Part shown: in pieces, positions 1-57,437 of the stretch
How the letters are laid out: each line of letters begins with the position of its first letter
Numbering within the stretch: position 1 is the first letter of the stretch
IMG/VR virus record: IMGVR_UViG_3300050033_000419
Location: 1-57,437 of that record
Origin: a virus
Lineage: Duplodnaviria > Caudoviricetes
Length of the DNA: 57,437 nucleotides
Strand: one strand, 5' to 3'
Notes under the pieces: generated by a model
Databases searched by the model: none
What the model saw: the letters and a program-made list of their open reading frames with translations, nothing else
Told to the model about the DNA's origin: nothing
Made by a program: the position numbers and the translations under genes

Positions 1-281
1 CTGCCGGAGGTGCTGGATGTTGCTGATCTCGGCGGCGAGTGGATCCTTGCCTTCGGTGTTGAGCGAGCTGCGAACTTTCTCAAGAAGGCCGTCAATCTCT
101 TCGACAGCTCCGTCATCTCCGCGATGCCGGCCTTGCCTTCGTTGAGGAAAGGGATTCTGTGCGGCATCGAGATCGGAGAAAAACTTGTCTTCCTGTTTGT
201 GCAGCTCCGCGATCTGCTTGTCGATGTCTTCGTTCTCGGAGGCCTTGCGCTCCGCATCGATCGCATCGGGCGCTTCGAGCT
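1..281. repeat. Terminal redundancy (circular overlap) with window end
   Basis: 1-101 = 57133-57233 and 155-281 = 57311-57437 (127 bp); 100-155 instead copies 650-705. Confidence 0.95.
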
Positions 282-1317
282 GCGAACCTTTATTGCCCCG
301 GATGCCCTGAATCGCTAGGCTGACGCCCGGGACGCTGACTGCCTGCTGTGCGTAGTTCTTCAGCTTCACCAGGTGCAGGTACATCAGGTCGAAGCCAGTG
401 GCGACCGCTTCTGCCGTCTTCGCAATCCCGATCAACACCGTACCGACCGCGGAACCGAGACCTGTGGCTAAGGATTGGCCCTGGCCATCGGCGTGGGTGA
501 ATGCATCAGCCAGGTTATTGAGCGAAGGGATGACGGCTTTAGCCAACTGCTCTTTGAACGCCGTGGTCCGCAGGTCGAGGATCTCTACGGTGTGCTGGAG
601 CTGCTCGGCGGCTTGCAGGTCTTTCTCCGACCAGGTAAGGCCGAGCCGGTTCGACAGCTCCGTCATCTCCGCGATGCCGGCCTTGCCTTCGTTGAGGAAA
701 GGGATGAGCGCCGCGCCAGACCGACCGAAGAGCTGCATGGCCAACGCGGTTTTGCCGGTTCCGTTCTCCATCTTCGAGAACTTCTCCGCAACATCCTCCA
801 TCAGCGCGCTCATCGGTCGAAGATGGCCCGCCGCGTCGGTAACTTTCAATCCGAGGGTGGTGAAGGCCCCCGTGGTGTCTTTGCCGGTGGTGGCAAAGGT
901 CGCACTCGCTTTCGCCAGACGACCCATGCCGACGGTAAGCGTCTCAAGACTCACCCCCGTGAGCTTCGAGGCAACCCGCAAAGAGGAAACCGTCTCAATG
1001 GGGAGGCCATAGCTCTGCGAGAGCTTCGACATCTCCTTGCCCTGCTCGGCCACGCTCTTCGCGACGGCGATGGTGGCGCCCACGGCCGCGATCGCGACCC
1101 CGCCCACCACTCCACCGACGATCTCGAAATCCTTCTTCCACTGCGCGGCATTATCAAACTTGAGCTTGGTGAGCGCGGTGCCGATATTCTTCAACGAATC
1201 GACAATGGCGGCGCTGCTGTCGAAGGCCATGGTGCGAGCGTCGCCCATGCCTTTGACGAAGGCAGAGGTTTGAGCCTCTAGCCGGATTAACAGCGTCCCT
1301 AAAACGTTTTGCGCCAT
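1..1317 (-). CDS. Tail tape measure protein, N-terminal part (continues across the circular junction at 57437)
   Basis: ATG at 1317 reads MAQNVLGTLLIRLEAQTSAFVKGM...ALIPFLNEGKAGI...; absent from the ORF track because it is open at the edge; follows the tail chaperones; frame joins 57437-55756, about 905 aa in total. Confidence 0.88.
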   Translation of the reverse strand, partial: MAQNVLGTLLIRLEAQTSAFVKGMGDARTMAFDSSAAIVDSLKNIGTALTKLKFDNAAQWKKDFEIVGGVVGGVAIAAVGATIAVAKSVAEQGKEMSKLSQSYGLPIETVSSLRVASKLTGVSLETLTVGMGRLAKASATFATTGKDTTGAFTTLGLKVTDAAGHLRPMSALMEDVAEKFSKMENGTGKTALAMQLFGRSGAALIPFLNEGKAGIAEMTELSNRLGLTWSEKDLQAAEQLQHTVEILDLRTTAFKEQLAKAVIPSLNNLADAFTHADGQGQSLATGLGSAVGTVLIGIAKTAEAVATGFDLMYLHLVKLKNYAQQAVSVPGVSLAIQGIRGNKGSQLEAPDAIDAERKASENEDIDKQIAELHKQEDKFFSDLDAAQNPFPQRRQGRHRGDDGAVEEIDGLLEKVRSSLNTEGKDPLAAEISNIQHLRQ

Positions 1318-1329
1318 GGTCTTCCTCGG

Positions 1330-1677
1330 CTACGAAAACTTGATTCGTGCAAATTGCGCTTCCATCAACTTCGCCTGGCGAAGCGCTTGCTCGGGTGTCA
1401 TCTCCGCAACCTGTGGCTGTGGGATGGAGGGAAAGAAGTCATACGGCATGAGCGGAGGGCTGCCCTCTTTGCGATTGCCCGAGGAGTTCACCGCAGCCGC
1501 TGCCAGCACTCCGAAGCGATAATCCCAATCGGTGCGCTGAATCCGCAGCCGCCGGTGTAACGCGCTGAACTGCCGCACCGTCGTGTGACGGAACTCTTCC
1601 GGCGTGAGCCGAAGGTCGAAGCGCGCGATCGCCCAGATCTCGTCGCGAGTTAACTGGCAGTGGCCGCGGCCAAAGGG
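1330..1677 (-). CDS. Tail assembly chaperone gpT-like part, reached by -1 frameshift
   Basis: The -1 frame after slippery C CCT TTG reads ...EIWAIARFDLRLTPEEFRHTTVRQF...MPYDFFPS, a gpT-like pattern with no ATG start of its own. Confidence 0.75.
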   Translation of the reverse strand, partial: PFGRGHCQLTRDEIWAIARFDLRLTPEEFRHTTVRQFSALHRRLRIQRTDWDYRFGVLAAAAVNSSGNRKEGSPPLMPYDFFPSIPQPQVAEMTPEQALRQAKLMEAQFARIKFS

Positions 1678-2114
1678 CGCTCACCGCCCTCTTGCTCACC
1701 TTCGGCGGTGGCCTCGGCCGGATCGTCCATGGCGCCCAGTGATCGCGCAAAGACCGCCATCACTTCCTCGCGGACCTTCACAACGTTGCGCACAAAGACA
1801 AACTTGCCCACTTCCTCAACCGTCAGGGTTGGCTGGTGGGTAATCAGCCCCGCCCACAGCAGTTGCACGGTGCGCTGCATGATTTGCCGCGCGCCCTTGC
1901 CGAAAATCCTTTCGTAGAACTCATCGGTCCGAGCCCGCGCCTGCTCTTCAGGAGTTGCGTTCGGATCGAACAGCCCGTCTTGCTCTTCCTCTTTCAGGAC
2001 GACGACGCCAGCCTTGTCTTCAAAGGCCCACACTGCGGGAAGTGGGAAGCTGAGCAGATACTCTTTGCCGCCGAGCTTGATGGGAAAATCGGTTTTGATG
2101 GGTGAATCGCTCAT
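1650..2114 (-). CDS. Tail assembly chaperone gpG-like
   Basis: Lies between tail tube and tape measure genes; IKLGGKEYLLSFPLPAVWAFED. Confidence 0.8.
   Translation of the reverse strand: MSDSPIKTDFPIKLGGKEYLLSFPLPAVWAFEDKAGVVVLKEEEQDGLFDPNATPEEQARARTDEFYERIFGKGARQIMQRTVQLLWAGLITHQPTLTVEEVGKFVFVRNVVKVREEVMAVFARSLGAMDDPAEATAEGEQEGGERPLAAATAS
1671..1677 (-). promoter_or_regulatory. -1 programmed frameshift slippery heptamer CCCTTTG
   Basis: X XXY YYZ in correct phase (CGC CCT TTG) just before the gpG stop. Confidence 0.75.
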
Positions 2115-2133
2115 AGGTCCTCAGGTGCAGCAG

Positions 2134-2168
2134 AAAAAAGGGGCCGCGAGTGTGCTCGGTCGGCCCCT
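2134..2168 (-). terminator. Rho-independent terminator after tail tube gene
   Basis: AGGGGCCG...CGGCCCCT stem followed by a T run on the minus strand. Confidence 0.65.
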
Positions 2169-2184
2169 CATGGCAAGAAAAAAG

Positions 2185-2661
2185 CTAGCTGGAGTAGGTC
2201 CAGACGGGAGCGCTGATCACGCTGATCTTGATGGTCAAGGACATCGCCTTATCCACTGCCAACTCGAGGTCCGGGGTGTCGAGCAGGACACCGGAAAAAG
2301 CGATCGTGAAGAGCGGAACCAGCGGGCTCGAAAGAGGGTCATTGGGTCCACAGATCTTGAAATTGTGGCCCGCCCCGTCCACGGCTGCGAGCAGCGCACG
2401 ATGGGTGGCGTCGCCAGGCACGTAGTTCACCGTGCAGTCGATGGTGCCGCCGGTGACGATGGTGCCGAGCAGCTCCTCGTAAATCCGGCCATGGGTATCG
2501 GTGCTGGAGTCCTGGTTGGTGGTCTTCTCCGAGGCCTGTTTCTCGCCGGACTTTTTGAACTGCGTCAGTTGGGCGAGCTTGGTGAATACTTCGGGCGAAG
2601 CGCCGTTCCCCTGTAGTAACTGTGAACCGGCGCCACTCTTCGCTTTAACGGCAAGAGGCAT
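2185..2661 (-). CDS. Major tail (tube) protein
   Basis: AAGGAG SD before ATG 2661; LLQGNGASPEVFTKLAQL...GGTIDCTVNYVPGD; synteny. Confidence 0.85.
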   Translation of the reverse strand: MPLAVKAKSGAGSQLLQGNGASPEVFTKLAQLTQFKKSGEKQASEKTTNQDSSTDTHGRIYEELLGTIVTGGTIDCTVNYVPGDATHRALLAAVDGAGHNFKICGPNDPLSSPLVPLFTIAFSGVLLDTPDLELAVDKAMSLTIKISVISAPVWTYSS

Positions 2662-2709
2662 GGTGTTTCTCCTTTTACTCGCCGGGAACCGGCGGCACTT
2701 CAAACAAGC

Positions 2710-2733
2710 GAAAAGGCCACCCGAAGGCGGCCT
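2710..2733 (-). terminator. Terminator-like hairpin
   Basis: AGGCCGCC-TTCG-GGTGGCCT-TTT. Confidence 0.6.
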
Positions 2734-2758
2734 CGTCTGCACATGCACCCGCTAGGGG

Positions 2759-3184
2759 TTAGTGGTGCAGAATTTTGAAATCGAGCATCGCGCGGTATTG
2801 CTTGCGATCGGGCTCGTAACTGTTGATCTCGTTATCCCAGAGCAACACATCGACCGCAGTGTTGCCGTTCAGTGAGCCCGCGAAGCCGTCGAGCGCAATC
2901 TTGAGGTTCAGTGAAATCGCATCGCGGGTCAATGCGTCCGCAGCCCACACGTCGATCTGGACGCGGGGGGTAAAGAGTCCGTCAATCATGCCATCGAGAG
3001 TGTGCGCGCTGCTGTTACTGATGAGCTGGTACGTCAACGCCGGCAGGTCCGATCCTTCATCGAGGACGTCGGGCTCCATGCGGTCGGCTATCGCCGTGCG
3101 GAGCGCAGCGATCGCCGCTGCCTGGTCGCTGGTAAGCCCAGCAGTGCTGGCAGAGACGACGAATTGTCGGAGATCGGCCAGCAT
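2759..3184 (-). CDS. Tail completion/terminator protein (DUF3168-like)
   Basis: LPALTYQLIS...RVQIDVWA...YRAMLDFKI; synteny. Confidence 0.85.
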   Translation of the reverse strand: MLADLRQFVVSASTAGLTSDQAAAIAALRTAIADRMEPDVLDEGSDLPALTYQLISNSSAHTLDGMIDGLFTPRVQIDVWAADALTRDAISLNLKIALDGFAGSLNGNTAVDVLLWDNEINSYEPDRKQYRAMLDFKILHH

Positions 3185-3622
3185 CTATTTCAGTTCCTTG
3201 TCGATATCCACCTGCATGGTTTCGGCGAAAACGCGCTCCGCTTCGACCTGCTTAGAGTCAAAGGCTGGGCGCATAAACGGCCGCGCCGGCTGGTGCTTGG
3301 TTCCCAGTTCATCGAAAGCGCCGTAGTAGGCGGACTTCGTTGGTCCAATTTCCACGGTGTAGGCGCTGTCGCTCACTTTGATTTGCCGGCCGATGTGCTT
3401 CTTCAGATAGCCGGGCTCGCGTTGTTCTTTGCCCTTCGCCGTATTGCGAAATCCCGTCTGCCCCACTTCCACGCGTACTGGAGCCTTGGCGCGGATCTCG
3501 CGGCGAAAGACCTCGGCACCTGCGTTGACGGCGTGACGCACCAGTTTCTTTTCTACCTTCTGCGAAAACTGCGTCATCGCGCTGCCAAGTTCTTTGAGGC
3601 CGACCATCTCGTCAGCCATCAA
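3185..3622 (-). CDS. HK97 gp10-like tail component
   Basis: AYYGAFDELGTKHQPARPFMRPAFD motif. Confidence 0.9.
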   Translation of the reverse strand: MMADEMVGLKELGSAMTQFSQKVEKKLVRHAVNAGAEVFRREIRAKAPVRVEVGQTGFRNTAKGKEQREPGYLKKHIGRQIKVSDSAYTVEIGPTKSAYYGAFDELGTKHQPARPFMRPAFDSKQVEAERVFAETMQVDIDKELK

Positions 3623-3975
3623 TTCACCGCCTCGTCGCCGGAAACTCCCAGGCGTTCCTTGCAGATCAGAATCAGGGTGTCGTCAATGCGACGCTCACCA
3701 TAGTTCACGTACAGGATGTCGAGAAGCTTGCCATCTTCAGTGGTGAGCCGGTGCATGGGTGTGACCCCATCGAGCCAGCGCATGGTCACCTGGTGGGTAA
3801 CCTCAGGTGAATATTGTTGCCCTTTGAACTGCTCGGCTCCCCCCATGGAGACAATGCGCGCCCAAACCGTCTGCCAGTCGGTAAACGTCTTCGAAGGTTG
3901 CCCCATACCGTCGCGCGCTGTACTCGGCGCCTGGATGGTGACACGGTTGCGTAGCTGGCCGGCCTTGATCGTCAT
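3619..3975 (-). CDS. Head closure/head-tail adaptor (SPP1 gp16-like)
   Basis: MTIKAGQLRNRVTIQ...VWARI...THQVTMRW. Confidence 0.9.
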   Translation of the reverse strand: MTIKAGQLRNRVTIQAPSTARDGMGQPSKTFTDWQTVWARIVSMGGAEQFKGQQYSPEVTHQVTMRWLDGVTPMHRLTTEDGKLLDILYVNYGERRIDDTLILICKERLGVSGDEAVN

Positions 3976-4181
3976 TGCTCGTCTTCTTCCTCGACACCGG
4001 CAGACTCCAACCACTCCTCGTCAACGATCACAATTCCCGGATGGAGGCCAAGCGCGGCCACCACAGTTGCCCCTTCCCCAAAAAAGATAGCGTTCTGTCC
4101 TTCCGTCACAAGGCGCTCGGCACGCAGCCGAATCGGCTTCTCCTGGTCAGGCACAGCGATGGCAAAAATTCTCACGATCAC
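3972..4181 (-). CDS. Hypothetical protein
   Basis: GAGGGAG SD; stop/start overlap with the next gene. Confidence 0.55.
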   Translation of the reverse strand: MIVRIFAIAVPDQEKPIRLRAERLVTEGQNAIFFGEGATVVAALGLHPGIVIVDEEWLESAGVEEEDEQ

Positions 4182-4206
4182 GCTCCCTCTTTAGTGATTC
4201 GCATAT

Positions 4207-4398
4207 TCAGTGATTCGTGAATCTAACCAGCGGGAGAACGATTCCATGTGCCTCGGTAAAATGGCGAATCAGTTGCTGTAGCCGGTGAATGTCCTCCTCT
4301 GGCGAAACCGTGCCGATCTCCCAGCCGCATGCGCACTCCACGGTCATAATCCCAGCCGTTACCTGCGGCACCGGATCGTCGGTGAGTGGCTGATGCAT
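4207..4398 (-). CDS. Hypothetical small protein (CxC...H..H)
   Basis: GGAGGG SD before MHQPL; in operon. Confidence 0.55.
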   Translation of the reverse strand: MHQPLTDDPVPQVTAGIMTVECACGWEIGTVSPEEDIHRLQQLIRHFTEAHGIVLPLVRFTNH

Positions 4399-4424
4399 GG
4401 CACCCTCCAAGCCGTGATTTCCCG

Positions 4425-5519
4425 TTAGGGATTGAGATCGTCGGAATATGACGTTTGGGCGCAGGCGAGTCGACCCTCGATTGGCCGCTCACTGATGATG
4501 CTCGCTACCCTTTCAACCGGGACGGCATAGCAGATCAACTCGAATGGGACACCAGCATAACGTCGGAAGTAGAGCCGATACGATGGCTGAATGGCCCGGA
4601 TCAGGAGTGGAATCTGCCAGAAATGCTCAGGCTTGTGATAAAGACAGATTGCCAGCACCGGACTGTGAAGGAAGATGGTCTGCCGAGCGCCCCAAAGGGC
4701 TTCCAGTTCCGCGCCTTCCACGTCCATCTTGAGGTAGGTTGGCGTCGCGGATAGATCATCAATTTTCATGCAGGCCACGCTGCCAAGCACCGAGTCTTTC
4801 AGCCCTGCCTCTCCAAGGCGAGCGCGGTAATCTCCGGTCGAGAGGAAGGAATCCTTGCCGGTGTGGTCGCTGACAGCGCAGTTACGCACCAGAATCGTCT
4901 CATCGCCTTCATAGGTGTCATGGAGGTGAAGCCAGTTCTGGTAGTCCGGCTCGATGAGGATGATTTCGCGGTAGCTTGGCCAGAGCTTGATGAAGGCGCT
5001 ACATTCTTCCTGGTCGGCTCCCGCTGCACCGCAATCCACGAAACACTCATCGGGCAGTCGGGTGATGAAGTCGGGGAAATAGATTTCACTGATCGGGCGC
5101 TGGAGGTAGTCGGCGTCGTAGTCGGGCGAAGCGTAGAAGTCGGCTTGATCCTCGACCACGTGCCTGCTTTCCGCGTCAGCGCAAGCATCCAGAACGGCAA
5201 TTAGGGCCCCCGATGGAGGCGTGTGCAACGGCAGGTCCAAGCACTGCCACAGCGGGACAGTCTTAACGCCGTGTTCGCGCATCCATGCGGGAACTTCATG
5301 GGAGGCAGGCAAAGAGAGCACAGTAGCGCACCACCGCGCATCGGGATACCGCGCAAGGCATTGTTCCGGCTTAAGTACGGGGATGCCGCATACCTCTGAC
5401 TGTTTGGGGTTGCTGTCGGCAAAAGCCATGACATTCTCGCCACGAGCGCGCAGGACGTTGAGCACACGCCGGCCGATCTCACCGGATCCAAACAGAATGA
5501 ATTGATTAATTGTGAACAT
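4425..5519 (-). CDS. FkbM-family SAM methyltransferase with N-terminal Rossmann-like domain
   Basis: FVDCGA, YLKMDVEGAELEALWGA, PVLAICLYH motifs. Confidence 0.9.
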   Translation of the reverse strand: MFTINQFILFGSGEIGRRVLNVLRARGENVMAFADSNPKQSEVCGIPVLKPEQCLARYPDARWCATVLSLPASHEVPAWMREHGVKTVPLWQCLDLPLHTPPSGALIAVLDACADAESRHVVEDQADFYASPDYDADYLQRPISEIYFPDFITRLPDECFVDCGAAGADQEECSAFIKLWPSYREIILIEPDYQNWLHLHDTYEGDETILVRNCAVSDHTGKDSFLSTGDYRARLGEAGLKDSVLGSVACMKIDDLSATPTYLKMDVEGAELEALWGARQTIFLHSPVLAICLYHKPEHFWQIPLLIRAIQPSYRLYFRRYAGVPFELICYAVPVERVASIISERPIEGRLACAQTSYSDDLNP

Positions 5520-6120
5520 AATAAAGGCTCTCCACCCGTCCCCACTTCACTCTCGGGTCACGTACCATGTACTGCAACGTCGTTCGATCTACGCCGGAAC
5601 AGGCGGTCATTGTCGGCTTGTTCAGCCATCCCGGAAACTTGGAAGCCTTAACGATGAATGACGGCTTGTACCCAGGGAATGCAAGGCTCCCGAGTTCAAG
5701 GGAGAAGTACCGGTTGCTCCCGCAAGTCTCTGGGCCGCTTATGCTTCCACCGCAGAGTGCTAGGTCCCAGTTATTCGATACCGCCGCGCCTAGCATTCGC
5801 TGTGCCCATTCGGGCGGGTAGTAGCAATCCTCGCAGGGAAAGCAGAGCCAGCGGCCGGTCGCGTGTTTCATCCCAAATTCAGCCGACCAGTAGCAGTCGG
5901 ATACTTTCAGCTTCCCCGCCGTGCGGAAGTAGCGGAACCGCTTATCCTTCATCGATGCAACAATCGCTTTTTGCCGCGCCGCGATCTTTTCATCTTCCGT
6001 ATTGTCGGTGACGATGACTTCAAAATCCTGATGCGTTTGCCCCATCAGGGACCAAAGACACGTCGCCAACAGAACCGGACGACTGTATAGGCTGACGATG
6101 TAGGAGATGTCAGGATTCAT
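5506..6120 (-). CDS. Glycosyltransferase family 2
   Basis: ISYIVSLYSR...SLMGQTHQDFEVIVTDN...ATGRWLCFPCEDCYY. Confidence 0.85.
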   Translation of the reverse strand: MNPDISYIVSLYSRPVLLATCLWSLMGQTHQDFEVIVTDNTEDEKIAARQKAIVASMKDKRFRYFRTAGKLKVSDCYWSAEFGMKHATGRWLCFPCEDCYYPPEWAQRMLGAAVSNNWDLALCGGSISGPETCGSNRYFSLELGSLAFPGYKPSFIVKASKFPGWLNKPTMTACSGVDRTTLQYMVRDPRVKWGRVESLYYVHN

Positions 6121-6794
6121 CGCGACACTCCGGACGGTTCGATTAGCTTCCAAAACTCTTCTGGCAGGGCTTCCCTGGGAACGAACGGCCAATCCCCGCT
6201 GCCAACTGGGCGCCGTGCGTTTCCAGAATGTAGCCGCACTACGATCTGCCCTGATCCATCGATGCTTACAATCTGCCTGCAATTCTGCGCAACCCGCACG
6301 AACTCGTTGTCTTCTGCCGACGTGGTCTGCTCCGGCCACGGGTTGGCAAGCGCGAACGACTTGCGATAACAGAGGCACGGCCCCCAGCTATAATTTTTCG
6401 ACCCGTGGTAACAGGATGCCTGCTGATCGATTTCGTCCCAGAAAAAGGCCGTGTGGTAACCGGAGATCTGCGCTTCTGGGTTTCCGATCAGCGTTTCTAC
6501 TTGGTGCCGAACTCGCGTCGATGCGGACCAGTCATCTGAATCGAAGTGAATAACCGCCTCGCCCTGGGAGGCGCGAACCGCAACGTTTCGCTTCACGGAG
6601 AGGTTCTTAACTGCGTTTGGCAGGTAAACATAGGTGCAGCCTGGGATGTCCTCGAATAAGTCCTGCACTCGATCTGTACCGTCGTCAATCACGACCAGTT
6701 CTTTGTCTGGCCAATCCTGCGAGAGATAGCTCGCAATTGCTACAGGGAGAAGATGTCGGTTGTTATTCGTGCACAAGACGCAAGAAACTAGCAT
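6117..6794 (-). CDS. Glycosyltransferase family 2
   Basis: VSCVLCT...SYLSQDWPDKELVVIDDG...KRN...IHFDSDDW. Confidence 0.9.
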   Translation of the reverse strand: MLVSCVLCTNNNRHLLPVAIASYLSQDWPDKELVVIDDGTDRVQDLFEDIPGCTYVYLPNAVKNLSVKRNVAVRASQGEAVIHFDSDDWSASTRVRHQVETLIGNPEAQISGYHTAFFWDEIDQQASCYHGSKNYSWGPCLCYRKSFALANPWPEQTTSAEDNEFVRVAQNCRQIVSIDGSGQIVVRLHSGNARRPVGSGDWPFVPREALPEEFWKLIEPSGVSR

Positions 6795-7435
6795 GCGAGA
6801 GCCTCGAAGAACGCGGCAGGAATCTCCTCGCGCCTGACCATCGGAAAATCGAACGGAGCCCGGGTAACGTTGGTGCCGTGGATCCGCGCGACCATTTTCC
6901 GGCCGCCCGGCACGGTGATCATCTTGCCTGCAGCCTGCGCAGGTTCCACAAACAGGCCGTCTTCCCCAAAGCTGGCGTTCGGATGCGGATTCGCCTCCCA
7001 GTACTTGCGCCGATAGCACTGCGTGGAGCCCGGACCATAGCCTTCTTCCCCGGTCCAGCAGGAGGCCTTCCCTTGCGCAGCATCCCAAAAAAGCAATGAG
7101 TGATAGGCCGTGACCTCTTTGCCGCTGGACGCCAGCCGAAAGACCTGTTCGGTGATGCGGGTCGGGGCACTCCAATCATCATCGTCCCAATTAATCAGCA
7201 TCTGGCCACTGGCGCGCTCGCACGCCATATTGCGTTTTTCCCCGATGCGCAGGTTCTCCGGGTAATAGATGTAAACCGTGCGGACCAACTGCTCAAAGCA
7301 ATCCGCGACGATATCCGTGCCGTCGTCCACAACAATCAACTCCTTGTCAGGCCAGTCCTGCGCGTAGAACGAGTTAATCGCCATACCGAGCAGATGGCGG
7401 CGATTGTGCGTCGGCATGATGCAGGAGACGCGCAT
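6788..7435 (-). CDS. Glycosyltransferase family 2 (paralog of 6117-6794)
   Basis: VSCIMPTHNR...QDWPDKELIVVDDG...GEKRN...WDDDDW. Confidence 0.92.
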   Translation of the reverse strand: MRVSCIMPTHNRRHLLGMAINSFYAQDWPDKELIVVDDGTDIVADCFEQLVRTVYIYYPENLRIGEKRNMACERASGQMLINWDDDDWSAPTRITEQVFRLASSGKEVTAYHSLLFWDAAQGKASCWTGEEGYGPGSTQCYRRKYWEANPHPNASFGEDGLFVEPAQAAGKMITVPGGRKMVARIHGTNVTRAPFDFPMVRREEIPAAFFEALAC

Positions 7436-7436
7436 A

Positions 7437-8303
7437 TCAGAGCCTCAGGTCGCGATATGGATAGAGCAACCGCTGCACGGTGTATGGCATGTTGCCGAGA
7501 TCCTTCTCCACCGGTTCGCGGGTGTTATAGGCCTCATTAACGAGAAACTTGATGGCCGTCTTGATCGATTCTGGGACCGGCTCGCCCCAGTACATGGCGG
7601 AACCCGCAACGGCATTCGTCGCGGTATCGGCCAGGGTGGCGTTCCCGCTGCCATCGACCGATGCAATGGTGGTGATCAATGGAGTCGCTGGAGATCCAAC
7701 GGCGCCCGGAATTGTGATCGATGCGCCAACGTCGGTCTGTAGGAAGCTACCCCCCGTCAGTACCTTCGAACTCGCAGCAATGCTCACCGTCATCGGAGTG
7801 CCGTAGCCCACCGCCCAGTCGATCCATACAGCATTCGTCTGAATGCGCGAGATCGGCCAAAACTTACCGAAGGGCGGGGTGATCCGCGCGGGTCGAGAGA
7901 CAATGTCCGCCAGGTAGTCGATGCCCTGTTCCATGACGACGGTGTCGCCATTGGGATCAGGACCGACGTATGCCAGCTGTACGATGGCGCGAACTGGGGC
8001 CCACTCCGGCACGATCGCCCAGCGGATGCCGGCCATGTAGGATGTGGCGCCAATCGCGATCGGGGCGCTGACGATGTTGCCGCCGAGGCGCTGATCGATA
8101 TAGCCCGGGAACGCATCCAGATACATGCGCCAGACTTGAGTGATTATCTTCTTGTTGAGGAAGGTTTCCACTTGCTCGCGCGCGGACGTGATGAGGCTTG
8201 TGACCAGATCATCGTCATCATCGATGGTGATGCGCGCAAACAGCTTCGCCTCGTCGAGCGTGACAGGCTCGGCGGCAGGCCGCTGTATTAGCTGGAAACC
8301 CAT
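7437..8303 (-). CDS. Head-tail connector (gp6-like) with inserted beta domain
   Basis: PAAEPVTLDEAKLFARI...AREQVE...VPESIKTAIKFLV...YNTRE...LLYPYR. Confidence 0.88.
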   Translation of the reverse strand: MGFQLIQRPAAEPVTLDEAKLFARITIDDDDDLVTSLITSAREQVETFLNKKIITQVWRMYLDAFPGYIDQRLGGNIVSAPIAIGATSYMAGIRWAIVPEWAPVRAIVQLAYVGPDPNGDTVVMEQGIDYLADIVSRPARITPPFGKFWPISRIQTNAVWIDWAVGYGTPMTVSIAASSKVLTGGSFLQTDVGASITIPGAVGSPATPLITTIASVDGSGNATLADTATNAVAGSAMYWGEPVPESIKTAIKFLVNEAYNTREPVEKDLGNMPYTVQRLLYPYRDLRL

Positions 8304-8316
8304 AGCATTTCCTCAG

Positions 8317-8463
8317 TTACTTCTTCGATTTCTTCGCTGGTTGCGGCTTTTCTTCTGTCACCGCGACGGGCGATTCCGCTTCCGCATCGTCGGCTTCCTG
8401 GATCTGCCGGCGCACGTTGCGCGGATCGCGAGCGTACTGCTGAAGCAATTCATTGCTGGACAT
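8317..8463 (-). CDS. Small hypothetical protein (48 aa, Lys-rich tail)
   Basis: MSSNELLQQYARDPRN...AKKSKK fills the capsid-connector gap. Confidence 0.55.
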   Translation of the reverse strand: MSSNELLQQYARDPRNVRRQIQEADDAEAESPVAVTEEKPQPAKKSKK

Positions 8464-8474
8464 GTGGAGCCTTT

Positions 8475-8501
8475 AAGAAGGGCGGCCCCGAAGGACCGCC
8501 C
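8475..8501 (-). terminator. Terminator-like hairpin after capsid gene
   Basis: GGGCGGTCC-TTCG-GGGCCGCCC-TTCTT. Confidence 0.6.
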
Positions 8502-8521
8502 CAGAGTTGAGTTCAGTTGAC

Positions 8522-9802
8522 CTAGCTCGCAGCCTGGACCAGAACCGCGATCGGGTGCGTGCCGGCATCGAGCAACTGCGCGTCTGCCCGGAGGAAGGCC
8601 TGGTAGCCAACCTGCAGGTAGTCGGCATAGCGCTCGTTGAGGCGCATGACGGTGGTATCGCCCGCAACGCGGCGCACCTTGTACTTGCTCATGTCACCGA
8701 ACAGCATGAAGTTGTTGCCGACGAGCGGTGATCCATTGCGACCAATCTGCGGCATGTCATTGTTGATGACATACGAGTAGCCGTTGATCGTGTTGGGATC
8801 GCTTGCCGCCAAGCCAGGCAGCCACAGGTAACGACCGTAGCTGTCCTTCAACTTCTTGATCGCCTTCAGCGTGGAGTCGTGGAACATGTACTTCGCGCTG
8901 GGACGATAGGCCGGATCGACGGTGTGCTCGAGGTTGAGCAGGTCATCGCCGATGATGGTGGTGGTCTGGCCGGAAGCGGTGGCGACGGTGAGGCCCGCTG
9001 AGACTGCGGCGGTCACGATGCCAGAAGGCTCGCTGCTGCCACTGCCCACGGTGAACTTGTTGTTAAACAAGCGGCCGAGGCGGATGCCCAACAGCTTCGC
9101 AACTTCCGTGTCCAGATTGAAATAGGCGTCGCGAATCAACTGGATCGGAATCAGGATCGAGTCGGAGCAGAAGGTGAAGGCGCCGAACATAACCTGTCCG
9201 AAGGTCATATCGGTTTCGGTCAGCTGGGTGTTGATGCCGAGAATGCGTCCCATATTCGCGGTATCGTTGATCGTCGGCCAGGGCAGCGGATTGCCAGTCT
9301 CAGTTTCGAAGCTGCCAACCACACCGTCAACCCCACCGAACCACTTCATGGCCACTTCCAACTGGCCGCTGAAGCCCTGGGGGATGGTGTAGCCACCACC
9401 GGTGGTCGTTTCCGTCTGTGCAGCGCGGATCGAGCGACCATCCGCAGAGCGGTAGTTGCCTTCGATGAGCTGCTGCTCTTCAGTGGTCAGCCCGCCGACG
9501 TTGCGCCGCAGATATTTCGAGAACACCTTCTCGTATTTGGCGGCGAATTCCTTCTTCTGCTTTTCCTGATCTTCCTCGCTCACGGCGCCGCCGATGTTGA
9601 CCATCGGAGGCGGCTGGGTGTCGGCGAAAGCGGCCTGCGCCTTCTCCGCGGCTTCCACCGTGCGGAGACGCGCGATGTCGGCGTCCAGCTTCTCGACTTC
9701 TGCATTGATCTCGTCGAATTTGGCAGTGTCGCCTTTTTCGAGGTAGGAGCGCATTTCGGCGGTCGCCCGTGCCCGCTTTTCTACCAATTCTTTCAATTTC
9801 AT
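8522..9802 (-). CDS. Major capsid protein, HK97 fold with N-terminal delta (scaffold) domain
   Basis: GGYTIP, KKLKDSYGRYLWLP, LFGDMSKY, ERYADYLQVGYQAFLRAD. Confidence 0.95.
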   Translation of the reverse strand: MKLKELVEKRARATAEMRSYLEKGDTAKFDEINAEVEKLDADIARLRTVEAAEKAQAAFADTQPPPMVNIGGAVSEEDQEKQKKEFAAKYEKVFSKYLRRNVGGLTTEEQQLIEGNYRSADGRSIRAAQTETTTGGGYTIPQGFSGQLEVAMKWFGGVDGVVGSFETETGNPLPWPTINDTANMGRILGINTQLTETDMTFGQVMFGAFTFCSDSILIPIQLIRDAYFNLDTEVAKLLGIRLGRLFNNKFTVGSGSSEPSGIVTAAVSAGLTVATASGQTTTIIGDDLLNLEHTVDPAYRPSAKYMFHDSTLKAIKKLKDSYGRYLWLPGLAASDPNTINGYSYVINNDMPQIGRNGSPLVGNNFMLFGDMSKYKVRRVAGDTTVMRLNERYADYLQVGYQAFLRADAQLLDAGTHPIAVLVQAAS

Positions 9803-9901
9803 TGTCTTTTTCCTTTTGGTCGATTTGTGGTGCGTGCTGCCGCGGCACCGCGTCGGGCGAGGCCGTCCAAATCCCGCGTCCGGCGGAATCTGGTTCCAAT
9901 A

Positions 9902-9930
9902 GAAAGGGCACCCGGTTTCGGGTGCCCTTC
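9902..9930 (-). terminator. Terminator-like hairpin between protease and capsid genes
   Basis: AAGGGCACCCG-AAAC-CGGGTGCCCTT-TCT. Confidence 0.6.
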
Positions 9931-9952
9931 TCTGAACTTGTTGGGAAATCTG

Positions 9953-11308
9953 TTACGCGACTGGCTGCGTCAGCTCCTTCAGCCGAAGAGTGCGCTCGCG
10001 GATGGCGCTCGATTGTGCGTCGTCGCCTTCGGAGAGTTCTTTGTGGGCGCCGTTGACCGCTTCTTTCACTTTTACGGTCACGTCTTCGCTGTCGGCGATG
10101 ACGGCTTTCAGCGATTCCGAGGTGTAGTCATCCGCAGCCGTCGAGAGCGTGTCGGCAAAGGCCTCGCAGGCAGAGGCGGCGGAGTTCAGTGCAGCCACAA
10201 TCGCGGAATCGTCGTCACCATCATCATCGGGATCGACAGCGGCAGATTGAATGCCGCTCTTTGCCTGACTGGTGGCATCCTTGCTGATCTCGATGTCGTA
10301 CTGCTTCGCGGCGGCCTTGATGCGGTCCCAGGCCTTGTCCTTCTCCGCCTTGTCCGACATGTCCGTCTGGTCGAAGCGCGCGATCGCGTTGCGGATGTGG
10401 GTCTTGGTCTTTTCGTCAGTGGAGAACTTGATTGGCAGCTTCCACTCCGCCGTCTTCTTCGGGTCACCTTGATAGGCGAAGTCGCCAATGGTCAAGTCTT
10501 CGCCGTCAACGCGCTTGGTCTTCTTCTTGTCTGCGCTGGCTTGGGCCTCTTCGGCTTCATCACACTGGCAGCCGACGCAATCGCAGCCGTCGTGGCTGCA
10601 GCCGGCACAATCCCCGTGCGCACATTCCGAACATGGGCATTGGCAGGCGGTGCTGGACGCCTTCAGAGAGTCAGGAACATGCTGGAACATCTTCGCCAGA
10701 TTGAATTGCGAGACCAGCGCCGAAGCTTCCTTCGACTTCTCGGGAGTGGTCGACATGACCGAATCCGCAAAGCCTTTTTCGACGGCATCCTGCGGCGAGA
10801 GCCAGGTCTCGGCACTCATCAGAGCTTCTACGTCGCCGGCTGCGAGCCCTGAACGCTTGCTGTACACGTCGCGCATGGAGCCGCTGACCTTGTCGAGCGT
10901 ATCGGCCATGGAGCGCATGTCGGCAGCGTCGCCCATCGCGATGGACCAGGCGTTATGCAGCATCATCATGGCGCCGTCGCAGACCTGAATCGTGTCGCCG
11001 GCCATGGCAATTGTGAAGGCCGCCGAGGCCGCTAGACCTTCGACGATCACATTCACGGGAACCTTCTGTTGGCGCAGCACGTTATGAATCGCCACACCAT
11101 CAAAGGCCGAACCGCCGGGGCTGTTGAGGTGCACAGCGATGCTGTCAAAGCCGCCGTCTGCCTTGGCGGCCTTAATGGAGTCGGTGACGCTCTGCGGCGT
11201 GATGCCTTCGCCAAACCAGTCTTCGCCGATCTCGCTGTAAATGAACAGTTCGAGGACGCTGGCCTGCTTCTTTGCCGCGAACATCCGCTTGATTGCGTGT
11301 TGCTTCAT
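9953..11308 (-). CDS. ClpP-type head maturation protease with Cys-rich and DUF6582-like C-terminal extension
   Basis: LNSPGGSAFDG, GLAASAA, MMLHNAW, ETWLSPQDAVEKGFAD; later FAY...KLPI...HIRNAIARFDQ. Confidence 0.9.
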   Translation of the reverse strand: MKQHAIKRMFAAKKQASVLELFIYSEIGEDWFGEGITPQSVTDSIKAAKADGGFDSIAVHLNSPGGSAFDGVAIHNVLRQQKVPVNVIVEGLAASAAFTIAMAGDTIQVCDGAMMMLHNAWSIAMGDAADMRSMADTLDKVSGSMRDVYSKRSGLAAGDVEALMSAETWLSPQDAVEKGFADSVMSTTPEKSKEASALVSQFNLAKMFQHVPDSLKASSTACQCPCSECAHGDCAGCSHDGCDCVGCQCDEAEEAQASADKKKTKRVDGEDLTIGDFAYQGDPKKTAEWKLPIKFSTDEKTKTHIRNAIARFDQTDMSDKAEKDKAWDRIKAAAKQYDIEISKDATSQAKSGIQSAAVDPDDDGDDDSAIVAALNSAASACEAFADTLSTAADDYTSESLKAVIADSEDVTVKVKEAVNGAHKELSEGDDAQSSAIRERTLRLKELTQPVA

Positions 11309-12963
11309 CGACTTCCCTCCAAAGCGACCTTGCTCAGCGAGGCGTAAGCCCCGTCGAGTTCTGCCTCTGTGATCATCGCTGCCTCTTCCTGCTTCCACCC
11401 TGCAGCCCGCTGCCAAATCTGTTCACTGCGCTCCCCTGCAGCCCGCGAAACAGGCTCCGCGATCTCATCCGCACCTACCGTGCAAAGGCTGGTGAGCTGG
11501 GCTGCAACTCCCATGGCGGGACGCCAAATGCGCGCCACCGTCTCTTGATCTCGCTTCGAACGACTGATCGTTCGGTTAACGGCGTCGCGGAACAGCGCGC
11601 GGCAGGCATTCTTGACCCGATCGCGACGCAACGCCGAATTTGTATCGCCTGGGGTGCCGTCACCGCCTCCCTGGTTGCTGCCAGAATCGTTGGGAGTGCC
11701 GTCGTCGCTTCCTGGCGCCGGTGCTGCTGGCGGAGGCTCGTCGACCATCTTCTGCATCATCTCCAATGGGAGCATGTTGACCTGCACGAACCGCAGATCG
11801 CCACCTTCGCCGGTCGGAATCGGATTCCAATTCTCCAGCTCTCCAATCATGTTCGGGCTAATTGCGCCGGTGTTGAAGAGCGTCGCGTAGCCTTCCATAC
11901 GGGTCTTGAAATCGCCGCGCAAGAGGCCTTCCATGGAGTGCTCGCAGAAATAATCAGTGCCGTCGAAAAGCTTGCGGTTAAGTTCCTGCTCCCACTTAAT
12001 AGCATCTGGACGCAGGCCGTACATCACGAACTCCAAGGCCTGCTGTTCAATGTTGTTATTGGTCGCGCGCGTCAAATCTTGGATCAAGTGCAGCGGCACG
12101 CCGAAGGCTCGGGCGATATCGCCAATAATTTGCGCCATCGCTTCAACGAACTGCGCCTCGTTGGGGGGCACCGAGATTGGCTTCCACTCCAACCCGTTCT
12201 CGAGCAATAGCGGCCGCAGAGCATTGGCACCGGTCGCCGCTGACTGTAAGGACTGCCGCAGGTTATTGCGGGCCTCGGAGTTCAGTTCACCGCCGGCATA
12301 GACAAACGCGCCGCTTGGCCGAACACCGTTACCGAAGAACTGCGCCCCAAATCGGTCCATGGCCAGGGCACGGCCAATGGTCTGTTTGCAGAGCTGAATC
12401 GGTGAGATGCCCACGAGCCCATCGAACGCCATGCCTGGCACGTGGATGATGTTTTGCGGAGCGATGTAACGCGGTGTGCCCTGCGGCGTCGCCGTGGTTA
12501 CATAGCGCAAGTTCCCATCGGTACGCTCTGGATGTGTGCGATCGGAGGGCAGCGGCCACAAGCCAGTAGCGCGGCCGGCGCGATCACGCTGGATCTCCAG
12601 ATAAAGATTGCCCCAAAGCTGACGCTGCGCCTCAGCGCCTTCCCGCATGGCCATGGAGGTCATCTGCGGGTTCGGCTCGTCGTGCAAGATCGGATACAGC
12701 CGGTGGTCGGTAACGCGCCGCTTGCCTTTTGCCGTCCGCTCGTACACGCAAAGCGGGAGCGACGCCAGCCCTTGTGACTTCACCCGCACGCATGCCAACA
12801 CGGTCGGCTGACGCATCGCGGTCTTTTCATTGACCATCATGCCGCTGTCAGTAATCGTCATACCAAGCATGTCCATTAACACGCTGTATGGCTGAAGCGG
12901 TTGTGCCGGATCCTCCATCGTCAACGCACGAACATTCTTGGCCAGCGAAGAAATCAGGCTCAC
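11305..12963 (-). CDS. Portal protein, HK97 family
   Basis: EPNPQMTS, LWGNLY, FDGLVGISPI, FFGNGVRPSG, LLRGDFKTR. Confidence 0.95.
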   Translation of the reverse strand: MSLISSLAKNVRALTMEDPAQPLQPYSVLMDMLGMTITDSGMMVNEKTAMRQPTVLACVRVKSQGLASLPLCVYERTAKGKRRVTDHRLYPILHDEPNPQMTSMAMREGAEAQRQLWGNLYLEIQRDRAGRATGLWPLPSDRTHPERTDGNLRYVTTATPQGTPRYIAPQNIIHVPGMAFDGLVGISPIQLCKQTIGRALAMDRFGAQFFGNGVRPSGAFVYAGGELNSEARNNLRQSLQSAATGANALRPLLLENGLEWKPISVPPNEAQFVEAMAQIIGDIARAFGVPLHLIQDLTRATNNNIEQQALEFVMYGLRPDAIKWEQELNRKLFDGTDYFCEHSMEGLLRGDFKTRMEGYATLFNTGAISPNMIGELENWNPIPTGEGGDLRFVQVNMLPLEMMQKMVDEPPPAAPAPGSDDGTPNDSGSNQGGGDGTPGDTNSALRRDRVKNACRALFRDAVNRTISRSKRDQETVARIWRPAMGVAAQLTSLCTVGADEIAEPVSRAAGERSEQIWQRAAGWKQEEAAMITEAELDGAYASLSKVALEGSR

Positions 12964-13148
12964 GGTTTACCCGCCTTCTTTTTGGCGCCGGCCTTGGCGC
13001 TGGCCGCTTCGTCGCGGGCGGTGGCCACTGCCCCGAGAACGAGGACGATGCCCAACACGATCACGCCAGCTGCGATGTTGAGCATGCTGACGCCGGCGAC
13101 CACGGCAAGAGCGCCGAAGACCGCCAGGATGTTGCTGGGATTTTTCAT
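12960..13148 (-). CDS. Small membrane protein between terminase and portal
   Basis: Two hydrophobic segments; overlaps both neighbours. Confidence 0.65.
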   Translation of the reverse strand: MKNPSNILAVFGALAVVAGVSMLNIAAGVIVLGIVLVLGAVATARDEAASAKAGAKKKAGKP

Positions 13149-14959
13149 AGAACGGAAATCCTCGGCGTGCCCTTTGGTGCAGCGGTTACAGACGCCCGTA
13201 AAACCGCCATTAGCAACGCAGTTACAGGGTCGATCTTATTTTCCTGACGTTCCTTCGTCGGGAAGATGTTGCCTTTGCGGTCCCTGCGGCATACCACGTT
13301 GCTCATCGCCCACGCCAGCACTGGATCGCCGTCATGGTGGATCCGCACAGATGCAATTGCCGCCTCTAATTCCTTCATGGCTGCGGACATGTTGCGAACA
13401 TTCTGGTCAATGACGACCGGAACGACGTTTCGGTTCCAATCCTCGCGGGCCTGCGCGAATTGCATCAGCGGTGCCGCGTGATAGGGATCGTGTGGTACCT
13501 CGAGAACTACAAACCGGTCGGCGTCGGCAACCAGATCGTCGGTGATCCAAACATAGTCGGTCTCGTTCCCGGGCGTCTCGATGAGCTGGCCGGCATTCGA
13601 CCAGGCGGCATAGTGCGTACCATGCGCTTCCTGCACCTTCGATTCGTTCAGGTAATGCGAGCCGAACACGTAGTAGTGCCGCGTGGCAACGATCGTTTGG
13701 CCGTCTTTCTCTGATAAGCCTTCAAGGTCGCGACGGAAAACGATGATCTTGCTCGCGAGATCGACTTTGCTCGCGAGATCGAGGCCGATGAAACACTCCT
13801 GTTTCTCAAAATCCCCCAATTTCAACTTTGGGTCACAGCACGCATCCCATGCGGCTTGCGTGATCCAGCGCTCGTCCGCGTTCACCCAGATGTTCAGGTG
13901 CTTCGTCTTGAACGAGTTCTCTTTGCGCGGGTTCCGAATGGCCTCGCGATGATCTGCAGTGAGGATCTCCGGGTCCACCGAGACGCCCCAGTTCGGGTTC
14001 GCCTTGATCAGCGATTCAAGCTTGGTCCAGTCTTCACCCTCGTCGATCGTGTAGATGATGCCGAACCAGTTCTCGTTTTCGACCGTCCCCTCGAGGACCT
14101 TCTCTAAATCTTTTTGCAGCGCATAGCACGGGCCGCTGCGGTCGGTGCCGGCAGTGGTGATGACCAAGAGGATGGGGTTTTCGCGACCCACCATACCGGT
14201 CTTCATCGTGTCGTATAGCGTTGCGTCCGGGTGCTCGTGATACTCGTCAATCAGCGCGCACGACGGAGCAGCGCCGTCGCCAGGCTTTCCAATCACCGGC
14301 TCGAAGCGGCTGGAATCACCGATCACCGCCATCTGCTTGGCGCCAACCGTGATGCCAAAACGCTTCGCCATGTCAGGCGTCTGCAGAACCATTTGGCGCG
14401 CTGGGCGGAAGACCTCCCATGCTTGCTTTTCTGTTGATGCGCCGCTATAGACCTCGGCGCCAAACTCGCCGTCCGCCAAGAACATGTAGTCGCCGATCGC
14501 GGCGGCGAGCGGGCTCTTGCCATTCTTGCGGGGCACGATGACCGTTGCTTCGCGGAAACGACGACGTCCGGACTTCTTGCTGATCCATCCGTAAATACTA
14601 CATACAACGAAACACTGCCAGCCCTCGAGCGTGATCTTCAACCGGGCCGCGGCCCATTTGTTCTTGGTGTGCGGCATCAGCTCGATGAAGCGGCAGACCT
14701 TCTCGGCCCTGGCAGCATCGAAGCGAAAGAAGAACTCCTTGGTCTTGCTTCGGCGCAAATCTCTCAGGTGGCGCTCGCACGCCAGGTGCACCCACTTGCA
14801 CGCCACAATCTTGCCGGCGACGATATCGCGCGCATATTTGTTCGCACGCTGAACGTGCGGCGAGCCGCTAGTTAGGCTTGTTGCCGATGATCGTCGCTTT
14901 GCCTTTCGCGCCGGCGCCGGACGACCTGAACTCGCTGAACGGGTCTTTTTCGTCGCCAC
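13145..14959 (-). CDS. terL: Terminase large subunit
   Basis: Walker A VPRKNGKS, ALIDEYHEH, ITTAG, GLDLAS, NKIDPVTA; exact start uncertain. Confidence 0.95.
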   Translation of the reverse strand: MATKKTRSASSGRPAPARKAKRRSSATSLTSGSPHVQRANKYARDIVAGKIVACKWVHLACERHLRDLRRSKTKEFFFRFDAARAEKVCRFIELMPHTKNKWAAARLKITLEGWQCFVVCSIYGWISKKSGRRRFREATVIVPRKNGKSPLAAAIGDYMFLADGEFGAEVYSGASTEKQAWEVFRPARQMVLQTPDMAKRFGITVGAKQMAVIGDSSRFEPVIGKPGDGAAPSCALIDEYHEHPDATLYDTMKTGMVGRENPILLVITTAGTDRSGPCYALQKDLEKVLEGTVENENWFGIIYTIDEGEDWTKLESLIKANPNWGVSVDPEILTADHREAIRNPRKENSFKTKHLNIWVNADERWITQAAWDACCDPKLKLGDFEKQECFIGLDLASKVDLASKIIVFRRDLEGLSEKDGQTIVATRHYYVFGSHYLNESKVQEAHGTHYAAWSNAGQLIETPGNETDYVWITDDLVADADRFVVLEVPHDPYHAAPLMQFAQAREDWNRNVVPVVIDQNVRNMSAAMKELEAAIASVRIHHDGDPVLAWAMSNVVCRRDRKGNIFPTKERQENKIDPVTALLMAVLRASVTAAPKGTPRISVL

Positions 14960-15326
14960 GCTCTGGAACTCCTACCTTCGATCGATCCGCCGGGGTCATG
15001 CCCATCCGACTGAGAAGGCCATTCATCTGCGCCACTTCGCCAACACTCGCACCAAACTTGCCGCCGATGCCGCCCTTGGGATCACGGACCTTTGCCATGA
15101 TGCGGACGGCGATCTCAACGGCCCACCGGTCGGAATTCATCAGCACGCCTGGCGGGATGATCGACGCGAGGTCGAGCCAAGCCGCCTTTTCGCCTTTACT
15201 GAGGAACTTCGGAGGATCTCCCAGGGGCCCGGTCGGAATGGGCTCGTTCTTGCGCTTCCGCTCCGGGTGTTTCTTATAGGAACCCTTTAACTGGAGGATG
15301 GCCGTCGCTGTTCTTGGTCGCGCCAT
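14868..15326 (-). CDS. terS: Terminase small subunit (P27-like)
   Basis: MARPRTATAILQLKG...PPKFLS...MGMTPADRSKV. Confidence 0.88.
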   Translation of the reverse strand: MARPRTATAILQLKGSYKKHPERKRKNEPIPTGPLGDPPKFLSKGEKAAWLDLASIIPPGVLMNSDRWAVEIAVRIMAKVRDPKGGIGGKFGASVGEVAQMNGLLSRMGMTPADRSKVGVPERGDEKDPFSEFRSSGAGAKGKATIIGNKPN

Positions 15327-15329
15327 GCT

Positions 15330-15465
15330 CGTTTTCTCCCGAAAACCATCTCCAGAACCAAATATTCCAAAACTTGTATTTTGGAGAATTGAAAATCTTG
15401 GGCGGCGCTTGGTCGCGGCGCTGACGCGCCAGAGGATTTAGACCCCCATCCCCCCTACATACGTC
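15330..15465. other. Probable cos/packaging region
   Basis: Non-coding interval between packaging HNH and terS, the cos position in HK97-like phages; cut site not resolvable. Confidence 0.45.
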
Positions 15466-15820
15466 ACACCCGGCCGCCTTGGCCACGCTTGCTGCTATGG
15501 TGCGACTTGCACAATGCCTGCATGTTGGCTGGGTCGAACTTGTCGCCGCCGTCGCTCAGCCTGATGATGTGGTGCACTTCGTTGGCTGGCTGATCACAGC
15601 CCTTACTGGCTTCGCACATCGAGTGTCTGTTCAGGTACCACTCTCGATGCCTTCGCCATTCCCAGTCGTAGCCGCGCTCGGCCGAGCTTCCCCGGCTGGC
15701 GTCGTACTGCTTCCGTTGGACGGTTACCACGTTGATCTTGGTGTGACCTGGGCAATAACGACCATCGGCCAGCTCGCCGCATCCTGGCTGGCTACATGGT
15801 TTCCTTGCAGCAGTGGGCAT
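15464..15820 (-). CDS. Packaging-associated HNH endonuclease (HK97 gp74-like)
   Basis: RGYDWEW, EVHHII...NMQALCKSHHS; immediately upstream of terS. Confidence 0.9.
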   Translation of the reverse strand: MPTAARKPCSQPGCGELADGRYCPGHTKINVVTVQRKQYDASRGSSAERGYDWEWRRHREWYLNRHSMCEASKGCDQPANEVHHIIRLSDGGDKFDPANMQALCKSHHSSKRGQGGRV

Positions 15821-16074
15821 TAACTGCCGCCGATCAATTTATTTCTCTGTACTGAACCTGCAATCGCATTCGCACGAAAAGGGCGCGCGAAGAACTTAAT
15901 GCGCAGCGCGGCTTCAACCTGGGCAACGCAGTCAGCGTGCAGTTCCTTGAACCGCTCAATAATGCTGAGCTTTCGTTCCGGGCAGATCCAGTCGCGGCGA
16001 TCCACAAACCTCTTCTTCGAGCACTGCGTGCACTTCAGCGACTGCTCACGATCATTGTGCTCGATGAGATTCAT
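15820..16074 (-). CDS. Hypothetical CxxC protein
   Basis: LKCTQC...HADC; stop abuts the HNH start. Confidence 0.55.
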   Translation of the reverse strand: MNLIEHNDREQSLKCTQCSKKRFVDRRDWICPERKLSIIERFKELHADCVAQVEAALRIKFFARPFRANAIAGSVQRNKLIGGS

Positions 16075-16220
16075 AGAAGGCGCGGATAAGCATTCGAGGC
16101 CGGTCTCTTCCGAGCTGCCTACGTAAAGGCGTCTGCTCATTATGGAAATGGAAACCGGCCACGAATACCAGCTCTGGCAATCTCCGCCGGCCTCCTTCGT
16201 GTGGATTAAGCAACACTCGT

Positions 16221-16361
16221 TCAGGCAGCAGACCCCATCAATGGCCCAGGGACGACCAGACAATCGATCACGATCTTGGTTTCCATTTCCTTGGCGATCA
16301 GGACGCGCGTCTCGCTCTCGCGCAGTATCCGATCAACCAGGGCCATCTGATCGTCGATCAA
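16221..16361 (-). CDS. Small hypothetical protein (46 aa)
   Basis: TTG overlaps the LuxR stop; MIDDQMALVDRILRESETRV...GSAA. Confidence 0.4.
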   Translation of the reverse strand: MIDDQMALVDRILRESETRVLIAKEMETKIVIDCLVVPGPLMGSAA

Positions 16362-16603
16362 TGTGCCGCTATGCATGTGAGCTCCTGCTTTTCGGCTGCG
16401 AATTTCTCTTCGAGAAGCATGACGACGGCGTGGAGCCGATTATTCGCGCCGAGCTTCTCAATCACATGGCTGACTATCACTTTTAGATAATCGGGGCCTA
16501 GGCCCACTTGCGCGGCGATTTCCTTGTACGTCAGCCCGGTCTTCAGCCAGCCAAGTAGACCTTGCTCACGTGGTGTCAGTAAATTCCAGAGTGGACGATT
16601 CAT
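16358..16603 (-). CDS. Stand-alone LuxR/GerE-type HTH protein
   Basis: LTPREQGLLGWLKTGLTYKEIAAQVG...EKLGANNR. Confidence 0.85.
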   Translation of the reverse strand: MNRPLWNLLTPREQGLLGWLKTGLTYKEIAAQVGLGPDYLKVIVSHVIEKLGANNRLHAVVMLLEEKFAAEKQELTCIAAH

Positions 16604-16604
16604 C

Positions 16605-16874
16605 TCAATTGCTCACCATGTTCTCGACCACGATCACGCCATCCCCGTAGATCTCGACATCAACGTTCTTCGACTGCCCGTGCGCTTCGCGAATCTCGCG
16701 CTCGACATCGGCGAAATGCTGCTCCGCCTCGAGCACCTGCTGGTGCGCTTCGAAGAGATTCGTCTTCTCCGCCCAGGTCATGTCCTCGTGGCGCTTGTTC
16801 TCGGCCCACTGGCCGGCAGCGAAAGACGATGCGATAAGTAGCATGAGACCGAGATATTTCATGTGGATTTTCAT
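16605..16874 (-). CDS. Hypothetical exported/membrane protein
   Basis: Signal-peptide-like MKYLGLMLLIASSFAAG. Confidence 0.6.
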   Translation of the reverse strand: MKIHMKYLGLMLLIASSFAAGQWAENKRHEDMTWAEKTNLFEAHQQVLEAEQHFADVEREIREAHGQSKNVDVEIYGDGVIVVENMVSN

Positions 16875-16877
16875 CGG

Positions 16878-16999
16878 AACGCTTTGGGCCGAGATGTCGC
16901 GATCTCGGCCCTGGCGTTTACGCGGCTACCGGTAATTCATAGTCGGCAGTTATACGGTTTTGCCTGCGAATCAATCGCGCGCAATACTCGCCGCTGCGC
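16878..16999 (-). ncRNA. Candidate tmRNA mRNA-like-domain mimic (pseudoknot, tag frame ADYELPVAA, hairpin)
   Basis: TATAACT GCC GAC TAT GAA TTA CCG GTA GCC GCG TAA; upstream H-type pairing; downstream 10-bp hairpin; no tRNA-like domain found. Confidence 0.35.
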
Positions 17000-17026
17000 T
17001 TCTGGCTTCCCCTGCTGGCAGGAGCT

Positions 17027-17137
17027 TTATGAAATGGAGCCACCGACAGGCATCGAACCTGCAACCGTGGCTTTACGGGAGCCCTGCTCTACCAATTGAG
17101 CTACGGTGGCGTTGGTTGTGTGCGTGTCTGTGTCCAT
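17027..17137 (-). CDS. Thr-rich leader peptide (36 aa) translated through tRNA-Thr
   Basis: GAGG SD (17143-17146), ATG GAC ACA GAC ACG CAC ACA ACC AAC, then the tRNA; MDTDTHTTNATVAQ... Confidence 0.6.
   Translation of the reverse strand: MDTDTHTTNATVAQLVEQGSRKATVAGSMPVGGSIS
17035..17110 (-). tRNA. tRNA-Thr(CGT), atypical (C33, G27-A43)
   Basis: GCCACCG/CGGTGGC acceptor, GCTC/GAGC D stem, loop CCCGTAA, TTCGA T loop, encoded CCA. Confidence 0.9.
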
Positions 17138-17154
17138 AATTTCCTCGTGAACCT

Positions 17155-17243
17155 TGGCGGAGGGCGGAAGAATCGAACTCCTGACGCTCATCACGTCACC
17201 CTGGGTTTCGGATCCAGTTGCCGGCCATTCAGCGGCGCCCTCC
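17155..17243 (-). tRNA. tRNA-Ser(CGA), 8/4 acceptor/T-stem type
   Basis: GGAGGGCG/CGCCCTCC 8-bp acceptor, GGAG/CTTC 4-bp T stem, long variable arm TGACG/CGTCA, G73, CCA, loop TCCGAAA. Confidence 0.85.
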
Positions 17244-17248
17244 GAAAT

Positions 17249-17338
17249 TGGCGGAGAGTGCTGGATTCGAACCAGCGATGCCTTGTTCAGGCATACCGCA
17301 TTAGCAGTGCGGCGGTTTATCCGCTCACCCAACTCTCC
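17249..17338 (-). tRNA. tRNA-Ser(GCT), canonical 7/5
   Basis: GGAGAGT/ACTCTCC, CCGCA-CTGCTAA-TGCGG, long variable arm, G73, CCA. Confidence 0.95.
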
Positions 17339-17619
17339 ATTGTCGAATTAGAACTGCTAGATGATGAGCTCACGGCATTCCTCGAAACTTGCATTTCCGC
17401 GATTAGGACTGCCAACTGGAGCTTGGTCTCGGCACCGAGTTTATCCAGGAGCATTTTCATGTACTTCTTGACGACATTCTCGGTCGTCCCCACCGCAACG
17501 CCAATCTGCCGATTTGTCATTCCAGACGGAATCAGCACGGCAATCGATCTCAGGCGCGGCGAAAGACGCTCGAATTGCACCGTGAAGTGAGAATCGGTGA
17601 TCAATGTGCCGTTATTCAT
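17317..17619 (-). CDS. LuxR-type HTH protein with C-terminal poly-Ser running into tRNA-Ser(GCT)
   Basis: LSPRLRSIAVLIPSGMTNRQIG...TTENVVKKYMKMLLDKLG...VSSSSSSSNS; ATG overlaps the upstream gene end. Confidence 0.82.
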   Translation of the reverse strand: MNNGTLITDSHFTVQFERLSPRLRSIAVLIPSGMTNRQIGVAVGTTENVVKKYMKMLLDKLGAETKLQLAVLIAEMQVSRNAVSSSSSSSNSTMESWVSG

Positions 17620-17854
17620 TCGAGCTACACCGTCGTTCGGCTGCGTGTTTTTCTTCGAGAAGGATGACGATGGCATGGATGCGATTATTCGCGGCGATCT
17701 TCTCAGCCACCAGGGCGGTCATCTTTTTTACGTAATCGGTGCTGACGTCCATTTGGGGGGCAATTTCCTTGTAGGTCAGCCCCATCTTTAGCCAGCCGAG
17801 GAGAGCTTGCTCGCGTGGTGTCAGTTTTTCCCACAGCGGGCGCTTCGATTCCAT
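17612..17854 (-). CDS. LuxR-type HTH protein, paralog of 16358-16603
   Basis: GAGG SD; LTPREQALLGWLKMGLTYKEIA...EKIAANNR. Confidence 0.85.
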   Translation of the reverse strand: MESKRPLWEKLTPREQALLGWLKMGLTYKEIAPQMDVSTDYVKKMTALVAEKIAANNRIHAIVILLEEKHAAERRCSSNE

Positions 17855-17904
17855 AGGTTTCCTCAACGTTTAAGCACGCAATCGATTGGCCGTGGGGCGT
17901 CTCT

Positions 17905-17942
17905 AAAAGCAAAAGCCCGAACCTGTTTTGGTTCAAGCCTTT
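17905..17942 (-). terminator. Terminator in putative late-operon leader
   Basis: AAGGCTTGAACC-AAAACA-GGTTCGGGCTTTTGCTTTT. Confidence 0.65.
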
Positions 17943-18103
17943 ATGCGGTACGTTTGCGACGGAGTTGCCGGCTAAAAATGTCGCTGGGCGCGACGGGTAG
18001 TAAGACTTACGCTCGGCAACTCCGCCAGTCTGGCATAACTATTACGCACTCTGCTGTTAGCGACAATCCCTATATGGGTCTTTTATGCGAAAAACGTGGT
18101 TTT

Positions 18104-18119
18104 TGTTCCACGTAGAACA
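18104..18119. promoter_or_regulatory. parS-like palindrome
   Basis: TGTTCCACGTAGAACA, one mismatch to TGTTCCACGTGGAACA; intergenic. Confidence 0.45.
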
Positions 18120-18167
18120 ACCCAAGGTGAACAGTGGCGCATCACACATTTTTGGCTTCCGGAACGC

Positions 18168-18608
18168 TCATAGGAGCTTATCCAGCCCGCACGTGCGAAG
18201 CGACGACACCTGGTGAATACAGGCCATTATGAGGCTCAGAGAACCTTCTTCTTCTGGATCTTCGTCCCGCTCAAGGCTGTAAAGTTTCAACAATAGCAGC
18301 TCAAGCGCTTCCAGTTTGTCTGGTAGGTGCTGGGCGTACCTCTCCAGAGCGTCTTTCTTTTCCCTACAGTTTTTCAGCATCCGCACGGCTCCGTTCAGTC
18401 GAGCCTTCTGTAATTTCCAATCCTGCGTAAGTGTCCCGAGGCCGAGTTGCAGCCGCTCAATTTTTTTCCGTAGCGGAGCGGCTACTGTCTCGGCATAGGC
18501 AGTCAGTTCTTTTGCAATTTCGTTCAGTTGATACGGGTTGTTTCCTGGATCAACCATAATTGTCACGGCGAGGATTCGTGTAGCAATCTCTCTTGCGCTT
18601 ATAGTCAT
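18168..18608 (-). CDS. Hypothetical protein (SARE / YAETVAAPL module)
   Basis: ATGA-coupled operon; shares DNA repeats with neighbours. Confidence 0.6.
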   Translation of the reverse strand: MTISAREIATRILAVTIMVDPGNNPYQLNEIAKELTAYAETVAAPLRKKIERLQLGLGTLTQDWKLQKARLNGAVRMLKNCREKKDALERYAQHLPDKLEALELLLLKLYSLERDEDPEEEGSLSLIMACIHQVSSLRTCGLDKLL

Positions 18609-18970
18609 TTTTCTTTCCCTTGCAGCGCCTGATCCGCGCGGATTCGGAGCAATTGCGCACGAAGATCGCGAATTTCTTCGCTTGCAGCATGGTTGACTTT
18701 CGCGAGCCCGTTGAGTCGTAACTTGATCGCTTGTGCAAATGCCTCTGCAAAGTCGAAAGCGGCCTCCCACGTCCCCAAATCCTGCTTGCTGGGCTGCCGT
18801 TCCTCCCGCTGTCTGCTCCACACTTGCTCGTAGAACTCTCTTGCGCTGGGCGGCTTGGGGTCTGAGGCGGCGTGTTCGCGGTGCTTCTCGCATTTCGGTG
18901 AGAAGAATCCCGGCGTGGTTGCGTCTGAATAGGCGTGACGGGCAGCTTCGTTGCAATCCTTACAGGTCAC
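18605..18970 (-). CDS. Hypothetical Zn-finger-like protein with SARE module
   Basis: GAGGAGG SD, GTG start; CKDC...CEKH; KPPSAREF. Confidence 0.6.
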   Translation of the reverse strand: MTCKDCNEAARHAYSDATTPGFFSPKCEKHREHAASDPKPPSAREFYEQVWSRQREERQPSKQDLGTWEAAFDFAEAFAQAIKLRLNGLAKVNHAASEEIRDLRAQLLRIRADQALQGKEK

Positions 18971-19275
18971 GGCTCCTCCTCGGTAGTCGGCGGGTTGGAA
19001 ATTTGGTTCATAACGTCCTTCGACCACGCCTCAAACCAGTTGATATTTGCCCACGCGAACTCATCGAACGTTGGCGCATCGGTGCGAAGCGTAGGGGGAT
19101 ACCCAGTCTCGAGGGAATAAAGAGATGCCCACGACTTCTGCGCTTTCGTCAGTTTCACGGCTTCCTCCACACGGCTTTCGCTCGGTGCGAACTCTTCCGC
19201 ACTCGAAGCCCAGCAGTGGCGGCCCTGAACGTGATCCGATTCAGGCTTTCCGCAGTTGTCACAAGCTACACTCAC
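18967..19275 (-). CDS. Hypothetical protein
   Basis: CDNCGKPESDH; coupled stop/start. Confidence 0.55.
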   Translation of the reverse strand: MSVACDNCGKPESDHVQGRHCWASSAEEFAPSESRVEEAVKLTKAQKSWASLYSLETGYPPTLRTDAPTFDEFAWANINWFEAWSKDVMNQISNPPTTEEEP

Positions 19276-19643
19276 TTTTTCACCTTTCTGCACTTCTCAA
19301 GTTCGCACTCCAGCTCTACGATCTTTGTTTTAAGCGGAGCGGCTACTGTCTCGGAATAGTCTTCGATCACGTCGAGCAAGTCCTCAAACCAATGGTCAAT
19401 AATTTTGGCGAAGGCTTCTGTGCTGTTGTTATTCCGCTCGTCTATTAGCCACTCTCTTGCGCTGGGTGGCTTGGGGGGAGGTTGGTTCTCCTCTTTCGCT
19501 ACAACTGGAGTACAACGCGATGCATTGAGGGCGAATGCAATTTGTACCTCGGTCTGGAGTTCATCCGCATTTGGGATTCCGAAGTCGGCAAATACATTGC
19601 CAGAACTTACCGTTACGGGGATTTCTTTCTTTGGGTTAGTCAT
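19272..19643 (-). CDS. Hypothetical protein with SSGNVFAD antitoxin-like N-terminus and SARE module
   Basis: VTVSSGNVFADFGIPNADEL resembles the N-terminus of HTH_37/XRE antitoxins; KPPSAREW. Confidence 0.6.
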   Translation of the reverse strand: MTNPKKEIPVTVSSGNVFADFGIPNADELQTEVQIAFALNASRCTPVVAKEENQPPPKPPSAREWLIDERNNNSTEAFAKIIDHWFEDLLDVIEDYSETVAAPLKTKIVELECELEKCRKVKK

Positions 19644-20007
19644 GACTTCCTCTCAGAAGCTCGCGCACCTTGTCAATCTGATCTCTGAGCAATCGGGCCT
19701 GTTCGAAAGAGGCACACTCTATCTTCCCCATCTCATGCAGCGCCTGCTGGATCTCGGTGGGAGATTTCGCTGGCTGCGGGCTTGGATAGTGCGTGAGGAT
19801 GTAATCCGTTGCGATCAGCGAGTGCGCTTCTTCAAGTGCGCGAGCTCTATCCTGCAGGTGGTCGGGTAGCGGGCGTTGGGAACAACTTCCCCGCACGCAT
19901 CCCTTATCGGGAGAGTCGTAAAGCGGCCAGCCACACCACGCACACCGGTAAGATTCGTTGGGCTGGGACCTCAATGCTTGCCAGTCTACACCGTAGTTGT
20001 TAGTCAT
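19636..20007 (-). CDS. Hypothetical Cys-motif protein
   Basis: RCAWCGWPL...GCVRGSCSQRP. Confidence 0.6.
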   Translation of the reverse strand: MTNNYGVDWQALRSQPNESYRCAWCGWPLYDSPDKGCVRGSCSQRPLPDHLQDRARALEEAHSLIATDYILTHYPSPQPAKSPTEIQQALHEMGKIECASFEQARLLRDQIDKVRELLRGSHD

Positions 20008-20297
20008 GGCGTCTTCTCCAATGCTGCTCTGTAAATGACGTGCCAGAATGTGCACCCCATCGCATCGCAGTTGTGATCTGGCTGCTCGTCTGGGTCGCCT
20101 ATTACGACGATCTCCCCGTTACGAAGCCATGCCTCCAAGAGCTTTGCACCCTTCGGAACCGAGCCGTCCGCTAGCCACTTAGACTCCAGGTTCTTCAGCG
20201 TGAGACCGCTTTGCAGCCGATCCACTTCGCCAATCAGAAAAGTTATGTCCTCAAACGGGAACTGGTGGTTTCGTGCTCGAATCGCTTCCAGGCTCAT
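20004..20297 (-). CDS. Hypothetical protein
   Basis: HNCDAMGC; coupled. Confidence 0.6.
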   Translation of the reverse strand: MSLEAIRARNHQFPFEDITFLIGEVDRLQSGLTLKNLESKWLADGSVPKGAKLLEAWLRNGEIVVIGDPDEQPDHNCDAMGCTFWHVIYRAALEKTP

Positions 20298-20551
20298 GGC
20301 TTCTCCTCCAATGCTTCATGCTCCGCGAGGGTGAGTTTATGACCATCCTGCCGGCGACCTTGCAGCTTGTATTCGGCGCTGATGGGCTCCAAGTCGAACA
20401 AATCAGCACCCGCTGCGATTAGGTCTTCCAGCGTCACACCGTTTGAATCCATCGCATCGACGCCACTAGATTCGCACCCGCCACGTATCACGGTTCCAAT
20501 TGCTAGAGCAAATCCACAGTAAAATTCTTTCTGCGATTTCGTGAGTGTCAT
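20294..20551 (-). CDS. Hypothetical protein
   Basis: GGAG SD; coupled. Confidence 0.55.
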   Translation of the reverse strand: MTLTKSQKEFYCGFALAIGTVIRGGCESSGVDAMDSNGVTLEDLIAAGADLFDLEPISAEYKLQGRRQDGHKLTLAEHEALEEKP

Positions 20552-20587
20552 GGCTTCTCCAGGGGGCTAAGTTTCACGATTTCTCCT

Positions 20588-20746
20588 CTATGTATGTCTA
20601 TTCCGGCGCCGGGCGAGCTCCTCCTGTGTCAGAGTGCTTGGAGACAACATTTCAACCTCGACCTGGAACTGTGCACCGCAGATCTGGCAGGTCACCACTC
20701 CACGGTGCAGGTAGAGCAGGTTCGAGCAGCAAGGACAATGGGTCAT
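20588..20746 (-). CDS. Small zinc-ribbon protein (52 aa, not in ORF track)
   Basis: MTHCPCCSNLLYLHRGVVTCQICGAQF. Confidence 0.55.
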   Translation of the reverse strand: MTHCPCCSNLLYLHRGVVTCQICGAQFQVEVEMLSPSTLTQEELARRRNRHT

Positions 20747-20751
20747 GGGGC

Positions 20752-20970
20752 CTATAGCTTCCTATCGATCACGCCGTAAAGGTAGCGACCGTCAATCTTC
20801 GATCTGACGCACTTCGTGCAGTTTCCCAACGTGCTGAGATCTCCGATTCGCCGCAGATCGCCTTCGTAGGTGAAGACGAACTCCGGCTCCTCGATCGGCT
20901 TACCGCACGCGGCTTCGGTTGGCTTCCCGGGCTTCAGTGGTTCGGACGATGGCACCAGGTGCACTTTCAT
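20752..20970 (-). CDS. Hypothetical protein
   Basis: MKVHLV...ACG...CTKC. Confidence 0.55.
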   Translation of the reverse strand: MKVHLVPSSEPLKPGKPTEAACGKPIEEPEFVFTYEGDLRRIGDLSTLGNCTKCVRSKIDGRYLYGVIDRKL

Positions 20971-20998
20971 TTCAGGAACAGCCAGTCTTTGGCGCGCT

Positions 20999-21184
20999 TC
21001 ACTGTTTCACCATTCTGTCGAGGTCCGGCGATTCCTTCGCGATCCGCTCGCGAATGAGCCGAAGGTTGTGGAGTTGAATGTGTGCCGGCTCGTTCGAATC
21101 GATGACCGAGACGAACAGCGCATACCAGAGCTTCAGGGATTCGATCTTCTTTTCGTCCGTCATCGCTATTCCAAGAACAGCCAA
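20999..21184 (-). CDS. Hypothetical protein
   Basis: Fills the operon; start uncertain. Confidence 0.45.
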   Translation of the reverse strand: MAVLGIAMTDEKKIESLKLWYALFVSVIDSNEPAHIQLHNLRLIRERIAKESPDLDRMVKQ

Positions 21185-21197
21185 CCGAAGCGCCTCG

Positions 21198-21374
21198 CTA
21201 CGCGGCGATGGCCTTACTGTAGGTTTCCCTCAACCACGGAAACGTAAACAGGGCGGCGTCGGCCAGCAACCCGGCTTCACATCCGGCCCTAATAGCGTCT
21301 CCTTTGCTGATTTCAAGCCGGATTTTCTCAATCGAGAAATCAAGCATGCGGACATAAGCCCAATATTCTTCCAT
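21198..21374 (-). CDS. Small protein, tandem paralog B (58 aa, ends KAIAA)
   Basis: AGGTG SD; MEEYWAYVRMLDFSIEKI...LFTFPWLRETYSKAIAA. Confidence 0.7.
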   Translation of the reverse strand: MEEYWAYVRMLDFSIEKIRLEISKGDAIRAGCEAGLLADAALFTFPWLRETYSKAIAA

Positions 21375-21396
21375 ATTTCACCTTTTACTCGCCCTG

Positions 21397-21576
21397 CTAC
21401 GCGGCAGCCGCGGCCATACTGCGGGTTTCCCTCAACCACGGGAACGCAAACAGGGCATTACGAACCAGCAACTGTGCTTCATATCCGGACCTAACAGCGT
21501 TTCCTCTGTTAATTTCACACCAGATTCGCTCAATCGAGGAATCAACGATGTGGACATAAGCCTCGTATTGTTCCAT
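21397..21576 (-). CDS. Small protein, tandem paralog A (59 aa, ends SMAAAAA)
   Basis: GAGGTG SD; MEQYEAYVHIVDSSIERI...LFAFPWLRETRSMAAAAA. Confidence 0.7.
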   Translation of the reverse strand: MEQYEAYVHIVDSSIERIWCEINRGNAVRSGYEAQLLVRNALFAFPWLRETRSMAAAAA

Positions 21577-21631
21577 GTTGCACCTCTGTGATTTCCACGC
21601 CGTGCGCGACCTCTCAGCCGCCGTCATGTGA

Positions 21632-21844
21632 CTAACTAGGCTTCTCGATTAACGTCAGCCATTGCCGCAGCTTTCTCGCGGTCAACCGAATCATATTGTC
21701 TCGGCGGGAGGAATAGATTTCGACGCCACCTTTGTCCAGGTAAGCCCACGCCTCGCCACCGTTCTGCGTCCGCAGGTTCCGCACTCTCCGAAATTTCAAT
21801 GGAATACTTTTCGTTGGCAGTTTGGTCATTAGCACATTCTCCAC
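21632..21844 (-). CDS. Hypothetical basic protein
   Basis: In operon; start uncertain. Confidence 0.5.
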   Translation of the reverse strand: MENVLMTKLPTKSIPLKFRRVRNLRTQNGGEAWAYLDKGGVEIYSSRRDNMIRLTARKLRQWLTLIEKPS

Positions 21845-21895
21845 AATGGTTTCGGAAAACAGAGCCGGGGCCCTTGTGAACCCCGGCCCAGAGGA

Positions 21896-22075
21896 CTACG
21901 CAGCCTTGGTGTGAACTTCCTTGTAGACTCCGCGGGCGATCGCTTGGATTTCAGGGGAGTTCAGCGATTCCAACAAGTCGTTCAAAGAAGCGTTGGGATT
22001 GTTCTGGACATAGCTTCTGCAAATTTCGCGGAGAGCGTTCTCGTTGAAAGGGGATTGCTTGGTGCTCGTATCCAT
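21896..22075 (-). CDS. Small protein (59 aa, ends TKAA; not in ORF track)
   Basis: AGGAG SD; MDTSTKQSPFNENALREIC...; followed by a GC hairpin. Confidence 0.6.
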   Translation of the reverse strand: MDTSTKQSPFNENALREICRSYVQNNPNASLNDLLESLNSPEIQAIARGVYKEVHTKAA

Positions 22076-22136
22076 AACTTATCTCCTGTGGCTTAGTTGT
22101 TGATGGTTGTCCGGCTATGCGATAGCCGGGGCTTAC

Positions 22137-22358
22137 TTACGCAACTTTTTTGGCAAAATGTCGAAGGTTGTTCTTCTTCCGCTGCGCCCAGCGAAGTTTC
22201 ATGGCGCTCGAGATCCTGGCCCGGGCATCGGCGCTCATGTGGCGACGTCCTGGGGCGCGGCACTTGGTTGGTTGGCTGGTTCCTTCGAGAGCGTTGATCG
22301 CAACCGTAATGCGATCGCGCTCCTGTGTGAGATCGGCGATGATGCGTTGTGTGTCCAT
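22137..22358 (-). CDS. Coiled-coil plus basic helix, putative nucleoid-associated protein (Acidobacteria-like)
   Basis: MDTQRIIADLTQERDRITVAINAL...RHMSADARARISSAMKLRWAQRK. Confidence 0.7.
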   Translation of the reverse strand: MDTQRIIADLTQERDRITVAINALEGTSQPTKCRAPGRRHMSADARARISSAMKLRWAQRKKNNLRHFAKKVA

Positions 22359-22369
22359 AATTCTCCTGT

Positions 22370-22702
22370 TCATTTCTTCGCCGGGTCCGCTGCGCAATCG
22401 AGCGTTTGCGGGTCGAGATGGAACGTCTTGTCACCCGCGGCCGGGCAAAGGGTTTTCTGCAGGTTGTCGAGCGCGGCGCCGGCTTGCTTGCCTTGCTCCT
22501 GTATGGCCGTGTAGTCGATCTGCATCTGCTTCATGCGGTTTTCGAGTTGCAGCTCCGTATTCTGCAGGGTGCGGAACTGAAGCTTCTGCGCGTCGGTGAC
22601 TGCCGGCGGTGCGGAGGGCGGGGCTGGTTTCTTCTCATCGGCGGCAAAGGCGATGCCGATGAGCGTCAGGACTCCCGGGATGATCATCAGTGTCGGTTTC
22701 AA
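22370..22702 (-). CDS. Exported coiled-coil protein
   Basis: AGGAG SD with TTG start; signal peptide ending IAFAA-D. Confidence 0.6.
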   Translation of the reverse strand: MKPTLMIIPGVLTLIGIAFAADEKKPAPPSAPPAVTDAQKLQFRTLQNTELQLENRMKQMQIDYTAIQEQGKQAGAALDNLQKTLCPAAGDKTFHLDPQTLDCAADPAKK

Positions 22703-22750
22703 GTTCTCTCTCCTGGTGTTAAGCATTTCGTTCAGTCTGGTTTCCGCGCG

Positions 22751-23590
22751 CTATAGGCAGATCACGCCGATGTTGTTCACGTCGCAGGAATAAGCCTGGC
22801 CCTTCGTCGTGTCCAACTGCACGCTTGCTAGGAACCACGGCTTCGAGGTATCGGCTTTCCCGGCTTGTGGTGCGTTGACCTGGCTGTATTTCCCATTCAC
22901 CGCGATGCCGAGATTCGTCTTCGTCCCATTTACCGGGTCGATCAGGAACAACTCATCCACGGCTATCCAGTCGCCCGGGGTATAGGTGAAGGGCACTTTG
23001 CTGTCGATCCAGGCCCTGTTGAGATAATCGAACCAGCGCAGCGTCATGGTGTTGAAGTCCAACTGCCATGCCAGGTCGAACGCCGAGCTGCCGTCGTAGT
23101 CTTTCGCCTCGTTCTCGAGAGCGTTGCGGACACTGAAGGCAGCCGCACTCAGCCGATACTCGACGTGGTAAGCCACTAGGCGCACACCGGGCGCCGGAAG
23201 CTGCGTCTTCAAATACCAGTAGCAGTTGTAGCCTGGAGCGCTGGGCGTGACCGAGATCGTCGCGCTGCCATCCGCATTCACCACCCACTTGCTCGTTCCC
23301 GTGGCGGGATTGCCTGAAGAGTTTCCGGCCTGCCCGCCGGCGAGGATCCAGCCGACAGCTCTCTGCAGGTTGGCGAGCTGCATCAGATTTCGGAACAGTG
23401 GGGAGTTCGGGAGTCCGCTTTTGCCCGCAGCGGCGAGTTGCTGCTGTAACAGGGCGATCTGCTGTTTGTCCAGGGCGAGGGTTGAGTTTAGGGAGTCAAT
23501 AACCGCCTGGACGTTAGAAGCAGCGGCCTGCTGCGCCGCGGCATCGTTGAAGATGGTTTCAAGGTCAGGATTCGTGATCGTGGTTGCCAT
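22751..23590 (-). CDS. Coiled-coil plus beta-rich domain paralogous to the tail-tip C-terminal domain
   Basis: AAGGA SD; motifs shared with 51498-52140. Confidence 0.7.
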   Translation of the reverse strand: MATTITNPDLETIFNDAAAQQAAASNVQAVIDSLNSTLALDKQQIALLQQQLAAAGKSGLPNSPLFRNLMQLANLQRAVGWILAGGQAGNSSGNPATGTSKWVVNADGSATISVTPSAPGYNCYWYLKTQLPAPGVRLVAYHVEYRLSAAAFSVRNALENEAKDYDGSSAFDLAWQLDFNTMTLRWFDYLNRAWIDSKVPFTYTPGDWIAVDELFLIDPVNGTKTNLGIAVNGKYSQVNAPQAGKADTSKPWFLASVQLDTTKGQAYSCDVNNIGVICL

Positions 23591-23610
23591 TGGTTTTCCT
23601 TTGTCCTTTA

Positions 23611-23796
23611 TCAGTGAGTTTCTAAATAGCGCCCAAACAGCCAGCAAATTAGTACCAGGGGAAGCGCGATGAACCAGATGCGCCAGAGCAGGAACGCCGC
23701 AATCCCGATCGCCCCAATGGCGAGCAGCATCATTACTAGCCCGAAGACACCAAGGCCCGTTTGCGTAATAAATCGCATTACGGAATCTTTGTTCAT
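23611..23796 (-). CDS. Small membrane protein
   Basis: Two hydrophobic helices; coupled. Confidence 0.55.
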   Translation of the reverse strand: MNKDSVMRFITQTGLGVFGLVMMLLAIGAIGIAAFLLWRIWFIALPLVLICWLFGRYLETH

Positions 23797-24005
23797 GCTT
23801 CCATTTCCATGACTGCTATCTCCCGCTCGAGGTACCACGCCGCTTTCTTGAGGTCCTCGAGACGATTGCCTTTATGGTCAGCGCGACCGATGTACTTGAT
23901 CGCATTGCCGAGGCAGAAACCGAGTCCCCAGGCTTCAATGACCTTGATCACTTCATAGGTCGTGTCGCCGCCATAGTGCTTTGGGTGATTTACGGTGTCA
24001 GCCAC
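23793..24005 (-). CDS. DUF3310 (SaV-like) protein
   Basis: VNHPKHY...FCLGNAIKYIGRADHK...EDLKKAAWYL. Confidence 0.9.
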   Translation of the reverse strand: MADTVNHPKHYGGDTTYEVIKVIEAWGLGFCLGNAIKYIGRADHKGNRLEDLKKAAWYLEREIAVMEMEA

Positions 24006-24396
24006 GCTGGCGCGCTCCTTCCAACTCCCGGTAGCGCCGCGGAGGAAACAGCACCGAACCGTGCAGCGCTTCCCCCACACACCGCTTGATGTTCCAGACC
24101 CAGTAATCCAGTGTGCCGATCGGGATCTTCATCCGCTCGGAGGTCATCCGATAGGGCAGGTTCTGCACGAAGTAGAGATCGAATAGGATCACCCGCTTTG
24201 GCCAGGGCTTAAGTGTTCGTCGTCCCAACTTCTGAAAGTCGGCGATATACTCCACCATCACGTTGCCGGTTTTGGTCGGGCCGCCTCGGGAGCTGGCATC
24301 GCAGCGGATCGCGGTGACCCGATCGGCGAGTGCCTGGTACTCCCGCACCCGCTCCAGCACGATGTCGAAGACATATTCCGGCCGCATCCGCACCAT
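23998..24396 (-). CDS. Putative transcriptional regulator (sigma-4/RinA-like HTH)
   Basis: ILFDLYFVQNLPYRMTSERMKIPIGTLDYW; follows the VRR-NUC gene. Confidence 0.5.
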   Translation of the reverse strand: MVRMRPEYVFDIVLERVREYQALADRVTAIRCDASSRGGPTKTGNVMVEYIADFQKLGRRTLKPWPKRVILFDLYFVQNLPYRMTSERMKIPIGTLDYWVWNIKRCVGEALHGSVLFPPRRYRELEGARQRG

Positions 24397-24397
24397 T

Positions 24398-24862
24398 TCA
24401 TTTCACCCGGTTCTGTTTGATCCACTGCTGTAATTCGGCTGCGTCTTTCACGAGCAGGAATAACTCGCCCGCTTTCTCAGCCTCTAGTCGGAACTCGATC
24501 TGTTCGTCGCTCAGCTTGCCCACGGATGATTTGCATTCGATCCACACCGGGCAAGTCACAGGCATCTTCTGGCCATGTTCCATCCACTGCATATGGCTGG
24601 GCCCGCCAAACCAACTCGACGACGGAACTCGCAATGGATCAGGAAGAGGAACCATCACCTTGACGTGCATCAGAATGTCGGCGGTTCCCTCTTCCTGGCC
24701 CTTGATCATTCGACCTTTCCCGGTCTTGGGATTAGTCACGAAGGTCTTCCCGGAGTTCATCCGGTAGTAGCGGATCCGCTCTGCATCAAGTAGGTCGGTG
24801 CAGGCCCGCATCACTCCCTGCCGTCCGAGCTCGGGGATGTAGGCCGTCGCGCGCTTAGACAT
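24398..24862 (-). CDS. VRR-NUC / Holliday junction resolvase-like nuclease
   Basis: RMNSG...GTADIL...WIECKSSVGKLSDEQIEF. Confidence 0.85.
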   Translation of the reverse strand: MSKRATAYIPELGRQGVMRACTDLLDAERIRYYRMNSGKTFVTNPKTGKGRMIKGQEEGTADILMHVKVMVPLPDPLRVPSSSWFGGPSHMQWMEHGQKMPVTCPVWIECKSSVGKLSDEQIEFRLEAEKAGELFLLVKDAAELQQWIKQNRVK

Positions 24863-25691
24863 GCGCCTGCTCCACGCGCTTAAACTCGAGTACCCACACC
24901 AAAGGATTGCTGTTCCACGGGTGCTTCGTGCCGTTGATGGAATCCCAAAGCCGCGTATAGTCGTGGCGAGCAGTGAACTCGCCAGGGCCGAGAGCTTTGG
25001 CTAACTCCTTCTCTATTGGGCTGGCGTCGCTGATGAGAAAGTCGGCGACGTCCTTTCCGGTAACTCTCCCTGCGCGGCACCCTTCAGCAACCGCATCTTC
25101 TTCGCTGATTTTCTGTAATCGTTCCACGCGAGCCTTGGTGATCTCCAGCGTGATACGCGAAGCCCAGCGCGGCATAAAGATGCTCGGAATCCAGCCGTGC
25201 CAACCCTCTTCAGGGTGAAGGTGTTGCTTCACGCAGTCACCCCCTGAGCAGACCGTTCGATACGGATAGGTCGGAGCGTCAGTCTGAAAGTGAACGCGCG
25301 GGTATTCCCCATCGGCGCGATAGATGACGCGGTATTCGACTGGCGGAGGACCGGGGATTCCAGCGCGGCCCTTGAGCGAGAACCGTACTTCTCCGACCTG
25401 AACCGGATGCACTTGTTCCCACGTCTCACGCACCCACAATCGATTGCCGGGAACACCATAAGGGCAATGGATACGCTCGCAGCGGCCAAAGTTCTGCATC
25501 TCCCGGTCGCATCTCGGCCAGCGCTCCAAAAGGAACTCTTCTTCTATCGGGCGAATGGTGGCGAGCGGCGAAGGGTAGCTAAGTTTCACGACTCTGCGCG
25601 TCTGAGTCTTTCGCCCTTCGAGGATGGCGCTCACCATCGATCCGCTGAACAGAATCGGCCTTTCCGTGACTACGAGCCCGGCGGTTGTCAT
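24855..25691 (-). CDS. ASCH/PUA-like phage protein
   Basis: ERPILFSGSMVSAILEGRKTQTRR, LWVRETW, PSIFMPRWASRITLEI, NPLVWVLEF. Confidence 0.85.
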   Translation of the reverse strand: MTTAGLVVTERPILFSGSMVSAILEGRKTQTRRVVKLSYPSPLATIRPIEEEFLLERWPRCDREMQNFGRCERIHCPYGVPGNRLWVRETWEQVHPVQVGEVRFSLKGRAGIPGPPPVEYRVIYRADGEYPRVHFQTDAPTYPYRTVCSGGDCVKQHLHPEEGWHGWIPSIFMPRWASRITLEITKARVERLQKISEEDAVAEGCRAGRVTGKDVADFLISDASPIEKELAKALGPGEFTARHDYTRLWDSINGTKHPWNSNPLVWVLEFKRVEQAHV

Positions 25692-25693
25692 AC

Positions 25694-26005
25694 CTACGCT
25701 CCCACCTTCTTGATCCACTGGTGCTCGAAGCGGAAATACTTCATCCCTTCGACTGGGATCGTTGGGCACCAATAAAGGCAAATCCCGGTGTCTGTAAGGC
25801 CGGTGTAAGGGTCGCGATATGCCTTCAAACTCTCGATAGCGAAGATCGGAGTGCAGAGTTCTTTCCGGCGCGGTGACCATTGAAAGCGCCACCAACCAAA
25901 CAGGGCGAAGATCAGCCGCGCGTAAACCGGCCATTTGTTGAAGCGGTCGCCGTAACGCCGGCCGAGCAGCCTTCCAATGAGAGGGGGTCTGTATAGCGCG
26001 CTCAC
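25694..26005 (-). CDS. Hypothetical protein
   Basis: GTG coupled to the Fis-like gene stop. Confidence 0.45.
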   Translation of the reverse strand: MSALYRPPLIGRLLGRRYGDRFNKWPVYARLIFALFGWWRFQWSPRRKELCTPIFAIESLKAYRDPYTGLTDTGICLYWCPTIPVEGMKYFRFEHQWIKKVGA

Positions 26006-26307
26006 GCTCCCACCTGGGCGCCTGCTCGAAACGGCGCGCACTCGATCGCCACCGAGTCCTGTTTCTTGCGCTGCGATTGCTTGAACTGCCGCGCGGAGAT
26101 CTGCAACTCGTTCATCGAACGCATCAAGGTGTTGCGGTGAATTCCAAGGACTCGAGACGCTTTGCCCAGATGGCCATCCGTATTCGCTAGCGCCACCTTG
26201 ATCGTTTCCGTCCGGACAATCGACTCCACCTGGCGCAGACTCAGCTTCGAGGCCTGCATCCGCTCCACCACCATCACCAGTAATTCCCTATCACTCAGTT
26301 GTTTCAT
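26002..26307 (-). CDS. Fis-like HTH_8 DNA-binding protein
   Basis: IKVALANTDGHLGKASRVLGIHRNTL; GGAGGAG SD. Confidence 0.85.
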   Translation of the reverse strand: MKQLSDRELLVMVVERMQASKLSLRQVESIVRTETIKVALANTDGHLGKASRVLGIHRNTLMRSMNELQISARQFKQSQRKKQDSVAIECAPFRAGAQVGA

Positions 26308-26455
26308 GGCTCCTCCACCAAACCTCGGCGTCGTACTTTTTCGGGTCGCGTTCACGTTCCAGTTCCTTCAAAAGCTTCCGCTGCTGCAGCCGGTACTCCA
26401 GCGACGTCAGGTTCTCGAAGCGTTCGTCCTCGAGGTCGGGGATTGGGTTAAACAC
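26291..26455 (-). CDS. Small hypothetical protein (54 aa)
   Basis: MFNPIPDLEDERFENL...; fills the gap after the initiator. Confidence 0.45.
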   Translation of the reverse strand: MFNPIPDLEDERFENLTSLEYRLQQRKLLKELERERDPKKYDAEVWWRSHETTE

Positions 26456-27551
26456 TCGCGGCCTCGACGAGTGATTCGGCTTTCACCGCTTTCACCACCA
26501 CGCCATCCAGTTCCGCATCGAGCCGTCGTAGAGCCGCCACTATCACGGCGCCGTACTTCTCGATCAGCACTGGGATCACTTCCTCGCTCGGAGCCAACAG
26601 CACCAGGTGGCCTTCGCGGGTCACGTACCCGGCACGCAGCGGCTTGATCCAGATCGCGAACGAGTGCGAATTGATTTCCTTCTCCAGTTCGTCCTGCACC
26701 TTGCGCCATAACCTGCCAACATCCTGCACAATGTGCCCTTCCCGCTCGCGTTGTCGCATCCACGCCTCTAGTACCTGGCCCATATCCACCGGTCTCGGCC
26801 GCACTGCCTCCACAGGTTTCGCCGGCGGATCGTGGGTGTTGCGCGGCGCGCGGTCCTGCTCGCGGTTCAGCCAGTTCACGCAGAACTTCAGCATCCCGCC
26901 ACGGGTCTTACGCTGTTTCGGATTCGCGTCGAGCCAGGCCGCCATGCTGCGCAACTGCTGGGCCACGTCGACGCCCGGGTAAAGCTCCTGCCAGTTACGC
27001 GCCTGTGCCTGGGCGATCGGGAAGTGTTTACCGTCGTTCTGGGCGAGTTTGATAGCGATGGGTTCCGGCGCCGGCGGCGAGTCGCTTGGCGGCTCGGCGC
27101 TAGGAATCAATGAATCAGGAATCAATGAATCAGGAATCAATGAATCAGGAATCAATGAATCAGGGGGATTTCCACGGAAGCACAACGTTGTGATCACGTT
27201 GGATTCACCGTTAGTTATCGGTGATGATGGAGGGGGTGGAATAACACCTTTCTTTTCCGTGTGATGAGGGCTCTGGTGTTTGGCGAAGTTGAGCACCGAA
27301 ATGTAGTTTTCCCCACCCAGGGAGTAGCGATGGATGAACTTCAGTTTTTCAAGTTCCGAGAGAAAACCGTCGATGTCCAGATTTTCACGGTAAGGGAAGA
27401 TCTCCGCCCGAAGGCGAAGCGGGCGGTCCTCGAGTCTTCCATCCCGGTCCGCCAAGCACCACAAACCCTGGAAGAGTAGGGTTAACAATGGGTCCCGTGT
27501 GCCCAGAACTTCGTTCTTAAACGTACCCGGTTTGATATTTCTCGCCCGCAT
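26448..27551 (-). CDS. Replication initiator with C-terminal DnaA domain-I-like region
   Basis: MRARNIKPG...LFQGLWCLADRDGRL...NFAKHQ; WQELYPGVDV...F..NWL; LWRKVQDELEKEINSHSFAIWIKPL. Confidence 0.82.
   Translation of the reverse strand: MRARNIKPGTFKNEVLGTRDPLLTLLFQGLWCLADRDGRLEDRPLRLRAEIFPYRENLDIDGFLSELEKLKFIHRYSLGGENYISVLNFAKHQSPHHTEKKGVIPPPPSSPITNGESNVITTLCFRGNPPDSLIPDSLIPDSLIPDSLIPSAEPPSDSPPAPEPIAIKLAQNDGKHFPIAQAQARNWQELYPGVDVAQQLRSMAAWLDANPKQRKTRGGMLKFCVNWLNREQDRAPRNTHDPPAKPVEAVRPRPVDMGQVLEAWMRQREREGHIVQDVGRLWRKVQDELEKEINSHSFAIWIKPLRAGYVTREGHLVLLAPSEEVIPVLIEKYGAVIVAALRRLDAELDGVVVKAVKAESLVEAASV
27102..27164. repeat. 4 x 15-bp tandem repeat in initiator (candidate iterons)
   Basis: (AGGAATCAATGAATC)4 encoding (DSLIP)4. 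Confidence 0.85.
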
Positions 27552-27600
27552 TCCTAGCCTCTGTCCCACTACCCGCGCCCTTGACGCGCGAGCCGCTGCA

Positions 27601-27855
27601 CTACGCTCTCGCCACCGGCTTCATCCCGGCAAGTTGCAGTCGATTCTGTTGCGTTTTATCGAAGAAGTCGGACGCGACAGCATCGCCGTGCACTTCCATA
27701 AATTTCACTTCTACCTTCGCCGACTCGATGAGCTGATGTGCTACCCCACAGATCGCCTTCGAGCGTTCAACCTCCATCGGTTTTTCGTCGTCCTTCAACT
27801 TCTCGAGGGTCTCGAATAAGTGGTTACGTAGGTCTTGCATCTTGTTCCTTGGCAT
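27601..27855 (-). CDS. Conserved phage protein accompanying HNH gene
   Basis: NKMQDLRNHLFETLEKLKD...ERSKAI...IESAKVE. Confidence 0.7.
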   Translation of the reverse strand: MPRNKMQDLRNHLFETLEKLKDDEKPMEVERSKAICGVAHQLIESAKVEVKFMEVHGDAVASDFFDKTQQNRLQLAGMKPVARA

Positions 27856-28681
27856 CGGGCCTCTCCCGTTTATTGATCTGGCGTTGCAATGCACCGACCG
27901 CCTGAATGGCGAGCGCGATATCTTTCGGGTAGCGATGGAGTGAATTACGCCGCATGTTGTCGACGAGTGTGATGAGCTCTAAATTCCCGATCACGCAGTT
28001 TGCACGGTTACCGTCTTTGAAAATCACGATGTGGCCGGCGGGAATGGGCCCGTTGTGCTGCTCCCAGATGTGGCGATTCAGCAGCGGCCAGATTTTCGTA
28101 TTGCCGAATCCCGTATTCTCTCCGGGGTGCCACTCACGAATCTTGATCCTCAGAAACCCATCGCCGTCCGGCCTGACCGTTCCAACCGGACACCAATTCT
28201 TCGCCGCGATACCTTGGCGCACGCCCGGCTTGAATTGAGTCTCAGCCATGCGGCCAGGAGCCCAACCAGGACGACGTAGGCCCTTGTTTGCGGGCACGTG
28301 ACCCTTTGGGTATCGGTAGGCTTTCCCGACGTTGTCGCCGCGCCGAAGGCGACAGGCGGCTTCACTTGCCAGGTATTCAGCCGTTTTCTTCAGCCCTATT
28401 TTGTCGGCATGTTGGTAAATGCCTGACACGGTACGCCCCAACTCGGCGGCGATTTTGGAAGTCTCGTGGTGCGGATACTGCTCGCGCACAATTGCCAATT
28501 CCTCGGCGCTCCACGGCTTGCGCGTGTCCCGCTTTACGCGGAGAACCTTCGCTCGGCTTTTGATTGCGATGGCGGATCGCCCGAGAGACTTTCCGAGTTC
28601 TTCCGGCGTGACCTTCGCGTACATCTCGCGCAGGATGGCCTCGTCTTGCGGCGTCCACGCGCGGCCTACCACTACCGTCAT
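27824..28681 (-). CDS. HNH endonuclease with N-terminal Myb/HTH-like repeats
   Basis: WTPQDEAILRE / WSAEELAIVRE; IWEQHNGPIPAGHIVIFKDGNRANC..NLELI. Confidence 0.88.
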   Translation of the reverse strand: MTVVVGRAWTPQDEAILREMYAKVTPEELGKSLGRSAIAIKSRAKVLRVKRDTRKPWSAEELAIVREQYPHHETSKIAAELGRTVSGIYQHADKIGLKKTAEYLASEAACRLRRGDNVGKAYRYPKGHVPANKGLRRPGWAPGRMAETQFKPGVRQGIAAKNWCPVGTVRPDGDGFLRIKIREWHPGENTGFGNTKIWPLLNRHIWEQHNGPIPAGHIVIFKDGNRANCVIGNLELITLVDNMRRNSLHRYPKDIALAIQAVGALQRQINKRERPDAKEQDARPT

Positions 28682-28851
28682 GCGCTCACCGCCCGGTTGC
28701 TCGCCGCGTGGTGCTCGTCATAAAGCAATTCATGGAGTTCGGTGAGCGTGTCCATCTCGCCGACCATGTCGGACGTAGTGCGATTCGGATGCCGCCGGAT
28801 TTCTCCCAGAAGGTCCATGCAGGCGGTGATCTGGCGAAGGCGGTCGTTCAT
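28678..28851 (-). CDS. Small hypothetical protein (57 aa)
   Basis: GGAGG SD; ATGA coupling on both sides. Confidence 0.55.
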   Translation of the reverse strand: MNDRLRQITACMDLLGEIRRHPNRTTSDMVGEMDTLTELHELLYDEHHAASNRAVSA

Positions 28852-29108
28852 CGCTTATCCTCCTGTTTGTCCCAAGGCAGGCGCGCCTGGTTGTGAGTTG
28901 GGCAATGGTCCTTGTCCTGGCCCACTTCCGTTGAGCAGCGATCGCACATCTTCCGGTCGCAGGTTCTTCCGCCGCCAAAGCCGTAATCGCACAGCTTGGT
29001 GTGTGGGCGCATGTGGCAGAAGCTGCAGGGTGCAGGCCTTGCTTGGCGTCCACGTCCGCAAGCGATCGCGAAGTCTCCGTTACCGAGGTTGACTTTTTCG
29101 CAGCTCAC
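28848..29108 (-). CDS. Cys-rich zinc-finger protein
   Basis: CSFC...LCDY...TCDRKMCDRC...DHCPTH. Confidence 0.7.
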   Translation of the reverse strand: MSCEKVNLGNGDFAIACGRGRQARPAPCSFCHMRPHTKLCDYGFGGGRTCDRKMCDRCSTEVGQDKDHCPTHNQARLPWDKQEDKR

Positions 29109-30571
29109 CCGCGGGCCCCCGCCGGATACTGGCGAACTCGGAAGCGCTCCGGCCATTCCGAAGCGTCTCCACCCTTGCGGCTCTCAAGGCCAAGAGTTGT
29201 GATTGTTTCGGTCCTCTGGCCACGCTTACCGGATGGGATTGGCGGATCGTGCTTAACAATCTGGACGACGACCGGCATCGCTCCAAGCTGTTTCACAAAA
29301 CAGGCAACCGAAGCGGCCTTGCATTGCTCGATGATTGACTCGATCCATTTAAGTTCGCAGTGGCGCGCGCCCGGACCACTCTCTCCGCCAATTACGCACC
29401 ACGAGAGTTCGCCCACAGCTGGCCTCGGGCGATCTTCGACACCGTCCTGTCCGAAACCCCGAAGTCCTTCGCGATGACCAACAATCTCTCTCCCAACGCC
29501 CGCCTCGTCCGGATCTGCGCTACGTCTGAGTTCGTCAATTTCGCCATCGAGTTTGCCACGCCCGCCTGATTGCAGGCGTGTCCAACCTTCAACACTCTCG
29601 TGGCGTGAATCTGTTGCTCTGTATACGTCGCCAGCATGAGATTGTCGGGATGGTTGTGCATCTTCTTCCCGTCTTCGTGGTTCACTGTCAATCCGGGAGG
29701 AATCGCTTTCTTGAAGTGTCTGTAAACCAACCTGTGAGCTGCTACATGAACCCGAACTCCGTTGATCATTACTCGAACTTGAAGATAATTGCCGAACGGT
29801 CTTTCCGCGCGGACGCGTTTGCAGGGACGGCTCACTACTTCCTTCTTCCATCTGTCCCATCCGCGCTTGCGTATCCGCCATATCGTTCCGTCCATCTCTA
29901 TCGCCAAATCGCCGTTCAAAACCGCTTGATAGGCGAACTCCTCGTTCCCGGTCGGTTTCATTTATCCACCTCGTCAGGTCTATTGGGCCGAGTAACGGCT
30001 CGGCGCTAATCCATCGCACCGCCGCCGGTGTTTGCAAGAGCAGCGGGATCCGCTCGTCAGCGCGCGGCTGATCTTCCACACTCACACCCAGCCACACGTT
30101 CTTGAGCGGCATCACCGGCGCGAATGGCGACATGCCGGTCACCTTGCTCATCACCGACTTGATGCGGGTGGGCAGGAGCGGATCCTGTAAGTAGGTCATC
30201 ATCCGCTCGGCCCGTTTCGTCAGGATCTGGTAGGTGTGCCAGTTCGCCACTGCCATCACAGCGAACATGCGATCGATAAACTTGTCCGGGACGCCATCGT
30301 GAAAGAGGTCGCTCATCGAGTTCACGAAGATACGTTGCGGCTTACGCCATTCGATCGGCTCGCGCAGCTTCTCTTCCACCAGCCTGATCTTCCCTGTCCA
30401 TTGCGGATGTCCGTTGGTGCTTTTTACCAGGCCTGCATAGGAGCCGCCCGGGCGGGAGTGACGGATCGCTTGGCGCTCGGCGTAGCAGTTCGCACAGCCA
30501 GGACTGACCCGCGTGCAGCCTCGCACCGCGTTCCACACCTTGTCGCACCATTCGATCTTTGAGTCTGCCAT
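29105..30571 (-). CDS. Gp37/Gp68 family (DUF5131, radical-SAM-like) protein with ~190-aa insertion
   Basis: SKIEWCD, GCTRVSPGCANCYA, IFVNSMSDLFH, ILTKR, ISAEPLLG...VIGGESG...FVKQLG. Confidence 0.92.
   Translation of the reverse strand: MADSKIEWCDKVWNAVRGCTRVSPGCANCYAERQAIRHSRPGGSYAGLVKSTNGHPQWTGKIRLVEEKLREPIEWRKPQRIFVNSMSDLFHDGVPDKFIDRMFAVMAVANWHTYQILTKRAERMMTYLQDPLLPTRIKSVMSKVTGMSPFAPVMPLKNVWLGVSVEDQPRADERIPLLLQTPAAVRWISAEPLLGPIDLTRWINETDRERGVRLSSGFERRFGDRDGRNDMADTQARMGQMEEGSSEPSLQTRPRGKTVRQLSSSSSNDQRSSGSCSSSQVGLQTLQESDSSRIDSEPRRREEDAQPSRQSHAGDVYRATDSRHESVEGWTRLQSGGRGKLDGEIDELRRSADPDEAGVGREIVGHREGLRGFGQDGVEDRPRPAVGELSWCVIGGESGPGARHCELKWIESIIEQCKAASVACFVKQLGAMPVVVQIVKHDPPIPSGKRGQRTETITTLGLESRKGGDASEWPERFRVRQYPAGARG
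29392..29961 (-). CDS. HNH homing endonuclease nested in the +1 frame of the DUF5131 gene
   Basis: GAGGTG SD; AHRLVYRHF...VNHEDGKKMHNHPDNL; C-terminal AKLTNSDVAQIR...IAKDFGVS HTH. Confidence 0.88.
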   Translation of the reverse strand: MKPTGNEEFAYQAVLNGDLAIEMDGTIWRIRKRGWDRWKKEVVSRPCKRVRAERPFGNYLQVRVMINGVRVHVAAHRLVYRHFKKAIPPGLTVNHEDGKKMHNHPDNLMLATYTEQQIHATRVLKVGHACNQAGVANSMAKLTNSDVAQIRTRRALGERLLVIAKDFGVSDRTVSKIARGQLWANSRGA

Positions 30572-30651
30572 CTCTCGCCTCAAGTACTGCAGAACTTCAA
30601 AAGTGGGGCGGTCCGGAGGAGCCGCCCCGTTTGGGGGAACAACAGCAACGA

Positions 30652-31041
30652 TTAAGTAGTCGGCGGGGTCGCGGAAGCTGCTGCGGTCGACGGCGGGTTG
30701 ACCGTCTGGTCTTCCGTGGTCAGCGAAGCATTCGCGGTAGTGACGGCCGTCTGGATTGAGGTGACCGATGCCGCGAGCTGATCGAGCTGCGCCTGGGTAA
30801 CGGGCGTGCCGGCGGCGATCTGCGCCTTAAGCGCGGCGATCTCGGCGTTCACGTCGGCCGAGAGCGTGGCGATCTCGGCGTTGGTTGCCTGCACCGCTGT
30901 GGTGAGGTCGGTGAGCTGCTGTGAGAGGGTTGCGAATGTGTTTCCTTGCGTTGCCATCATTTCCTCCAAGTGCATTACGTGTGCGAGCAGATGAGCTTCG
31001 AACGCCATCTCTCGGTGATCGGGGTGAGAGCAGCCAAACAT
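30652..31041 (-). CDS. Coiled-coil Ala/Thr-rich protein
   Basis: GGAGG SD; heptad pattern; followed by a GC hairpin. Confidence 0.65.
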   Translation of the reverse strand: MFGCSHPDHREMAFEAHLLAHVMHLEEMMATQGNTFATLSQQLTDLTTAVQATNAEIATLSADVNAEIAALKAQIAAGTPVTQAQLDQLAASVTSIQTAVTTANASLTTEDQTVNPPSTAAASATPPTT

Positions 31042-31049
31042 GCCGCCTC

Positions 31050-31514
31050 CTATGGGGTTGGACCTAAATCTGCTGCTATAGCCGTTACGCGCTTACTGCC
31101 CTTCGCAGAGTTGCACCAGCGATGCATCGCCTGAATGTTGTCCTGGTGATCGTCTCGCCAGGCTCCCCCATTGCCGCGCGGATCGATGTGGTCCGGGACC
31201 ACGTCTGCAATGTTTTCGAACGGCTGGCCGCAGCCGCCCATCTCTGGATCGGGGCACAGTCCCTTCTGCTCCCGAATCTTGCGGTGCAGCAGTTTTTTCA
31301 TCTCGGCCTTGTTGCGAATCTCCCGGTAGCCGCGGGGATGATGCTCATCGTCGACCTTCGTGACCGGAGCCTTGAACTTTGGCGTCTTCGAGAAGCTGTT
31401 GATCTTCTTCGCGTCGCGGCCGCAGCAGTTGAATCTGCTATGGATCGGACAGCGTTCGTTTTTGCCCAGAGCTTTCATGCGTCCCCTAAGACTCCTGCGC
31501 GAGGGAGCGCGCAT
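31050..31514 (-). CDS. HNH endonuclease
   Basis: PDHIDPRGNGG...DNIQAMHRWCNSAKGSK. Confidence 0.85.
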   Translation of the reverse strand: MRAPSRRSLRGRMKALGKNERCPIHSRFNCCGRDAKKINSFSKTPKFKAPVTKVDDEHHPRGYREIRNKAEMKKLLHRKIREQKGLCPDPEMGGCGQPFENIADVVPDHIDPRGNGGAWRDDHQDNIQAMHRWCNSAKGSKRVTAIAADLGPTP

Positions 31515-32811
31515 ATTGCGCCCCGGTCAGGCCGAACGTTGAGGCAATCGCATTCATCGCCGTGAGCTTTTGCGGCGCTCCGAGATCGCCATCCGTTTGC
31601 AATGGACAAAGCTCAGGATGAACACGCAGGAAGTAGGACTTACGAGAACCGTCCGGCTCCTGGGTTGAGTTCAAGACCTTGACCATTACGAGCGGTTCAT
31701 CGTCGTGGATCTCGGTGCGATACAGCTCGCCGAACTCGTCTTCGTGAATCCGCTCAGCCTTGCTGTCGACGAGGTAACGCGCGATTCCGTAGCGATCGAG
31801 CATCACCCGGCGGACTTCGACGTTCTCTTCCTTCTGGATGTGCTCGACGGTGATGAATTCCGGACGCATGATCACAAACTCCGGAACCATGACGCCATGC
31901 CAGAAGTGAAGGTTCTCGATGTCGGAGTCGAGCGCCGGACCGGTCGCGTTGTGCAGGCGCTTGCCGGTGGCGGCTTCTTCAACGTGAACGGTCGGCTTTG
32001 CGAACCAATAGAGGGTGTCCTCGGTCCAGTGCAACACCCACGCGCCGGCGAGGAAGGCGTGGAAGATAGGCTCGGACCATTCCTCCACTTTGGCTTTACC
32101 GAGCTGGCGCGCACCGAGATAGGTCGTTGCCAGCAGCGACGCTTCGAATCTCCACCACCACCAGCCCGGCGACTGGATACACCATGCAGCAAAGCGCTGG
32201 ATGGCTTCGTTTTCGTCCATCGCGTCCCTCGCGTCCCTCGCGGCCATCGCGTCCCTCGCGTCCATCGCGTCCCTCGCGGCCCTCGCGTCCATCGCGTCCC
32301 TCGCGTCCCTCGCGGCCATCGCGTCCCTCGCGTCCATCGCGTCCATCGCGGCCATCGCGTCCCTCGCGTCCCTCGCGGCCATCGCGTCCCTCGCGTCCAT
32401 CGCGTCCATCGCGTCCATCGCGGCCATCGCGGCCATCGCGGCCCTCGCGGCCATCGCGTCCATCGCGGCCCTCGCGTCCATCGCGTCCATCGCGGCCCTC
32501 GCGGCCATCGCGTCCCTCGCGTCCATCGCGTCCCTCGCGTCCATCGCGGCCATCGCGGCCCTCGCGTCCATCGCGCGATTTCGCTTCGCGAAATCGGAGA
32601 GCACTGCTTCCACGTAGCGCTTCAATGAAGGGTGCTGCTCCAACTTCCAATCGGCACGAAGCCGCTCGATCTTTCTCTCGACACCGAGAGCTTTCAGGTA
32701 ACGGTCGAGGTGCAGTTCCACGGCTGCTTCATCGATCACGCCTGGATAAGTGCATGCCGCGGTGTACCGTGCCAGGTCTTCGCTTGCCTTCGTCGTCGCT
32801 ATGATTGCCAT
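31486..32811 (-). CDS. DUF6745 protein with internal tripeptide repeat
   Basis: RLHNATGPAL...FWHGV...ENVEVRRVM...VLNSTQEPDGSRKSYFLRVHP...AIASTFG. Confidence 0.85.
   Translation of the reverse strand: MAIIATTKASEDLARYTAACTYPGVIDEAAVELHLDRYLKALGVERKIERLRADWKLEQHPSLKRYVEAVLSDFAKRNRAMDARAAMAAMDARDAMDARDAMAARAAMDAMDARAAMDAMAARAAMAAMAAMDAMDAMDARDAMAARDARDAMAAMDAMDARDAMAARDARDAMDARAARDAMDARDAMAARDARDAMDENEAIQRFAAWCIQSPGWWWWRFEASLLATTYLGARQLGKAKVEEWSEPIFHAFLAGAWVLHWTEDTLYWFAKPTVHVEEAATGKRLHNATGPALDSDIENLHFWHGVMVPEFVIMRPEFITVEHIQKEENVEVRRVMLDRYGIARYLVDSKAERIHEDEFGELYRTEIHDDEPLVMVKVLNSTQEPDGSRKSYFLRVHPELCPLQTDGDLGAPQKLTAMNAIASTFGLTGAQYARSLAQES
32215..32575. repeat. ~40 tandem 9-bp units GCG-A(T/G)G-G(A/C)C (minus strand)
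   Basis: Units cgcgtccat / cgcgtccct / cgcggccat / cgcggccct. Confidence 0.97.
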
Positions 32812-32866
32812 TGGTTCCTCTGCCAGATCGAAATGAAAATGGTGGGCGGCACCACCGCCCACGCGG

Positions 32867-33181
32867 TTAATCCCTTACGTTGCGGATCTCTTCGGGCGCA
32901 TATTCGCGTTGTCTGGTGACTTCGTAGCTTCCGGGCGCCAGGGTGATGGGCGAATGTTCTTCGTGGATGATCCGGACTCCCTCATCACCCACCCTCAGAT
33001 AGAGACCGCCCTCGATCTCCAAAACCTCGGCGGCTTGTACGTCTTCCAGGCGGTGAATATGCCCGGTCGCTTCTCCTTCGAGAATGTGCCCGCTCGCACG
33101 GTTGGTGGCCTTTTGCTCCGGCAGGCCATCGATACGCCGGATGAGTACGTCCCCTTGTCGATACAATTCCAGTTTCTTCAT
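32867..33181 (-). CDS. Conserved partner of DUF6745 (RQGDV...GEATGH.H...HEEH)
   Basis: Signature motifs and adjacency. Confidence 0.8.
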   Translation of the reverse strand: MKKLELYRQGDVLIRRIDGLPEQKATNRASGHILEGEATGHIHRLEDVQAAEVLEIEGGLYLRVGDEGVRIIHEEHSPITLAPGSYEVTRQREYAPEEIRNVRD

Positions 33182-33185
33182 CGGT

Positions 33186-33419
33186 TTACCCCTGCACTCG
33201 AACGTTGCTTGCGATCGGACCGCGCGGCCCAGGCTTCACATCGAACGAGACCCGCTGTTCCGGTACCAACTCCCGGTATCCGTTCGAGCAGATCGCGGTG
33301 TAGTGCACAAACACTTCTTCCCGGTTGTCATGGCGGCGGATGAAGCCGTAACCCTTGATCGCGTTGAACGAGACCACCGTGCCGATTACGGCTTCCGCTG
33401 CTGTTTCGCTTGGTTGCAT
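33186..33419 (-). CDS. Cold-shock domain protein
   Basis: RNP1 KGYGFI, RNP2 VFVHY, GPRGPIASNV. Confidence 0.9.
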   Translation of the reverse strand: MQPSETAAEAVIGTVVSFNAIKGYGFIRRHDNREEVFVHYTAICSNGYRELVPEQRVSFDVKPGPRGPIASNVRVQG

Positions 33420-33426
33420 GAGCTCC

Positions 33427-34164
33427 TTACGCGATGATCGGAATATCGAGCGCGAACGTCGCGAGATGACGGCGCACGGCGTTGATGGTCTCGACCTTCC
33501 ACTTGCCGCCGTCTGCTTCGAACAATCCGAGGTTCGGGGGCTGCTGATCGCTGACCGCGCGGATCCTGAAGACGAACTCCGAAGCGGGTGGAAAAACTTC
33601 CGGGAACGTGCGGATCGGAGAGAGTCCAACCCTCGGCTTCACCATCTCGTTCGAAACCATCGCTATTCCGGCCTTGATGGTGACCTTCTGCGAGATCCCG
33701 TCATCTTCATGGAGCGAGGATGCCTGCTTCTGCAAACCGGAAGCGATCCGCAACACATAGTCGCGGTCGATGGAGTTGGCGAAGTGCGCCTGAACACCGA
33801 TGATGAAGTTCTCCTGTTCGAGGTAAGTGTTGAACTTGAAGGAGTCAACCTGGACGGGTTTGGCGGTGATGAGCGCGAGACGTCGGCCCCACTCATCCGT
33901 TTCTCTGTTGATCAGCGAGACTTGGTCATAATTCACGACGTGAATCAAAACGCCATCGCCGAAATCCACTGCGGCGCCATCGACCTCTTGGCGAATAAGC
34001 TCCGCAAAGCCTTCGAGTGTGAAGACCGCAATCGGCTTCGGTTCTGGTGTTGCGGAGGGTGTGATTTCGTGAAGAACCTTCGAGCTGAATTCACGATCGC
34101 CAAACATCGTGAACCGTTCGGTCTTATCGAGCGTCAGAAGATATTCCAGAGCTGCCTTGATCAT
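33427..34164 (-). CDS. Conserved phage protein
   Basis: DDGISQKVTIKAG...PIRTFPEV...SEFVFR...GLFEADGGKW. Confidence 0.8.
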   Translation of the reverse strand: MIKAALEYLLTLDKTERFTMFGDREFSSKVLHEITPSATPEPKPIAVFTLEGFAELIRQEVDGAAVDFGDGVLIHVVNYDQVSLINRETDEWGRRLALITAKPVQVDSFKFNTYLEQENFIIGVQAHFANSIDRDYVLRIASGLQKQASSLHEDDGISQKVTIKAGIAMVSNEMVKPRVGLSPIRTFPEVFPPASEFVFRIRAVSDQQPPNLGLFEADGGKWKVETINAVRRHLATFALDIPIIA

Positions 34165-34212
34165 CGCGTGGTGCTTCCTTTCAAAACGAATCGTCGTGCG
34201 TGCCGGTGCCGC

Positions 34213-34614
34213 TTAGTTGCCCTTCTGTGAAGGTGCGGTGGGCGGCAGAGTCGCGACCTTGCCGGCTTGAGGCACGATCTCGGTGGTGAGTCCTTCGCGC
34301 TCGCCGAATGGAAGCGGATTCTGCCGCGTGTCGAACGGATAGAGGTTGAGTTCGCCCTTGTCCATCGCGATGTAAGCCGAAGACTTCTTCGTCTCCACCC
34401 CGGGAAGTGACGTCTTCACGTCGTACTCGATCTCGGTCAGGCTGCGGGCGTCGTTGGGCTTCAGCGCGATCTTGACCGTGATGCTGCGTTTCGCCGTCGC
34501 CTTCGTGTTCGGGTCGGCAATGTTCTCGAGCACCCGGCGCATTTCGTGGGCGAATACCTCGCTCACGCCGCCACCAGCGATGCTGCCTAGTTCCAATCGT
34601 TCGGGTTTAAGCAC
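34213..34614 (-). CDS. Conserved phage protein (usual partner of 33427-34164)
   Basis: RVLENIADPNTKATAKRSITVKI. Confidence 0.8.
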   Translation of the reverse strand: MLKPERLELGSIAGGGVSEVFAHEMRRVLENIADPNTKATAKRSITVKIALKPNDARSLTEIEYDVKTSLPGVETKKSSAYIAMDKGELNLYPFDTRQNPLPFGEREGLTTEIVPQAGKVATLPPTAPSQKGN

Positions 34615-34643
34615 GCTACTTTCCTCCTAAGAAGGTTTTGCAG

Positions 34644-35081
34644 CTACTGCGCGGTCCTGCGCAGCTGTCTGAACTGATCGTGCGCGAGCATTCGTGCGAC
34701 ATGCCGACGCTGGCGCCGCGGTGCGTTCGGATATTGCCGGTTGATTTCCGCCTGAGCCGACACGCCGAGCCGTGCGCGATTGACCTGGCGAGATTCCTTC
34801 TGCTCTCGAGGTTTGGGAGCGGGGCTGCCGCAAGCAGGTGAGCAAAACAGCTGGGGATTCACGCGCGCCGGGTGGATCTCGATTCCTTGTTCCTTGGCTG
34901 AGATCGAGAACTTCTCCATGGCCGCTGCAGCGCGAGAAAGCTGATAGCGGCTTCCGCACTGACGGCAGCGACGGTGGGTCGATGGCTGGCGCTCATTGGG
35001 ATTGCGGAATTTCCCGAACACTTTCTCGAAGATCGCCAGCACATCGAACTTCTTTTTCTTCTCTTCCGGAACCGTCTTCAT
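34644..35081 (-). CDS. Hypothetical CxxC protein
   Basis: RCRQCG...FCSPAC. Confidence 0.55.
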   Translation of the reverse strand: MKTVPEEKKKKFDVLAIFEKVFGKFRNPNERQPSTHRRCRQCGSRYQLSRAAAAMEKFSISAKEQGIEIHPARVNPQLFCSPACGSPAPKPREQKESRQVNRARLGVSAQAEINRQYPNAPRRQRRHVARMLAHDQFRQLRRTAQ

Positions 35082-35103
35082 CGTTGCCTTTCGTTCCTTT
35101 AAT

Positions 35104-35285
35104 CCGGCGCCCTGTACCCCACTTTGCCTTCGGTTCCGTCTCGCGCCAGCCAGGGGGAGAACGATCCTGCTGGTATCACAAGAACTGCTCGGAACCTACT
35201 GAGGCCTGGGAGCGCCGGTTACTGCTCTCGGTTGGCATCTCTGTTGCGAGTCACCGGCTACCTCTTCCAACAACCGGTGACTCGC
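35104..35285 (-). ncRNA. Candidate structured RNA
   Basis: Nested helices 35104-35218 plus a 12-bp hairpin 35246-35285 in an intergenic gap. Confidence 0.35.
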
Positions 35286-35325
35286 TTGCCCGCTCATCTG
35301 TGGGCAAACTTCAAAACGTTATGAC

Positions 35326-35577
35326 CTACAACGGCGGCTTGGCTTTCGCCTTCGGGATGTCCGACTCCGCCTGCAGCCAGGTCATCGCCGCATCCCAAGC
35401 ATCGGCATAACCACTCGTGAAAGCCTTGTAGAGCGCCTTGCGTTCGGCTTCTGGGAGCGCCCAGTAGCATTTTGTGCAGAAACTCTTCCGGCCACTCTTC
35501 GGTTGTCCGCAATGCGGGCAGGTGATCGAGGAATACGAATCAAGCGCGAGCTTGCGAAGCGATGGGGTCAGGCTCAC
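35326..35577 (-). CDS. Zinc-ribbon protein
   Basis: CPHCG...FCTKCYWALP. Confidence 0.65.
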   Translation of the reverse strand: MSLTPSLRKLALDSYSSITCPHCGQPKSGRKSFCTKCYWALPEAERKALYKAFTSGYADAWDAAMTWLQAESDIPKAKAKPPL

Positions 35578-35882
35578 TGGGTCACTCCTTCGGCGGTGGT
35601 TCTCGCGGCAACGGCGGCGCTAGCCTCTTCCAACTCAGCAGCAAGAGCCCGACCGAGATCCCAAGTATCAACAGGGTCCACAGCGTTTCCATCCGCACTC
35701 CCCTTTGACTTCGCGCGGTCCGTCGTGGCCACCGCGTGGGCCAGTACTTTTTGCAATTCGGCCAGGTTCCCGCGGTTCTGCTGGAGGATCGCGGCGCGGT
35801 CTTGTTCGGAGCGCTCGAGCCGCTTCATCAGCAGGTCGCACTGCGCCGCAAGGAGCTCTTCAGTTCGTGGAGAGGCCGTCAC
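35574..35882 (-). CDS. Hypothetical protein
   Basis: GTGA coupling. Confidence 0.55.
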   Translation of the reverse strand: MTASPRTEELLAAQCDLLMKRLERSEQDRAAILQQNRGNLAELQKVLAHAVATTDRAKSKGSADGNAVDPVDTWDLGRALAAELEEASAAVAARTTAEGVTQ

Positions 35883-36148
35883 TGGGCAATCTCCTTCGCC
35901 ACCAGGTAGCGATCCGCCGCGCTCAGAACCCGCACCATCTGCAGCAGGAAGAACATCGGCAGGAGCACGAGCATGCGGAAGAATCCATTGATGGCCCGGC
36001 CAGCAGCGTTCCAGGTCGCCGCCATCTCGAAGAGCAAGCGGCCGCCCACTGCCTCGGCGTCGCTCTTGCGCGCGGCGTCACGAATGGAATTCGCGTGCAT
36101 CGCGAACTCGGTGAGCATGGTGGGAGTTGTTTCCACGGCCGGCGTCAT
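35879..36148 (-). CDS. Hypothetical membrane protein
   Basis: C-terminal hydrophobic helix; coupled. Confidence 0.5.
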   Translation of the reverse strand: MTPAVETTPTMLTEFAMHANSIRDAARKSDAEAVGGRLLFEMAATWNAAGRAINGFFRMLVLLPMFFLLQMVRVLSAADRYLVAKEIAQ

Positions 36149-36228
36149 CGCATCACCAGCCAGATGATGAGGGCCCAAAGGGCGAGACTTAGAGGAATCG
36201 CGAAGAGTAGTCCGCGGAAGAAGTTCAT
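36145..36228 (-). CDS. 27-aa single-TM peptide
   Basis: GGAGG SD; MNFFRGLLFAIPLSLALWALIIWLVMR; ATGA coupling. Confidence 0.55.
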   Translation of the reverse strand: MNFFRGLLFAIPLSLALWALIIWLVMR

Positions 36229-36434
36229 TGCAGGTACCTCTTCATCCGTGCCGCTACTTCCGACTCCACCGAAGCGATGACCAACTTGGCGATCGTGTCC
36301 TTCTGCGTGCAGGTCATGGGCAGCATGTCGCTGTAAAGCAGCTGCAGGAGCTGGTGGAACTGCTCCGTGATGGTCTCGGGCTCCTGGATCTGAGCCTGGA
36401 GCGGTGGCAACCGTGGTACGCGGCCCGCGCTCAT
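36225..36434 (-). CDS. Hypothetical protein
   Basis: Coupled operon. Confidence 0.5.
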   Translation of the reverse strand: MSAGRVPRLPPLQAQIQEPETITEQFHQLLQLLYSDMLPMTCTQKDTIAKLVIASVESEVAARMKRYLQ

Positions 36435-36658
36435 CGGCACAACCCCAGCGCATGACACTTCTGGAGTTCGAGCAGCAACCCGATGATTCCGCCAATGGTG
36501 ATGACGATGGCGAGCTTGGTCACGGTGAACGCGCTGGAGCGGCGGCGCGGGGAGCGTTGCTGCCACGCGAACTGGGCGCGTTGTGCGATGCCGACCACCA
36601 CCAGCAGAACAATCACGGAGACAATGAAACTCAGGAAATCCACCGCGATGTGGTTCAT
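36431..36658 (-). CDS. Two-TM membrane protein
   Basis: Hydrophobic helices; coupled. Confidence 0.55.
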   Translation of the reverse strand: MNHIAVDFLSFIVSVIVLLVVVGIAQRAQFAWQQRSPRRRSSAFTVTKLAIVITIGGIIGLLLELQKCHALGLCR

Positions 36659-36864
36659 TGGCTCACCCTCAGGAGCGCAATCACCAAGAGGACGTTCACT
36701 GCCGAAACGACTACCGCAATGACCAGCAACATGGCCCCGCGGTACGACTGCGCCTTGATCTGCGCGGACTTCATGTCGCAGCTATGGCACGGGAGGCTGA
36801 ACGAGGTAACGTCTTTCATCGCTTCGATGGTTGCTCTTGAGTGGTCTTCTCGAAACATACACAA
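36655..36864 (-). CDS. Membrane-anchored small protein
   Basis: CxxC plus C-terminal TM. Confidence 0.5.
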   Translation of the reverse strand: MCMFREDHSRATIEAMKDVTSFSLPCHSCDMKSAQIKAQSYRGAMLLVIAVVVSAVNVLLVIALLRVSQ

Positions 36865-36877
36865 ACCTCTTCTTGAA

Positions 36878-37417
36878 CTACGCAGTCTTGTCTTTGGCCG
36901 AGTTGATGCGCACGGAAACCGCTGGTTTCTTAGGGGGTAACTGGGAAAGGGCTTGTTTGGCGCACGCAGCTTTGTACTGCCGCGAATATCGATAGCTCGG
37001 CCACACTTCGCCCTTCAGATGGAAGGCTGCATACGCTTGACGCTTGTATGTCATCACGTCAGGCGTAGAGCCGTACATCCACGCATAGGCTAAGTGGTAG
37101 GCGTTAGTGCAGTTATCGAAGTAGGCGCGGCGGAGGATTCGGCGGGCGAGCTGGTACTCTTCACGGCCTTGCACCGTGTCTTCCCTTAGTTCTGACTCTA
37201 GGAGCCGAGTTTCGATCCTCTCGACAAACTCTTGGCCCGGGCCCATGAACGCGCCCGGATAGTATGTGGAGCTTGTGGTTTCCCACAAAGTACCAAAGTT
37301 TGAGGTCGGACTACAGATATTATGTCTATAACGATTTTGCGACAAAAAAAAGGCATGGACCGGGAATCCGAATAACTCTCCGATCTGGCTGGGCTGAGGG
37401 TTGGGTTGGGTGGACAT
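36878..37417 (-). CDS. Hypothetical protein (start uncertain; may begin at MGPGQ near 37246)
   Basis: Long ORF ending QLPPKKPAVSV...KTA. Confidence 0.5.
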   Translation of the reverse strand: MSTQPNPQPSQIGELFGFPVHAFFLSQNRYRHNICSPTSNFGTLWETTSSTYYPGAFMGPGQEFVERIETRLLESELREDTVQGREEYQLARRILRRAYFDNCTNAYHLAYAWMYGSTPDVMTYKRQAYAAFHLKGEVWPSYRYSRQYKAACAKQALSQLPPKKPAVSVRINSAKDKTA

Positions 37418-37443
37418 CTTCGACCTTCCTGAGTTGCTGAAAT

Positions 37444-37815
37444 CTACGCCTTGGTCTGGGTAACTGATTTCTTTGCGAGGAGCATTCTCTTCCTCCGCCT
37501 GCCGGATGCGTGATGTTCTAACGCGTGACACTCGGGGCAGAGATACAGAAGACTGCGAAAGTCGTTGAAGTCTTCTGGAAACTTCTTGCTGTTCTTGTGG
37601 TGCACATGGCCGGAATCTATCGGAACTTTGCAGTGCTGACATTTCGCACCAGCCCGTTCCTTGACGCGGGCGTAAACCTCTGCCGGGGGGCGGATCAACT
37701 GCTGGGCCCGTTGGCGACTAACCCCAATAAGTCTTCCGATTTCCGCGTAGCTCAGGCCCCTAATAAAGAGTTCCCCTGCGCGTTCCCGTATTTCGGGGTT
37801 GAAGTTTCTTCCCAC
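37444..37815 (-). CDS. HTH plus HNH protein, first gene of early operon
   Basis: GLSYAEIGRLIGVSRQRAQQL; CQHC...HVHH...LCPECHALEH. Confidence 0.8.
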   Translation of the reverse strand: MGRNFNPEIRERAGELFIRGLSYAEIGRLIGVSRQRAQQLIRPPAEVYARVKERAGAKCQHCKVPIDSGHVHHKNSKKFPEDFNDFRSLLYLCPECHALEHHASGRRRKRMLLAKKSVTQTKA

Positions 37816-37822
37816 GAACGAG

Positions 37823-37852
37823 ATGGTAATCCCGAAAGATTGCGGTTGTCAA
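37823..37852 (-). promoter_or_regulatory. Sigma70 promoter driving early transcript
   Basis: TTGACA-N18-TACCAT, 7 nt before the GTG at 37815. Confidence 0.65.
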
Positions 37853-38054
37853 GTGCAAAATTGAACCCCCTCCGGGGTCGAATCCGGAAGGGGTCATGTT
37901 GCAACTCAGAGCGGCTATTATAGAGCGATAGCGGAATAATTGGAATCGGTGAATGCTCCGTGCTTTTACACAGGCATGTGGAAATCAGACCGATTCCCTT
38001 CCCCCGTATCGATTTGCTGGAGAATAAAAAGCAGTAGGCGTATAGTTTCTCGCC

Positions 38055-38597
38055 ATGAGCACGCAGGCGAAGGTGTGGACCACGGTGCTGGCTTTCGTCT
38101 TGCTCGCGTTCCTCCTCGTTGCATTCGTCGACCCTGAACGGCCGGCGAACCTGGCTGCAGCGCCAACGGCTCCTGCCACCGCTTGGGAGTACACCTCTGA
38201 GGCCGACGCGCTCACCGGCAAGTCTACTCGTTTCGCCTGCGTCGACTCCATCAACAGGCTGGACTTTGGCTTTCCTTACAACGGCGGGTCGACCGGCATG
38301 TTGTGCTTTCGCGATTCGCCACGGTTTGGCAAGAGCGCCTACCTGCAGATCAAGAAGGGGCAGTTTCTCTGTGGGATCGAAGGATGCGCGCTGAGAGTGC
38401 GCGCGGATAACGGACCGATCACCATGGTCAGAGCGATCAAGGCGTCGGATGGATCATCGGATTATGTCTTTTTCCGCAGCTACGGGACGATGCTGGCCGT
38501 GGCAAGGGCGGCGAAGAGCTTGAAGATCGAAGCGGAGTACTTCAAAGAAGGCTGGCAGGTGCTGCAGTTTGACCCGAGCGGACTTAAGTGGCAGTAG
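38055..38597 (+). CDS. Membrane-anchored exported protein (moron-like; only plus-strand gene)
   Basis: N-terminal TM; WEY..DALTGK...FPYNG...KGQFLC...SDGSSDYVF; TATAGT 8 nt upstream. Confidence 0.75.
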   Translation: MSTQAKVWTTVLAFVLLAFLLVAFVDPERPANLAAAPTAPATAWEYTSEADALTGKSTRFACVDSINRLDFGFPYNGGSTGMLCFRDSPRFGKSAYLQIKKGQFLCGIEGCALRVRADNGPITMVRAIKASDGSSDYVFFRSYGTMLAVARAAKSLKIEAEYFKEGWQVLQFDPSGLKWQ

Positions 38598-38639
38598 CGG
38601 GGCTGGGATCATCTCCAGCCCCATTCCCATTGTGCAAAG

Positions 38640-39146
38640 CTAAAACGCAGTCGCTGTCAATACCGGGGAGCTCCGCGGCTGCTCGGGGAGCTCGTCCCAT
38701 ATCCCCGCCAGGTCGGGCAGGGCATTCGTTCGGCGCGTCAGATCGGCGAGCTCATCTTCGCTCTTCGGTTGCCGCAGTTCGGCGGTTTGCGAATTGCTGA
38801 GCGACTTGGGAGCGGCCGGGCTCACTGGAATGGTCGCGCTAATCTCGTTGGAGTAACCGCTCTCTTCCGTTACACCGCTTGCCGTGATCTGCGCGGTGAC
38901 CGCGTAGTAATAGGTCGCCCCGGAAGTCACGGCAGCATCGGTGAAGGTCGTGGAGGGGGCGCCACAGTTGCCGGGGAAAACATAGGTGCCCGAAGCCGTG
39001 CCGCGGTACCAGCAGTTTCCCGTGAGACCCGCCGTAGTGCTTTGCGTGAAGTTGCCTACAACCTTGTGCACGGTCGGGCCGGTCTGGGCGCAGCTGAAGC
39101 CGCAGAGCAGCAGGACCGCAACTAAACTTCCAAAGATCTGTTTCAT
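38640..39146 (-). CDS. Signal-peptide fibronectin type III-like protein
   Basis: MKQIFGSLVAVLLLCGFSCA; YRGTASG..Y, TFTD, TYYYAVTA, ESGYSNE. Confidence 0.75.
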   Translation of the reverse strand: MKQIFGSLVAVLLLCGFSCAQTGPTVHKVVGNFTQSTTAGLTGNCWYRGTASGTYVFPGNCGAPSTTFTDAAVTSGATYYYAVTAQITASGVTEESGYSNEISATIPVSPAAPKSLSNSQTAELRQPKSEDELADLTRRTNALPDLAGIWDELPEQPRSSPVLTATAF

Positions 39147-39236
39147 CGTCATTCCTTTCATCGTTGTGCACACTGTTCACTGCCTCGACGAACGAACTCA
39201 TTGAGTCGATCATGAGACCTCCGAAGCCGCCTCCCC

Positions 39237-40649
39237 TTACTGAGCGATCCAGACAAAGGGTTTAGCGGTACTGGCACTCCCGCCAATCACATAGCTGGCA
39301 GACCCAACCGCGCTATCTGCGAGTGAAGACGTACCCGCTACCGCGTACACCGTCTCGCTGGCGCTAACCGTGATCGTGCCGCCATTACTGAGCGCGGTGC
39401 CTGTGGTGCATCCCGTTCCAAGTCCATTCGTGGCGGGAGACCCGGTTGTATTCCAACAAAGTTGCGCACCACTGGTAGTGCTGGTGATCGCGACCGTCTG
39501 CGTGGAACTATAGGTTCCAGCAACCGGGCTATAGGTTGGAGATACTGCGGCTGATGGGGAAGCGGAGCCAACGGAGTAGAAACTCGTCGGCGCGTTTTGA
39601 TTGTTGTACTCGTCCAGCAGCCAATCTGCCGAGCGTGCGACACTGGCAAAATGAAGTTCATCCATCGAGCCGTTCCAAAAACGGCCTGCGGTGACAGAAT
39701 TACCAATCAACACAGCGTTTGCTACGCCGCCATTTAGCCCTTGCGCTCCCGCAGCGGTGGAGGCGTCCTGCGCTCCGTTAACATATCCAATCAAGGAACC
39801 ACCCGGCGTGTAGGTAAACGCGAGCAGATACCATGTTCCGGTACTGAGAGTATGCGAGCCTGTGCCGTCGTAGTCGTAGCCGTTGCCCGGAGTCGCTTCG
39901 TTGACATACACGGCCAGTTTGCCGTTGCTCTTGACAAGCAACGTGTAGCCGCCGAAGCTCGATGACCCCTCGCGGCCAACCACGGAATTGTACGCACCCG
40001 TAAACGTTGTACCCTTCGCCCATGCCGAAAAGGTAAAACTGGATGTGTCCAGCGTTGTGGATGCCCCGAAGTTTTCGTATTGGCTGCTGGCGCTTGCGAA
40101 ACCTGCGCCACCATCGATCTTCCCGGTTACAGCCGTCGAGCTATAGTTTGTGCCGTTGTTCGTACCTAGTGAGTCGGCAACTGACAGGGTGGTGCCGTTG
40201 GAAAGATGGGCAACGGTGATATAGCCATTGCTCCATACCCCCGCCTCATTCGATAAATCCGACGCGCCCGTGCTCCCGACCAACGCATAGATTATCTTCG
40301 TTGTGCTGTGACCTATGGTTGGGACCTGAATCCACCACTCCCCCGCTCCGGTTGTCGCGACGTAAGTTCCCGCCGTCAGTTTATAGTTCAAGAGAGTGCC
40401 ACCCGACGACGCGGTGCAAAACACCACATCCACTCCGGTTGAACTCTGTGCATACCCGCTATTAGCGACCGTAGCTAGGAGCGAGTTTCCCGCAAAGTAC
40501 ACGGGAAAATTCGACTGGTCGGCGCTTGTTCCCGTCTGTGCCGCGATAGTGATGGGCACACTATAGGCATACCCTGTGGGGCAGCTCGTAGCGTGCGCGA
40601 GCGCCCCACAGAACAGCAGACTGATTATGGCGAGGATGATCCGCTTCAT
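39237..40649 (-). CDS. Signal-peptide protein: DUF2341-like, LamG/ConA and chitobiase-C/Fn3-associated domains
   Basis: NFPVYF..., WWIQVP, WYLLAFTY, FWNGSMDEL, ARSADW...YNNQ, PTYSPVAGTY. Confidence 0.8.
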   Translation of the reverse strand: MKRIILAIISLLFCGALAHATSCPTGYAYSVPITIAAQTGTSADQSNFPVYFAGNSLLATVANSGYAQSSTGVDVVFCTASSGGTLLNYKLTAGTYVATTGAGEWWIQVPTIGHSTTKIIYALVGSTGASDLSNEAGVWSNGYITVAHLSNGTTLSVADSLGTNNGTNYSSTAVTGKIDGGAGFASASSQYENFGASTTLDTSSFTFSAWAKGTTFTGAYNSVVGREGSSSFGGYTLLVKSNGKLAVYVNEATPGNGYDYDGTGSHTLSTGTWYLLAFTYTPGGSLIGYVNGAQDASTAAGAQGLNGGVANAVLIGNSVTAGRFWNGSMDELHFASVARSADWLLDEYNNQNAPTSFYSVGSASPSAAVSPTYSPVAGTYSSTQTVAITSTTSGAQLCWNTTGSPATNGLGTGCTTGTALSNGGTITVSASETVYAVAGTSSLADSAVGSASYVIGGSASTAKPFVWIAQ

Positions 40650-43561
40650 TAGTAACTCCCCGCGATAGTTACGCCGCCCGTCAAGGTAGCATCACCGCTG
40701 TAAATTACCGAGAGAGTATCCCCGCCAACTAGCGTGGTCGTTGATCCGCCCGTGCTCCAGCTAATCGTCGAACCGCTAGCTGCGATAGTACCCGTGCAGA
40801 CGGTAGTGGAACCTTTCTTGACGGTGAATGTGGTGCTCGCGGTTGCCGTAGCAATATCCACAAAGCTACTGCCAGCACAGTTCGCCGGGATGGTGACTGT
40901 ATAAGGCGTTGCAGTCAACGTCGGCAGGGTATAAAGTAGAACGGTTTGGGAAGTAGTCTGCGGAGTGCCGATAGTGATGCTCGGCGTCCACATCCGGGTG
41001 TCCCAAATGTTGAAGGTGCCTGAATCTATGCTCGCGTTGGTGATGAACGTAGTATCAATTGAGTTCGCTGCAAAATGGTTCTTGTTGCTAGCGGAATCGA
41101 GTGTGATACCGTTGGTCGCATAACCGTAGAGCGTGTTCCCTGTGAAGGTGCTCTTGGTCGTCCCGATCAACCCGATCATCGTAGTCGAAGTATTGTACTG
41201 ATCGTGATAGATCGTGTTGTCTGACACGTTTACGCTTGCACAGTTATTCAACTTCACCGGGTAGGTGCTATTATAGAAGGTAGCATTTGTCACAGACACG
41301 CCCGTGGAAGCGTTGCAATACAAGCCGCCGCCGACGCCCGCTCCACCATTCGACTCAAACAGGTGGCCTAGGATCTTCACACCATTGGAACTTTCCAGGT
41401 CAATTCCGGCAGTAGAGCCTGCGTTTAGGGTTGCAGAGTATCCTCCTACGATTTCCATTGCGGCATCTGCCGAGTTACTAAGTCCATTGATGTAGATGCC
41501 AGACGTGTAGTAGCCATCATTGATTGGGCTGATGAAATGGAGGTCACCATTAGAGATCAGCGAACCACCGCTGGTACTGACATAGATACCGTAATCAAGT
41601 GCTGAGGTCTCAAAGTCGTATGCCCACAGATCATTGATCTTCGGGCCGTGTACATATAGACCTTTCACTGCAATTTGAGCGCCGAAAGTACTCGCCACCG
41701 TAAGGTGCGGCCCAAGTCTATTTGAATCGCTGGCGATCGTGGTGCCGTCATATTCCACGCCCACGCCAACGGTGCCGTTGGTGTTGGTAAAGATCGCTGT
41801 CGAATCATAGAGCCAGAGGTTTGCCGTGCCGTTCAGATAGTAGTTGCTCACACTATCCCAAGACTCCACGTTGTGCATGGAGACCCAGCAAGAATCTGTA
41901 AGGTTGAACCCTTTCCCGGAGGTTGAATAAACCGATCTCCGCAACGAAAAACCGTCGATGTCGTTAAAATAGGTTGCCCCAGCGACACAATTCGGTCCAG
42001 TGCCCACAACCGTGAATATGTCCCCGGTTGCTGCGTTACAGTTAATACTCTGCCCTCGGTAACCGCCCGTTCCGTGAACGTTGATATACGACTTGTTCAC
42101 ATTAAAGCCGCACCCGTAGTAGTTAGGCTTGGTAAGAACTACCGTGCCTTGCGCTAGCGCGTTGACAGCTTTATTGAATGGCACTTGATCCGTATAGGAA
42201 CCAGAGCTACCCGTTGAGCCAAACCATTCAGGATATGCCGTGGCAGTGTTGTTGAGCGTCACTGCCCCTGTACCTGAAAGGGTGAATATTTGAGTGATTG
42301 GTGCTTGCGGTGACGCGTTCATTGTGACGGTTACGCCCGTGGAAACACCCAGCGTTCCGCCAGCCATAAACCAGTACGTCGCGTTCAGCGTCTTGTTCGA
42401 CTTAATCATGCAAGCGCCCGACCCGTTGGGGATCGCGACGTTCGCCGTAGCGGCCTCCGCCGCCGTGAACGCAGCAGTATCATCAGTCGAACCATCACAC
42501 GCGGCTCCGTATGCAAGCAGCGAGTTCGCAAAAGACGAACTTCCTGCCACAAATTGACCGCCTGAATTTGTTCCGACTAACCCTTGAGACGTTGGAACCG
42601 ACGCGCCGTTCACCGAAGTCGCGTTGCCGCCGGCGGCGATCGCTGCCGCCACAAAGGCATCGCTGGCAGCCTTGGCGCTGCTGTCGCCGGGGGCCTGCGT
42701 AGTAACCATAGTGCCGTTCGGAAGCGCAGGCGTGCCGCTGACATTCGATGCTGTGCCAGAAGTATTCACGCTCTGCGCGTAAGTCTCAGCAGTGGACTGT
42801 GCAGTGGCTGCTGCACCTGAAGCATCGGCCCCCACACTGGAAGCCGTAGCCGAAATCACGCCAGCGGTATTCAAGATCGAAGTCCCGTCCGGCTTCACGC
42901 CGCCAAGCACGGATGACGTGGCCGTGGGCAAAGAATAGGCAGAAGGCACCGCAGTATTGCAATTCAGCAGCGTGCCCGATGATACGTAGGTACACAAATC
43001 ACCGTTCGTATAGGTGCCCGCAAGAATAGACAGATTGGCCTGTCGCGCTGCTGCCGCGCCAGAAGTATCGTAGGCCGACGCTGCGGTAAAAGCCGCCGTT
43101 CCAAGTGCTCCGCTCGCTGATGGCTTTTGCCCATGTGTTCCATCGGCTACCATAGGGACTTCTGCCGTCGCTCCCGGATCAGTAGAAGTTGCCACTCCAA
43201 CCGCAGAGCCGTACTTTGTCAGCGATGTTCCCCATGCCGCCCCGGAAGAGACCCCGATACCCGCGCCCGGATAAATCATCGATCCTGCGCTCAGGAATGC
43301 AGCCCACGCCGAGCCGGTGTAATAGCACGTCACCAGCGTAGTGCCGGAGCCCGCGGTGCAATCCGTCGCGGAATTTCCGTTGGAGACGTTCGCGAGCGTT
43401 CCCTTTTGCTGCCCCGTGGGAAGCGTGGCCACGGTGTATGGACCAGCCGACATGGCCGTCTGCGCGGACCCACCAGAGGTCGCTCCTGTGACTACCGTCT
43501 GCCCATAAAGCGCGCACGAAAAAACCGCCAAGAAGGCGGCAAGGAACATGTTCTTTTTCAT
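40649..43561 (-). CDS. Signal-peptide tailspike/pectate-lyase-like beta-helix protein
   Basis: YSLPTATSSVLGGVK; YGAACDGSTDDTAAF; Asn/Gly/Ser-rich beta-helix repeats. Confidence 0.78.
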   Translation of the reverse strand: MKKNMFLAAFLAVFSCALYGQTVVTGATSGGSAQTAMSAGPYTVATLPTGQQKGTLANVSNGNSATDCTAGSGTTLVTCYYTGSAWAAFLSAGSMIYPGAGIGVSSGAAWGTSLTKYGSAVGVATSTDPGATAEVPMVADGTHGQKPSASGALGTAAFTAASAYDTSGAAAARQANLSILAGTYTNGDLCTYVSSGTLLNCNTAVPSAYSLPTATSSVLGGVKPDGTSILNTAGVISATASSVGADASGAAATAQSTAETYAQSVNTSGTASNVSGTPALPNGTMVTTQAPGDSSAKAASDAFVAAAIAAGGNATSVNGASVPTSQGLVGTNSGGQFVAGSSSFANSLLAYGAACDGSTDDTAAFTAAEAATANVAIPNGSGACMIKSNKTLNATYWFMAGGTLGVSTGVTVTMNASPQAPITQIFTLSGTGAVTLNNTATAYPEWFGSTGSSGSYTDQVPFNKAVNALAQGTVVLTKPNYYGCGFNVNKSYINVHGTGGYRGQSINCNAATGDIFTVVGTGPNCVAGATYFNDIDGFSLRRSVYSTSGKGFNLTDSCWVSMHNVESWDSVSNYYLNGTANLWLYDSTAIFTNTNGTVGVGVEYDGTTIASDSNRLGPHLTVASTFGAQIAVKGLYVHGPKINDLWAYDFETSALDYGIYVSTSGGSLISNGDLHFISPINDGYYTSGIYINGLSNSADAAMEIVGGYSATLNAGSTAGIDLESSNGVKILGHLFESNGGAGVGGGLYCNASTGVSVTNATFYNSTYPVKLNNCASVNVSDNTIYHDQYNTSTTMIGLIGTTKSTFTGNTLYGYATNGITLDSASNKNHFAANSIDTTFITNASIDSGTFNIWDTRMWTPSITIGTPQTTSQTVLLYTLPTLTATPYTVTIPANCAGSSFVDIATATASTTFTVKKGSTTVCTGTIAASGSTISWSTGGSTTTLVGGDTLSVIYSGDATLTGGVTIAGSY

Positions 43562-43563
43562 GG

Positions 43564-43938
43564 TTAGCTCACCCCGAAGATTCGGCAGGACGCCGTCGAC
43601 CCGTTCACCGTGTACGAGGAGATATTGCAGCGCACGAAGCGCACACTCTTATAGGCGATGTGGCGCATCTCTCCCGACGTGCTGGTTGAGCTGTCGAGAG
43701 TATAGTAATGCGTTCCATCCACTGAGCCTTCGAGATTTACGTTGATCGCGGTCGGGGTTCCAGTGAAGAACGTCACCCACGTGAAGTTGCGCTCGCCGGT
43801 CCCCCCCACGGAGCGCACCGCGTTCCCTGCTCCCGTCGCGGAGACAGCGTTTAGCGACGTAAAAAGCTGGTCGTCGTCGGCGCCAGCAAATGCCGCCAGC
43901 AAGAAGATTACGGCAAGGACTTTTGTGAATTTTCGCAT
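43564..43938 (-). CDS. Signal-peptide beta-sandwich protein
   Basis: MRKFTKVLAVIFLLAAFAG; VNLEGSVDG..Y...RFVRC. Confidence 0.7.
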   Translation of the reverse strand: MRKFTKVLAVIFLLAAFAGADDDQLFTSLNAVSATGAGNAVRSVGGTGERNFTWVTFFTGTPTAINVNLEGSVDGTHYYTLDSSTSTSGEMRHIAYKSVRFVRCNISSYTVNGSTASCRIFGVS

Positions 43939-43984
43939 TTCTAACCTTTAAGATCGCAGAAAAACTCAGCAGGAATCTCCGAAC

Positions 43985-44016
43985 GAAAAAGGGCCGCCCT
44001 CCGAAAAGAGCGGCCA
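43985..44016 (-). terminator. Terminator-like hairpin
   Basis: GGCCGC...GCGGCC followed by CTTTTT. Confidence 0.55.
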
Positions 44017-44032
44017 CGTTGAGGAGCGAACG

Positions 44033-44428
44033 TTAGGCGACAGTGGCTACTGGAACCGCCGTTACCGAGTCCAACATATCCGCCAAAGCGCCGGTCATGG
44101 TCTGCACCGCGGCGCTCCACTTCGCGGAATCGGCAATCACCTTATCCCCGAAGAATCCCGACTGCTGAATCGCCTGCTCCACCAGCGGCGCAGCAACAGC
44201 CAACTTCGATACGCCGGTTGCAGCACTTCCCTGCACGGCGGTCACAGCGCCGCCCGCGGCGACGAGAATATTGCCGACCTTGGCGATGAATGGCATAAAT
44301 TCCGGGAACCCCGCGGCAGTCACTCCGACGTCGGCGATGATCACAGCTTCGGGCTCGAGCTTGGCGGCTTCCTTGAAAATGACAGCCACTTTGGCCTCTG
44401 CGGCTTTGAGAAACGAAAGAAACGACAT
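44033..44428 (-). CDS. Hypothetical amphipathic protein (lysis module)
   Basis: GGAGG SD; position. Confidence 0.6.
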   Translation of the reverse strand: MSFLSFLKAAEAKVAVIFKEAAKLEPEAVIIADVGVTAAGFPEFMPFIAKVGNILVAAGGAVTAVQGSAATGVSKLAVAAPLVEQAIQQSGFFGDKVIADSAKWSAAVQTMTGALADMLDSVTAVPVATVA

Positions 44429-44457
44429 ACTGCCTCCTATTTCCTGAGTGAATTCGG

Positions 44458-45147
44458 TTAAGGGATGAACAGGAGCTTCTGCCTGATGTGCTCTGCGTCC
44501 ACACCCAGGTCCAGCGTTGCTCCCACGTAGTGAAAAGGTTTTTTCCAGAACGGCGTTGGCGGCGGGAAGAATGTGTTGTGGATCAAGATCTTGCCGTCCG
44601 TCGTTATTGCTGCGAAGTTGCCGCTGATCACAGCCAAATTCACTGAAGTCGTATTCAGATTTGTCAGGGTGCTGTGGATCTGAGGATCGCTCATCAGGCC
44701 CGCCGCGGCATCCATCGCCTTCGAAGACTCCGCTAACGTCTGTTGCGCCTGGTCCGCCGTCAGGGTCAGCGAGTCGGTGAGCACTTTCGTCCGATAGTCC
44801 AGGTTCGCTACCAGCTTGTCCGCATGACCCAAGAGCGCCACTGTCTCGTCCGAGGACTTCTGCACGTTCGCCCGCTCGTTCAGGCTCGTCTTGAGCGCGA
44901 CGTCGATCAGCGTCCGGGCTTGCCGAATCGCCTTGCGTGTCTCCTCGAGTACTGGCGAGATCCCCACGACCTGGGCGCGCACCATCCGCGCCGTCGTCCC
45001 GACCTCGGTCATGGTCAACTGCGCTTGGATCGCGGTCTGGTGAACGTCCTTGGTCGCCTGATTCACAAAGCGCGTCAGGGAGAACACCAGCACGATCGCC
45101 ATCCCGTAAAGGACCAGCTTGAGGATTTCCTTTATCGAGTCACGCAT
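44458..45147 (-). CDS. N-anchored coiled-coil protein, putative spanin-like
   Basis: One N-terminal TM plus long heptads; downstream of endolysin. Confidence 0.5.
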   Translation of the reverse strand: MRDSIKEILKLVLYGMAIVLVFSLTRFVNQATKDVHQTAIQAQLTMTEVGTTARMVRAQVVGISPVLEETRKAIRQARTLIDVALKTSLNERANVQKSSDETVALLGHADKLVANLDYRTKVLTDSLTLTADQAQQTLAESSKAMDAAAGLMSDPQIHSTLTNLNTTSVNLAVISGNFAAITTDGKILIHNTFFPPPTPFWKKPFHYVGATLDLGVDAEHIRQKLLFIP

Positions 45148-45358
45148 CCGGGCCTCCCGGAGGGTTTGGCGGGTTGGGCTTGTTACTTCCGTTAAGGGCG
45201 ATCATCAGCGCCCCGTTCACGCCCGTAAACGCCCCCAGCATGGTGGTGCAGACCTCCGCCGGCATGCGGAAGTGATAAGCGGCAAAGACTGCGATCATCT
45301 GTATGAGCAGCAACGCCATTAGGACGGTGATCGTGCCACCACGGCTATCGAGTTTCAT
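45140..45358 (-). CDS. Putative holin (2 TM)
   Basis: Two TMs; lysis cassette. Confidence 0.55.
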   Translation of the reverse strand: MKLDSRGGTITVLMALLLIQMIAVFAAYHFRMPAEVCTTMLGAFTGVNGALMIALNGSNKPNPPNPPGGPDA

Positions 45359-45630
45359 CAGTTGCCTCCGCTCTCTCGTTCGCCCACCATCACGTACCCG
45401 TCGCACAACTGGACATCCGTGTGATCGGTCTGGCCGTGGGACCGGCGCACGCGCGCTTGCGTCTCCTCGAGGAAGTCGGTCGCCCGGCGCTCGGCAGCTT
45501 CCGCATCATGCAGTTCGAGAATCTCCTGGTCGGTTTCTTCTTCCCGGTGCCGACTATCGGACAACTGGCCAAAGGCCCACACCGCCGCGAGCAGCCACGC
45601 CACCGCCAAGAGGAGCCGGGTGCGCATCAC
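45358..45630 (-). CDS. N-terminal TM protein, lysis accessory
   Basis: MRTRLLLAVAWLLAAVWAF; coupled to endolysin. Confidence 0.5.
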   Translation of the reverse strand: MMRTRLLLAVAWLLAAVWAFGQLSDSRHREEETDQEILELHDAEAAERRATDFLEETQARVRRSHGQTDHTDVQLCDGYVMVGERESGGN

Positions 45631-46109
45631 TGGCCCCCTGCGGCAGCCGGCGGCTCATCGTTGGCCCCGGCACAATGGGCCCGAAAGATAGAGAGCACCT
45701 TGTCGGCGCGTCCGGGATCGGTGCTCCAGGTCGCCGAGACCTGGCGGATAAAGTCTTCGCCTGTGTCGGCGCGAAGGGCCGCTGCGTAATGCGGATATTT
45801 CTTAGCGGCCGCGCGCAGGAGCTGCATGCGCGCAGCAAACGACATTGCCCAGTTAGGGAACTTCGGCCAGTTCGCCGACGTCGGGGTGAGAATGCCATGC
45901 ACCCATTCGTGCGTTGGCAGCGCGAGCGTCGGCAGGCTGTCCGTCCAAGGGCCTACCTTCTGTCCGAACAGGTTATTGGCGAGCTTGCAGAGCTCGGATT
46001 CACCCCAACCGGATTCGAGCGCGGCTTCGCAGGCGGCATAGTGCGGCCAGATGTGTTGGGCCTGGACAGCGGCCGCGACGGCGAGTGGAAGAAACACGTC
46101 AGGGGTCAT
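45627..46109 (-). CDS. Endolysin, GH73 glucosaminidase (FlgJ-like)
   Basis: AALESGWGES...NNLFGQK...WSTDP. Confidence 0.85.
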   Translation of the reverse strand: MTPDVFLPLAVAAAVQAQHIWPHYAACEAALESGWGESELCKLANNLFGQKVGPWTDSLPTLALPTHEWVHGILTPTSANWPKFPNWAMSFAARMQLLRAAAKKYPHYAAALRADTGEDFIRQVSATWSTDPGRADKVLSIFRAHCAGANDEPPAAAGGQ

Positions 46110-46543
46110 CGATGGGTCTCCTTGTAGATCGTGACGCCTAAGGCGATGACGCCGCTGCAGGCGCCGATGGTGGCGGAGACGCCGATCCAGATGCCGACCA
46201 GCTTCTGCCGAAACTCGGAGTTATCTTTTTCTTCCTGGCTCTCATCGCGCGCGGCTTCCGGAAGCCGCATCGACAATCCGTTAATGCGGGCGTGCATCGC
46301 CGAATGAGACTCCTCGTGCCTCTCTTCCGCGTCTTCAAAGCGGCGCATCAGGCCAGGGGAGCCATTGCCGATGACCGCCTGCTTGAGAACCGCAACATCG
46401 CGACTCATATTCGAGATCTCTTTCTGCATGGGATCGGTGATGGCGACCCGAATACGGTTGACGATCTTCTCGCTGATCACTTCGGCGAGGGCATCCATGT
46501 CGCGACGGTCAGGGGCTGGCGCTGCTCCTGCTGTCATCGGCAT
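46106..46543 (-). CDS. Putative holin/antiholin (C-terminal TM)
   Basis: GNGSPGL coiled coil plus TM; directly upstream of endolysin. Confidence 0.5.
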   Translation of the reverse strand: MPMTAGAAPAPDRRDMDALAEVISEKIVNRIRVAITDPMQKEISNMSRDVAVLKQAVIGNGSPGLMRRFEDAEERHEESHSAMHARINGLSMRLPEAARDESQEEKDNSEFRQKLVGIWIGVSATIGACSGVIALGVTIYKETHR

Positions 46544-46652
46544 CCTCCTGGGTAGTAAAGTGGCGTTCCTAAAAAGCGAAAAGCCACTCCGAGGAGCAGC
46601 TCTGGTGAAACTTAAGCTATAAAGCTTGGTTACTTCCGCATTTGCAGAGAAG

Positions 46653-47819
46653 CTAGTAAATCACGCTTCTATGTTTGACCGCGCCGCCGGATAGCCCCGT
46701 GCCCGTGAACGTCCCATAAAACGACGTTGGCGAGCTCTGGTTCAGATAGTCAGCATTAATCCAATCGGCTGACAGCGCGGAGGATGCAACACGAAGTTCG
46801 TCAACTAGAAGGTCACTGAATTGAAGGCCACCCGCATATTCTCCGATTAAGAAATCCGTTGTCGGCGTTGCCTGTGTCGTCGCGGCAGTGGCACTCATAC
46901 TCATGCTCTGAGATGCCCCATTGAGATAACCGGCATAGCTGGTTGCCAAACTGGCGTTGCTGCCGTTGTACTGCAAAGCGAGGTGGTAAAGGGTGCTATT
47001 AGACGGAGAAAACGCAAACTTGGCCGTTGAGTATCCAGATCCATTGCAGATATTCATGGAAAGAATATGCGCAGCATTTTGGTAACACCACGCGGTTCCT
47101 GCCGTAGCTGCAGTATTTTGATTCGCCATGAGTATCTGACAGCCACTAGCTTGGCTCCAGAGGGTCGCACTGGCCCACGTCTCCAGCGTATAGCTTGAGG
47201 ACGCGAATGTTCCTCCAGCGTCCACATAGCCAGATAGTCCTGTCTGGATTCCGCCGTTTACTCCAGCCGCGCCCGCGGTGGTTGAGTGGTTAGTTGGCGT
47301 CGTGCCATAGGTGGAATTTACAACACTTAGGGTTGAGGATGTTCCTCCGTGGAATACGCCAAGATAGCCATTCCACAGGGTCGATCCGCAGTTATTAGCG
47401 CCCGAAGGCCCGCAGCTTTGATCGGTCGCGCCGCTTTTGCCCACGAAGGCGTAGATCGTCTCCGTCGTCGCGGAATGATAGACGGTCGGAACCTGAACCC
47501 ACCACTCTCCCGCTCCCGAAGCCGGCGTGTAGGTGTTGGCAACGAGTTCATAAGGCAGCAGATTCCCGCCGCTAGCAGAATCACACCAAACCACATCGAG
47601 TCCCGTGGAACTTTGAACGTAGCCGCTATTCGCTACAGTCTTTAGTGCTGCATTCCCCGCGAAGTACATCGGGAAATTCGTTTGATTGGAGCCGAGTGCT
47701 GTAACCGGAGGGATCGTGAGCGAATAGACATACGAATACCCCGTCGGGCAGGTTGTTCCGAAAGCGGAACAGGACACGAAAAGAATCGCGACTGCGATAG
47801 CTAGCCTTACTGATCGCAT
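46653..47819 (-). CDS. Signal-peptide DUF2341-like plus LamG protein (paralog of 39237-40649)
   Basis: TCPTGYSY, NFPMYFAGN, LKTVANSGYVQSSTG, GEWWVQVP, DELRV..SADW..YLNQ. Confidence 0.8.
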   Translation of the reverse strand: MRSVRLAIAVAILFVSCSAFGTTCPTGYSYVYSLTIPPVTALGSNQTNFPMYFAGNAALKTVANSGYVQSSTGLDVVWCDSASGGNLLPYELVANTYTPASGAGEWWVQVPTVYHSATTETIYAFVGKSGATDQSCGPSGANNCGSTLWNGYLGVFHGGTSSTLSVVNSTYGTTPTNHSTTAGAAGVNGGIQTGLSGYVDAGGTFASSSYTLETWASATLWSQASGCQILMANQNTAATAGTAWCYQNAAHILSMNICNGSGYSTAKFAFSPSNSTLYHLALQYNGSNASLATSYAGYLNGASQSMSMSATAATTQATPTTDFLIGEYAGGLQFSDLLVDELRVASSALSADWINADYLNQSSPTSFYGTFTGTGLSGGAVKHRSVIY

Positions 47820-48370
47820 TCGAGCACCCCGTTCACATACTTCGCGGTCGCCACGGCCGTGACGCTCATGGCGATGATGTCGTTCGCCGAAACAGCCGTG
47901 CTGGTGAAATCGGTCACAGTGGCCGAGTGGATTGCCGTTCCCGAAGAGATGCCGACGCCGCTGGTGCTGATCGAGTTCGCGCTTGTCGGAATCGCCGTTC
48001 CGGTGGCGACCTTCCAGAATTTCACGGTGATTGTTCCTGCGTCGACCACCAGGTTGTAGGCCGAGATCGTGCACCCGAAGGGTACAGTCACATAGTCGGT
48101 GGTGGTTGAGGCCGCGGAAAGAGCTGAACCGCCCGGATCTCCAATGGTGAAGCTAATGGCGCGGGTCTTGCCGGCAGTGAGAGTCCCCCAGGTGTTGCTC
48201 GCCACGCACGGATAGAGCCCTACCCCGGTACCGGTCTTGAAGAACACATCGCCGGTCGAGGGGTTACACGCGCCGGGCAGCGAAGCACCGGAACGGATAT
48301 GCGAGACGGTTCCTTGCGTGAAGGCAAAAGGCGCTGCAAGAAGCAGGGCGAGCAGAAGTAGCCGCTTCAT
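47807..48370 (-). CDS. Signal-peptide tail-fibre-like protein
   Basis: MKRLLLLALLLAAPFA; LPGAC..GDVFFKT..LYPC...NTW. Confidence 0.7.
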   Translation of the reverse strand: MKRLLLLALLLAAPFAFTQGTVSHIRSGASLPGACNPSTGDVFFKTGTGVGLYPCVASNTWGTLTAGKTRAISFTIGDPGGSALSAASTTTDYVTVPFGCTISAYNLVVDAGTITVKFWKVATGTAIPTSANSISTSGVGISSGTAIHSATVTDFTSTAVSANDIIAMSVTAVATAKYVNGVLECDQ

Positions 48371-48783
48371 TAGTTGCCTCCGATGATGTCCCAAACTCCC
48401 GCAGCTGCATCGAGGAGCCGGACATACTGATATTGATTGACGAGCGTGTAATTCGGCCCACCGTCGATAGAATCTGCGGGAGAGCCTGCGCCCGCGACGA
48501 CGACTGTGCCTGCACCAGAATCTACTTTCTTCGAAAGGAAAATAGCCCACGACCCAGTGGCTGCCGGGAGGGTTCGGGTGATGGTCGATGAGCTGGTGGT
48601 CACGCGCTCGATCGTCTCGATCGCCGCCGCGACCATCGTGCCGTTGGCACTGACCGCTGCGACCGATACGTCCTGGTCGAAATACGCGGAGATGTCTTCC
48701 GGACTCAGAGCGTCCTTCTGCCACTTCACGTTTTTCCGCAGCGCCGGAGCTGACGGCGTTGTGTCGTTCAGATTGATTGCCAT
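48370..48783 (-). CDS. Minor tail / fibre adaptor protein
   Basis: TRTLPAA...KKVDS...SIDG..YTL..QYQYVRL..W. Confidence 0.65.
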   Translation of the reverse strand: MAINLNDTTPSAPALRKNVKWQKDALSPEDISAYFDQDVSVAAVSANGTMVAAAIETIERVTTSSSTITRTLPAATGSWAIFLSKKVDSGAGTVVVAGAGSPADSIDGGPNYTLVNQYQYVRLLDAAAGVWDIIGGN

Positions 48784-48786
48784 GTT

Positions 48787-51486
48787 CTAGGCTCCGTTAA
48801 CGCTGAAGGTGTTGGGCGAAGAATTGTTGACGCTTACCAATTCGTCGTAGGAAGCTGCGAAGCCGTTCATATAGACGTCGGCAGTGCCTCCTGTGGGGGT
48901 GAAGGAATAAGCCACGCAATCAGCCAGCGAGTTCTGCTGGGTGCCGATCTTGTTGTAAGCCGCGAACTTCAGATCGACCGTTTTCCCGATCCACTGCGCG
49001 GGCAGGGCGATCTTAAAAGTCTGCGAATCGATCGCCGCGAAGCGCGAGCCGGTCGGATGGTCCATGGCCGCCGTCCCCTGCACGGCGCGCCGGATGTAGG
49101 TGCCCAGCGAGTAATGCTCGGCCGAGGTCAGGGTGACTGCCGTGGGGCACACCACCTCGAAGGGGACATCGATGCTGCCGGAGGTTCCTCCCACATAGCA
49201 GGGGTCAGCAAAGCCGTCGGCAATCTGCGTGCTCTGCGTCGAGAGTGCGCCATCCGACTCGGAAAGGTCTACCGCCAGCGTGTGCGTGGTATCCGGGTCG
49301 GTGGCCGAAGGAAAATCGGCTGTCAGATCGCCGGTGTTGGCAGGCCCGATGTTGCCCAGCGGACTATACGTCGCGCCACCATCAACGGAGACGAACGCCA
49401 GGCAGCCTCCATAGTTCTGATCCGAGCCGCTGATCAGCATCCACACTTCCGGGCCCGAACCGGCTGGCAACATGTCCGCGGGCGGTTCAAAGATGATCGG
49501 GGTATTCACCAAGCCCGGGTTTACATTCACATTCACCAGCGTGCCGGACGCAGCACTGGTGGCCTGCACGTCGGGGTGGTTCAGACCATAGACGAAGAGG
49601 TCGGCGGTGATCGTCAGCGACCGATCCTCGTTCTCTTTGACGTCGGTAATGCGCACCGGCACCTTCACCAGGCCGAGGCGCGGATCGGTGATGGTAACGA
49701 GATCCATAGCCTCAAGGTGCATCCACTCGGCAGTAAGTTTGAAGGTGTACTCATTCACGCCGGCAGCGCCGCGCTTGGCCAGGATGGAACCGATTGCCTG
49801 CGCCTGCACGGCGCTGTGAATGCTCAGAAGCGCCTTTGAGCCCGAGGGTGCATTCACTCCCAGGTCGGCTGCGTCGAGAGTTCCTCCCTTGCGTGGACCA
49901 TAGAGCGCGACGCCCATGGCGTCTGGCGCGGAGGTAACATTGTGGGCATAGTCTAGATCGCGCTCGATGTGCTCAATGGCGACCACGTTGTCGCAGCTCG
50001 CGCGCCGCTTGCGCTGGAAGGTAACGGGCGGGTTGTCTCCATCCTTCGCAAAGTTCCGGTCATCCAAATCCGCGATCGGGCCGCTGGCCGTGGGAGCAAT
50101 ATAGATCTCACCATTGCCGGCCGCGCTTACTTCGTCATAGCAGATGAACTTGAGCGTATCTCCCGAATAGACGGCGGCGGCGTTCTGAACGGTATTCAGT
50201 TCGTCGACCAGGTCTTTCGCGGTACGCTGCGAATCCTGGCAAAGCGAAACGGACATACTGTTGGCGTGACTCCACGCCCTGCAATTCTCCAGAGATCCGA
50301 CATCCACCAACAGACCGTTACCGGGAGGCCAGGACGGATTGATCGCGCCGCCATTGTCATAGTCGTTGAGATTGGCGCCATGCCCGATGATGCTGAGACC
50401 GCCGAAGTCCAGGCCGATCTCGGTGATCTGCAGGGTGCTGCTGATGCCCTGGGAATTGACGAAGGACCATAGCGCGGAACCGCTCGCCACGACCGAGCAG
50501 GTTTCCTGGTTATCGGTGAAGAGGCCTCCGCCGCCGTTGATGGGCAGACCTACGGCGTTGTTCGCCAGGATCGTCAGGGCGCCCGCGGTGATCGTATCCG
50601 CGTCGACGATCGCGCAATCCCAGTAGCCGTCTCCACCCACCATGACGTAGTCCGCCAACACGGCAGAGAGGAAGGTGAAGTTGCTCGCGTACACCGGTGC
50701 GGGAATGCCTGTTGCGTCCGGCCGCAGGTGGAGGAAGCTGTTGTGATGCCCGCACTGGCCAAGCGTCGCCAGGGTGTTCGCGTTGATCTTCCAAAGGTGC
50801 CCGGAAAAGTAATCGCCCTGGCACGTCGCCCAGATGGCGCCGTCTTGCGGGCTGATTGCCAGGCCCGCGAAGCCCGCTCCGCAGGTCGCAATCGTGGACC
50901 ACAGCACGCTGCTGATGGCAGTGTTGGTGCTTGCGGAGAAGGTGCCGAGATGGGTGCCGTCGCAATATGCCAGGAAAGAACTTGCGCTATCGATTGCCAG
51001 TGGCGAAGCAGCCGCAAGCGAGACGCCCGTCACCGCCGCGCGGGTGCTCGAGCCGAGGGTGTAGCGGTAGACCAAGAAAGGCCCGCTCGAGCCCTCTACA
51101 CCCCACACAGTTTCCAACGCCTGGCTGAAAACATAGTTGTTCTGCGGGGCTGCCAGCGAGGACCCGAACGTTGACCAGTAGTCCTGAATTTTGGTAAGTG
51201 TTTGCCCATTCCACCGCTGAAAGATGGAATTGCTTTTGTCGATGATTACGAACTCATTCGCATCGACATTGGTGGCGAGGGCCGAGAAACCATAACCTAT
51301 GAGCACTCCCGGCACGGACACTGCCGCAACCACCGTGCGCGTGTTGAGCGAGAACTTCCGGATCTTCCCGTCGTTACAGGCATAGATGATCGACTGATCC
51401 GCCTCGACGTAGCCGAGCATCCAAGAGATATTCGACGATGACGGCGCCGGGAGGTTGATGTCGGTGATGTCGAAAGTTGTGCTCAT
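48787..51486 (-). CDS. Tail tip protein, C-terminal half (phage-tail_3-like) with added N-terminal beta-propeller-like region
   Basis: SLCQDSQ, LKFICY, LEAMDLVTITD, PIIFEPP, YGGC..FVSVDG, LKFAAYN. Confidence 0.8.
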   Translation of the reverse strand: MSTTFDITDINLPAPSSSNISWMLGYVEADQSIIYACNDGKIRKFSLNTRTVVAAVSVPGVLIGYGFSALATNVDANEFVIIDKSNSIFQRWNGQTLTKIQDYWSTFGSSLAAPQNNYVFSQALETVWGVEGSSGPFLVYRYTLGSSTRAAVTGVSLAAASPLAIDSASSFLAYCDGTHLGTFSASTNTAISSVLWSTIATCGAGFAGLAISPQDGAIWATCQGDYFSGHLWKINANTLATLGQCGHHNSFLHLRPDATGIPAPVYASNFTFLSAVLADYVMVGGDGYWDCAIVDADTITAGALTILANNAVGLPINGGGGLFTDNQETCSVVASGSALWSFVNSQGISSTLQITEIGLDFGGLSIIGHGANLNDYDNGGAINPSWPPGNGLLVDVGSLENCRAWSHANSMSVSLCQDSQRTAKDLVDELNTVQNAAAVYSGDTLKFICYDEVSAAGNGEIYIAPTASGPIADLDDRNFAKDGDNPPVTFQRKRRASCDNVVAIEHIERDLDYAHNVTSAPDAMGVALYGPRKGGTLDAADLGVNAPSGSKALLSIHSAVQAQAIGSILAKRGAAGVNEYTFKLTAEWMHLEAMDLVTITDPRLGLVKVPVRITDVKENEDRSLTITADLFVYGLNHPDVQATSAASGTLVNVNVNPGLVNTPIIFEPPADMLPAGSGPEVWMLISGSDQNYGGCLAFVSVDGGATYSPLGNIGPANTGDLTADFPSATDPDTTHTLAVDLSESDGALSTQSTQIADGFADPCYVGGTSGSIDVPFEVVCPTAVTLTSAEHYSLGTYIRRAVQGTAAMDHPTGSRFAAIDSQTFKIALPAQWIGKTVDLKFAAYNKIGTQQNSLADCVAYSFTPTGGTADVYMNGFAASYDELVSVNNSSPNTFSVNGA

Positions 51487-51497
51487 TTATTCTCGGG

Positions 51498-53681
51498 TTA
51501 CGGCAGCCACAGAACGTTGGCCTTCACTTTGACTTCAAACGGCTGGTAGATCTTCTTCGAATCGAGCTGAATAGCGGGATCGAGATAGTGGCTCTGATAC
51601 TTAGCGATTGCGGCCTGTGTCACGCCGATCTTGTGGGTCGCTCCGTTGAGCGTCAGCGTGTCGTGGGTGACCGTGCCTGCTACTGGATCGAGATCAAACA
51701 GCGCGTCCACGATCATGTAAGAGTTCTCAACCGCATTGACGGGAATTCCGCTGTCTATCCAAGCGCCCCCGGCGTGGCCGATGTAGTGGAAATAGTGCCA
51801 AGAGTTGTATGCGCCCCAAGCCATGTTGTAGGTGTAGTGGCCGTCGCTGAATTGCAACTGGAATTCGAAGCCCTGGCTCTTCGCGAGGCTCCCAGTCGGA
51901 TACATAAACTCCATGTGATACTTGAACTGCTTCGGCGTTGCGGTTGGGTGACCCGCAATATTCGGAATCCGCCAGTAGTAATCGTCATAAGCGCTGGCCG
52001 GAACGACAGCAAAGGTTTCGCTGCCATCCCCGTTGGCGGTCTTCGACCAACTACCATGTGTCCCGCCACCACCTCCGGTATCGCCGAGGCTGCCATCCTG
52101 CTCCCAAGCCGACGACGACTGGATATTATTAATCGCGACCCAGCTACCGCTGCCTACGCCACCGCCGCCGCTACCCGAGCCGGTGGGAGCTAGTGAGACG
52201 TTGAACAACGTATTCGCGCCCGCACCCACCACGTAGATCGACTTCGCATAGGTGGTGTAGCCGGTGTCGCTGACAGTGAAGGTGTAGGTGCCATACGCCA
52301 CCGACGAGAATGACCAGCTGCCGTCCGCTGCGGTGGTGGTACTACCTCCTGAGTAAGAAACCGTTGCGCCCGAGACCGGCAGTCCCGTGCTCTGGTCGGT
52401 AACCACACCGCTCACCGTTCCCGTGCCGCTCGGCGTGACTGGAGTGGTGCTGGTGTAGTTCTGCGGCGCTAGCTGGACGAGTACCGGGCCGCTGGCCAGA
52501 ATGTCGATGATAATGTCGGCTGGGTCGCAGTCGCCGCTCGGCCATAGGACGAACGTGCCCACCGTCTCAAGGTTCAGGTTCGGCATGGCATTAGCCGCGC
52601 CGAGATCGAAGCGCACCGAGCCGAGGCCGGTAACCCAGTTCTGAATCAACTGTTGACCAGGATGCGCGGCATACTCAGCACCGCTGGCAAAGGCTGGTTC
52701 TAATTCCAGGTTGAGTAACTGCAGCGGGGTATCCGTGCTCGTTCCGAAGGTGCCATCGGACTTATAGATTGCCGGAACACCGTAATAGACGGTGATCGGC
52801 AGCCCTTCGAGTCCGGGTGGAAAGTAGATGGTAGGGTCAGAATGATTTCCTGCCCACCACCAGGAATAAGGATCGCGCGCGCGATACGCGCCAGCATCGA
52901 TGCGCCCGGGTACGGCATATCCCGCATCCCACAGCGGGCGCTCCCAAGTACCGAAGACCTCGACGAGGCCCGGACCACCAAAGTCATTGAAACTTGCCGA
53001 GAACCTCTCCGCCACCGTACAGCCGACGATGCCGGCGAGCACTGCAGCCGAGCCTGAACCGGTGGCCCGGTAATAGATGACCAGGATGTCGCCGTGCTGA
53101 GCGGCGTTGAAGCTGTAATTGCCAGCATCGTCGACGCTGTACTGCCCGGCGCCCGGCGGATAAGCCGCAGGCTGTAACGGGATGGCAGCGGCGCTTACCG
53201 CATTCAGATCGCTGACGAAGTTCGAGACGGTGACCGTGTACGGCCCCGTCGCCGGCACATTGCCGTTGTAGATAACGCCGCTATTGCCTCCCACCGGGAT
53301 GAAGGTGAACTTGCCGCCGGCAACGACGCCGCTCGCGCTGCAGCGCACGACCGCGAGCTTTTGATTGTTGTAGTACGCGCTGAGGACGTTGCGGATCGGC
53401 GCGTGGCCCAGCACCAGGTCAAGCGTGGCTGAGTAGTACTTTGTTCCCGACTTCTTCGACGACTTGCCCGACTTCTTGCCGCTGCCGCCGCCACCCACCA
53501 CCAACCAAAGCGCGGAGTTCGTGGGATTGTCGTTCGCTTGCCAATCGTTGTACCAGACCAGGTCGGGCGTGGAGAGAGTGGTGCCATAGACCAGCTTGAC
53601 GGCCTTGCCGTACACGGATTGGCTGACGTTGATGCCGTGTGGCTTGGTCAGCGAGCTGGTGTTGGTGCCGCCCTTAAACAT
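51498..53681 (-). CDS. Tail tip protein, N-terminal half, with carboxypeptidase-regulatory-like and C-terminal beta domains
   Basis: QSVYGKAVKLVYG, MPNLNLE, DPADIIIDIL; GTVSGVVTD..TG.PVSGATV. Confidence 0.8.
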   Translation of the reverse strand: MFKGGTNTSSLTKPHGINVSQSVYGKAVKLVYGTTLSTPDLVWYNDWQANDNPTNSALWLVVGGGGSGKKSGKSSKKSGTKYYSATLDLVLGHAPIRNVLSAYYNNQKLAVVRCSASGVVAGGKFTFIPVGGNSGVIYNGNVPATGPYTVTVSNFVSDLNAVSAAAIPLQPAAYPPGAGQYSVDDAGNYSFNAAQHGDILVIYYRATGSGSAAVLAGIVGCTVAERFSASFNDFGGPGLVEVFGTWERPLWDAGYAVPGRIDAGAYRARDPYSWWWAGNHSDPTIYFPPGLEGLPITVYYGVPAIYKSDGTFGTSTDTPLQLLNLELEPAFASGAEYAAHPGQQLIQNWVTGLGSVRFDLGAANAMPNLNLETVGTFVLWPSGDCDPADIIIDILASGPVLVQLAPQNYTSTTPVTPSGTGTVSGVVTDQSTGLPVSGATVSYSGGSTTTAADGSWSFSSVAYGTYTFTVSDTGYTTYAKSIYVVGAGANTLFNVSLAPTGSGSGGGGVGSGSWVAINNIQSSSAWEQDGSLGDTGGGGGTHGSWSKTANGDGSETFAVVPASAYDDYYWRIPNIAGHPTATPKQFKYHMEFMYPTGSLAKSQGFEFQLQFSDGHYTYNMAWGAYNSWHYFHYIGHAGGAWIDSGIPVNAVENSYMIVDALFDLDPVAGTVTHDTLTLNGATHKIGVTQAAIAKYQSHYLDPAIQLDSKKIYQPFEVKVKANVLWLP

Positions 53682-54135
53682 GGGATCCCCAGAAGTCGAA
53701 ATAGCGAAGCTTCTTCCTGCCGTACTGCGGCGAGAGGAAGACGTTGTTCCACACCGTGACGCAATGCTCGTTCGCGGCGCCGATGACTTTTGGCCAATCC
53801 ATCACCAGCGCCGAATGTCCCCAATCCATGCCCAACTTGGCGACCACCATGCTCGCTGGCTTCGGCGTCCGCCCCGCTTGCGGCTCGTACTCGGTGGCGA
53901 ACTGCTCGATCAGCTTGATAAAGCTTTCATCTGAGTGGTGCAGGAACCATTGCGGCGAAAGGTGCGGTAGTTTTGCGATGTCGATCTGCCGCACTCCGGC
54001 GCCGTTGAGTGCTGCAGCAATGAAGCGTCCGCAATCCACACCCACGCCCTTGATGGCGGCTTCCCACACAAAGGGCGTGCCCCTCCAAGTGAGGGCTTCG
54101 GTGATGACCGCTCGGCGTTCTTGCTGCTCCGTCAT
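53674..54135 (-). CDS. NlpC/P60 tail assembly peptidase
   Basis: EALTWRGTPF...GVGVDCGRF...GHSAL. Confidence 0.88.
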   Translation of the reverse strand: MTEQQERRAVITEALTWRGTPFVWEAAIKGVGVDCGRFIAAALNGAGVRQIDIAKLPHLSPQWFLHHSDESFIKLIEQFATEYEPQAGRTPKPASMVVAKLGMDWGHSALVMDWPKVIGAANEHCVTVWNNVFLSPQYGRKKLRYFDFWGSHV

Positions 54136-55073
54136 GCGATCACCACGCTCGAATTCACCGCGCTGGGCACAAACGGGAAACAGGCGACGCCGGCGCCCGC
54201 TGCCACCGCACCCGAGAAGTCACGCGGCACCGGAACACGTGCGTCGAGCAAATCGCCCGTGGTAGCCGCAAACGGCAATGGCTCACTCAGGTAAAAGGCG
54301 TGGTGGCCGCTCTCCACTGTCTGCTGGCGAATGCGACGATAGGTTCCCCCGAGTTGGCCAGTCGTGATAACCAGGTACCCAGCGTCATAAGTATCGGCGG
54401 GCATAGTCGGCGAAGCATCAGCGTAGATCTTGGAAGGCGTTGACCCGCTCGCGATGGTGAAGAATGACGGTGCGCCCGCGGGAATCATGCCCACGGAGTA
54501 CTGCGCGAAGATGTTGGTCGGCTCGATCAGGTTCGTGGGCACCTGAATGTTCAAGGTCTCCATGCGGCTGATGACCGAGATCTTTACGTTGAGCCGGTCG
54601 GGTTGCAGATCGCCGATGCGTCCGCTGAACAGCAGGCAGGCCCCAAGGCTATTGGCGTCGCCCGGAGTCAGCATTACGCAGCGCCACACTTCGAGCACGC
54701 CATTATCGAATACACCCGCCCCAAAGCCCTGTAGCGCGGTAAGCAGTGTGACCGCCGGACTGCCGCCATCATCGGCCAGAATATCCGTCAACTGCGGCGA
54801 CCAGGTCACGTCGAGCGTGTCGGCGTCGAGACCAATCTTCGACTCCACTCCGCCGCGCGAGATGGTGGCCGGATTGAAGCGACCGTATTGGTCCCACAGC
54901 AGTGGCCGCTGATAGTCGGTGAGCAGGAACTGCTTGCCCATGTACTGCCCGGCATAATTCGGTGCCGTGTTGATGACGTAAAGGTCGGCGAGAAGCAGCA
55001 TCCGGTTGGCCGCGAGGTAGGTTTGCACCGCCAGCGTGCTGTCTAGGCCGTTCCCGTCGGTGAAGGCTCTCAT
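54132..55073 (-). CDS. Baseplate hub protein (DUF2163, GTA-like)
   Basis: LADLY, ISRG..ESKIGLD, GVFDNG, LFSGRI, FPFVP; synteny. Confidence 0.75.
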   Translation of the reverse strand: MRAFTDGNGLDSTLAVQTYLAANRMLLLADLYVINTAPNYAGQYMGKQFLLTDYQRPLLWDQYGRFNPATISRGGVESKIGLDADTLDVTWSPQLTDILADDGGSPAVTLLTALQGFGAGVFDNGVLEVWRCVMLTPGDANSLGACLLFSGRIGDLQPDRLNVKISVISRMETLNIQVPTNLIEPTNIFAQYSVGMIPAGAPSFFTIASGSTPSKIYADASPTMPADTYDAGYLVITTGQLGGTYRRIRQQTVESGHHAFYLSEPLPFAATTGDLLDARVPVPRDFSGAVAAGAGVACFPFVPSAVNSSVVIA

Positions 55074-55759
55074 ACGCGCGTCCCCACGAGCTGCACCTGC
55101 TGCGCGTTCCAGAGCAGGGCATGCCACATATCCAGTTCCTGCTCGTCTTGTGCGAACCGCACCCGGTAAAGCCACCCGAAGTTGGCGGTGATGGGACCAC
55201 TCACACTGCTGAGGAACTGCACGACCCAGCCGCTATAAGCAATGCCGTTGTTATCCAGTATTCCCGTGCCTGTTTGGGCTGGGGAATAGACCACATAATC
55301 CGTGTTAAGCGTCAGTGTGGTTCCGGCGTTCTTGATGACCGGGAGGATCGGATTGCCCGAGCCATCAATGCTGAGTTCGTAGATCAACTCGGTGGTGCTG
55401 GTACCTGGCTTGGTGCGCACCAGCGGCGCGCCGTTATTCACATCGACGGCGAGCGCCTGGCCAGTGACGGACGATTCCACAGGGTCGCTGGTGATCGCGC
55501 CGGCGTCGAGCAGGAAGGAATCGAACTGCCCCTGGCGCGCCATGAAGAATGCTTCCAGAACGCTCAACTCGTCGTGCGCGAGGTATCCCTTGCGCAGGAT
55601 GGCATAGTTCAATTCAAACTTATAGATAGCATCGGAGCCCATGGAGAGGCGCGTCTCGTAGCCAGGCGCGGCTGCGGGCTGCACCAATGTTTTGTAGGTG
55701 GGTGTCTTCTTCAGCGACCACGACAAACCGTGAAGGTGGGGAAAGAGTAGATTGCTCAT
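55070..55759 (-). CDS. Distal tail protein (DUF2460)
   Basis: FPHLHGLSW..KTP, FFMARQGQFDSFL, YRVRF. Confidence 0.85.
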   Translation of the reverse strand: MSNLLFPHLHGLSWSLKKTPTYKTLVQPAAAPGYETRLSMGSDAIYKFELNYAILRKGYLAHDELSVLEAFFMARQGQFDSFLLDAGAITSDPVESSVTGQALAVDVNNGAPLVRTKPGTSTTELIYELSIDGSGNPILPVIKNAGTTLTLNTDYVVYSPAQTGTGILDNNGIAYSGWVVQFLSSVSGPITANFGWLYRVRFAQDEQELDMWHALLWNAQQVQLVGTRV

Positions 55760-57437
55760 TTGCGAATCACCCCGCCCGAGCGGAACTCTGCCTTCACACG
55801 TGCGACGGCAAGATCAGCAGCCTCCTTGGGGCTGGAGACGTTGTGGAAGTGGATGTCGCCACCGTAGTAGTGATTCGTGTCGCCGCCGCTGCTGGATCCG
55901 CCACCGCCCAGCGCGAGCGCCGGACTGCCATAGCCACCACCGCCGCTGGGGGCGGTACGGAAGAACTCGGACATGTTTTCAAGGCCAGCCTTGAAGCGTG
56001 CCGGGAGGACCTTCTCGTCCTTGTGCAGCATGGCCATCTGATCTTCGGGGACGTCGTAGCCGCCAGCCGCCGAAGCGATCGCGCCGAACGCCATCACCCC
56101 CACAAATGCCGCCGCCGCCGCCACCGGTGCCAGAAACGGCCCCACGACCGGGATGTCGCTGACAGATTCGTAAGCCTTGGCCGCTGCGACCGCCGCGGAG
56201 TGCATGATCTTTTTGAGCGCCGCCGCGCTGGAAATTGCGGTAGATTGCGATTCCGCTGTGGTGTCGCTCGCAACCTTCGCCTGGTTGGCCGCAGTGTGCG
56301 CGACCAGGCCTTCCACTTCGAGCACGATCTGCTTTGCGACCATCTGAGTGAGAGCCTCGACGACCGACTTCAGCATATTGGCGCCCATTTGCGCCCAGGC
56401 GCGAGAGACGCTCTCGGTGCCAAGGATCATCGCGCTGAAGCCGCTGCTCATCGAGCTTTGAATGCCGGAGAAGGCACTGCTGAGAGCGGTGTGCATACGC
56501 TGCGCGGAGCTCTCTGCCATCTGCTGACTCTGCTGGAAGAACACCCGCATGCCGTCCATGGCGCTGCCGGTCCGCAGCTTCTCTTCATCCAGCGACTTGT
56601 TGAGATCGTCGATGCCCTTCTTGAGCGCGGCAGCGTAAGCCGTGCCGTCGAGCTTGCCGGCCAGGTGCAACTGCCGGATCTGCTCGAGTTCTTTGCGGTA
56701 CCGCTCGGCTGGGTCAATGGTGCCGGTGAGCTTTTCCTTTTCCAGCTCGAGGCCGCGGTTGAACTCGTCCTGGGTGATGTTGCCGTCACGCAGCAAGGTG
56801 GTCAGCTTCGCCTGCGTGTCGGCAAACGCCTCGGCCGCCGTGCGCGTCTGCTGGTACACCTGCGCGCCCATCTGATTGCGCGCACCCGCATCCTGACCGA
56901 GCTTGATGTTTGCGGCGCCTTGCTGCACGGCCCCGGTAGCGGTAGGCGTGGCTGCGGGCAGGGCCAGAAGGCTGTCGATCGTCTTCTTCGGACCGCCCTC
57001 GATCTCGGCTGTAGTGATCAGGGCCGCTTGTTTGATCTTGAGATGATCCTCCGCGGCAGCGAGCTTGTTAACCGCGTCGTTCAGATCTTCCCAAATGCGC
57101 TCCGGGTGCGAGGCGCGGAAGTCTTCGAGCTCCTGCCGGAGGTGCTGGATGTTGCTGATCTCGGCGGCGAGTGGATCCTTGCCTTCGGTGTTGAGCGAGC
57201 TGCGAACTTTCTCAAGAAGGCCGTCAATCTCTTTCTCAACCTTGGAGAAATCGAGACCGCCGCCGAACTGCGGAACCGTGCCGGCGCCGCCGAGTTTGCT
57301 GGCAAACTTCTTCTGTGCGGCATCGAGATCGGAGAAAAACTTGTCTTCCTGTTTGTGCAGCTCCGCGATCTGCTTGTCGATGTCTTCGTTCTCGGAGGCC
57401 TTGCGCTCCGCATCGATCGCATCGGGCGCTTCGAGCT
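55756..57437 (-). CDS. Tail tape measure protein, C-terminal part
   Basis: Open frame from the window end; IPVVGPFLAP, SAAGGYDVP, MLHKDEKVLPA. Confidence 0.88.
   Translation of the reverse strand, partial: LEAPDAIDAERKASENEDIDKQIAELHKQEDKFFSDLDAAQKKFASKLGGAGTVPQFGGGLDFSKVEKEIDGLLEKVRSSLNTEGKDPLAAEISNIQHLRQELEDFRASHPERIWEDLNDAVNKLAAAEDHLKIKQAALITTAEIEGGPKKTIDSLLALPAATPTATGAVQQGAANIKLGQDAGARNQMGAQVYQQTRTAAEAFADTQAKLTTLLRDGNITQDEFNRGLELEKEKLTGTIDPAERYRKELEQIRQLHLAGKLDGTAYAAALKKGIDDLNKSLDEEKLRTGSAMDGMRVFFQQSQQMAESSAQRMHTALSSAFSGIQSSMSSGFSAMILGTESVSRAWAQMGANMLKSVVEALTQMVAKQIVLEVEGLVAHTAANQAKVASDTTAESQSTAISSAAALKKIMHSAAVAAAKAYESVSDIPVVGPFLAPVAAAAAFVGVMAFGAIASAAGGYDVPEDQMAMLHKDEKVLPARFKAGLENMSEFFRTAPSGGGGYGSPALALGGGGSSSGGDTNHYYGGDIHFHNVSSPKEAADLAVARVKAEFRSGGVIRK

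What the first reader, a model, noticed from the sequence alone, without database searches (positions are those of the whole stretch)
17027..17146. Thr-rich leader peptide MDTDTHTTN reading through tRNA-Thr(CGT)
The 44-nt spacer between tRNA-Ser(CGA) and tRNA-Thr is almost entirely GAGG-N5-ATG GAC ACA GAC ACG CAC ACA ACC AAC. Four of the 8 codons after ATG are Thr, using three different codons, including the ACG read by this tRNA, which ends 12 nt before G1 (about a ribosome leading-edge distance). The frame stays open through the whole tRNA and stops a few nt past the CCA. It resembles thrL-type leaders but has no attenuator hairpins; the target would be the tRNA itself.
Basis: partly seen in the sequence, partly recalled or inferred. 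Interest (0 to 1): 0.82.

Follow-up and report, generated by a model that had tools for sequence, protein, structure and literature searches.

The report
Threonine-codon mini-gene abutting phage tRNA-Thr
A peat-soil phage has a tiny reading frame with a good ribosome-binding site and four threonine codons that runs straight into its threonine tRNA gene; it may let ribosomes gauge tRNA supply, but only this one genome shows it, so chance is not excluded.

Summary
GAGG(AA) 17146-17141, ATG 17137-17135 and GAC ACA GAC ACG CAC ACA ACC AAC lead into tRNA-Thr(CGT) at 17110-17035. The frame stays open to TAA 17029-17027.

For a real leader: the ribosome-binding site matches those of this phage's real genes. 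The combination is rare under a generic null (2.5e-6). Among 170 tRNA-Thr genes surveyed, only this one has at least 4 Thr codons upstream. A serine-codon run enters tRNA-Ser(GCT) in the same cluster. A conserved mini-gene MDSDKxxK abuts tRNA-Lys in 43 of 58 IMG/VR pattern hits.

Against: the Thr codons come from a degenerate (AC)n tract, and a second frame also carries 3. Only one codon is ACG. There is no terminator. No relative of the locus exists in any collection searched, so conservation is untestable. 670 other tRNAs show no cognate enrichment. The leader does not match the Lys-family profile.

Odds: translated cognate-codon leader about 0.4; incidental spacer about 0.35. The scan has noted similar leaders in other phages; those notes are unchecked.

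The parts
17141..17146 (-). Shine-Dalgarno-like GAGGAA; GAGG lies 5 nt before the ATG
   Evidence: Read directly. The same hexamer, 3-6 nt before a start codon, precedes long ORFs at 32820, 30966, 19652, 17864, 8314, 1327 and 34626.
17135..17137 (-). ATG of the 36-codon frame
   Evidence: GAGGAAATTATG, open for 36 codons.
17111..17134 (-). AC-rich tract GAC ACA GAC ACG CAC ACA ACC AAC, which is also the 5' leader of tRNA-Thr
   Evidence: It has 4 Thr codons in this frame and 3 in another. 17 of 24 positions match (AC)n in phase; 1748 of 200000 shuffles reach that. It is one of 8 such A+C-rich tracts on this strand.
17035..17110 (-). tRNA-Thr(CGT) with C32 and C33 and an encoded CCA
   Evidence: ARAGORN; Rfam 55 bits; cloverleaf at -30.4 kcal/mol.
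17027..17029 (-). TAA that ends the frame, with 5 nt between the CCA and the stop
17138..17142 (-). AA|AUU, the only AU-rich stretch of the spacer. It matches the RNase E core motif RN|WUU and lies between SD and AUG, 14 nt after the upstream CCA.
   Evidence: The sequence is and the motif from PMC5222698 (passages). By my estimate a match somewhere in 44 nt is expected about half the time, so this shows compatibility only.
17155..17243 (-). tRNA-like gene with anticodon CGA (Ser), C33, an 8-bp acceptor stem, a 4-bp T stem, a long variable arm, G73 and CCA
   Evidence: Fold. Rfam tRNA-Sec 26.2 bits, below the cut-off of 47. (8/4) tRNA-Ser in phage tRNA clusters is described in PMC5389517 (abstract and passages).
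17249..17338 (-). tRNA-Ser(GCT)
   Evidence: 59.2 bits.
17344..17370 (-). Serine-codon run AGC TCA TCA TCT AGC AGT TCT AAT TCG in the tail of the LuxR-type ORF 17676-17317, whose stop lies 22 nt inside tRNA-Ser. It is the parallel case in the same cluster.
   Evidence: An in-frame GAGGAA-N4-GTG lies at 17383-17371. The cluster representative of this protein carries Pfam PF00196. 7 Ser codons in the last 9: only this locus among 38 tRNA-Ser, and 0 of 634 other tRNAs.

Best explanation
The spacer is most likely a short translated leader. Ribosomes load on GAGGAA-ATG of the unprocessed tRNA precursor and read nine codons, four of them Thr, including the ACG that this tRNA decodes. They then run into the tRNA sequence. 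While a ribosome sits on the leader or inside the tRNA, the acceptor stem cannot form and RNase P cannot cut. How fast Thr codons are decoded would therefore set when and how often tRNA-Thr matures.

The same logic fits the Ser-codon run that enters tRNA-Ser(GCT) upstream. Shown here: the sequence features, their rarity, the parallel Ser case, and the existence of a conserved analogous mini-ORF before phage tRNA-Lys. Inferred and untested: that the ATG is used, that pausing occurs, and the sign of the effect on tRNA maturation. There is no transcription terminator, so this is not classical attenuation.
For: 1. RBS quality. On the coding strand, 62 of 85 SD-ATG sites open ORFs of at least 60 codons; on the other strand 8 of 38 do. 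GAGGAA plus 3-6 nt plus a start codon is used by seven long ORFs. The spacer alone folds at only -3.4 kcal/mol, and 68 of 200 shuffles fold as well. ACA motifs and CA repeats near a start codon enhance initiation in enterobacteria (PMC3879156, abstract and passages).
2. Rarity. P = 2.5e-6 under the Markov null. At least 4 Thr codons in one frame of the last 9 codons occurs in 1 of 170 tRNA-Thr (this one) and 4 of 502 other tRNAs. It occurs in 0 of 42 other tRNA-Thr(CGT) with the same CCCGTAA loop and 0 of 118 bacterial tRNA-Thr(CGT).
3. Second case in the same cluster. There are 7 Ser codons in the last 9 before tRNA-Ser(GCT), at the empirical floor p = 0.0016. They lie in a Pfam-supported ORF that ends inside the tRNA.
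4. Analogue. ATG GAY AGY GAY AAR NNN GGN AAR gives 58 IMG/VR hits, and 43 are followed by tRNA-Lys(ttt) 28-30 nt after the ATG. With codons 5-9 left free, 16 of 24 distinct hits precede tRNA-Lys, and all 16 keep Lys at codons 5 and 8. The window has ACG and ACC at codons 5 and 8, 27 nt before the tRNA.
5. The phage uses ACG for 36% of its Thr codons, so this tRNA matters to it.
Against: 1. The Thr codons are what any frame through an (AC)n-like tract gives. 17 of 24 positions are in phase with (AC)n (p = 0.009). A second frame has 3 Thr codons. All four non-Thr codons are NAC. With SD-ATG fixed, P(at least 4 Thr) is 0.051.
2. Only 1 of the 4 Thr codons is ACG. ACA, used twice, makes up 12% of Thr codons in this phage.
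3. No conservation evidence exists. The copies in two other peat runs are identical, and no diverged relative was found.
4. There is no general trend. Among 670 other tRNAs, 12 reach p <= 0.05 for cognate codons against about 33 expected. In 31 other SD-start ORFs that reach a tRNA, 20 cognate codons were seen against 15.2 expected (2903 of 20000 permutations reach 20).
5. The leader is not a profile match to the Lys family: nhmmer E = 24, PWM rank 177 of 114826. No tRNA type other than Lys carries an MDxD leader (0 of the 16 distinct tRNA-linked hits among 24 distinct hits).
6. A chance SD-ATG followed by at least 4 identical residues in 8 codons occurs in 2 of 32 cases on the non-coding strand.
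7. By inference, a ribosome paused 3-12 nt before G1 would block RNase P as well, so a simple 'stall gives more tRNA' logic is doubtful.
Confidence: 0.4

Rival explanations
1. Incidental. The stretch is an ordinary inter-tRNA spacer. An AU-rich cut site for an RNase E-type enzyme is followed by an unstructured, degenerate (AC)n tract that serves as the RNase P leader. SD-ATG and the Thr codons are by-products without function, and the Ser tail belongs to the LuxR protein for its own reasons.
For: - The tract has period-2 structure.
- Two of its three frames are Thr-rich.
- SD-ATG occurs about once per 1.5 kb on the non-coding strand (38 in 57.4 kb).
- An RN|WUU match lies 14 nt after the upstream CCA (PMC5222698).
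- There is no terminator or alternative hairpin.
- There is no cognate trend among 670 other tRNAs.
- The scan reads very many windows, so single coincidences at the 1e-4 level are expected.
Against: Two independent rare features match the cognate amino acid in one cluster, with empirical p = 0.0099 for Thr and p <= 0.0016 for Ser before the SD-start is even required. The RBS is of the phage's own preferred type. A conserved analogue exists for tRNA-Lys. TRF finds no microsatellite.
Confidence: 0.35
2. Translated, but not a Thr sensor. The mini-ORF only keeps a ribosome on an otherwise untranslated, C-rich, G-poor stretch in the middle of an operon. This would shield it from Rho-type termination or from nucleases, so that the downstream genes (89-aa ORF, LuxR, HNH, terminase) are still transcribed.
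For: All genes run on one strand with the tRNAs between them. No promoter-like site was found in 16300-18200. The tract is C-rich, G-poor and unstructured, which is the composition Rho prefers (my own knowledge).
Against: It does not explain why the codons match the tRNA, nor the Ser parallel. The tract is only 24 nt long. Nothing was tested.
Confidence: 0.08
3. RNA-level element. The AC-rich leader acts by base pairing. Either it pairs with the GU-rich 3' half of the tRNA and delays folding, or, once released, it serves as a small CA-rich spacer fragment that binds a GU-rich RNA or a protein.
For: In the predicted lowest-energy fold, 18 Watson-Crick pairs join leader 17136-17114 to tRNA positions 52-76. 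That fold is -37.3 kcal/mol against -30.6 for the cloverleaf with a free leader. The window ranks 30th of 678 for pairs with the 3' part. Fragments of tRNA precursors act as sRNA sponges in E. coli (cited in PMC5222698).
Against: The pairing is driven by composition. 499 of 1500 shuffled leaders fold as stably, and 149 of 1500 make at least 18 pairs. The Lys family shows no such pairing (median 2 pairs). No partner RNA is known.
Confidence: 0.07

Closest known systems
Leader-peptide transcription attenuators of amino-acid operons (thrL, hisL, trpL, pheL). Their features are given here from my own knowledge; pheL and trpL papers were seen only as listings.
   Same: A short ORF with its own SD and ATG, enriched in codons of one amino acid, sits just upstream of the thing it would control. 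The proposed sensor is ribosome speed.
   Different: There is no terminator and no pair of alternative hairpins. Only 12 nt separate the ACG codon from the target. The target is a tRNA, not a biosynthetic operon. The Thr codons alternate with NAC codons instead of forming a run. There is no conservation evidence.
SD-MDSDKxxK mini-ORF abutting tRNA-Lys(UUU) in uncultured phages (found here; noted earlier by the scan as e1-5634945). I found no paper on it.
   Same: An SD and an ATG lie 27-30 nt before the tRNA. The peptide starts M-D-[S/T]-D. Codons 5 and 8 are cognate to the tRNA behind. The frame runs into the tRNA. 12 of the first 15 nt are identical to the family consensus.
   Different: There is no significant profile match (E = 24). 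The family has a small GUCC..GGAC hairpin over the AUG, and the window has only a weak GUUCA..UGGAC with the SD in the loop. The family is restricted to tRNA-Lys. The family is conserved across 30 distinct tRNA-Lys sequences, whereas the window stands alone.
Spacers of polycistronic tRNA transcripts processed by RNase E and RNase P in enterobacteria (PMC5222698 passages; PMC4176162 seen as listing and start of abstract only).
   Same: A short unstructured spacer lies between two same-strand tRNAs with encoded CCA. An RN|WUU-type site lies 14 nt after the CCA, compared with 15 nt in leuZ 3'ETS.
   Different: Such spacers are not known to carry a strong SD-ATG with cognate codons.

Membership tests
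Leader-peptide transcription attenuator (thrL type) | Short ORF with an SD and a start codon upstream of the regulated gene | tested here: met
   GAGG-N5-ATG with a 36-codon frame.
Leader-peptide transcription attenuator (thrL type) | Run of codons for the sensed amino acid | tested here: inconclusive
   4 of 8 codons are Thr, but they are not consecutive and use 3 different codons, only one of them ACG. They are explained by an (AC)n-like tract.
Leader-peptide transcription attenuator (thrL type) | Mutually exclusive hairpins that include an intrinsic terminator between the leader and the regulated gene | tested here: not met
   No terminator-like site lies in 17154-17027. The three found in 16300-18200 are elsewhere. 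The spacer fold is -3.4 kcal/mol with z = -0.39.
Leader-peptide transcription attenuator (thrL type) | Conservation of SD, frame and regulatory codons in relatives | not testable with these tools
   No relative of the locus was found.
Phage SD-MDSDKxxK mini-ORF before tRNA-Lys(UUU) | SD plus ATG 28-30 nt upstream of the tRNA, with the frame running into it | tested here: met
   The distance in the window is 27 nt. In the family it is 29 nt (31 hits), 30 nt (8) and 28 nt (4) among 58 hits.
Phage SD-MDSDKxxK mini-ORF before tRNA-Lys(UUU) | Cognate codons at positions 5 and 8 | tested here: met
   The window has ACG at codon 5 and ACC at codon 8. All 16 distinct tRNA-linked hits of the unconstrained pattern have Lys at both positions.
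Phage SD-MDSDKxxK mini-ORF before tRNA-Lys(UUU) | Sequence similarity to the family profile | tested here: not met
   nhmmer E = 24 for 17139-17131. The ungapped PWM ranks the site 177th of 114826.
Phage SD-MDSDKxxK mini-ORF before tRNA-Lys(UUU) | Small hairpin GUCC(A)..(U)GGAC across the AUG, just after the SD | tested here: inconclusive
   The family hairpin is seen. The window has GUUCA..UGGAC with the SD inside the loop, no better than shuffles.
Ordinary inter-tRNA processing spacer | Unstructured spacer between same-strand tRNAs with an AU-rich endonuclease site | tested here: met
   AA|AUU matches RN|WUU (PMC5222698). The match is not statistically meaningful.
Dinucleotide microsatellite (AC)n | Tandem array detectable as a repeat | tested here: inconclusive
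   TRF finds nothing at score 30. However, 17 of 24 positions are in phase with (AC)n, reached by 1748 of 200000 shuffles.

The most novel reading that the evidence does not exclude
Both leaders in this cluster, the Ser run into tRNA-Ser(GCT) with the 8/4 tRNA-Ser(CGA) behind it and the Thr mini-ORF into tRNA-Thr(CGT), are ribosome-read gauges of the supply of exactly these tRNAs. They act without any terminator: the ribosome's position on the precursor decides whether the tRNA can fold and be cut by RNase P. Combined with the unusual C33 anticodon loops, the cassette would be a self-regulating replacement set for host tRNAs that a defence nuclease depletes.
Probability: 0.3. Interest if true: 0.85.

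Novelty: new variant of a known kind. Interest (0 to 1): 0.55.

Why it matters
Why phages carry tRNAs, and how they control them, is still debated; proposals include codon compensation and replacement of tRNAs destroyed by host nucleases (PMC10264068, abstract and passages). A translated leader written in the codons of the tRNA behind it would be a direct sensor of decoding capacity. It would also extend ribosome-mediated sensing from amino-acid operons to tRNA maturation itself, without a terminator.

My three literature searches turned up no paper describing this. The window offers a very compact, easily synthesised test object of about 330 nt with two such leaders. If the feature is incidental, it is a useful warning that AC-rich spacers read as threonine in most frames.

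Tried and rejected
Searches for relatives that found nothing useful:
- Relatives via the large terminase: 80 IMG/VR loci, at most 57% identity. 60 of the 80 were scanned and none holds a tRNA; the other 20 were not scanned.
- Relatives via the LuxR-type neighbours: the 119-aa protein finds only itself among 5.8 billion clusters (1 of 18 candidates, 'near' lengths only). The 84-aa paralog finds none in IMG/VR.
- DNA patterns from the tRNA-Thr gave 0 hits in viral contigs and 0 in metagenome contigs.
- Looser patterns gave non-homologous tRNA-Thr genes only, which served as controls.

Sequencing runs: 15 peat-metagenome rows, with no RNA holder listed. Contigs of 4 runs were laid. X3 (16534-17606) and X4 (16794-17165) carry the stretch without a difference, so there is no microdiversity to read. 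The one variant (17079 G>A) sits in short tRNA-like pieces of other organisms. X5 and X6 do not cover the spacer.

Other leads that did not hold:
- Leader-tRNA pairing looked striking (18 pairs), but composition-matched shuffles reach it and it ranks only in the top 4-14% of 678 tRNAs.
- The similarity of the two upstream contexts (CAAG-TT-CGAGGAA) is reached by 265 of 5000 shuffles and 96 of 1551 genomic 60-mers.
- The motif ATGGAYNNNGAY occurs at -25 to -29 before 4 of 678 tRNAs, against a background of 1 per 55 kb. I defined it after seeing three of the four. The follow-up scan found only tRNA-Lys.
- Homology to the Lys family is not supported.
- The fold of the whole 521-nt region did not reproduce the cloverleaves and was not used.
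- Promoter scan: none found.
- The bacterial tRNA-Thr hits come from many phyla, so they give no host assignment.
- Supplementary files of PMC5389517 (phage 8/4 tRNA clusters) were closed and could bear on the 8/4 tRNA-Ser note.

Full report
WHAT IS THERE. The window is a complete 57,437-base virus record. It is found in peat metagenomes. Practically all genes lie on the minus strand: 62 of 85 SD-ATG sites there open ORFs of at least 60 codons, against 8 of 38 on the plus strand.

Read on the minus strand, the order is:
- a LuxR-type 84-aa ORF (17866-17612);
- a LuxR-type 119-aa ORF (17676-17317; the cluster representative of this protein carries Pfam PF00196), whose tail is a serine run and whose stop lies 22 nt inside the next gene;
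- tRNA-Ser(GCT) 17338-17249;
- 5 nt;
- a tRNA-like gene 17243-17155 with anticodon CGA;
- the 44-nt spacer 17154-17111;
- tRNA-Thr(CGT) 17110-17035;
- about 160 nt;
- an 89-aa ORF, a third LuxR-type ORF, an HNH endonuclease, then the small and large terminase.

ARAGORN and Rfam call only the first and third tRNA. The middle one reaches 26.2 bits on tRNA-Sec, below the cut-off of 47. It folds with an 8-bp acceptor stem, a 4-bp T stem and a long variable arm. This is the '(8/4) tRNA-Ser' form described for phage tRNA clusters (PMC5389517, abstract and passages).

The features are GAGG 17146-17143, five bases, ATG 17137-17135, then GAC ACA GAC ACG CAC ACA ACC AAC. ACG ends 12 nt before G1. The frame is open through the tRNA to TAA 17029-17027.

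IS IT MORE THAN CHANCE? That depends on what is taken as given.
- Against an order-1 Markov model of this strand, an SD-ATG frame open to the end of a 44-nt spacer has P = 0.027. With at least 4 Thr codons as well, P = 2.5e-6.
- With SD-ATG fixed and only the 24-nt tract shuffled, P(at least 4 Thr) = 0.051.
- The tract gives 4, 0 and 3 Thr codons in its three frames.
- 17 of its 24 bases match (AC)n in one phase; 1748 of 200000 shuffles reach that, although TRF reports no repeat.
- All four non-Thr codons are NAC.

So the threonine content is largely the shadow of an AC-rich, period-2 tract. Such tracts are rare here: 8 on this strand and 2 on the other. The open frame through the tRNA carries no weight, because the same frame is open for 101 codons across all three tRNAs.

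- The best terminase relatives in IMG/VR are at most 57% identical (80 loci). The 60 I scanned hold no tRNA.
- The LuxR neighbours have no relatives.
- tRNA-Thr patterns find nothing in viral or metagenome contigs.
- Two other peat runs carry the stretch without a single difference.

COMPARISON SETS therefore had to be non-homologous.
- (a) 42 other distinct tRNA-Thr(CGT) loci with the same CCCGTAA loop. None has more than 3 Thr codons in a frame. Four have an SD-start frame reaching the tRNA, with 0-1 Thr codon.
- (b) A survey of 672 distinct tRNAs from all loci fetched up to that point. At least 4 Thr codons occurs in 1 of 170 tRNA-Thr (the window) and 4 of 502 other tRNAs. Among the 670 non-window tRNAs there is no cognate-codon excess: 12 reach p <= 0.05 where about 33 are expected.
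- (c) 118 bacterial tRNA-Thr(CGT) genes with the same acceptor stem. None has at least 4 Thr codons, two have SD-start frames with no Thr codon, and all have U33.

The window is an outlier, not an instance of a general rule.

WHAT RAISES THE ODDS OF FUNCTION.

First, the ribosome-binding site is of the phage's own preferred type. It sits in an unstructured spacer, upstream of ACA/CA-rich sequence, which enhances initiation in enterobacteria (PMC3879156).

Second, the neighbouring tRNA-Ser(GCT) is preceded by AGC TCA TCA TCT AGC AGT TCT AAT TCG, in a frame that is certainly a gene and that ends inside the tRNA. Seven Ser codons in the last nine is unique among 38 tRNA-Ser and is reached by none of 634 other tRNAs. 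That stretch also has an in-frame GAGGAA-N4-GTG. The two upstream contexts share CAAG-TT-CGAGGAA, but only at p of about 0.05. Two cognate matches in one cluster are hard to get by chance. My rough product of the empirical rates is below 1e-6 per cluster.

Third, a precedent exists. In my survey two contigs carried SD-ATG MDSDK[S/C]GK just before tRNA-Lys(ttt), differing by synonymous changes. The degenerate pattern for that peptide gave 58 IMG/VR hits against roughly 3-4 expected by my estimate. Of these, 43 are followed by tRNA-Lys(ttt) 28-30 nt after the ATG. A looser pattern that leaves codons 5-9 free gave 24 distinct hits: 16 before tRNA-Lys, all keeping Lys at codons 5 and 8 while codon 7 varies freely, and 8 ordinary gene starts. 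The family spans 30 distinct tRNA-Lys sequences. The window's leader has the same layout: M-D-T-D, cognate codons at positions 5 and 8, and 27 nt to the tRNA.

WHAT LOWERS THEM.
- The window's leader is not a significant match to that family (nhmmer E = 24; PWM rank 177 of 114826).
- No tRNA other than Lys carries an MDxD leader.
- Only one of the four Thr codons is the ACG this tRNA reads. ACA, used twice, makes up 12% of Thr codons in this phage, whereas ACG makes up 36%.
- No terminator or switchable hairpin exists.
- The predicted 18-bp pairing of the leader with tRNA positions 52-76 is no better than composition-matched shuffles. It is absent from the Lys family.
- The only AU-rich site of the spacer, AA|AUU, fits the RNase E motif and lies between SD and AUG (PMC5222698). 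Normal processing would therefore destroy the RBS.
- By inference, a ribosome paused on codons 5-8 has its front edge at or inside the tRNA and would also block RNase P. The sign of any regulation is therefore unclear.

VERDICT. My odds are:
- about 0.4 that this is a translated cognate-codon leader coupling Thr decoding to tRNA-Thr maturation;
- about 0.35 that it is an incidental AC-rich spacer;
- about 0.08 that it is translated but not a sensor;
- about 0.07 that it is an RNA-level element;
- the rest unknown.

It is not a member of the classical attenuator family, because the terminator test failed. It is not a demonstrable member of the Lys-leader family, because the profile test failed. 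It may nevertheless work like them.

The scan has noted cognate-codon leaders before tRNA genes in other phages. Those notes are unchecked, and I used them as leads only. I verified one of them in part, the tRNA-Lys family.

I found no paper describing leader-peptide control of tRNA genes. This rests on searches, read at listing level.

Noticed in passing
window 17155-17243 (-): A tRNA-like gene with anticodon CGA, an 8-bp acceptor stem, a 4-bp T stem, a long variable arm and G73-CCA. ARAGORN misses it and Rfam scores it below cut-off (tRNA-Sec 26.2 bits). It fits the (8/4) tRNA-Ser / allo-tRNA group of PMC5389517.
   Followed up: partly
window 17035-17110 and 17155-17243 (-): Both tRNAs have C at position 33, where U is nearly universal; tRNA-Thr also has C32. 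All 118 bacterial tRNA-Thr(CGT) with the same acceptor stem have U33. The CCCGTAA loop recurs in 3 viral and 59 metagenome loci. This may relate to nuclease-evading anticodon loops (PMC10264068).
   Followed up: partly
window 17344-17383 (-): A serine run (8 of 9 codons, from both codon boxes) in the tail of the LuxR-type ORF, with an in-frame GAGGAA-N4-GTG before it. The ORF's stop lies 22 nt inside tRNA-Ser(GCT), so RNase P cleavage would leave the mRNA without a stop codon.
   Followed up: partly
loci L151, L215, L384-L469: A conserved SD-ATG mini-ORF MDSDK-x-x-K lies 28-30 nt before tRNA-Lys(UUU) in 43 of 58 IMG/VR pattern hits. A small GUCC..GGAC hairpin lies over the AUG. The leader is more conserved than the tRNA behind it (30 distinct tRNA-Lys sequences).
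   Followed up: partly
window 16350-16601 and 17593-17846: A direct repeat of about 250 nt (77-82% identity; the two small LuxR-type paralogs) brackets the cassette of LuxR-119, three tRNAs and the 89-aa ORF. The spacing is 1245 nt.
   Followed up: no
ARAGORN finds no tmRNA.
   Followed up: no
window 16886-16909 (-): A perfect 10-bp hairpin GGCCGAGATC..GATCTCGGCC without a U run, just before the 89-aa ORF that starts at 16874.
   Followed up: no
window 32220-32553 (-) and 27110-27155 (+): GAGGGNCGCGATG recurs 13 times in frame within one long ORF. AGGAATCAATG recurs 4 times at 15-nt spacing on the other strand. Both look like tandem repeats.
   Followed up: no
window 17 and 57149; 144 and 694 (+): The same 14-mer with SD-ATG appears near both ends of the record. 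An identical 34-nt context appears at 144 and 694. These may be terminal or internal repeats.
   Followed up: no
locus L235 1657-1757 (+): ATG GAC AAA GAC AGT starts 25 nt before a tRNA-Ala(tgc), without an obvious SD or Ala codons.
   Followed up: no

Follow-up and report, generated by a model that had tools for sequence, protein, structure and literature searches.

A minus-strand gene for a LuxR/GerE-type regulator was found to end inside a tRNA-Ser(GCU) gene, directly after a run of serine codons, in the phage DNA analysed here (57,437 nt, referred to as the window). The arrangement probably represents a lineage-specific low-complexity tail on an ordinary regulator gene that lies tightly packed next to three clustered tRNA genes. 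The evidence goes no further than tight gene packing and an unconserved, floppy protein tail, and it does not support a role of the serine codons as a sensor. As the evidence stands, the junction is a reproducible phage case of a coding frame ending in a tRNA gene, and the analysis is a worked negative for the idea of a codon sensor. The host of this uncultured peat-soil phage probably belongs to the Terriglobia (Acidobacteriota). The following features were located at the junction:

17317..17619, minus strand: LuxR/GerE-type HTH regulator gene, 100 codons from ATG 17619 (ORF list, Pfam GerE)
17676..17317, minus strand: longer frame of the same gene, 119 aa from ATG 17676
17344..17370, minus strand: serine tract, consisting of S7 (17370–17350), Asn and Ser (17346–17344)
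17317..17338, minus strand: overlap of the regulator ORF end with tRNA-Ser(GCU), 22 nt, spanning the 5′ side of the acceptor stem and the D arm as far as the D loop
17249..17338, minus strand: tRNA-Ser(GCU), class II, CCA encoded (ARAGORN; Rfam RF00005, 59.2 bits)
17155..17243, minus strand: irregular 8/4 serine-type tRNA (base pairs checked; Rfam tRNA-Sec, sub-threshold)
17035..17110, minus strand: tRNA-Thr(CGU), third of the cluster (ARAGORN; Rfam, 55 bits)
16886..16911, minus strand: perfect 10-bp G+C-rich hairpin 3′ of tRNA-Thr (fold of 16876–16945, −28.7 kcal/mol, z −4.0)

The regulator was assigned to the LuxR/GerE family by a Pfam GerE (PF00196) match, which scored 29.8 bits (E 4.5e-7; gathering cut-off 23.5 bits) over residues 37–91 of the 119-aa form, and by 1317 phmmer relatives at E ≤ 1e-3, and its 100-aa product is recorded in the protein collection. 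An AlphaFold2 model (alignment A1) contained helices at residues 9–17, 21–32, 36–43, 47–61 and 66–90, with the four helices of an HTH domain and pLDDT values of 90–96 over residues 11–80. The values fell to 74 and then 58 in the last two 10-residue blocks; the serine tract was placed at the end of the long helix with falling confidence, which was read simply as low confidence. Within the family, the protein is distinguished as an HTH-only form of 100 residues with a unique Ser-rich tail.

The protein ends with AV-SSSSSSS-N-S-T-M-ESWVSG, encoded by AGC TCA TCA TCT AGC AGT TCT AAT TCG ACA AT/G GAG AGT TGG GTG AGC GGA TAA, where the slash marks the tRNA 5′ end. The preliminary description, made from the sequence, had given the same end codons, eight of nine encoding serine by five different codons, and a stop 22 nt inside the tRNA; letter by letter, both were confirmed, with the TAA at 17319–17317 (minus strand) forming bases 20–22 of the tRNA at 17338–17249. 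Its geometry also holds: a terminating ribosome would occupy the D arm together with the 5′ half of the acceptor stem, and a cut at the tRNA G+1 would drop the last seven codons and the stop, giving a non-stop message. Earlier termination of the ORF was checked in the sequence, and no in-frame stop was present ahead of the tRNA in the regulator frame. Contigs from four other peat metagenome runs covered the junction (X3, 16534–17606; X5, 17229–17589; X4, 17290–17582; X6, 17192–17342) with 0 differing letters and 0 gaps, and on this basis an assembly or frameshift artefact was rejected.

The overlapped tRNA-Ser(GCU) is a canonical class II tRNA-Ser, with cloverleaf, long variable arm, serine anticodon and G73 at 17249–17338; its Rfam score of 59.2 bits compares with a gathering score of 29 bits, and the cloverleaf has an MFE of −42.5 kcal/mol (z −5.0). 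When 172 nt were folded, the cloverleaf was the sole stable structure. Base −1 is U, base +1 is G and the 3′ RCCA is encoded as GCCA; these are good determinants for RNase P. An exact 39-nt piece of the tRNA gave 0 matches in IMG/VR, and among annotated phage records the tRNA was matched by 4 Erwinia phage records at 73.6% identity. No sigma-70-like promoter site was called in 15800–18400, a scan which promoters of Acidobacteriota and of their phages need not fit, and none of the 4 terminator-like sites in the terminator scan lay between the ORF and the tRNAs, all being elsewhere.

The preliminary description had spoken of two downstream tRNAs for serine. This stood for the first, tRNA-Ser(GCU), but the second proved to be an irregular 8/4 serine-type tRNA rather than an ordinary one, and the third is tRNA-Thr(cgt). 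A mini-ORF preceded by GAGGA, M-D-T-D-T-H-T-T-N, runs into tRNA-Thr. Its DNA is CA-rich and of low complexity, with Thr in two of three frames. The hairpin at 16886–16911, which is not followed by a T run and was not called by the terminator scan, may mark the end of the unit or a processing site.

Upstream of the regulator, and on the far side of the tRNA cluster, two further genes of the same family were annotated:

17612..17866, minus strand: upstream LuxR/GerE HTH gene, 84 codons from TTG 17866 (Pfam GerE, E 2.8e-9)
16350..16603, minus strand: paralogous LuxR/GerE gene (81 codons) with 34 nt downstream (Pfam GerE, E 7.9e-11; repeat families D1, D2)

The regulator start, ATG 17619, overlaps the stop of the upstream gene as ATGAATAA; the upstream gene has an alternative ATG at 17854, preceded by GAGGA. 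Positions 16350–16603 form a direct repeat of 17593–17846 with 77–82% identity, and since this repeat of about 250 nt flanks the regulator region, the region has been rearranged. A 51-codon ORF that follows the paralog was considered as a decayed copy of the 100-codon gene and rejected, as BLASTP gave no alignment; DNA homology to the 100-codon gene ends about 30 nt into this ORF. No integrase was detected among the 20 larger ORFs scanned.

Relatives of the regulator were sought in several collections, none of which contained one with >50% identity. A word-index search returned only the protein itself (one of seven candidates), and among the 1317 phmmer hits again only the protein itself exceeded 50%; best-stretch matches stopped at query residue 97 or before, mostly at 70–90. 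None of the 149 other representatives listed had a Ser run of at least 5 or a Ser-run tail. The nearest small homologues (P0018, P0019 and P0030; 43–46% identical) end 6–13 residues past the last HTH helix. From 161 loci, 153 complete homologue ORFs were evaluated, none of which had a Ser run >5 or overlapped a tRNA, the closest tRNA being 62 nt away; the 8 loci left out had an ORF cut by a contig end or a tail of >120 residues. In L214, one of these 8, the frame reads through a tRNA. In 401 Terriglobia-class genomes, one of them unpublished and used for this tally only, identity to the regulator was at best ≤44% and the tail was not found. When IMG/VR was scanned with the protein alone, none of the 32 pattern matches proved to be a relative, and a scan with alignment A2 gave one locus (L081, 36% identity) without a tRNA. 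As the tail is present in no relative found, selection on serine, which the preliminary description took to be implied, cannot be shown.

Of 588 loci with a relative of the large terminase, 80 were kept, all ≤57% identical; one of them had a tRNA nearby (tRNA-Tyr, L074) and 0/80 had the regulator–tRNA-Ser arrangement, and the tRNA block is thus not conserved at ≤57% terminase identity. When the 1.6-kb region was compared with annotated phage records, tRNA-Thr alone was matched (5% of the query, 126 records). In phrase searches of the open-access literature, no description came up of a phage tRNA-Ser in which a regulator gene ends.

The following course of events is proposed for the packed regulator gene and its unconserved tail. 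The regulator is the second of two translationally coupled LuxR/GerE genes, with no spacer before the tRNA cluster. The approximately 19 residues beyond the end of the nearest homologues comprise Ser7-Asn-Ser-Thr and 7 residues templated by the tRNA, an extension that is probably disordered. Most likely, either an ancestral stop was lost or the tRNA block was joined to the gene in the duplicated, rearranged region, and the first in-frame stop would merely happen to land in the D loop of tRNA-Ser(GCU). The regulators and tRNAs would be made as one precursor, and each transcript would either be translated into full-length regulator or be cut by RNase P at U−1/G+1 to release tRNA-Ser, the cut leaving a stop-less message that would be cleared by host ribosome rescue. 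We infer that processing by RNase P and full-length translation are mutually exclusive on any one transcript, a choice which overlaps of this kind imply.

In E. coli, RNase P is reported to separate mRNA–tRNA co-transcripts and to process polycistronic precursors at the 5′ end of each tRNA (PMC7049720 and PMC2190699, on tRNA operons). The idea that tRNA processing and full-length translation are alternatives is already in print for selB and selC (Mukai 2021, PMC8124441). In that paper, selB is described as running into or containing selC, with a same-strand stop at bases 46–48 of tRNA-Sec in Dyella and Luteibacter; processing of the tRNA is proposed to strip the mRNA of its stop, each transcript thus serving for either the protein or the tRNA. 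The phage junction resembles selB–selC in its same-strand ORF stop inside a tRNA gene and in a C-terminal extension translated from tRNA sequence. It differs in that, according to PMC8124441, the selB–selC overlap is conserved across lineages and SelB binds that very tRNA, whereas the phage arrangement is a singleton. The phage gene moreover encodes a DNA-binding regulator, its stop lies at bases 20–22 and a poly-Ser tract precedes the tRNA.

A message from which the stop is removed is also familiar from arfA. In E. coli, RNase III cleaves this mRNA within a hairpin, giving a stop-less message, and the protein level is gated via tmRNA; ArfA is itself a rescue factor. By analogy, a phage regulator whose stop was removed by an endonuclease could likewise depend on trans-translation capacity for its product, although the cut would be made by RNase P at a tRNA instead of by RNase III at a hairpin.

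On these models, a programmed switch was weighed, in which the overlap is selected and maturation of tRNA-Ser by RNase P deliberately removes the regulator stop. The truncated product (...SSSSSSSNST) would be tagged and degraded by trans-translation, and the regulator would build up solely in the early phase that precedes processing, or under saturation of RNase P or of ribosome rescue. The stop inside the tRNA without an earlier in-frame stop, the identity of the junction in contigs of four other runs, and U−1, G+1 and the encoded GCCA, which would favour cleavage, are consistent with such a switch, and a model of this kind has been published for selB, the stop of which lies at tRNA-Sec bases 46–48 (PMC8124441). 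Against it, both the protein and the arrangement are singletons, so that no conservation points to selection; among the terminase-related loci (≤57% identical), 1/80 had any tRNA and 0 had the arrangement; and LuxR-type regulators are not known to have a functional connection with tRNA-Ser of the kind that SelB has with tRNA-Sec. A programmed switch was consequently regarded as unlikely. If the overlap were selected, it would represent a new means by which a virus couples a transcription regulator and the production of its own tRNAs to translational state, without a terminator hairpin.

It is similarly doubtful that the overlap is irrelevant in the cell, with transcription of the tRNAs starting separately within the last part of the regulator gene, or the regulator message ending upstream, and tail and tRNA thus coming from different molecules. 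A TCTAAT motif (5/6 match to TATAAT) ends 8 nt before the tRNA G+1, and promoters of Acidobacteriota or of their phages need not fit the sigma-70 scan. The scan nevertheless called no promoter-like site, and the −35 position matches TTGACA at 2/6 bases; a tRNA promoter of its own would, furthermore, not stop ribosomes on read-through transcripts of the regulator.

The serine tract itself was examined for chance occurrence and for codon choice. S7 is the longest Ser run across the six frames of the window, which contain 28 runs of at least 4, 7 of at least 5 and 1 of at least 6. Markov copies of the window contained a run of at least 7 in 2/100 (order-2) and 3/100 (order-5) cases; the run is unusual in one window and not rare if very many windows are scanned. 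The statement that slippage cannot explain the run was too strong, as short periodic pieces (TCATCATC and AGCAG) are present in the tract. Counted against the preferred explanation, tail and packing, was that S7 lies in the true frame, is written with five codons and directly precedes a tRNA for the same amino acid. The Ser codons comprise 3 AGY, 1 TCG, 2 TCA and 2 TCT. By the wobble rules, phage tRNAs with anticodons GCU and CGA would read 4/8 (50%) of them, compared with 420/652 (64%) in 15 long phage genes, and TCA and TCT, read by neither, make up 4/8 in the tract vs 19% genome-wide; the proposed match between the Ser codons and the downstream tRNAs was accordingly not borne out.

A more elaborate proposal, a translation-coupled gate built from the Ser tract and the in-tRNA stop, was held to be very improbable. 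Fast ribosomes would complete the regulator and in doing so open up the nascent tRNA-Ser; ribosomes stalled when seryl-tRNA is short would let the tRNA fold, and its excision by RNase P would destroy the regulator message; together with the Thr mini-ORF, this would amount to a terminator-free, cognate-amino-acid feedback on phage tRNA supply and on the early regulator.

The codons as a sensor, in which the pace of ribosomes along the Ser tract would reflect the supply of Ser-tRNA, decide between invasion and unfolding of the nascent tRNA-Ser and its folding and processing, and feed back on the regulator level, the output of phage tRNA-Ser or the two together, are likewise a very improbable reading: the tract, which does immediately precede tRNA-Ser, holds 3/8 AGY codons read by GCU and 1 TCG, is the tail of a domain protein of 100 residues and not a short leader, and leaves, with 6 nt from the last Ser codon to G+1, no room for a terminator or antiterminator, the cloverleaf being the only stable fold. 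In position, a ribosome paused at the first Ser codons (17370) would, with the usual footprint, leave about 15 nt free ahead of the tRNA, and one on the last Ser codons would cover the tRNA 5′ strand. The Thr-rich mini-ORF before tRNA-Thr would fit a sensor and was counted against the preferred explanation as a second cognate-looking coincidence in the tRNA cluster, but it lies in the low-complexity DNA described above.

Amino acid attenuators offer the closest model for such sensing. In those of his, thr, leu and phe, a short leader ORF stands apart, ends at a stop of its own and is followed by alternative hairpins and a terminator. The likeness is that repeated codons for a single amino acid precede a gene connected with it. 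In the phage, by comparison, these codons form the tail of a domain protein and belong to a 100-codon GerE gene, alternative hairpins and an intrinsic terminator are lacking (no terminator-like site), half of the codons are those that the sensed tRNAs would not read, and the downstream gene is a tRNA.

A partial echo of the arrangement was present in Terriglobia, in a clade of response regulators with Ser-richer tails and a tRNA-Ser(GGA) located 100–760 nt downstream without overlap. The mean Ser fraction of the tail was 0.133 in the 20 loci with downstream tRNA-Ser(GGA) vs 0.070 in the 133 other loci, Ser runs of at least 3 were present in 6/20 of these loci vs 2/133 others, and TCC and TCT accounted for 42% of the Ser codons in the tails vs 31% in neighbouring long ORFs (157 loci, tails of >120 residues left out). 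This association was counted against the preferred explanation and in favour of a sensor. However, Ala codons (197) outnumber Ser codons (132) in these tails, which lie at least 100 nt from the tRNA, and as 19/20 of the tRNA-Ser(GGA) loci belong to one clade, the association counts as about one event. The phage regulator falls outside this clade in a tree calculated by a quick method from 77 columns, with many forks unresolved, and the host relatives are two-domain response regulators, unlike the HTH-only phage protein. Capture of a host regulator–tRNA-Ser block by the phage was rejected on the low identity of the tRNA-Ser to those of hosts: comparison with five Terriglobia-type genomes gave only matches of 34–38 nt at 81–84%, and the phage tRNA-Ser is 61–64% identical to 14/15 aligned host tRNA-Ser(GGA) genes and 52% identical to the fifteenth (L142).

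The middle tRNA (17243–17155), which ARAGORN did not call, was matched by the Rfam tRNA-Sec model alone, with 26.2 bits at a threshold of 47. It has an 8-bp acceptor stem with 8/8 standard pairs, a 4-bp T stem with 4/4 standard pairs, a D stem of 5 pairs closed by the tetraloop GAAU, a long variable arm, G73 and CCA; the 7/5 alternative requires an A–C pair. The anticodon loop UCCGAAA would give the anticodon CGA if it is a 7-nt loop, with C at position 33. Mukai et al. (2017, PMC5389517) describe (8/4) tRNA-Ser and allo-tRNAs of phages and Acidobacteria. The features that the relevant part of this paper gives for them, namely a 12-bp acceptor branch divided 8/4, a D arm like that of tRNA-Sec, a long variable arm and G73 or U73, were all found in the middle tRNA, which has G73 and a long D stem with a tetraloop; its C33 and an A31–C39 mismatch are not among the features found in that part of PMC5389517. 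Three side observations are possibly more useful to specialists than the Ser tail: that a phage of Acidobacteriota type carries an 8/4 serine-type tRNA, that two of its tRNAs have C33, and that response regulator and tRNA-Ser(GGA) are syntenic in Terriglobia. The second tRNA with C at position 33 is tRNA-Thr, the anticodon loop of which reads CCCGUAA.

The record, all 57,437 bases of which lie in the window, was rated complete by CheckV and carries nearly all of its genes on the minus strand. Portal, head protease, major head protein and tail proteins were identified using PHROGs, as was the large terminase, and the serine-tail/tRNA locus lies in the regulatory region immediately upstream of the HNH gene and the terminase gene. 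Since nearly all relatives of the regulator protein come either from genomes of Terriglobia (Acidobacteriota) or from metagenomes of soil or peat, and the regulator–tRNA stretch was found in 15 listed peat metagenome runs, the host is probably a peat acidobacterium. From 17866 to 16886 (minus strand), two GerE genes, three tRNAs and a hairpin follow one another.

Features of the locus and the terminase
From 17866, minus: first GerE-family HTH gene, 84 codons (Pfam, E = 2.8e-9)
From ATG 17619, minus: second GerE-family gene (Pfam, E = 4.5e-7)
17338–17249, minus: tRNA-Ser(GCU)
Five bases, minus: spacer between tRNA-Ser(GCU) and the irregular serine-type tRNA
17243–17155, minus: irregular serine-type tRNA
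17111–17154, minus: 44-base spacer, irregular serine-type tRNA to tRNA-Thr
17110–17035, minus: tRNA-Thr(CGU)
16911–16886, minus: perfect 10-bp hairpin
13145–14959: large terminase (PHROGs)

The ATG of the second GerE gene shares bases with the stop of the first, as ATGAATAA. Its frame has no stop ahead of tRNA-Ser(GCU); the C-terminus reads ...EMQVSRNAV SSSSSSS N S T M/ESWVSG (slash: tRNA base 1), and the TAA occupies bases 20–22 of the tRNA, in the D loop. Contigs from four other runs cover this junction with 0 letter differences and 0 gaps, so an assembly error or frameshift was excluded as source of the overlap; the serine tail, its codons and the stop inside the tRNA were confirmed as first described. 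All of these contigs break somewhere from 17577 to 17843. The probable cause is a direct repeat of ~250 nt (16350–16601 and 17593–17846; 77–82% identity), which carries two paralogous GerE genes and the first ~30 nt of the following ORF.

On balance, we favour a real regulator gene with an ordinary, lineage-specific, low-complexity C-terminal extension, packed tightly against a tRNA cluster in a rearranged region. No relative more than 50% identical to the regulator was found in any collection searched (a word index of 5.8 billion proteins, 1.84 billion representatives, IMG/VR, JGI metagenomes, one genome per species, and 401 genomes of Terriglobia-type class). All matches were confined to the HTH, the serine-run tail was absent from the 149 other listed representatives, and the three nearest small homologues end 6–13 residues past the last helix. 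No frame of the window has a serine run longer than these seven residues; runs of at least seven occurred in 2 of 100 and 3 of 100 simulated windows (trinucleotide and hexanucleotide make-up kept, respectively). Such a run is unusual in one window, yet expected many times when very many windows are scanned. Among the representative proteins, P0002, P0003, P0005 and P0009–P0011 are HTH-matching predictions 1,084 to 7,703 residues long, in which 5 to 14 separate stretches resemble GerE; these may be repeat architecture or gene-calling artefacts.

If regulators and tRNAs were a single transcript, a ribosome completing the regulator would cover the D arm of tRNA-Ser and the 5' strand of its acceptor stem, and an RNase P cut at U-1/G+1 would strip the stop and the seven codons before it from the regulator message; these consequences, drawn from the geometry in the preliminary description, do follow, as inferences. 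For selB genes that include the tRNA-Sec gene or stop within it, a model in which a transcript gives either the protein or the tRNA has already been published (PMC8124441), so the kind of arrangement is known. The present overlap would be a new, unconserved instance of that kind in a phage. A non-stop switch, with the overlap as a selected device, is unlikely.

Very improbable is a translation-coupled gate in which the serine tract, tied to the serine tRNAs, senses their charged supply. It draws on an in-frame run of seven serines, written in five codons, immediately before a serine tRNA, and on a further coincidence within this cluster: the 44-nt spacer (17111–17154, minus) contains GAGGA as ribosome-binding site, 5 nt and ATG, opening a threonine-rich mini-ORF (M-D-T-D-T-H-T-T-N) whose frame stays open across the whole tRNA-Thr, to 17027 (minus). 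That spacer is, however, CA-rich low-complexity DNA with threonine codons in two of three frames. By standard wobble, anticodon GCU reads AGC and AGU, and CGA reads UCG; three of the eight serine codons of the tract are thus GCU-readable, one is CGA-readable, and four (TCA, TCT) are read by neither phage tRNA. Across 15 long phage genes, with 652 serines among 8,001 codons, 64% of serine codons are of the three readable kinds and 19% are TCA or TCT; if anything, the tract is depleted in codons served by the phage tRNAs. A classical leader-peptide attenuator was excluded, because only six bases separate the last serine codon from tRNA-Ser(GCU), no terminator-like or promoter-like sites were found between tract and tRNA, and the cloverleaf was the sole stable structure in a 172-base fold. 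Only direct competition of the ribosome with the folding tRNA would remain conceivable. With codon match, anatomy and the lack of a counterpart of the tail among relatives all against it, the sensor fails while the geometry holds, and the first interpretation is partly supported.

Homologues with and without a downstream tRNA-Ser were compared using 153 complete ORFs out of 161 loci. A same-strand tRNA-Ser(GGA) lies within 800 nt downstream in 20 of the 153, all from Terriglobia genomes and soil metagenomes, at 100–760 nt from the GerE gene.

Homologue loci with downstream tRNA-Ser(GGA)
L102, L130, L132, L138, L142, L145, L148, L150, L154, L160
L170, L189, L195, L198, L217, L223, L231, L232, L234, L235

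Tails at these loci are richer in serine (13.3%, n = 20, vs 7.0%, n = 133) and more often have serine runs of at least three (6/20 vs 2/133), some including SSSS or SSSSS. Neither a serine run above five nor an ORF–tRNA overlap occurred among the 153 ORFs, including the 20 near tRNA-Ser. The 20 tails are Ala/Ser/Pro-rich, with more alanine (197) than serine (132) in 991 codons. In a quick tree of weak resolution, a single clade of 43 rows takes in 19 of the 20 loci; the phage regulator groups with P0018, outside the Terriglobia group. The most suitable reading of the association is hence a gene order inherited once within a single bacterial clade, lending no independent support. The host tRNA-Ser(GGA) is 61–64% identical to phage tRNA-Ser(GCU) in 14 of 15 aligned cases and 52% in L142. 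A domain scan of one of the 20 regulators, L235, showed a response regulator with two domains, REC and GerE.

Two downstream serine tRNAs had been proposed; tRNA-Ser(GCU) is ordinary, while the second is an irregular 8/4 serine-type tRNA and a third is tRNA-Thr. The irregular tRNA (17243–17155) received no ARAGORN call, and in Rfam matched the tRNA-Sec model only, below threshold. Its pairing agrees with an 8-bp acceptor stem and 4-bp T stem, with a tRNA-Sec-like D arm (5-bp D stem, tetraloop GAAU), a long variable arm, G73-CCA and anticodon loop UCCGAAA. The (8/4) tRNA-Ser and allo-tRNAs reported from phages and Acidobacteria have this architecture (PMC5389517). In both this tRNA and tRNA-Thr (loop CCCGUAA) a mismatch closes the anticodon stem. 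In both, C also replaces U33, which is near-universal in tRNAs. Published work describes phage tRNAs whose anticodon-loop changes let them evade anticodon nucleases of the host (PMC10264068).

Antisense to tRNA-Ser (17252–17304, plus), an Rfam 'Plastid-psbl-rps4 3'UTR' match (44.6 bits, threshold 68) is almost certainly no real feature but an antisense-tRNA look-alike. Between the tRNA cluster and a third GerE gene, an 89-codon ORF (16605–16874, minus) without Pfam match has a hydrophobic, signal-like N-terminus.

What the first reader, a model, noticed from the sequence alone, without database searches (positions are those of the whole stretch)
29105..30571. HNH endonuclease wholly overprinted inside an intact DUF5131 gene
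A complete 189-aa HNH plus HTH ORF (29961-29392), with its own SD (GAGGTG), lies in the +1 frame between the conserved EPLLG and GGESG motifs of the Gp37/Gp68 protein. The host frame has no stop over these ~190 codons and reads as a disordered S/R/G/D-rich loop. By rough estimate several stops would be expected in that frame by chance, so dual coding looks selected. No group I/II intron or intein hallmarks were seen. This suggests a splicing-free way for a homing endonuclease to live inside its target gene.
Basis: partly seen in the sequence, partly recalled or inferred. Interest (0 to 1): 0.8.

Follow-up and report, generated by a model that had tools for sequence, protein, structure and literature searches.

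The report
Hidden out-of-frame HNH gene in DUF5131
A selfish DNA-cutting (HNH homing endonuclease) gene sits in a shifted reading frame inside a phage radical-SAM-like gene, and selection keeps the host frame free of stop codons, so the host protein is probably made whole with a floppy loop of about 190 residues and no splicing; a 2025 paper described this layout for phage methylase genes.

Summary
A 189-aa HNH_3 ORF (29392-29961, minus strand) lies +1 inside a DUF5131 gene (29105-30571). It sits between the EPLLG and GGESG motifs. The host frame has 0 stops across it, where synonymous shuffling expects 4.95 (P(0)=0.0014).

The pattern is general. In 110 distinct relatives from viral, genome and metagenome contigs, 83 of 84 copies nested in DUF5131 have no host-frame stop (mean expected 5.3). 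Twenty of 26 non-nested copies have 2-26 stops in that frame.

No intron or intein signature was found. The HNH stop codon lies inside the host's conserved W-V/I-I/V codons. Relatives carry either an SD or a TATAAT box exactly 7 nt before the ATG, never both.

Most likely reading: an unspliced in-frame cassette, read through as a disordered loop (AF2 pLDDT below 50).

The kind is already in print: the ShiLan domain in mycobacteriophage methylases (PMC11855218). This scan had also noted the DUF5131 case on at least seven other genomes. So this is a new member of a known kind, with strong comparative support. Expression, read-through and homing remain untested.

The parts
29105..30571 (-). DUF5131 (phage Gp37/Gp68, radical-SAM superfamily subgroup) host gene, 488 aa from the ATG; the stop-free frame runs from the TTG at 30583
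   Evidence: PF07505 E 4.7e-78; phrog_2045; DUF5131 listed among radical SAM subgroups. The C23/C30/C33 and EPL/GGESG invariant columns are kept.
29963..30571 (-). Host N-terminal part, up to residue 207 of the 492-aa numbering, ending EPLLGPIDLTRWI
   Evidence: residues 8-206 match profile 2-177; pLDDT above 90 for residues 11-205.
29402..29962 (-). The insertion as read in the host frame: 187 codons, no stop, rich in R/S/G/E/D, predicted disordered
   Evidence: pLDDT below 50 for 227-345 and 356-382. It is absent from 118 of the 119 nearest host relatives by length and from the insert-free relatives aligned.
29392..29961 (-). HNH homing-endonuclease gene (189 aa: N-terminal beta domain, HNH_3, C-terminal helical/HTH part), +1 relative to the host
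   Evidence: 99 homologs, up to 74% identity; PDB 1u3e I-HmuI, E 1.7e-6; model pLDDT 86.9; Foldseek top hit 1u3e, E 3.7e-5.
29967..29972 (-). Shine-Dalgarno-like GAGGTG, written in host codons T-R-W, 5 nt before the HNH ATG; an in-frame TAA lies directly before the ATG
   Evidence: upstream stop distance 0; GAGG 7 nt upstream; SD class.
29392..29394 (-). HNH stop codon TAA, formed by host codons V397 (GTA) and I398 (ATT) of the conserved W-x-V-I-GGESG block
   Evidence: the same arrangement is seen in the 76 relatives listed.
29105..29401 (-). Host C-terminal part, starting W395-C-V-I-GGESG, in the same frame as the N part
   Evidence: pLDDT 90-96 for residues about 391-440.

Best explanation
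A mobile cassette made almost entirely of an I-HmuI-like HNH homing-endonuclease gene sits in a naturally length-variable surface linker of a phage DUF5131 gene.

Shown:
- The cassette length is a multiple of three.
- Its HNH frame is +1 to the host.
- Its stop codon is built from host codons of the conserved W-V/I-I/V-GGESG block.
- Selection removes every stop from the host frame.

Inferred:
- Ribosomes translating the DUF5131 mRNA read straight through. They make a full-length enzyme with a disordered, hydrophilic loop of about 187 residues, with no RNA or protein splicing.
- The HNH protein is made separately by internal initiation at its own SD and ATG. In many relatives it would instead come from a leaderless transcript started by a TATAAT box 7 nt before the ATG.
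- The nuclease cuts insert-free DUF5131 alleles during co-infection and is copied in by repair.
- The fixed frame relation follows from the genetic code. In this frame every potential stop depends on a T at an HNH wobble position, which can always be replaced synonymously.
For: - Window: 0 host-frame stops against 4.95 expected, P(0)=0.0014.
- Relatives: 110 distinct copies were examined. Of 84 nested in DUF5131, 83 have 0 host-frame stops (mean expected 5.26). Wobble-T before risky codons is 1/3795 against 1893/10665 elsewhere. Of 26 other copies, 20 have 2-26 stops.
- Every copy with DUF5131 detected on both sides has its two host halves in one frame and the HNH at +1.
- Two insertion sites exist. 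In L021, L080 and L130 both sites are occupied in one gene.
- GGESG and the other host invariants are kept downstream of the cassette.
- 118 of the 119 nearest host relatives listed are 275-403 aa, so they lack the insert. The linker there varies naturally in length.
- AF2 models a confident core and an insert with pLDDT below 50.
- No intron, intein or unusual RNA fold was found: Rfam gave 0 matches in the window at E<=10 and 0 intron hits in 20 nested loci. Pfam finds only DUF5131 in the host frame. The fold z-score is -1.14.
- The HNH is conserved and resembles I-HmuI.
- Expression signals are mutually exclusive in 79 nested copies: 29 TATAAT-like boxes at exactly 7 nt, 33 SD, 0 with both.
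- The other alternative frame would hold at least one unavoidable stop (Met followed by I/M/T/N/K) in 68 of 84 copies.
- HNH wobble positions differ by 37-62% in near pairs, so the loop peptide itself is not conserved.
- 42 other 50%-cluster representatives match the loop. 9 of 10 tested are long DUF5131 proteins.
- The published precedent has the same anatomy (PMC11855218).
Against: - There is no expression evidence of any kind. No RNA run holds the locus.
- No insert-free allele of this same phage was found, so the exact cassette borders and recent mobility in this lineage are not shown.
- The function of DUF5131 is unknown, so tolerance of the loop is inferred only from conservation of the downstream half.
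- The nested copies share ancestry and are not 84 independent events. The site B copies form one clade. The tree is a quick one with many unsupported forks.
- One nested copy (L121) has a host-frame stop, and one (L092) has a host frameshift.
- In the pair comparison the pairs were chosen by HNH similarity. That biases the result 'HNH less diverged than host' (8 of 9 pairs).
Confidence: 0.78

Rival explanations
1. The anatomy is the same, but the HNH is no longer a homing element. It has been domesticated. It would then serve as a fixed accessory nuclease or DNA-binding module of the phage, or as a partner of the DUF5131 enzyme, and be inherited vertically.
For: - The family is old and diverse: 36-73% identity among nested copies.
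- No empty allele of this phage was seen in four peat runs.
- The window carries two more HNH genes beside the locus.
- The ShiLan authors raise the same possibility.
Against: - Distribution is sporadic. The nearest host relatives lack the insert.
- Close relatives are freestanding, and two lie directly upstream of intact DUF5131 genes (L002, L027).
- The family occupies two sites, and a distant relative sits in a C5 methylase (L046).
- Decayed remnants exist (L086, L089).
- The HNH is less diverged than its host flank in 8 of 9 near pairs, though the pair choice was biased.
Confidence: 0.1
2. The segment is removed after all, by an undescribed ribozyme or intron, by protein-level excision, or by ribosomal bypassing. 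The open host frame would then be a by-product or a safeguard for unprocessed molecules.
For: - Absence from Rfam and Pfam cannot exclude an unknown class.
- The ShiLan authors also leave splicing as an unlikely possibility.
Against: - If the segment were removed, stops in the host frame would be neutral. Yet 83 of 84 copies have none.
- The ORF fills the insert, from about 5-20 nt inside its 5' end into host codons at the 3' end. That leaves no room for a ribozyme core.
- No Rfam intron hit was found in the window or in 20 loci.
- The fold z-score is -1.14.
- Host-frame residues at the insert ends are not conserved and are not intein-like.
- No stop follows a take-off codon, as bypassing of the T4 gene 60 kind would need (that requirement is recalled, not checked here).
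Confidence: 0.05
3. The host is expressed as two separately translated halves that assemble, like genes split by freestanding endonuclease genes. The C half would be made by reinitiation after the HNH stop.
For: In some relatives the HNH stop overlaps a possible GTG start (GTGA) in the host frame. TGA is the HNH stop in 25 of 76 copies, and several of those read GTGA.
Against: - This does not explain why the host frame is stop-free through the whole cassette.
- The window and many relatives have no start codon at the junction. In the window the host codons there are GTA ATT.
- Without a stop, the N half would in any case be translated on into the C half.
Confidence: 0.04
4. The open host frame arose by chance in a GC-rich sequence, and the host gene is simply broken by the insertion.
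For: GC is 0.49-0.60 across the insert, which lowers stop frequency somewhat.
Against: - P(0)=0.0014 in the window alone.
- The pattern recurs in 83 of 84 relatives, including copies at 43-46% GC with 9-11 stops expected.
- The third frame has 13 stops.
- Freestanding relatives have stops in the same frame.
Confidence: 0.005

Closest known systems
ShiLan domain and the Pacc40 gp60 insertion: hidden out-of-frame HNH endonucleases in mycobacteriophage DNA methylase genes (Arsenault, Gosselin & Gogarten 2025, PMC11855218; earlier PMC9957025)
   Same: - The insertion lies in a conserved phage gene and adds no stop in the host frame.
- An HNH ORF of about 190 aa in another frame fills nearly the whole insert. 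It starts a few bases inside and ends with a stop in the last bases (TAAC there, TAAT here).
- No intron or intein signature is found.
- The in-frame reading is predicted to be a loop.
- Distribution is disjunct.
- Freestanding relatives lie directly upstream of intact host genes (Tiff81 and Sashimi there; L002 and L027 here).
   Different: - The host is DUF5131, not a methylase. The paper's main text has 0 mentions of Gp37, Gp68 or DUF.
- The HNH here is I-HmuI-like with a C-terminal helical part. The ShiLan HNH is described as flanked by zinc fingers.
- By my arithmetic from the paper's wording (GTG at insert positions 18-20, 'third frame'), the frame relation there is the other one.
- The paper finds no RBS and proposes leaderless GTG starts. 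Here the start is ATG with an SD, and in relatives ATG with a TATAAT box at 7 nt.
- The family here is large, spans several bacterial phyla and uses two sites.
- Sequence relatedness to the ShiLan HNH was not tested. No ShiLan sequence was on hand.
Freestanding homing endonuclease genes of phages, including those that split host genes (recalled: T-even mob/seg genes, Aeh1 mobE in nrdA; only the T4 mobE paper PMC2790892 was seen, as a search listing)
   Same: Both are HNH-family selfish nucleases without an intron or intein. They lie in or next to the conserved gene they probably target.
   Different: Freestanding genes lie between genes, or they cut the host gene into two separately translated pieces. 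Here the host frame runs through the nuclease gene without a break.
Intron-encoded I-HmuI (PDB 1u3e)
   Same: It is the nearest solved relative by sequence (E 1.7e-6) and by fold (Foldseek E 3.7e-5, 183 columns). The order of domains is the same.
   Different: I-HmuI lies in a self-splicing group I intron. Here no ribozyme is present, and there is no room for one.
Overlapping genes made by overprinting in viruses (review PMC8227390, search listing only)
   Same: Two proteins are read from one stretch of DNA in different frames.
   Different: In overprinting the new ORF arises de novo inside an old gene. Here the folded, conserved protein (the HNH) is imported, and the new reading is the host-frame loop.

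Membership tests
Hidden out-of-frame HNH insertion (ShiLan type) | The insertion in a conserved host gene is absent from close homologs | tested here: met
   118 of the 119 nearest relatives listed are 275-403 aa; alignment shows the 187-residue block only in the window protein.
Hidden out-of-frame HNH insertion (ShiLan type) | The insertion adds no stop codon in the host frame | tested here: met
   (0 stops, 4.95 expected). (83 of 84 nested relatives).
Hidden out-of-frame HNH insertion (ShiLan type) | An HNH ORF in an alternate frame fills the insert, with its stop in the last bases | tested here: met
   the ATG lies at about the first codon of the insert, and the TAA lies in host codons V397-I398.
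Hidden out-of-frame HNH insertion (ShiLan type) | No self-splicing RNA or intein features | tested here: met
   This is absence of known signatures only.
Hidden out-of-frame HNH insertion (ShiLan type) | Sequence homology of the HNH to the ShiLan or Pacc40 HNH | not tested
Mycobacterium is not among the ten commonest first words of the organism names of the 145 phage records matched (16 further names were not shown).
HNH homing endonuclease (HNH_3, I-HmuI-like) | HNH_3 motif with conserved His/Asn residues | tested here: met
   (PF13392, 28.9 bits, cut-off 24.8). (H76, N94, H95, N103, N107 and H119 invariant in 33 sequences). (alignment to I-HmuI residues 39-112).
HNH homing endonuclease (HNH_3, I-HmuI-like) | Fold and domain order of a solved homing HNH enzyme | tested here: met
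   pLDDT 86.9. 1u3e is the only Foldseek hit with E<=0.001. TM-score is only 0.37-0.39, as expected for an extended multi-domain protein.
HNH homing endonuclease (HNH_3, I-HmuI-like) | Site-specific cleavage of the insert-free allele, followed by copying into it | not testable with these tools
   Only indirect support: sporadic distribution, two sites, freestanding relatives.
DUF5131 / phage Gp37-Gp68 (radical SAM superfamily subgroup) | Pfam PF07505 match over the whole profile, and conserved Cys triad | tested here: met
   (262.5 bits, two stretches). (C23, C30, C33 invariant). (listed as a radical SAM subgroup; one passage seen).
Group I / group II intron | Ribozyme core detectable, with non-coding flanks around the ORF | tested here: not met
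   (no Rfam match at E<=10). (0 intron hits in 20 nested loci). (no non-coding room). (z -1.14).
Intein | In-frame Hint/splicing blocks, Cys/Ser/Thr at the junctions, His-Asn at the end | tested here: not met
   (only DUF5131 in the host frame). (the ends of the host-frame insert are variable). (the insert is disordered). The nuclease is in another frame.
Overprinted (de novo) overlapping gene | The nested ORF has no homologs outside the host gene and arose within it | tested here: not met
   the HNH has many homologs, including freestanding ones. The block is an insertion.

The most novel reading that the evidence does not exclude
Frame-hidden cassettes may be a widespread third way of life for homing endonuclease genes, beside introns/inteins and freestanding genes. 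The cassette would be a portable unit with three parts:
- its own expression signal, either an SD or a TATAAT box placed for a leaderless mRNA;
- an ORF that is open in two frames;
- a stop codon borrowed from conserved host codons.

Such cassettes have colonised at least two sites of DUF5131 and also C5 methylases, in phages of many phyla. They switch between nested and freestanding states and lose the second open frame once released. Their frame relation is dictated by the genetic code, because only this frame can be cleared of stops by synonymous changes alone.
Probability: 0.5. Interest if true: 0.62.

Novelty: new member of a known kind. Interest (0 to 1): 0.5.

Why it matters
Homing endonuclease genes are thought to survive inside essential genes only if an intron or intein removes them. 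This family adds large comparative support to the 2025 ShiLan report of another solution: stay in the mRNA and the protein, but keep the host frame open.

It gives a clean natural experiment on selection in overlapping frames, because nested and freestanding relatives can be compared. It suggests simple rules for such cassettes:
- the frame relation;
- a stop codon made from host codons;
- two mutually exclusive expression signals.

It flags a source of mis-annotation. Gene callers report one long 'DUF5131' protein and miss the nuclease. It also shows that DUF5131 tolerates loops of about 190 residues at two places.

Tried and rejected
I used the search for related loci instead, as the tool message advised.
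- A single-protein scan of viral contigs found no relative. The alignment-based scan then worked.
- The word-based search with the host-frame loop found only the window's own protein. The full HMMER search later found 42 other representatives, so one search was a sensitivity limit, not absence.
- Cultured phages: 145 records match the HNH, all below 60% identity and annotated as freestanding. None has the nested layout.
- RNA evidence: no RNA holder was listed, so expression could not be examined.
- DNA contigs of four peat-metagenome runs were laid on the window. They carry the same insert-bearing allele. X3 has one contig spanning 29145-30328 with no difference. No credible empty allele was seen.
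- The single joint (29389 to 30204, one contig, 26 letters on the shorter side, at 85% likeness) is below the tool's own credibility mark. I give it no weight.
- Chance, intron, intein, bypassing and split-gene readings were rejected for the reasons given under Rival explanations.
- No sigma-70-like promoter was found on the gene's strand in 29000-30800. This is a weak negative from a simple consensus scan.
- The careful maximum-likelihood tree did not finish in the time allowed. The quick tree was used. Its claims are limited to the site B clade (SH-aLRT 92) and to the scatter of freestanding rows (8 changes needed, only 1 forced by well-supported branches).
- Pair divergences cannot separate mobility from dual-coding constraint, and the pairs were chosen by HNH similarity.
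- The paper's supplements and GitHub files could not be seen. They may list further hosts of hidden HNH genes.
Full report
**What is there.** On the minus strand, a stop-free frame runs from 30583 to 29105 (492 codons from a TTG). The likely start is the ATG at 30571, giving 488 aa. Pfam reads this frame as DUF5131 in two stretches: residues 8-206 match profile positions 2-177, and the rest follows after a gap (E 4.7e-78).

Inside it, at offset 622 (frame +1), lies a 189-aa ORF at 29392-29961. This ORF matches HNH_3 (E 8.8e-7). An in-frame TAA lies directly before its ATG, and GAGGTG lies 5-10 nt upstream.

The HNH stop codon TAA is formed by host codons V397 and I398. These belong to the conserved W-x-V-I-GGESG block. 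The window is a phage genome with large terminase, portal and tail genes.

**Is it more than chance?** The host frame has no stop over the overlap, while the third frame has 13. Synonymous shuffling of the HNH codons (20,000 trials) gives a mean of 4.95 host-frame stops, with P(0)=0.0014. Shuffling the codon order gives a mean of 6.49, with P(0)=0.00035.

**Relatives.** The HNH has 99 database homologs, up to 74% identical and nearly all about 186 aa. An alignment of 33 of them was used to fetch loci:
- 35 viral loci;
- 18 genome loci;
- 80 metagenome loci, the best 80 of 289 relatives.

Before counting I dropped 20 loci whose HNH core was identical to another locus. I also dropped 7 loci whose match spanned 100 residues or fewer. 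Three loci carry two copies. With the window, that leaves 110 distinct copies.

Of these, 84 are flanked by DUF5131 sequence. The flank is always in the frame that lies at offset 2 of the HNH. Where both host halves are seen, they share one frame. Of the 84, 83 have no host-frame stop, against a mean expectation of 5.26. The exception, L121, has one stop.

In these copies a T-ending HNH codon precedes a codon starting AA, AG or GA once in 3795 cases. Before other codons the count is 1893 in 10665.

Of the other 26 copies, 20 have 2-26 stops in the same frame (mean over all 26: 6.1 observed, 8.5 expected). Their T-ending codon counts are 158/1085 against 678/2778.

The six remaining stop-free copies are accounted for as follows:
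- L046: a relative nested in a C5 DNA methylase.
- L016 and L019: two in-frame mini-remnants of DUF5131.
- L090: a copy with a C-terminal remnant of DUF5131.
- L092: a copy whose host has a frameshift just upstream.
- L033: a short match compatible with chance (P(0)=0.19).

So freestanding relatives serve as a natural control, and the open second frame goes with being nested.

**Anatomy of the family.** There are two insertion sites. Site A, the window's site, lies between EPLLGPxDL and W-V/I-I/V-x-GGESG. Site B lies between the LTKR helix region and WPLPNVWLG. In L021, L080 and L130 both sites are filled in one gene. In the quick tree the site B copies form one clade with SH-aLRT 92.

At site A the HNH stop (TAA 31, TGA 25, TAG 20 of the 76 copies listed, both sites) falls within the host's conserved codons. 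At site B it falls just before WPLPN.

At the 5' end, I examined 79 nested copies with enough upstream sequence. Of these, 29 have a TATAAT-like hexamer (at most one mismatch; 14 exact) exactly 7 nt before the ATG. Any other spacing gives 0-3 such matches. Another 33 have an SD word 3-12 nt upstream. None has both, and 17 have neither. The window belongs to the SD class. A TATAAT box at that distance is what a leaderless mRNA starting at the ATG would need. That reading is inference.

**The host.** DUF5131 is listed as a radical SAM superfamily subgroup (PMC9477430, one passage seen). The Cys triad and the other invariant columns are kept in the window protein.

Among the 119 nearest relatives listed by N-terminal similarity (49-66% identity), 118 are 275-403 aa and thus lack the insert. 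The linker at site A varies naturally in length among them.

AlphaFold2 with 61 sequences gives a confident core: pLDDT above 90 for residues 11-205 and for about 391-440. The insert scores below 50 for 227-345 and 356-382. The loop is 61% R, S, G, E and D.

A full HMMER search with the loop found 42 other cluster representatives, mostly 440-545 aa, matching at the same place. Of 10 tested, 9 are DUF5131 in two or three stretches.

**The nuclease.** The profile of the family matches I-HmuI (PDB 1u3e) with E 1.7e-6. The match covers the HRLV...NH.DG.K..N block. The model (pLDDT 86.9) has 1u3e as its only Foldseek match with E<=0.001. His and Asn columns are invariant in 33 sequences.

**What it is not.**
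- Rfam found nothing at E<=10 in 28600-31100.
- Rfam found no intron in 20 nested loci.
- The insert RNA folds no better than shuffles: z -1.14, 20 shuffles.
- The ORF leaves no non-coding room for a ribozyme.
- The host-frame reading has no Hint or intein match and has variable ends.
- If the segment were removed at the RNA or protein level, host-frame stops would be neutral. They are absent.

**Mechanism.** The best reading is an unspliced, in-frame cassette. The DUF5131 protein is translated through it and carries a disordered loop. The HNH is made separately from its own start. The nuclease spreads the cassette to empty alleles.

The fixed frame relation has a simple rationale from the genetic code. 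In this frame a stop needs a T at an HNH wobble position, and every T-ending codon has a C-ending synonym. In the other frame, Met followed by I, M, T, N or K gives an unavoidable TGA. This occurs in 68 of 84 nested copies.

Near pairs differ at 37-62% of HNH wobble positions. So the loop peptide itself is free to change, and the constraint is essentially 'no stop'. In 8 of 9 such pairs the HNH protein is less diverged than the host N part, which fits mobility. However, the pairs were picked by HNH similarity, and dual coding may also slow the cassette.

**What is known.** Five full-text searches found one precedent. This is the ShiLan domain and the Pacc40 gp60 insertion in mycobacteriophage DNA methylases (PMC11855218). 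I read its outline, Results and Discussion. The earlier paper, PMC9957025, I saw only as a search listing.

The anatomy there is the same: no host-frame stop, an HNH of about 195 aa in another frame, its stop in the last four bases, no intron or intein, and freestanding relatives upstream of intact host genes.

That paper's main text does not mention Gp37, Gp68 or DUF. No paper in the library joins 'Gp37 Gp68' with 'homing endonuclease'. 'DUF5131' occurs in one paper only.

This scan had already noted the same layout in DUF5131 on at least seven other genomes, and in methyltransferases on one. The reading in those notes was the same.

**Verdict.** This is a new member of a known kind, with unusually strong comparative evidence and a few added rules. 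Expression, read-through and homing remain to be shown at the bench.

Noticed in passing
window 27824-28681 (-) and 31050-31514 (-): Two further freestanding HNH endonuclease genes flank the DUF5131 gene. The first is 285 aa (HNH_3, E 3e-16, phrog_1891). The second is 154 aa (PF01844 HNH, E 1.2e-4). The region is a cluster of nuclease genes.
   Followed up: partly
window 31486-32862 (-): A 458-aa protein with a run of about 130 residues of D/A/R/M repeats (DARDAM/AARAAM-like), followed by a DUF6745 domain (E 2.3e-35). GC rises to 0.73-0.75 at 32200-32600.
   Followed up: no
L046:1225-3330 (+), HNH match 2501-2836: A distant HNH relative (29% identity) lies in the same frame relation inside a C5 cytosine DNA methylase gene (PF00145, E 9.6e-31; phrog_116), with no host-frame stop. 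The contig is from a Gemmatimonadaceae MAG. This links the family to the published methylase cases.
   Followed up: partly
L016:1933-3339 and L019:2338-3216: These are mini-remnants. A short DUF5131 N-terminus, the HNH cassette and a DUF5131 C-terminal tail are all still in one stop-free frame, with the enzyme core missing. L016 shares the 5' TACAAT-type motif with its tree neighbour L015.
   Followed up: partly
L086:2326-3195, L089:2477-3346, L090:2422-3201: The HNH gene is followed by a DUF5131 C-terminal remnant only. In L086 and L089 the remnant lies in the HNH's own frame after the stop, and 3-5 stops have appeared in the former host frame (9-10 expected). This looks like recent decay.
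   Followed up: partly
P0127 (513 aa) and P0242 (681 aa): DUF5131 proteins carry an HNH-like domain in frame with the host. In P0127 it lies at site B (HNH_3 20.9 bits and NUMOD4, both below the Pfam cut-offs). In P0242 HNH_3 scores E 2.7e-10 at residues 166-209, and a loop like the window's lies at 434-615. So DUF5131 hosts HNH insertions in more than one mode.
   Followed up: partly
L002:2423-4029 and L027:2264-3950: A freestanding relative of the HNH (61% and 39% identity, with 8 and 6 stops in the second frame) lies directly upstream of an uninterrupted DUF5131 gene. This matches the Tiff81/Sashimi arrangement in the ShiLan paper.
   Followed up: partly
L055:619-868 (+): A HEARO RNA (RF02033, 110.8 bits) lies about 1.6 kb upstream of a nested HNH/DUF5131 locus.
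   Followed up: no
L092:79-1041 and L121:1-1059: Two imperfect nested copies. L092 has a host frameshift just before EPLL. L121 has one host-frame stop inside the cassette. Both are short metagenome contigs, so either decay or assembly error is possible.
   Followed up: no
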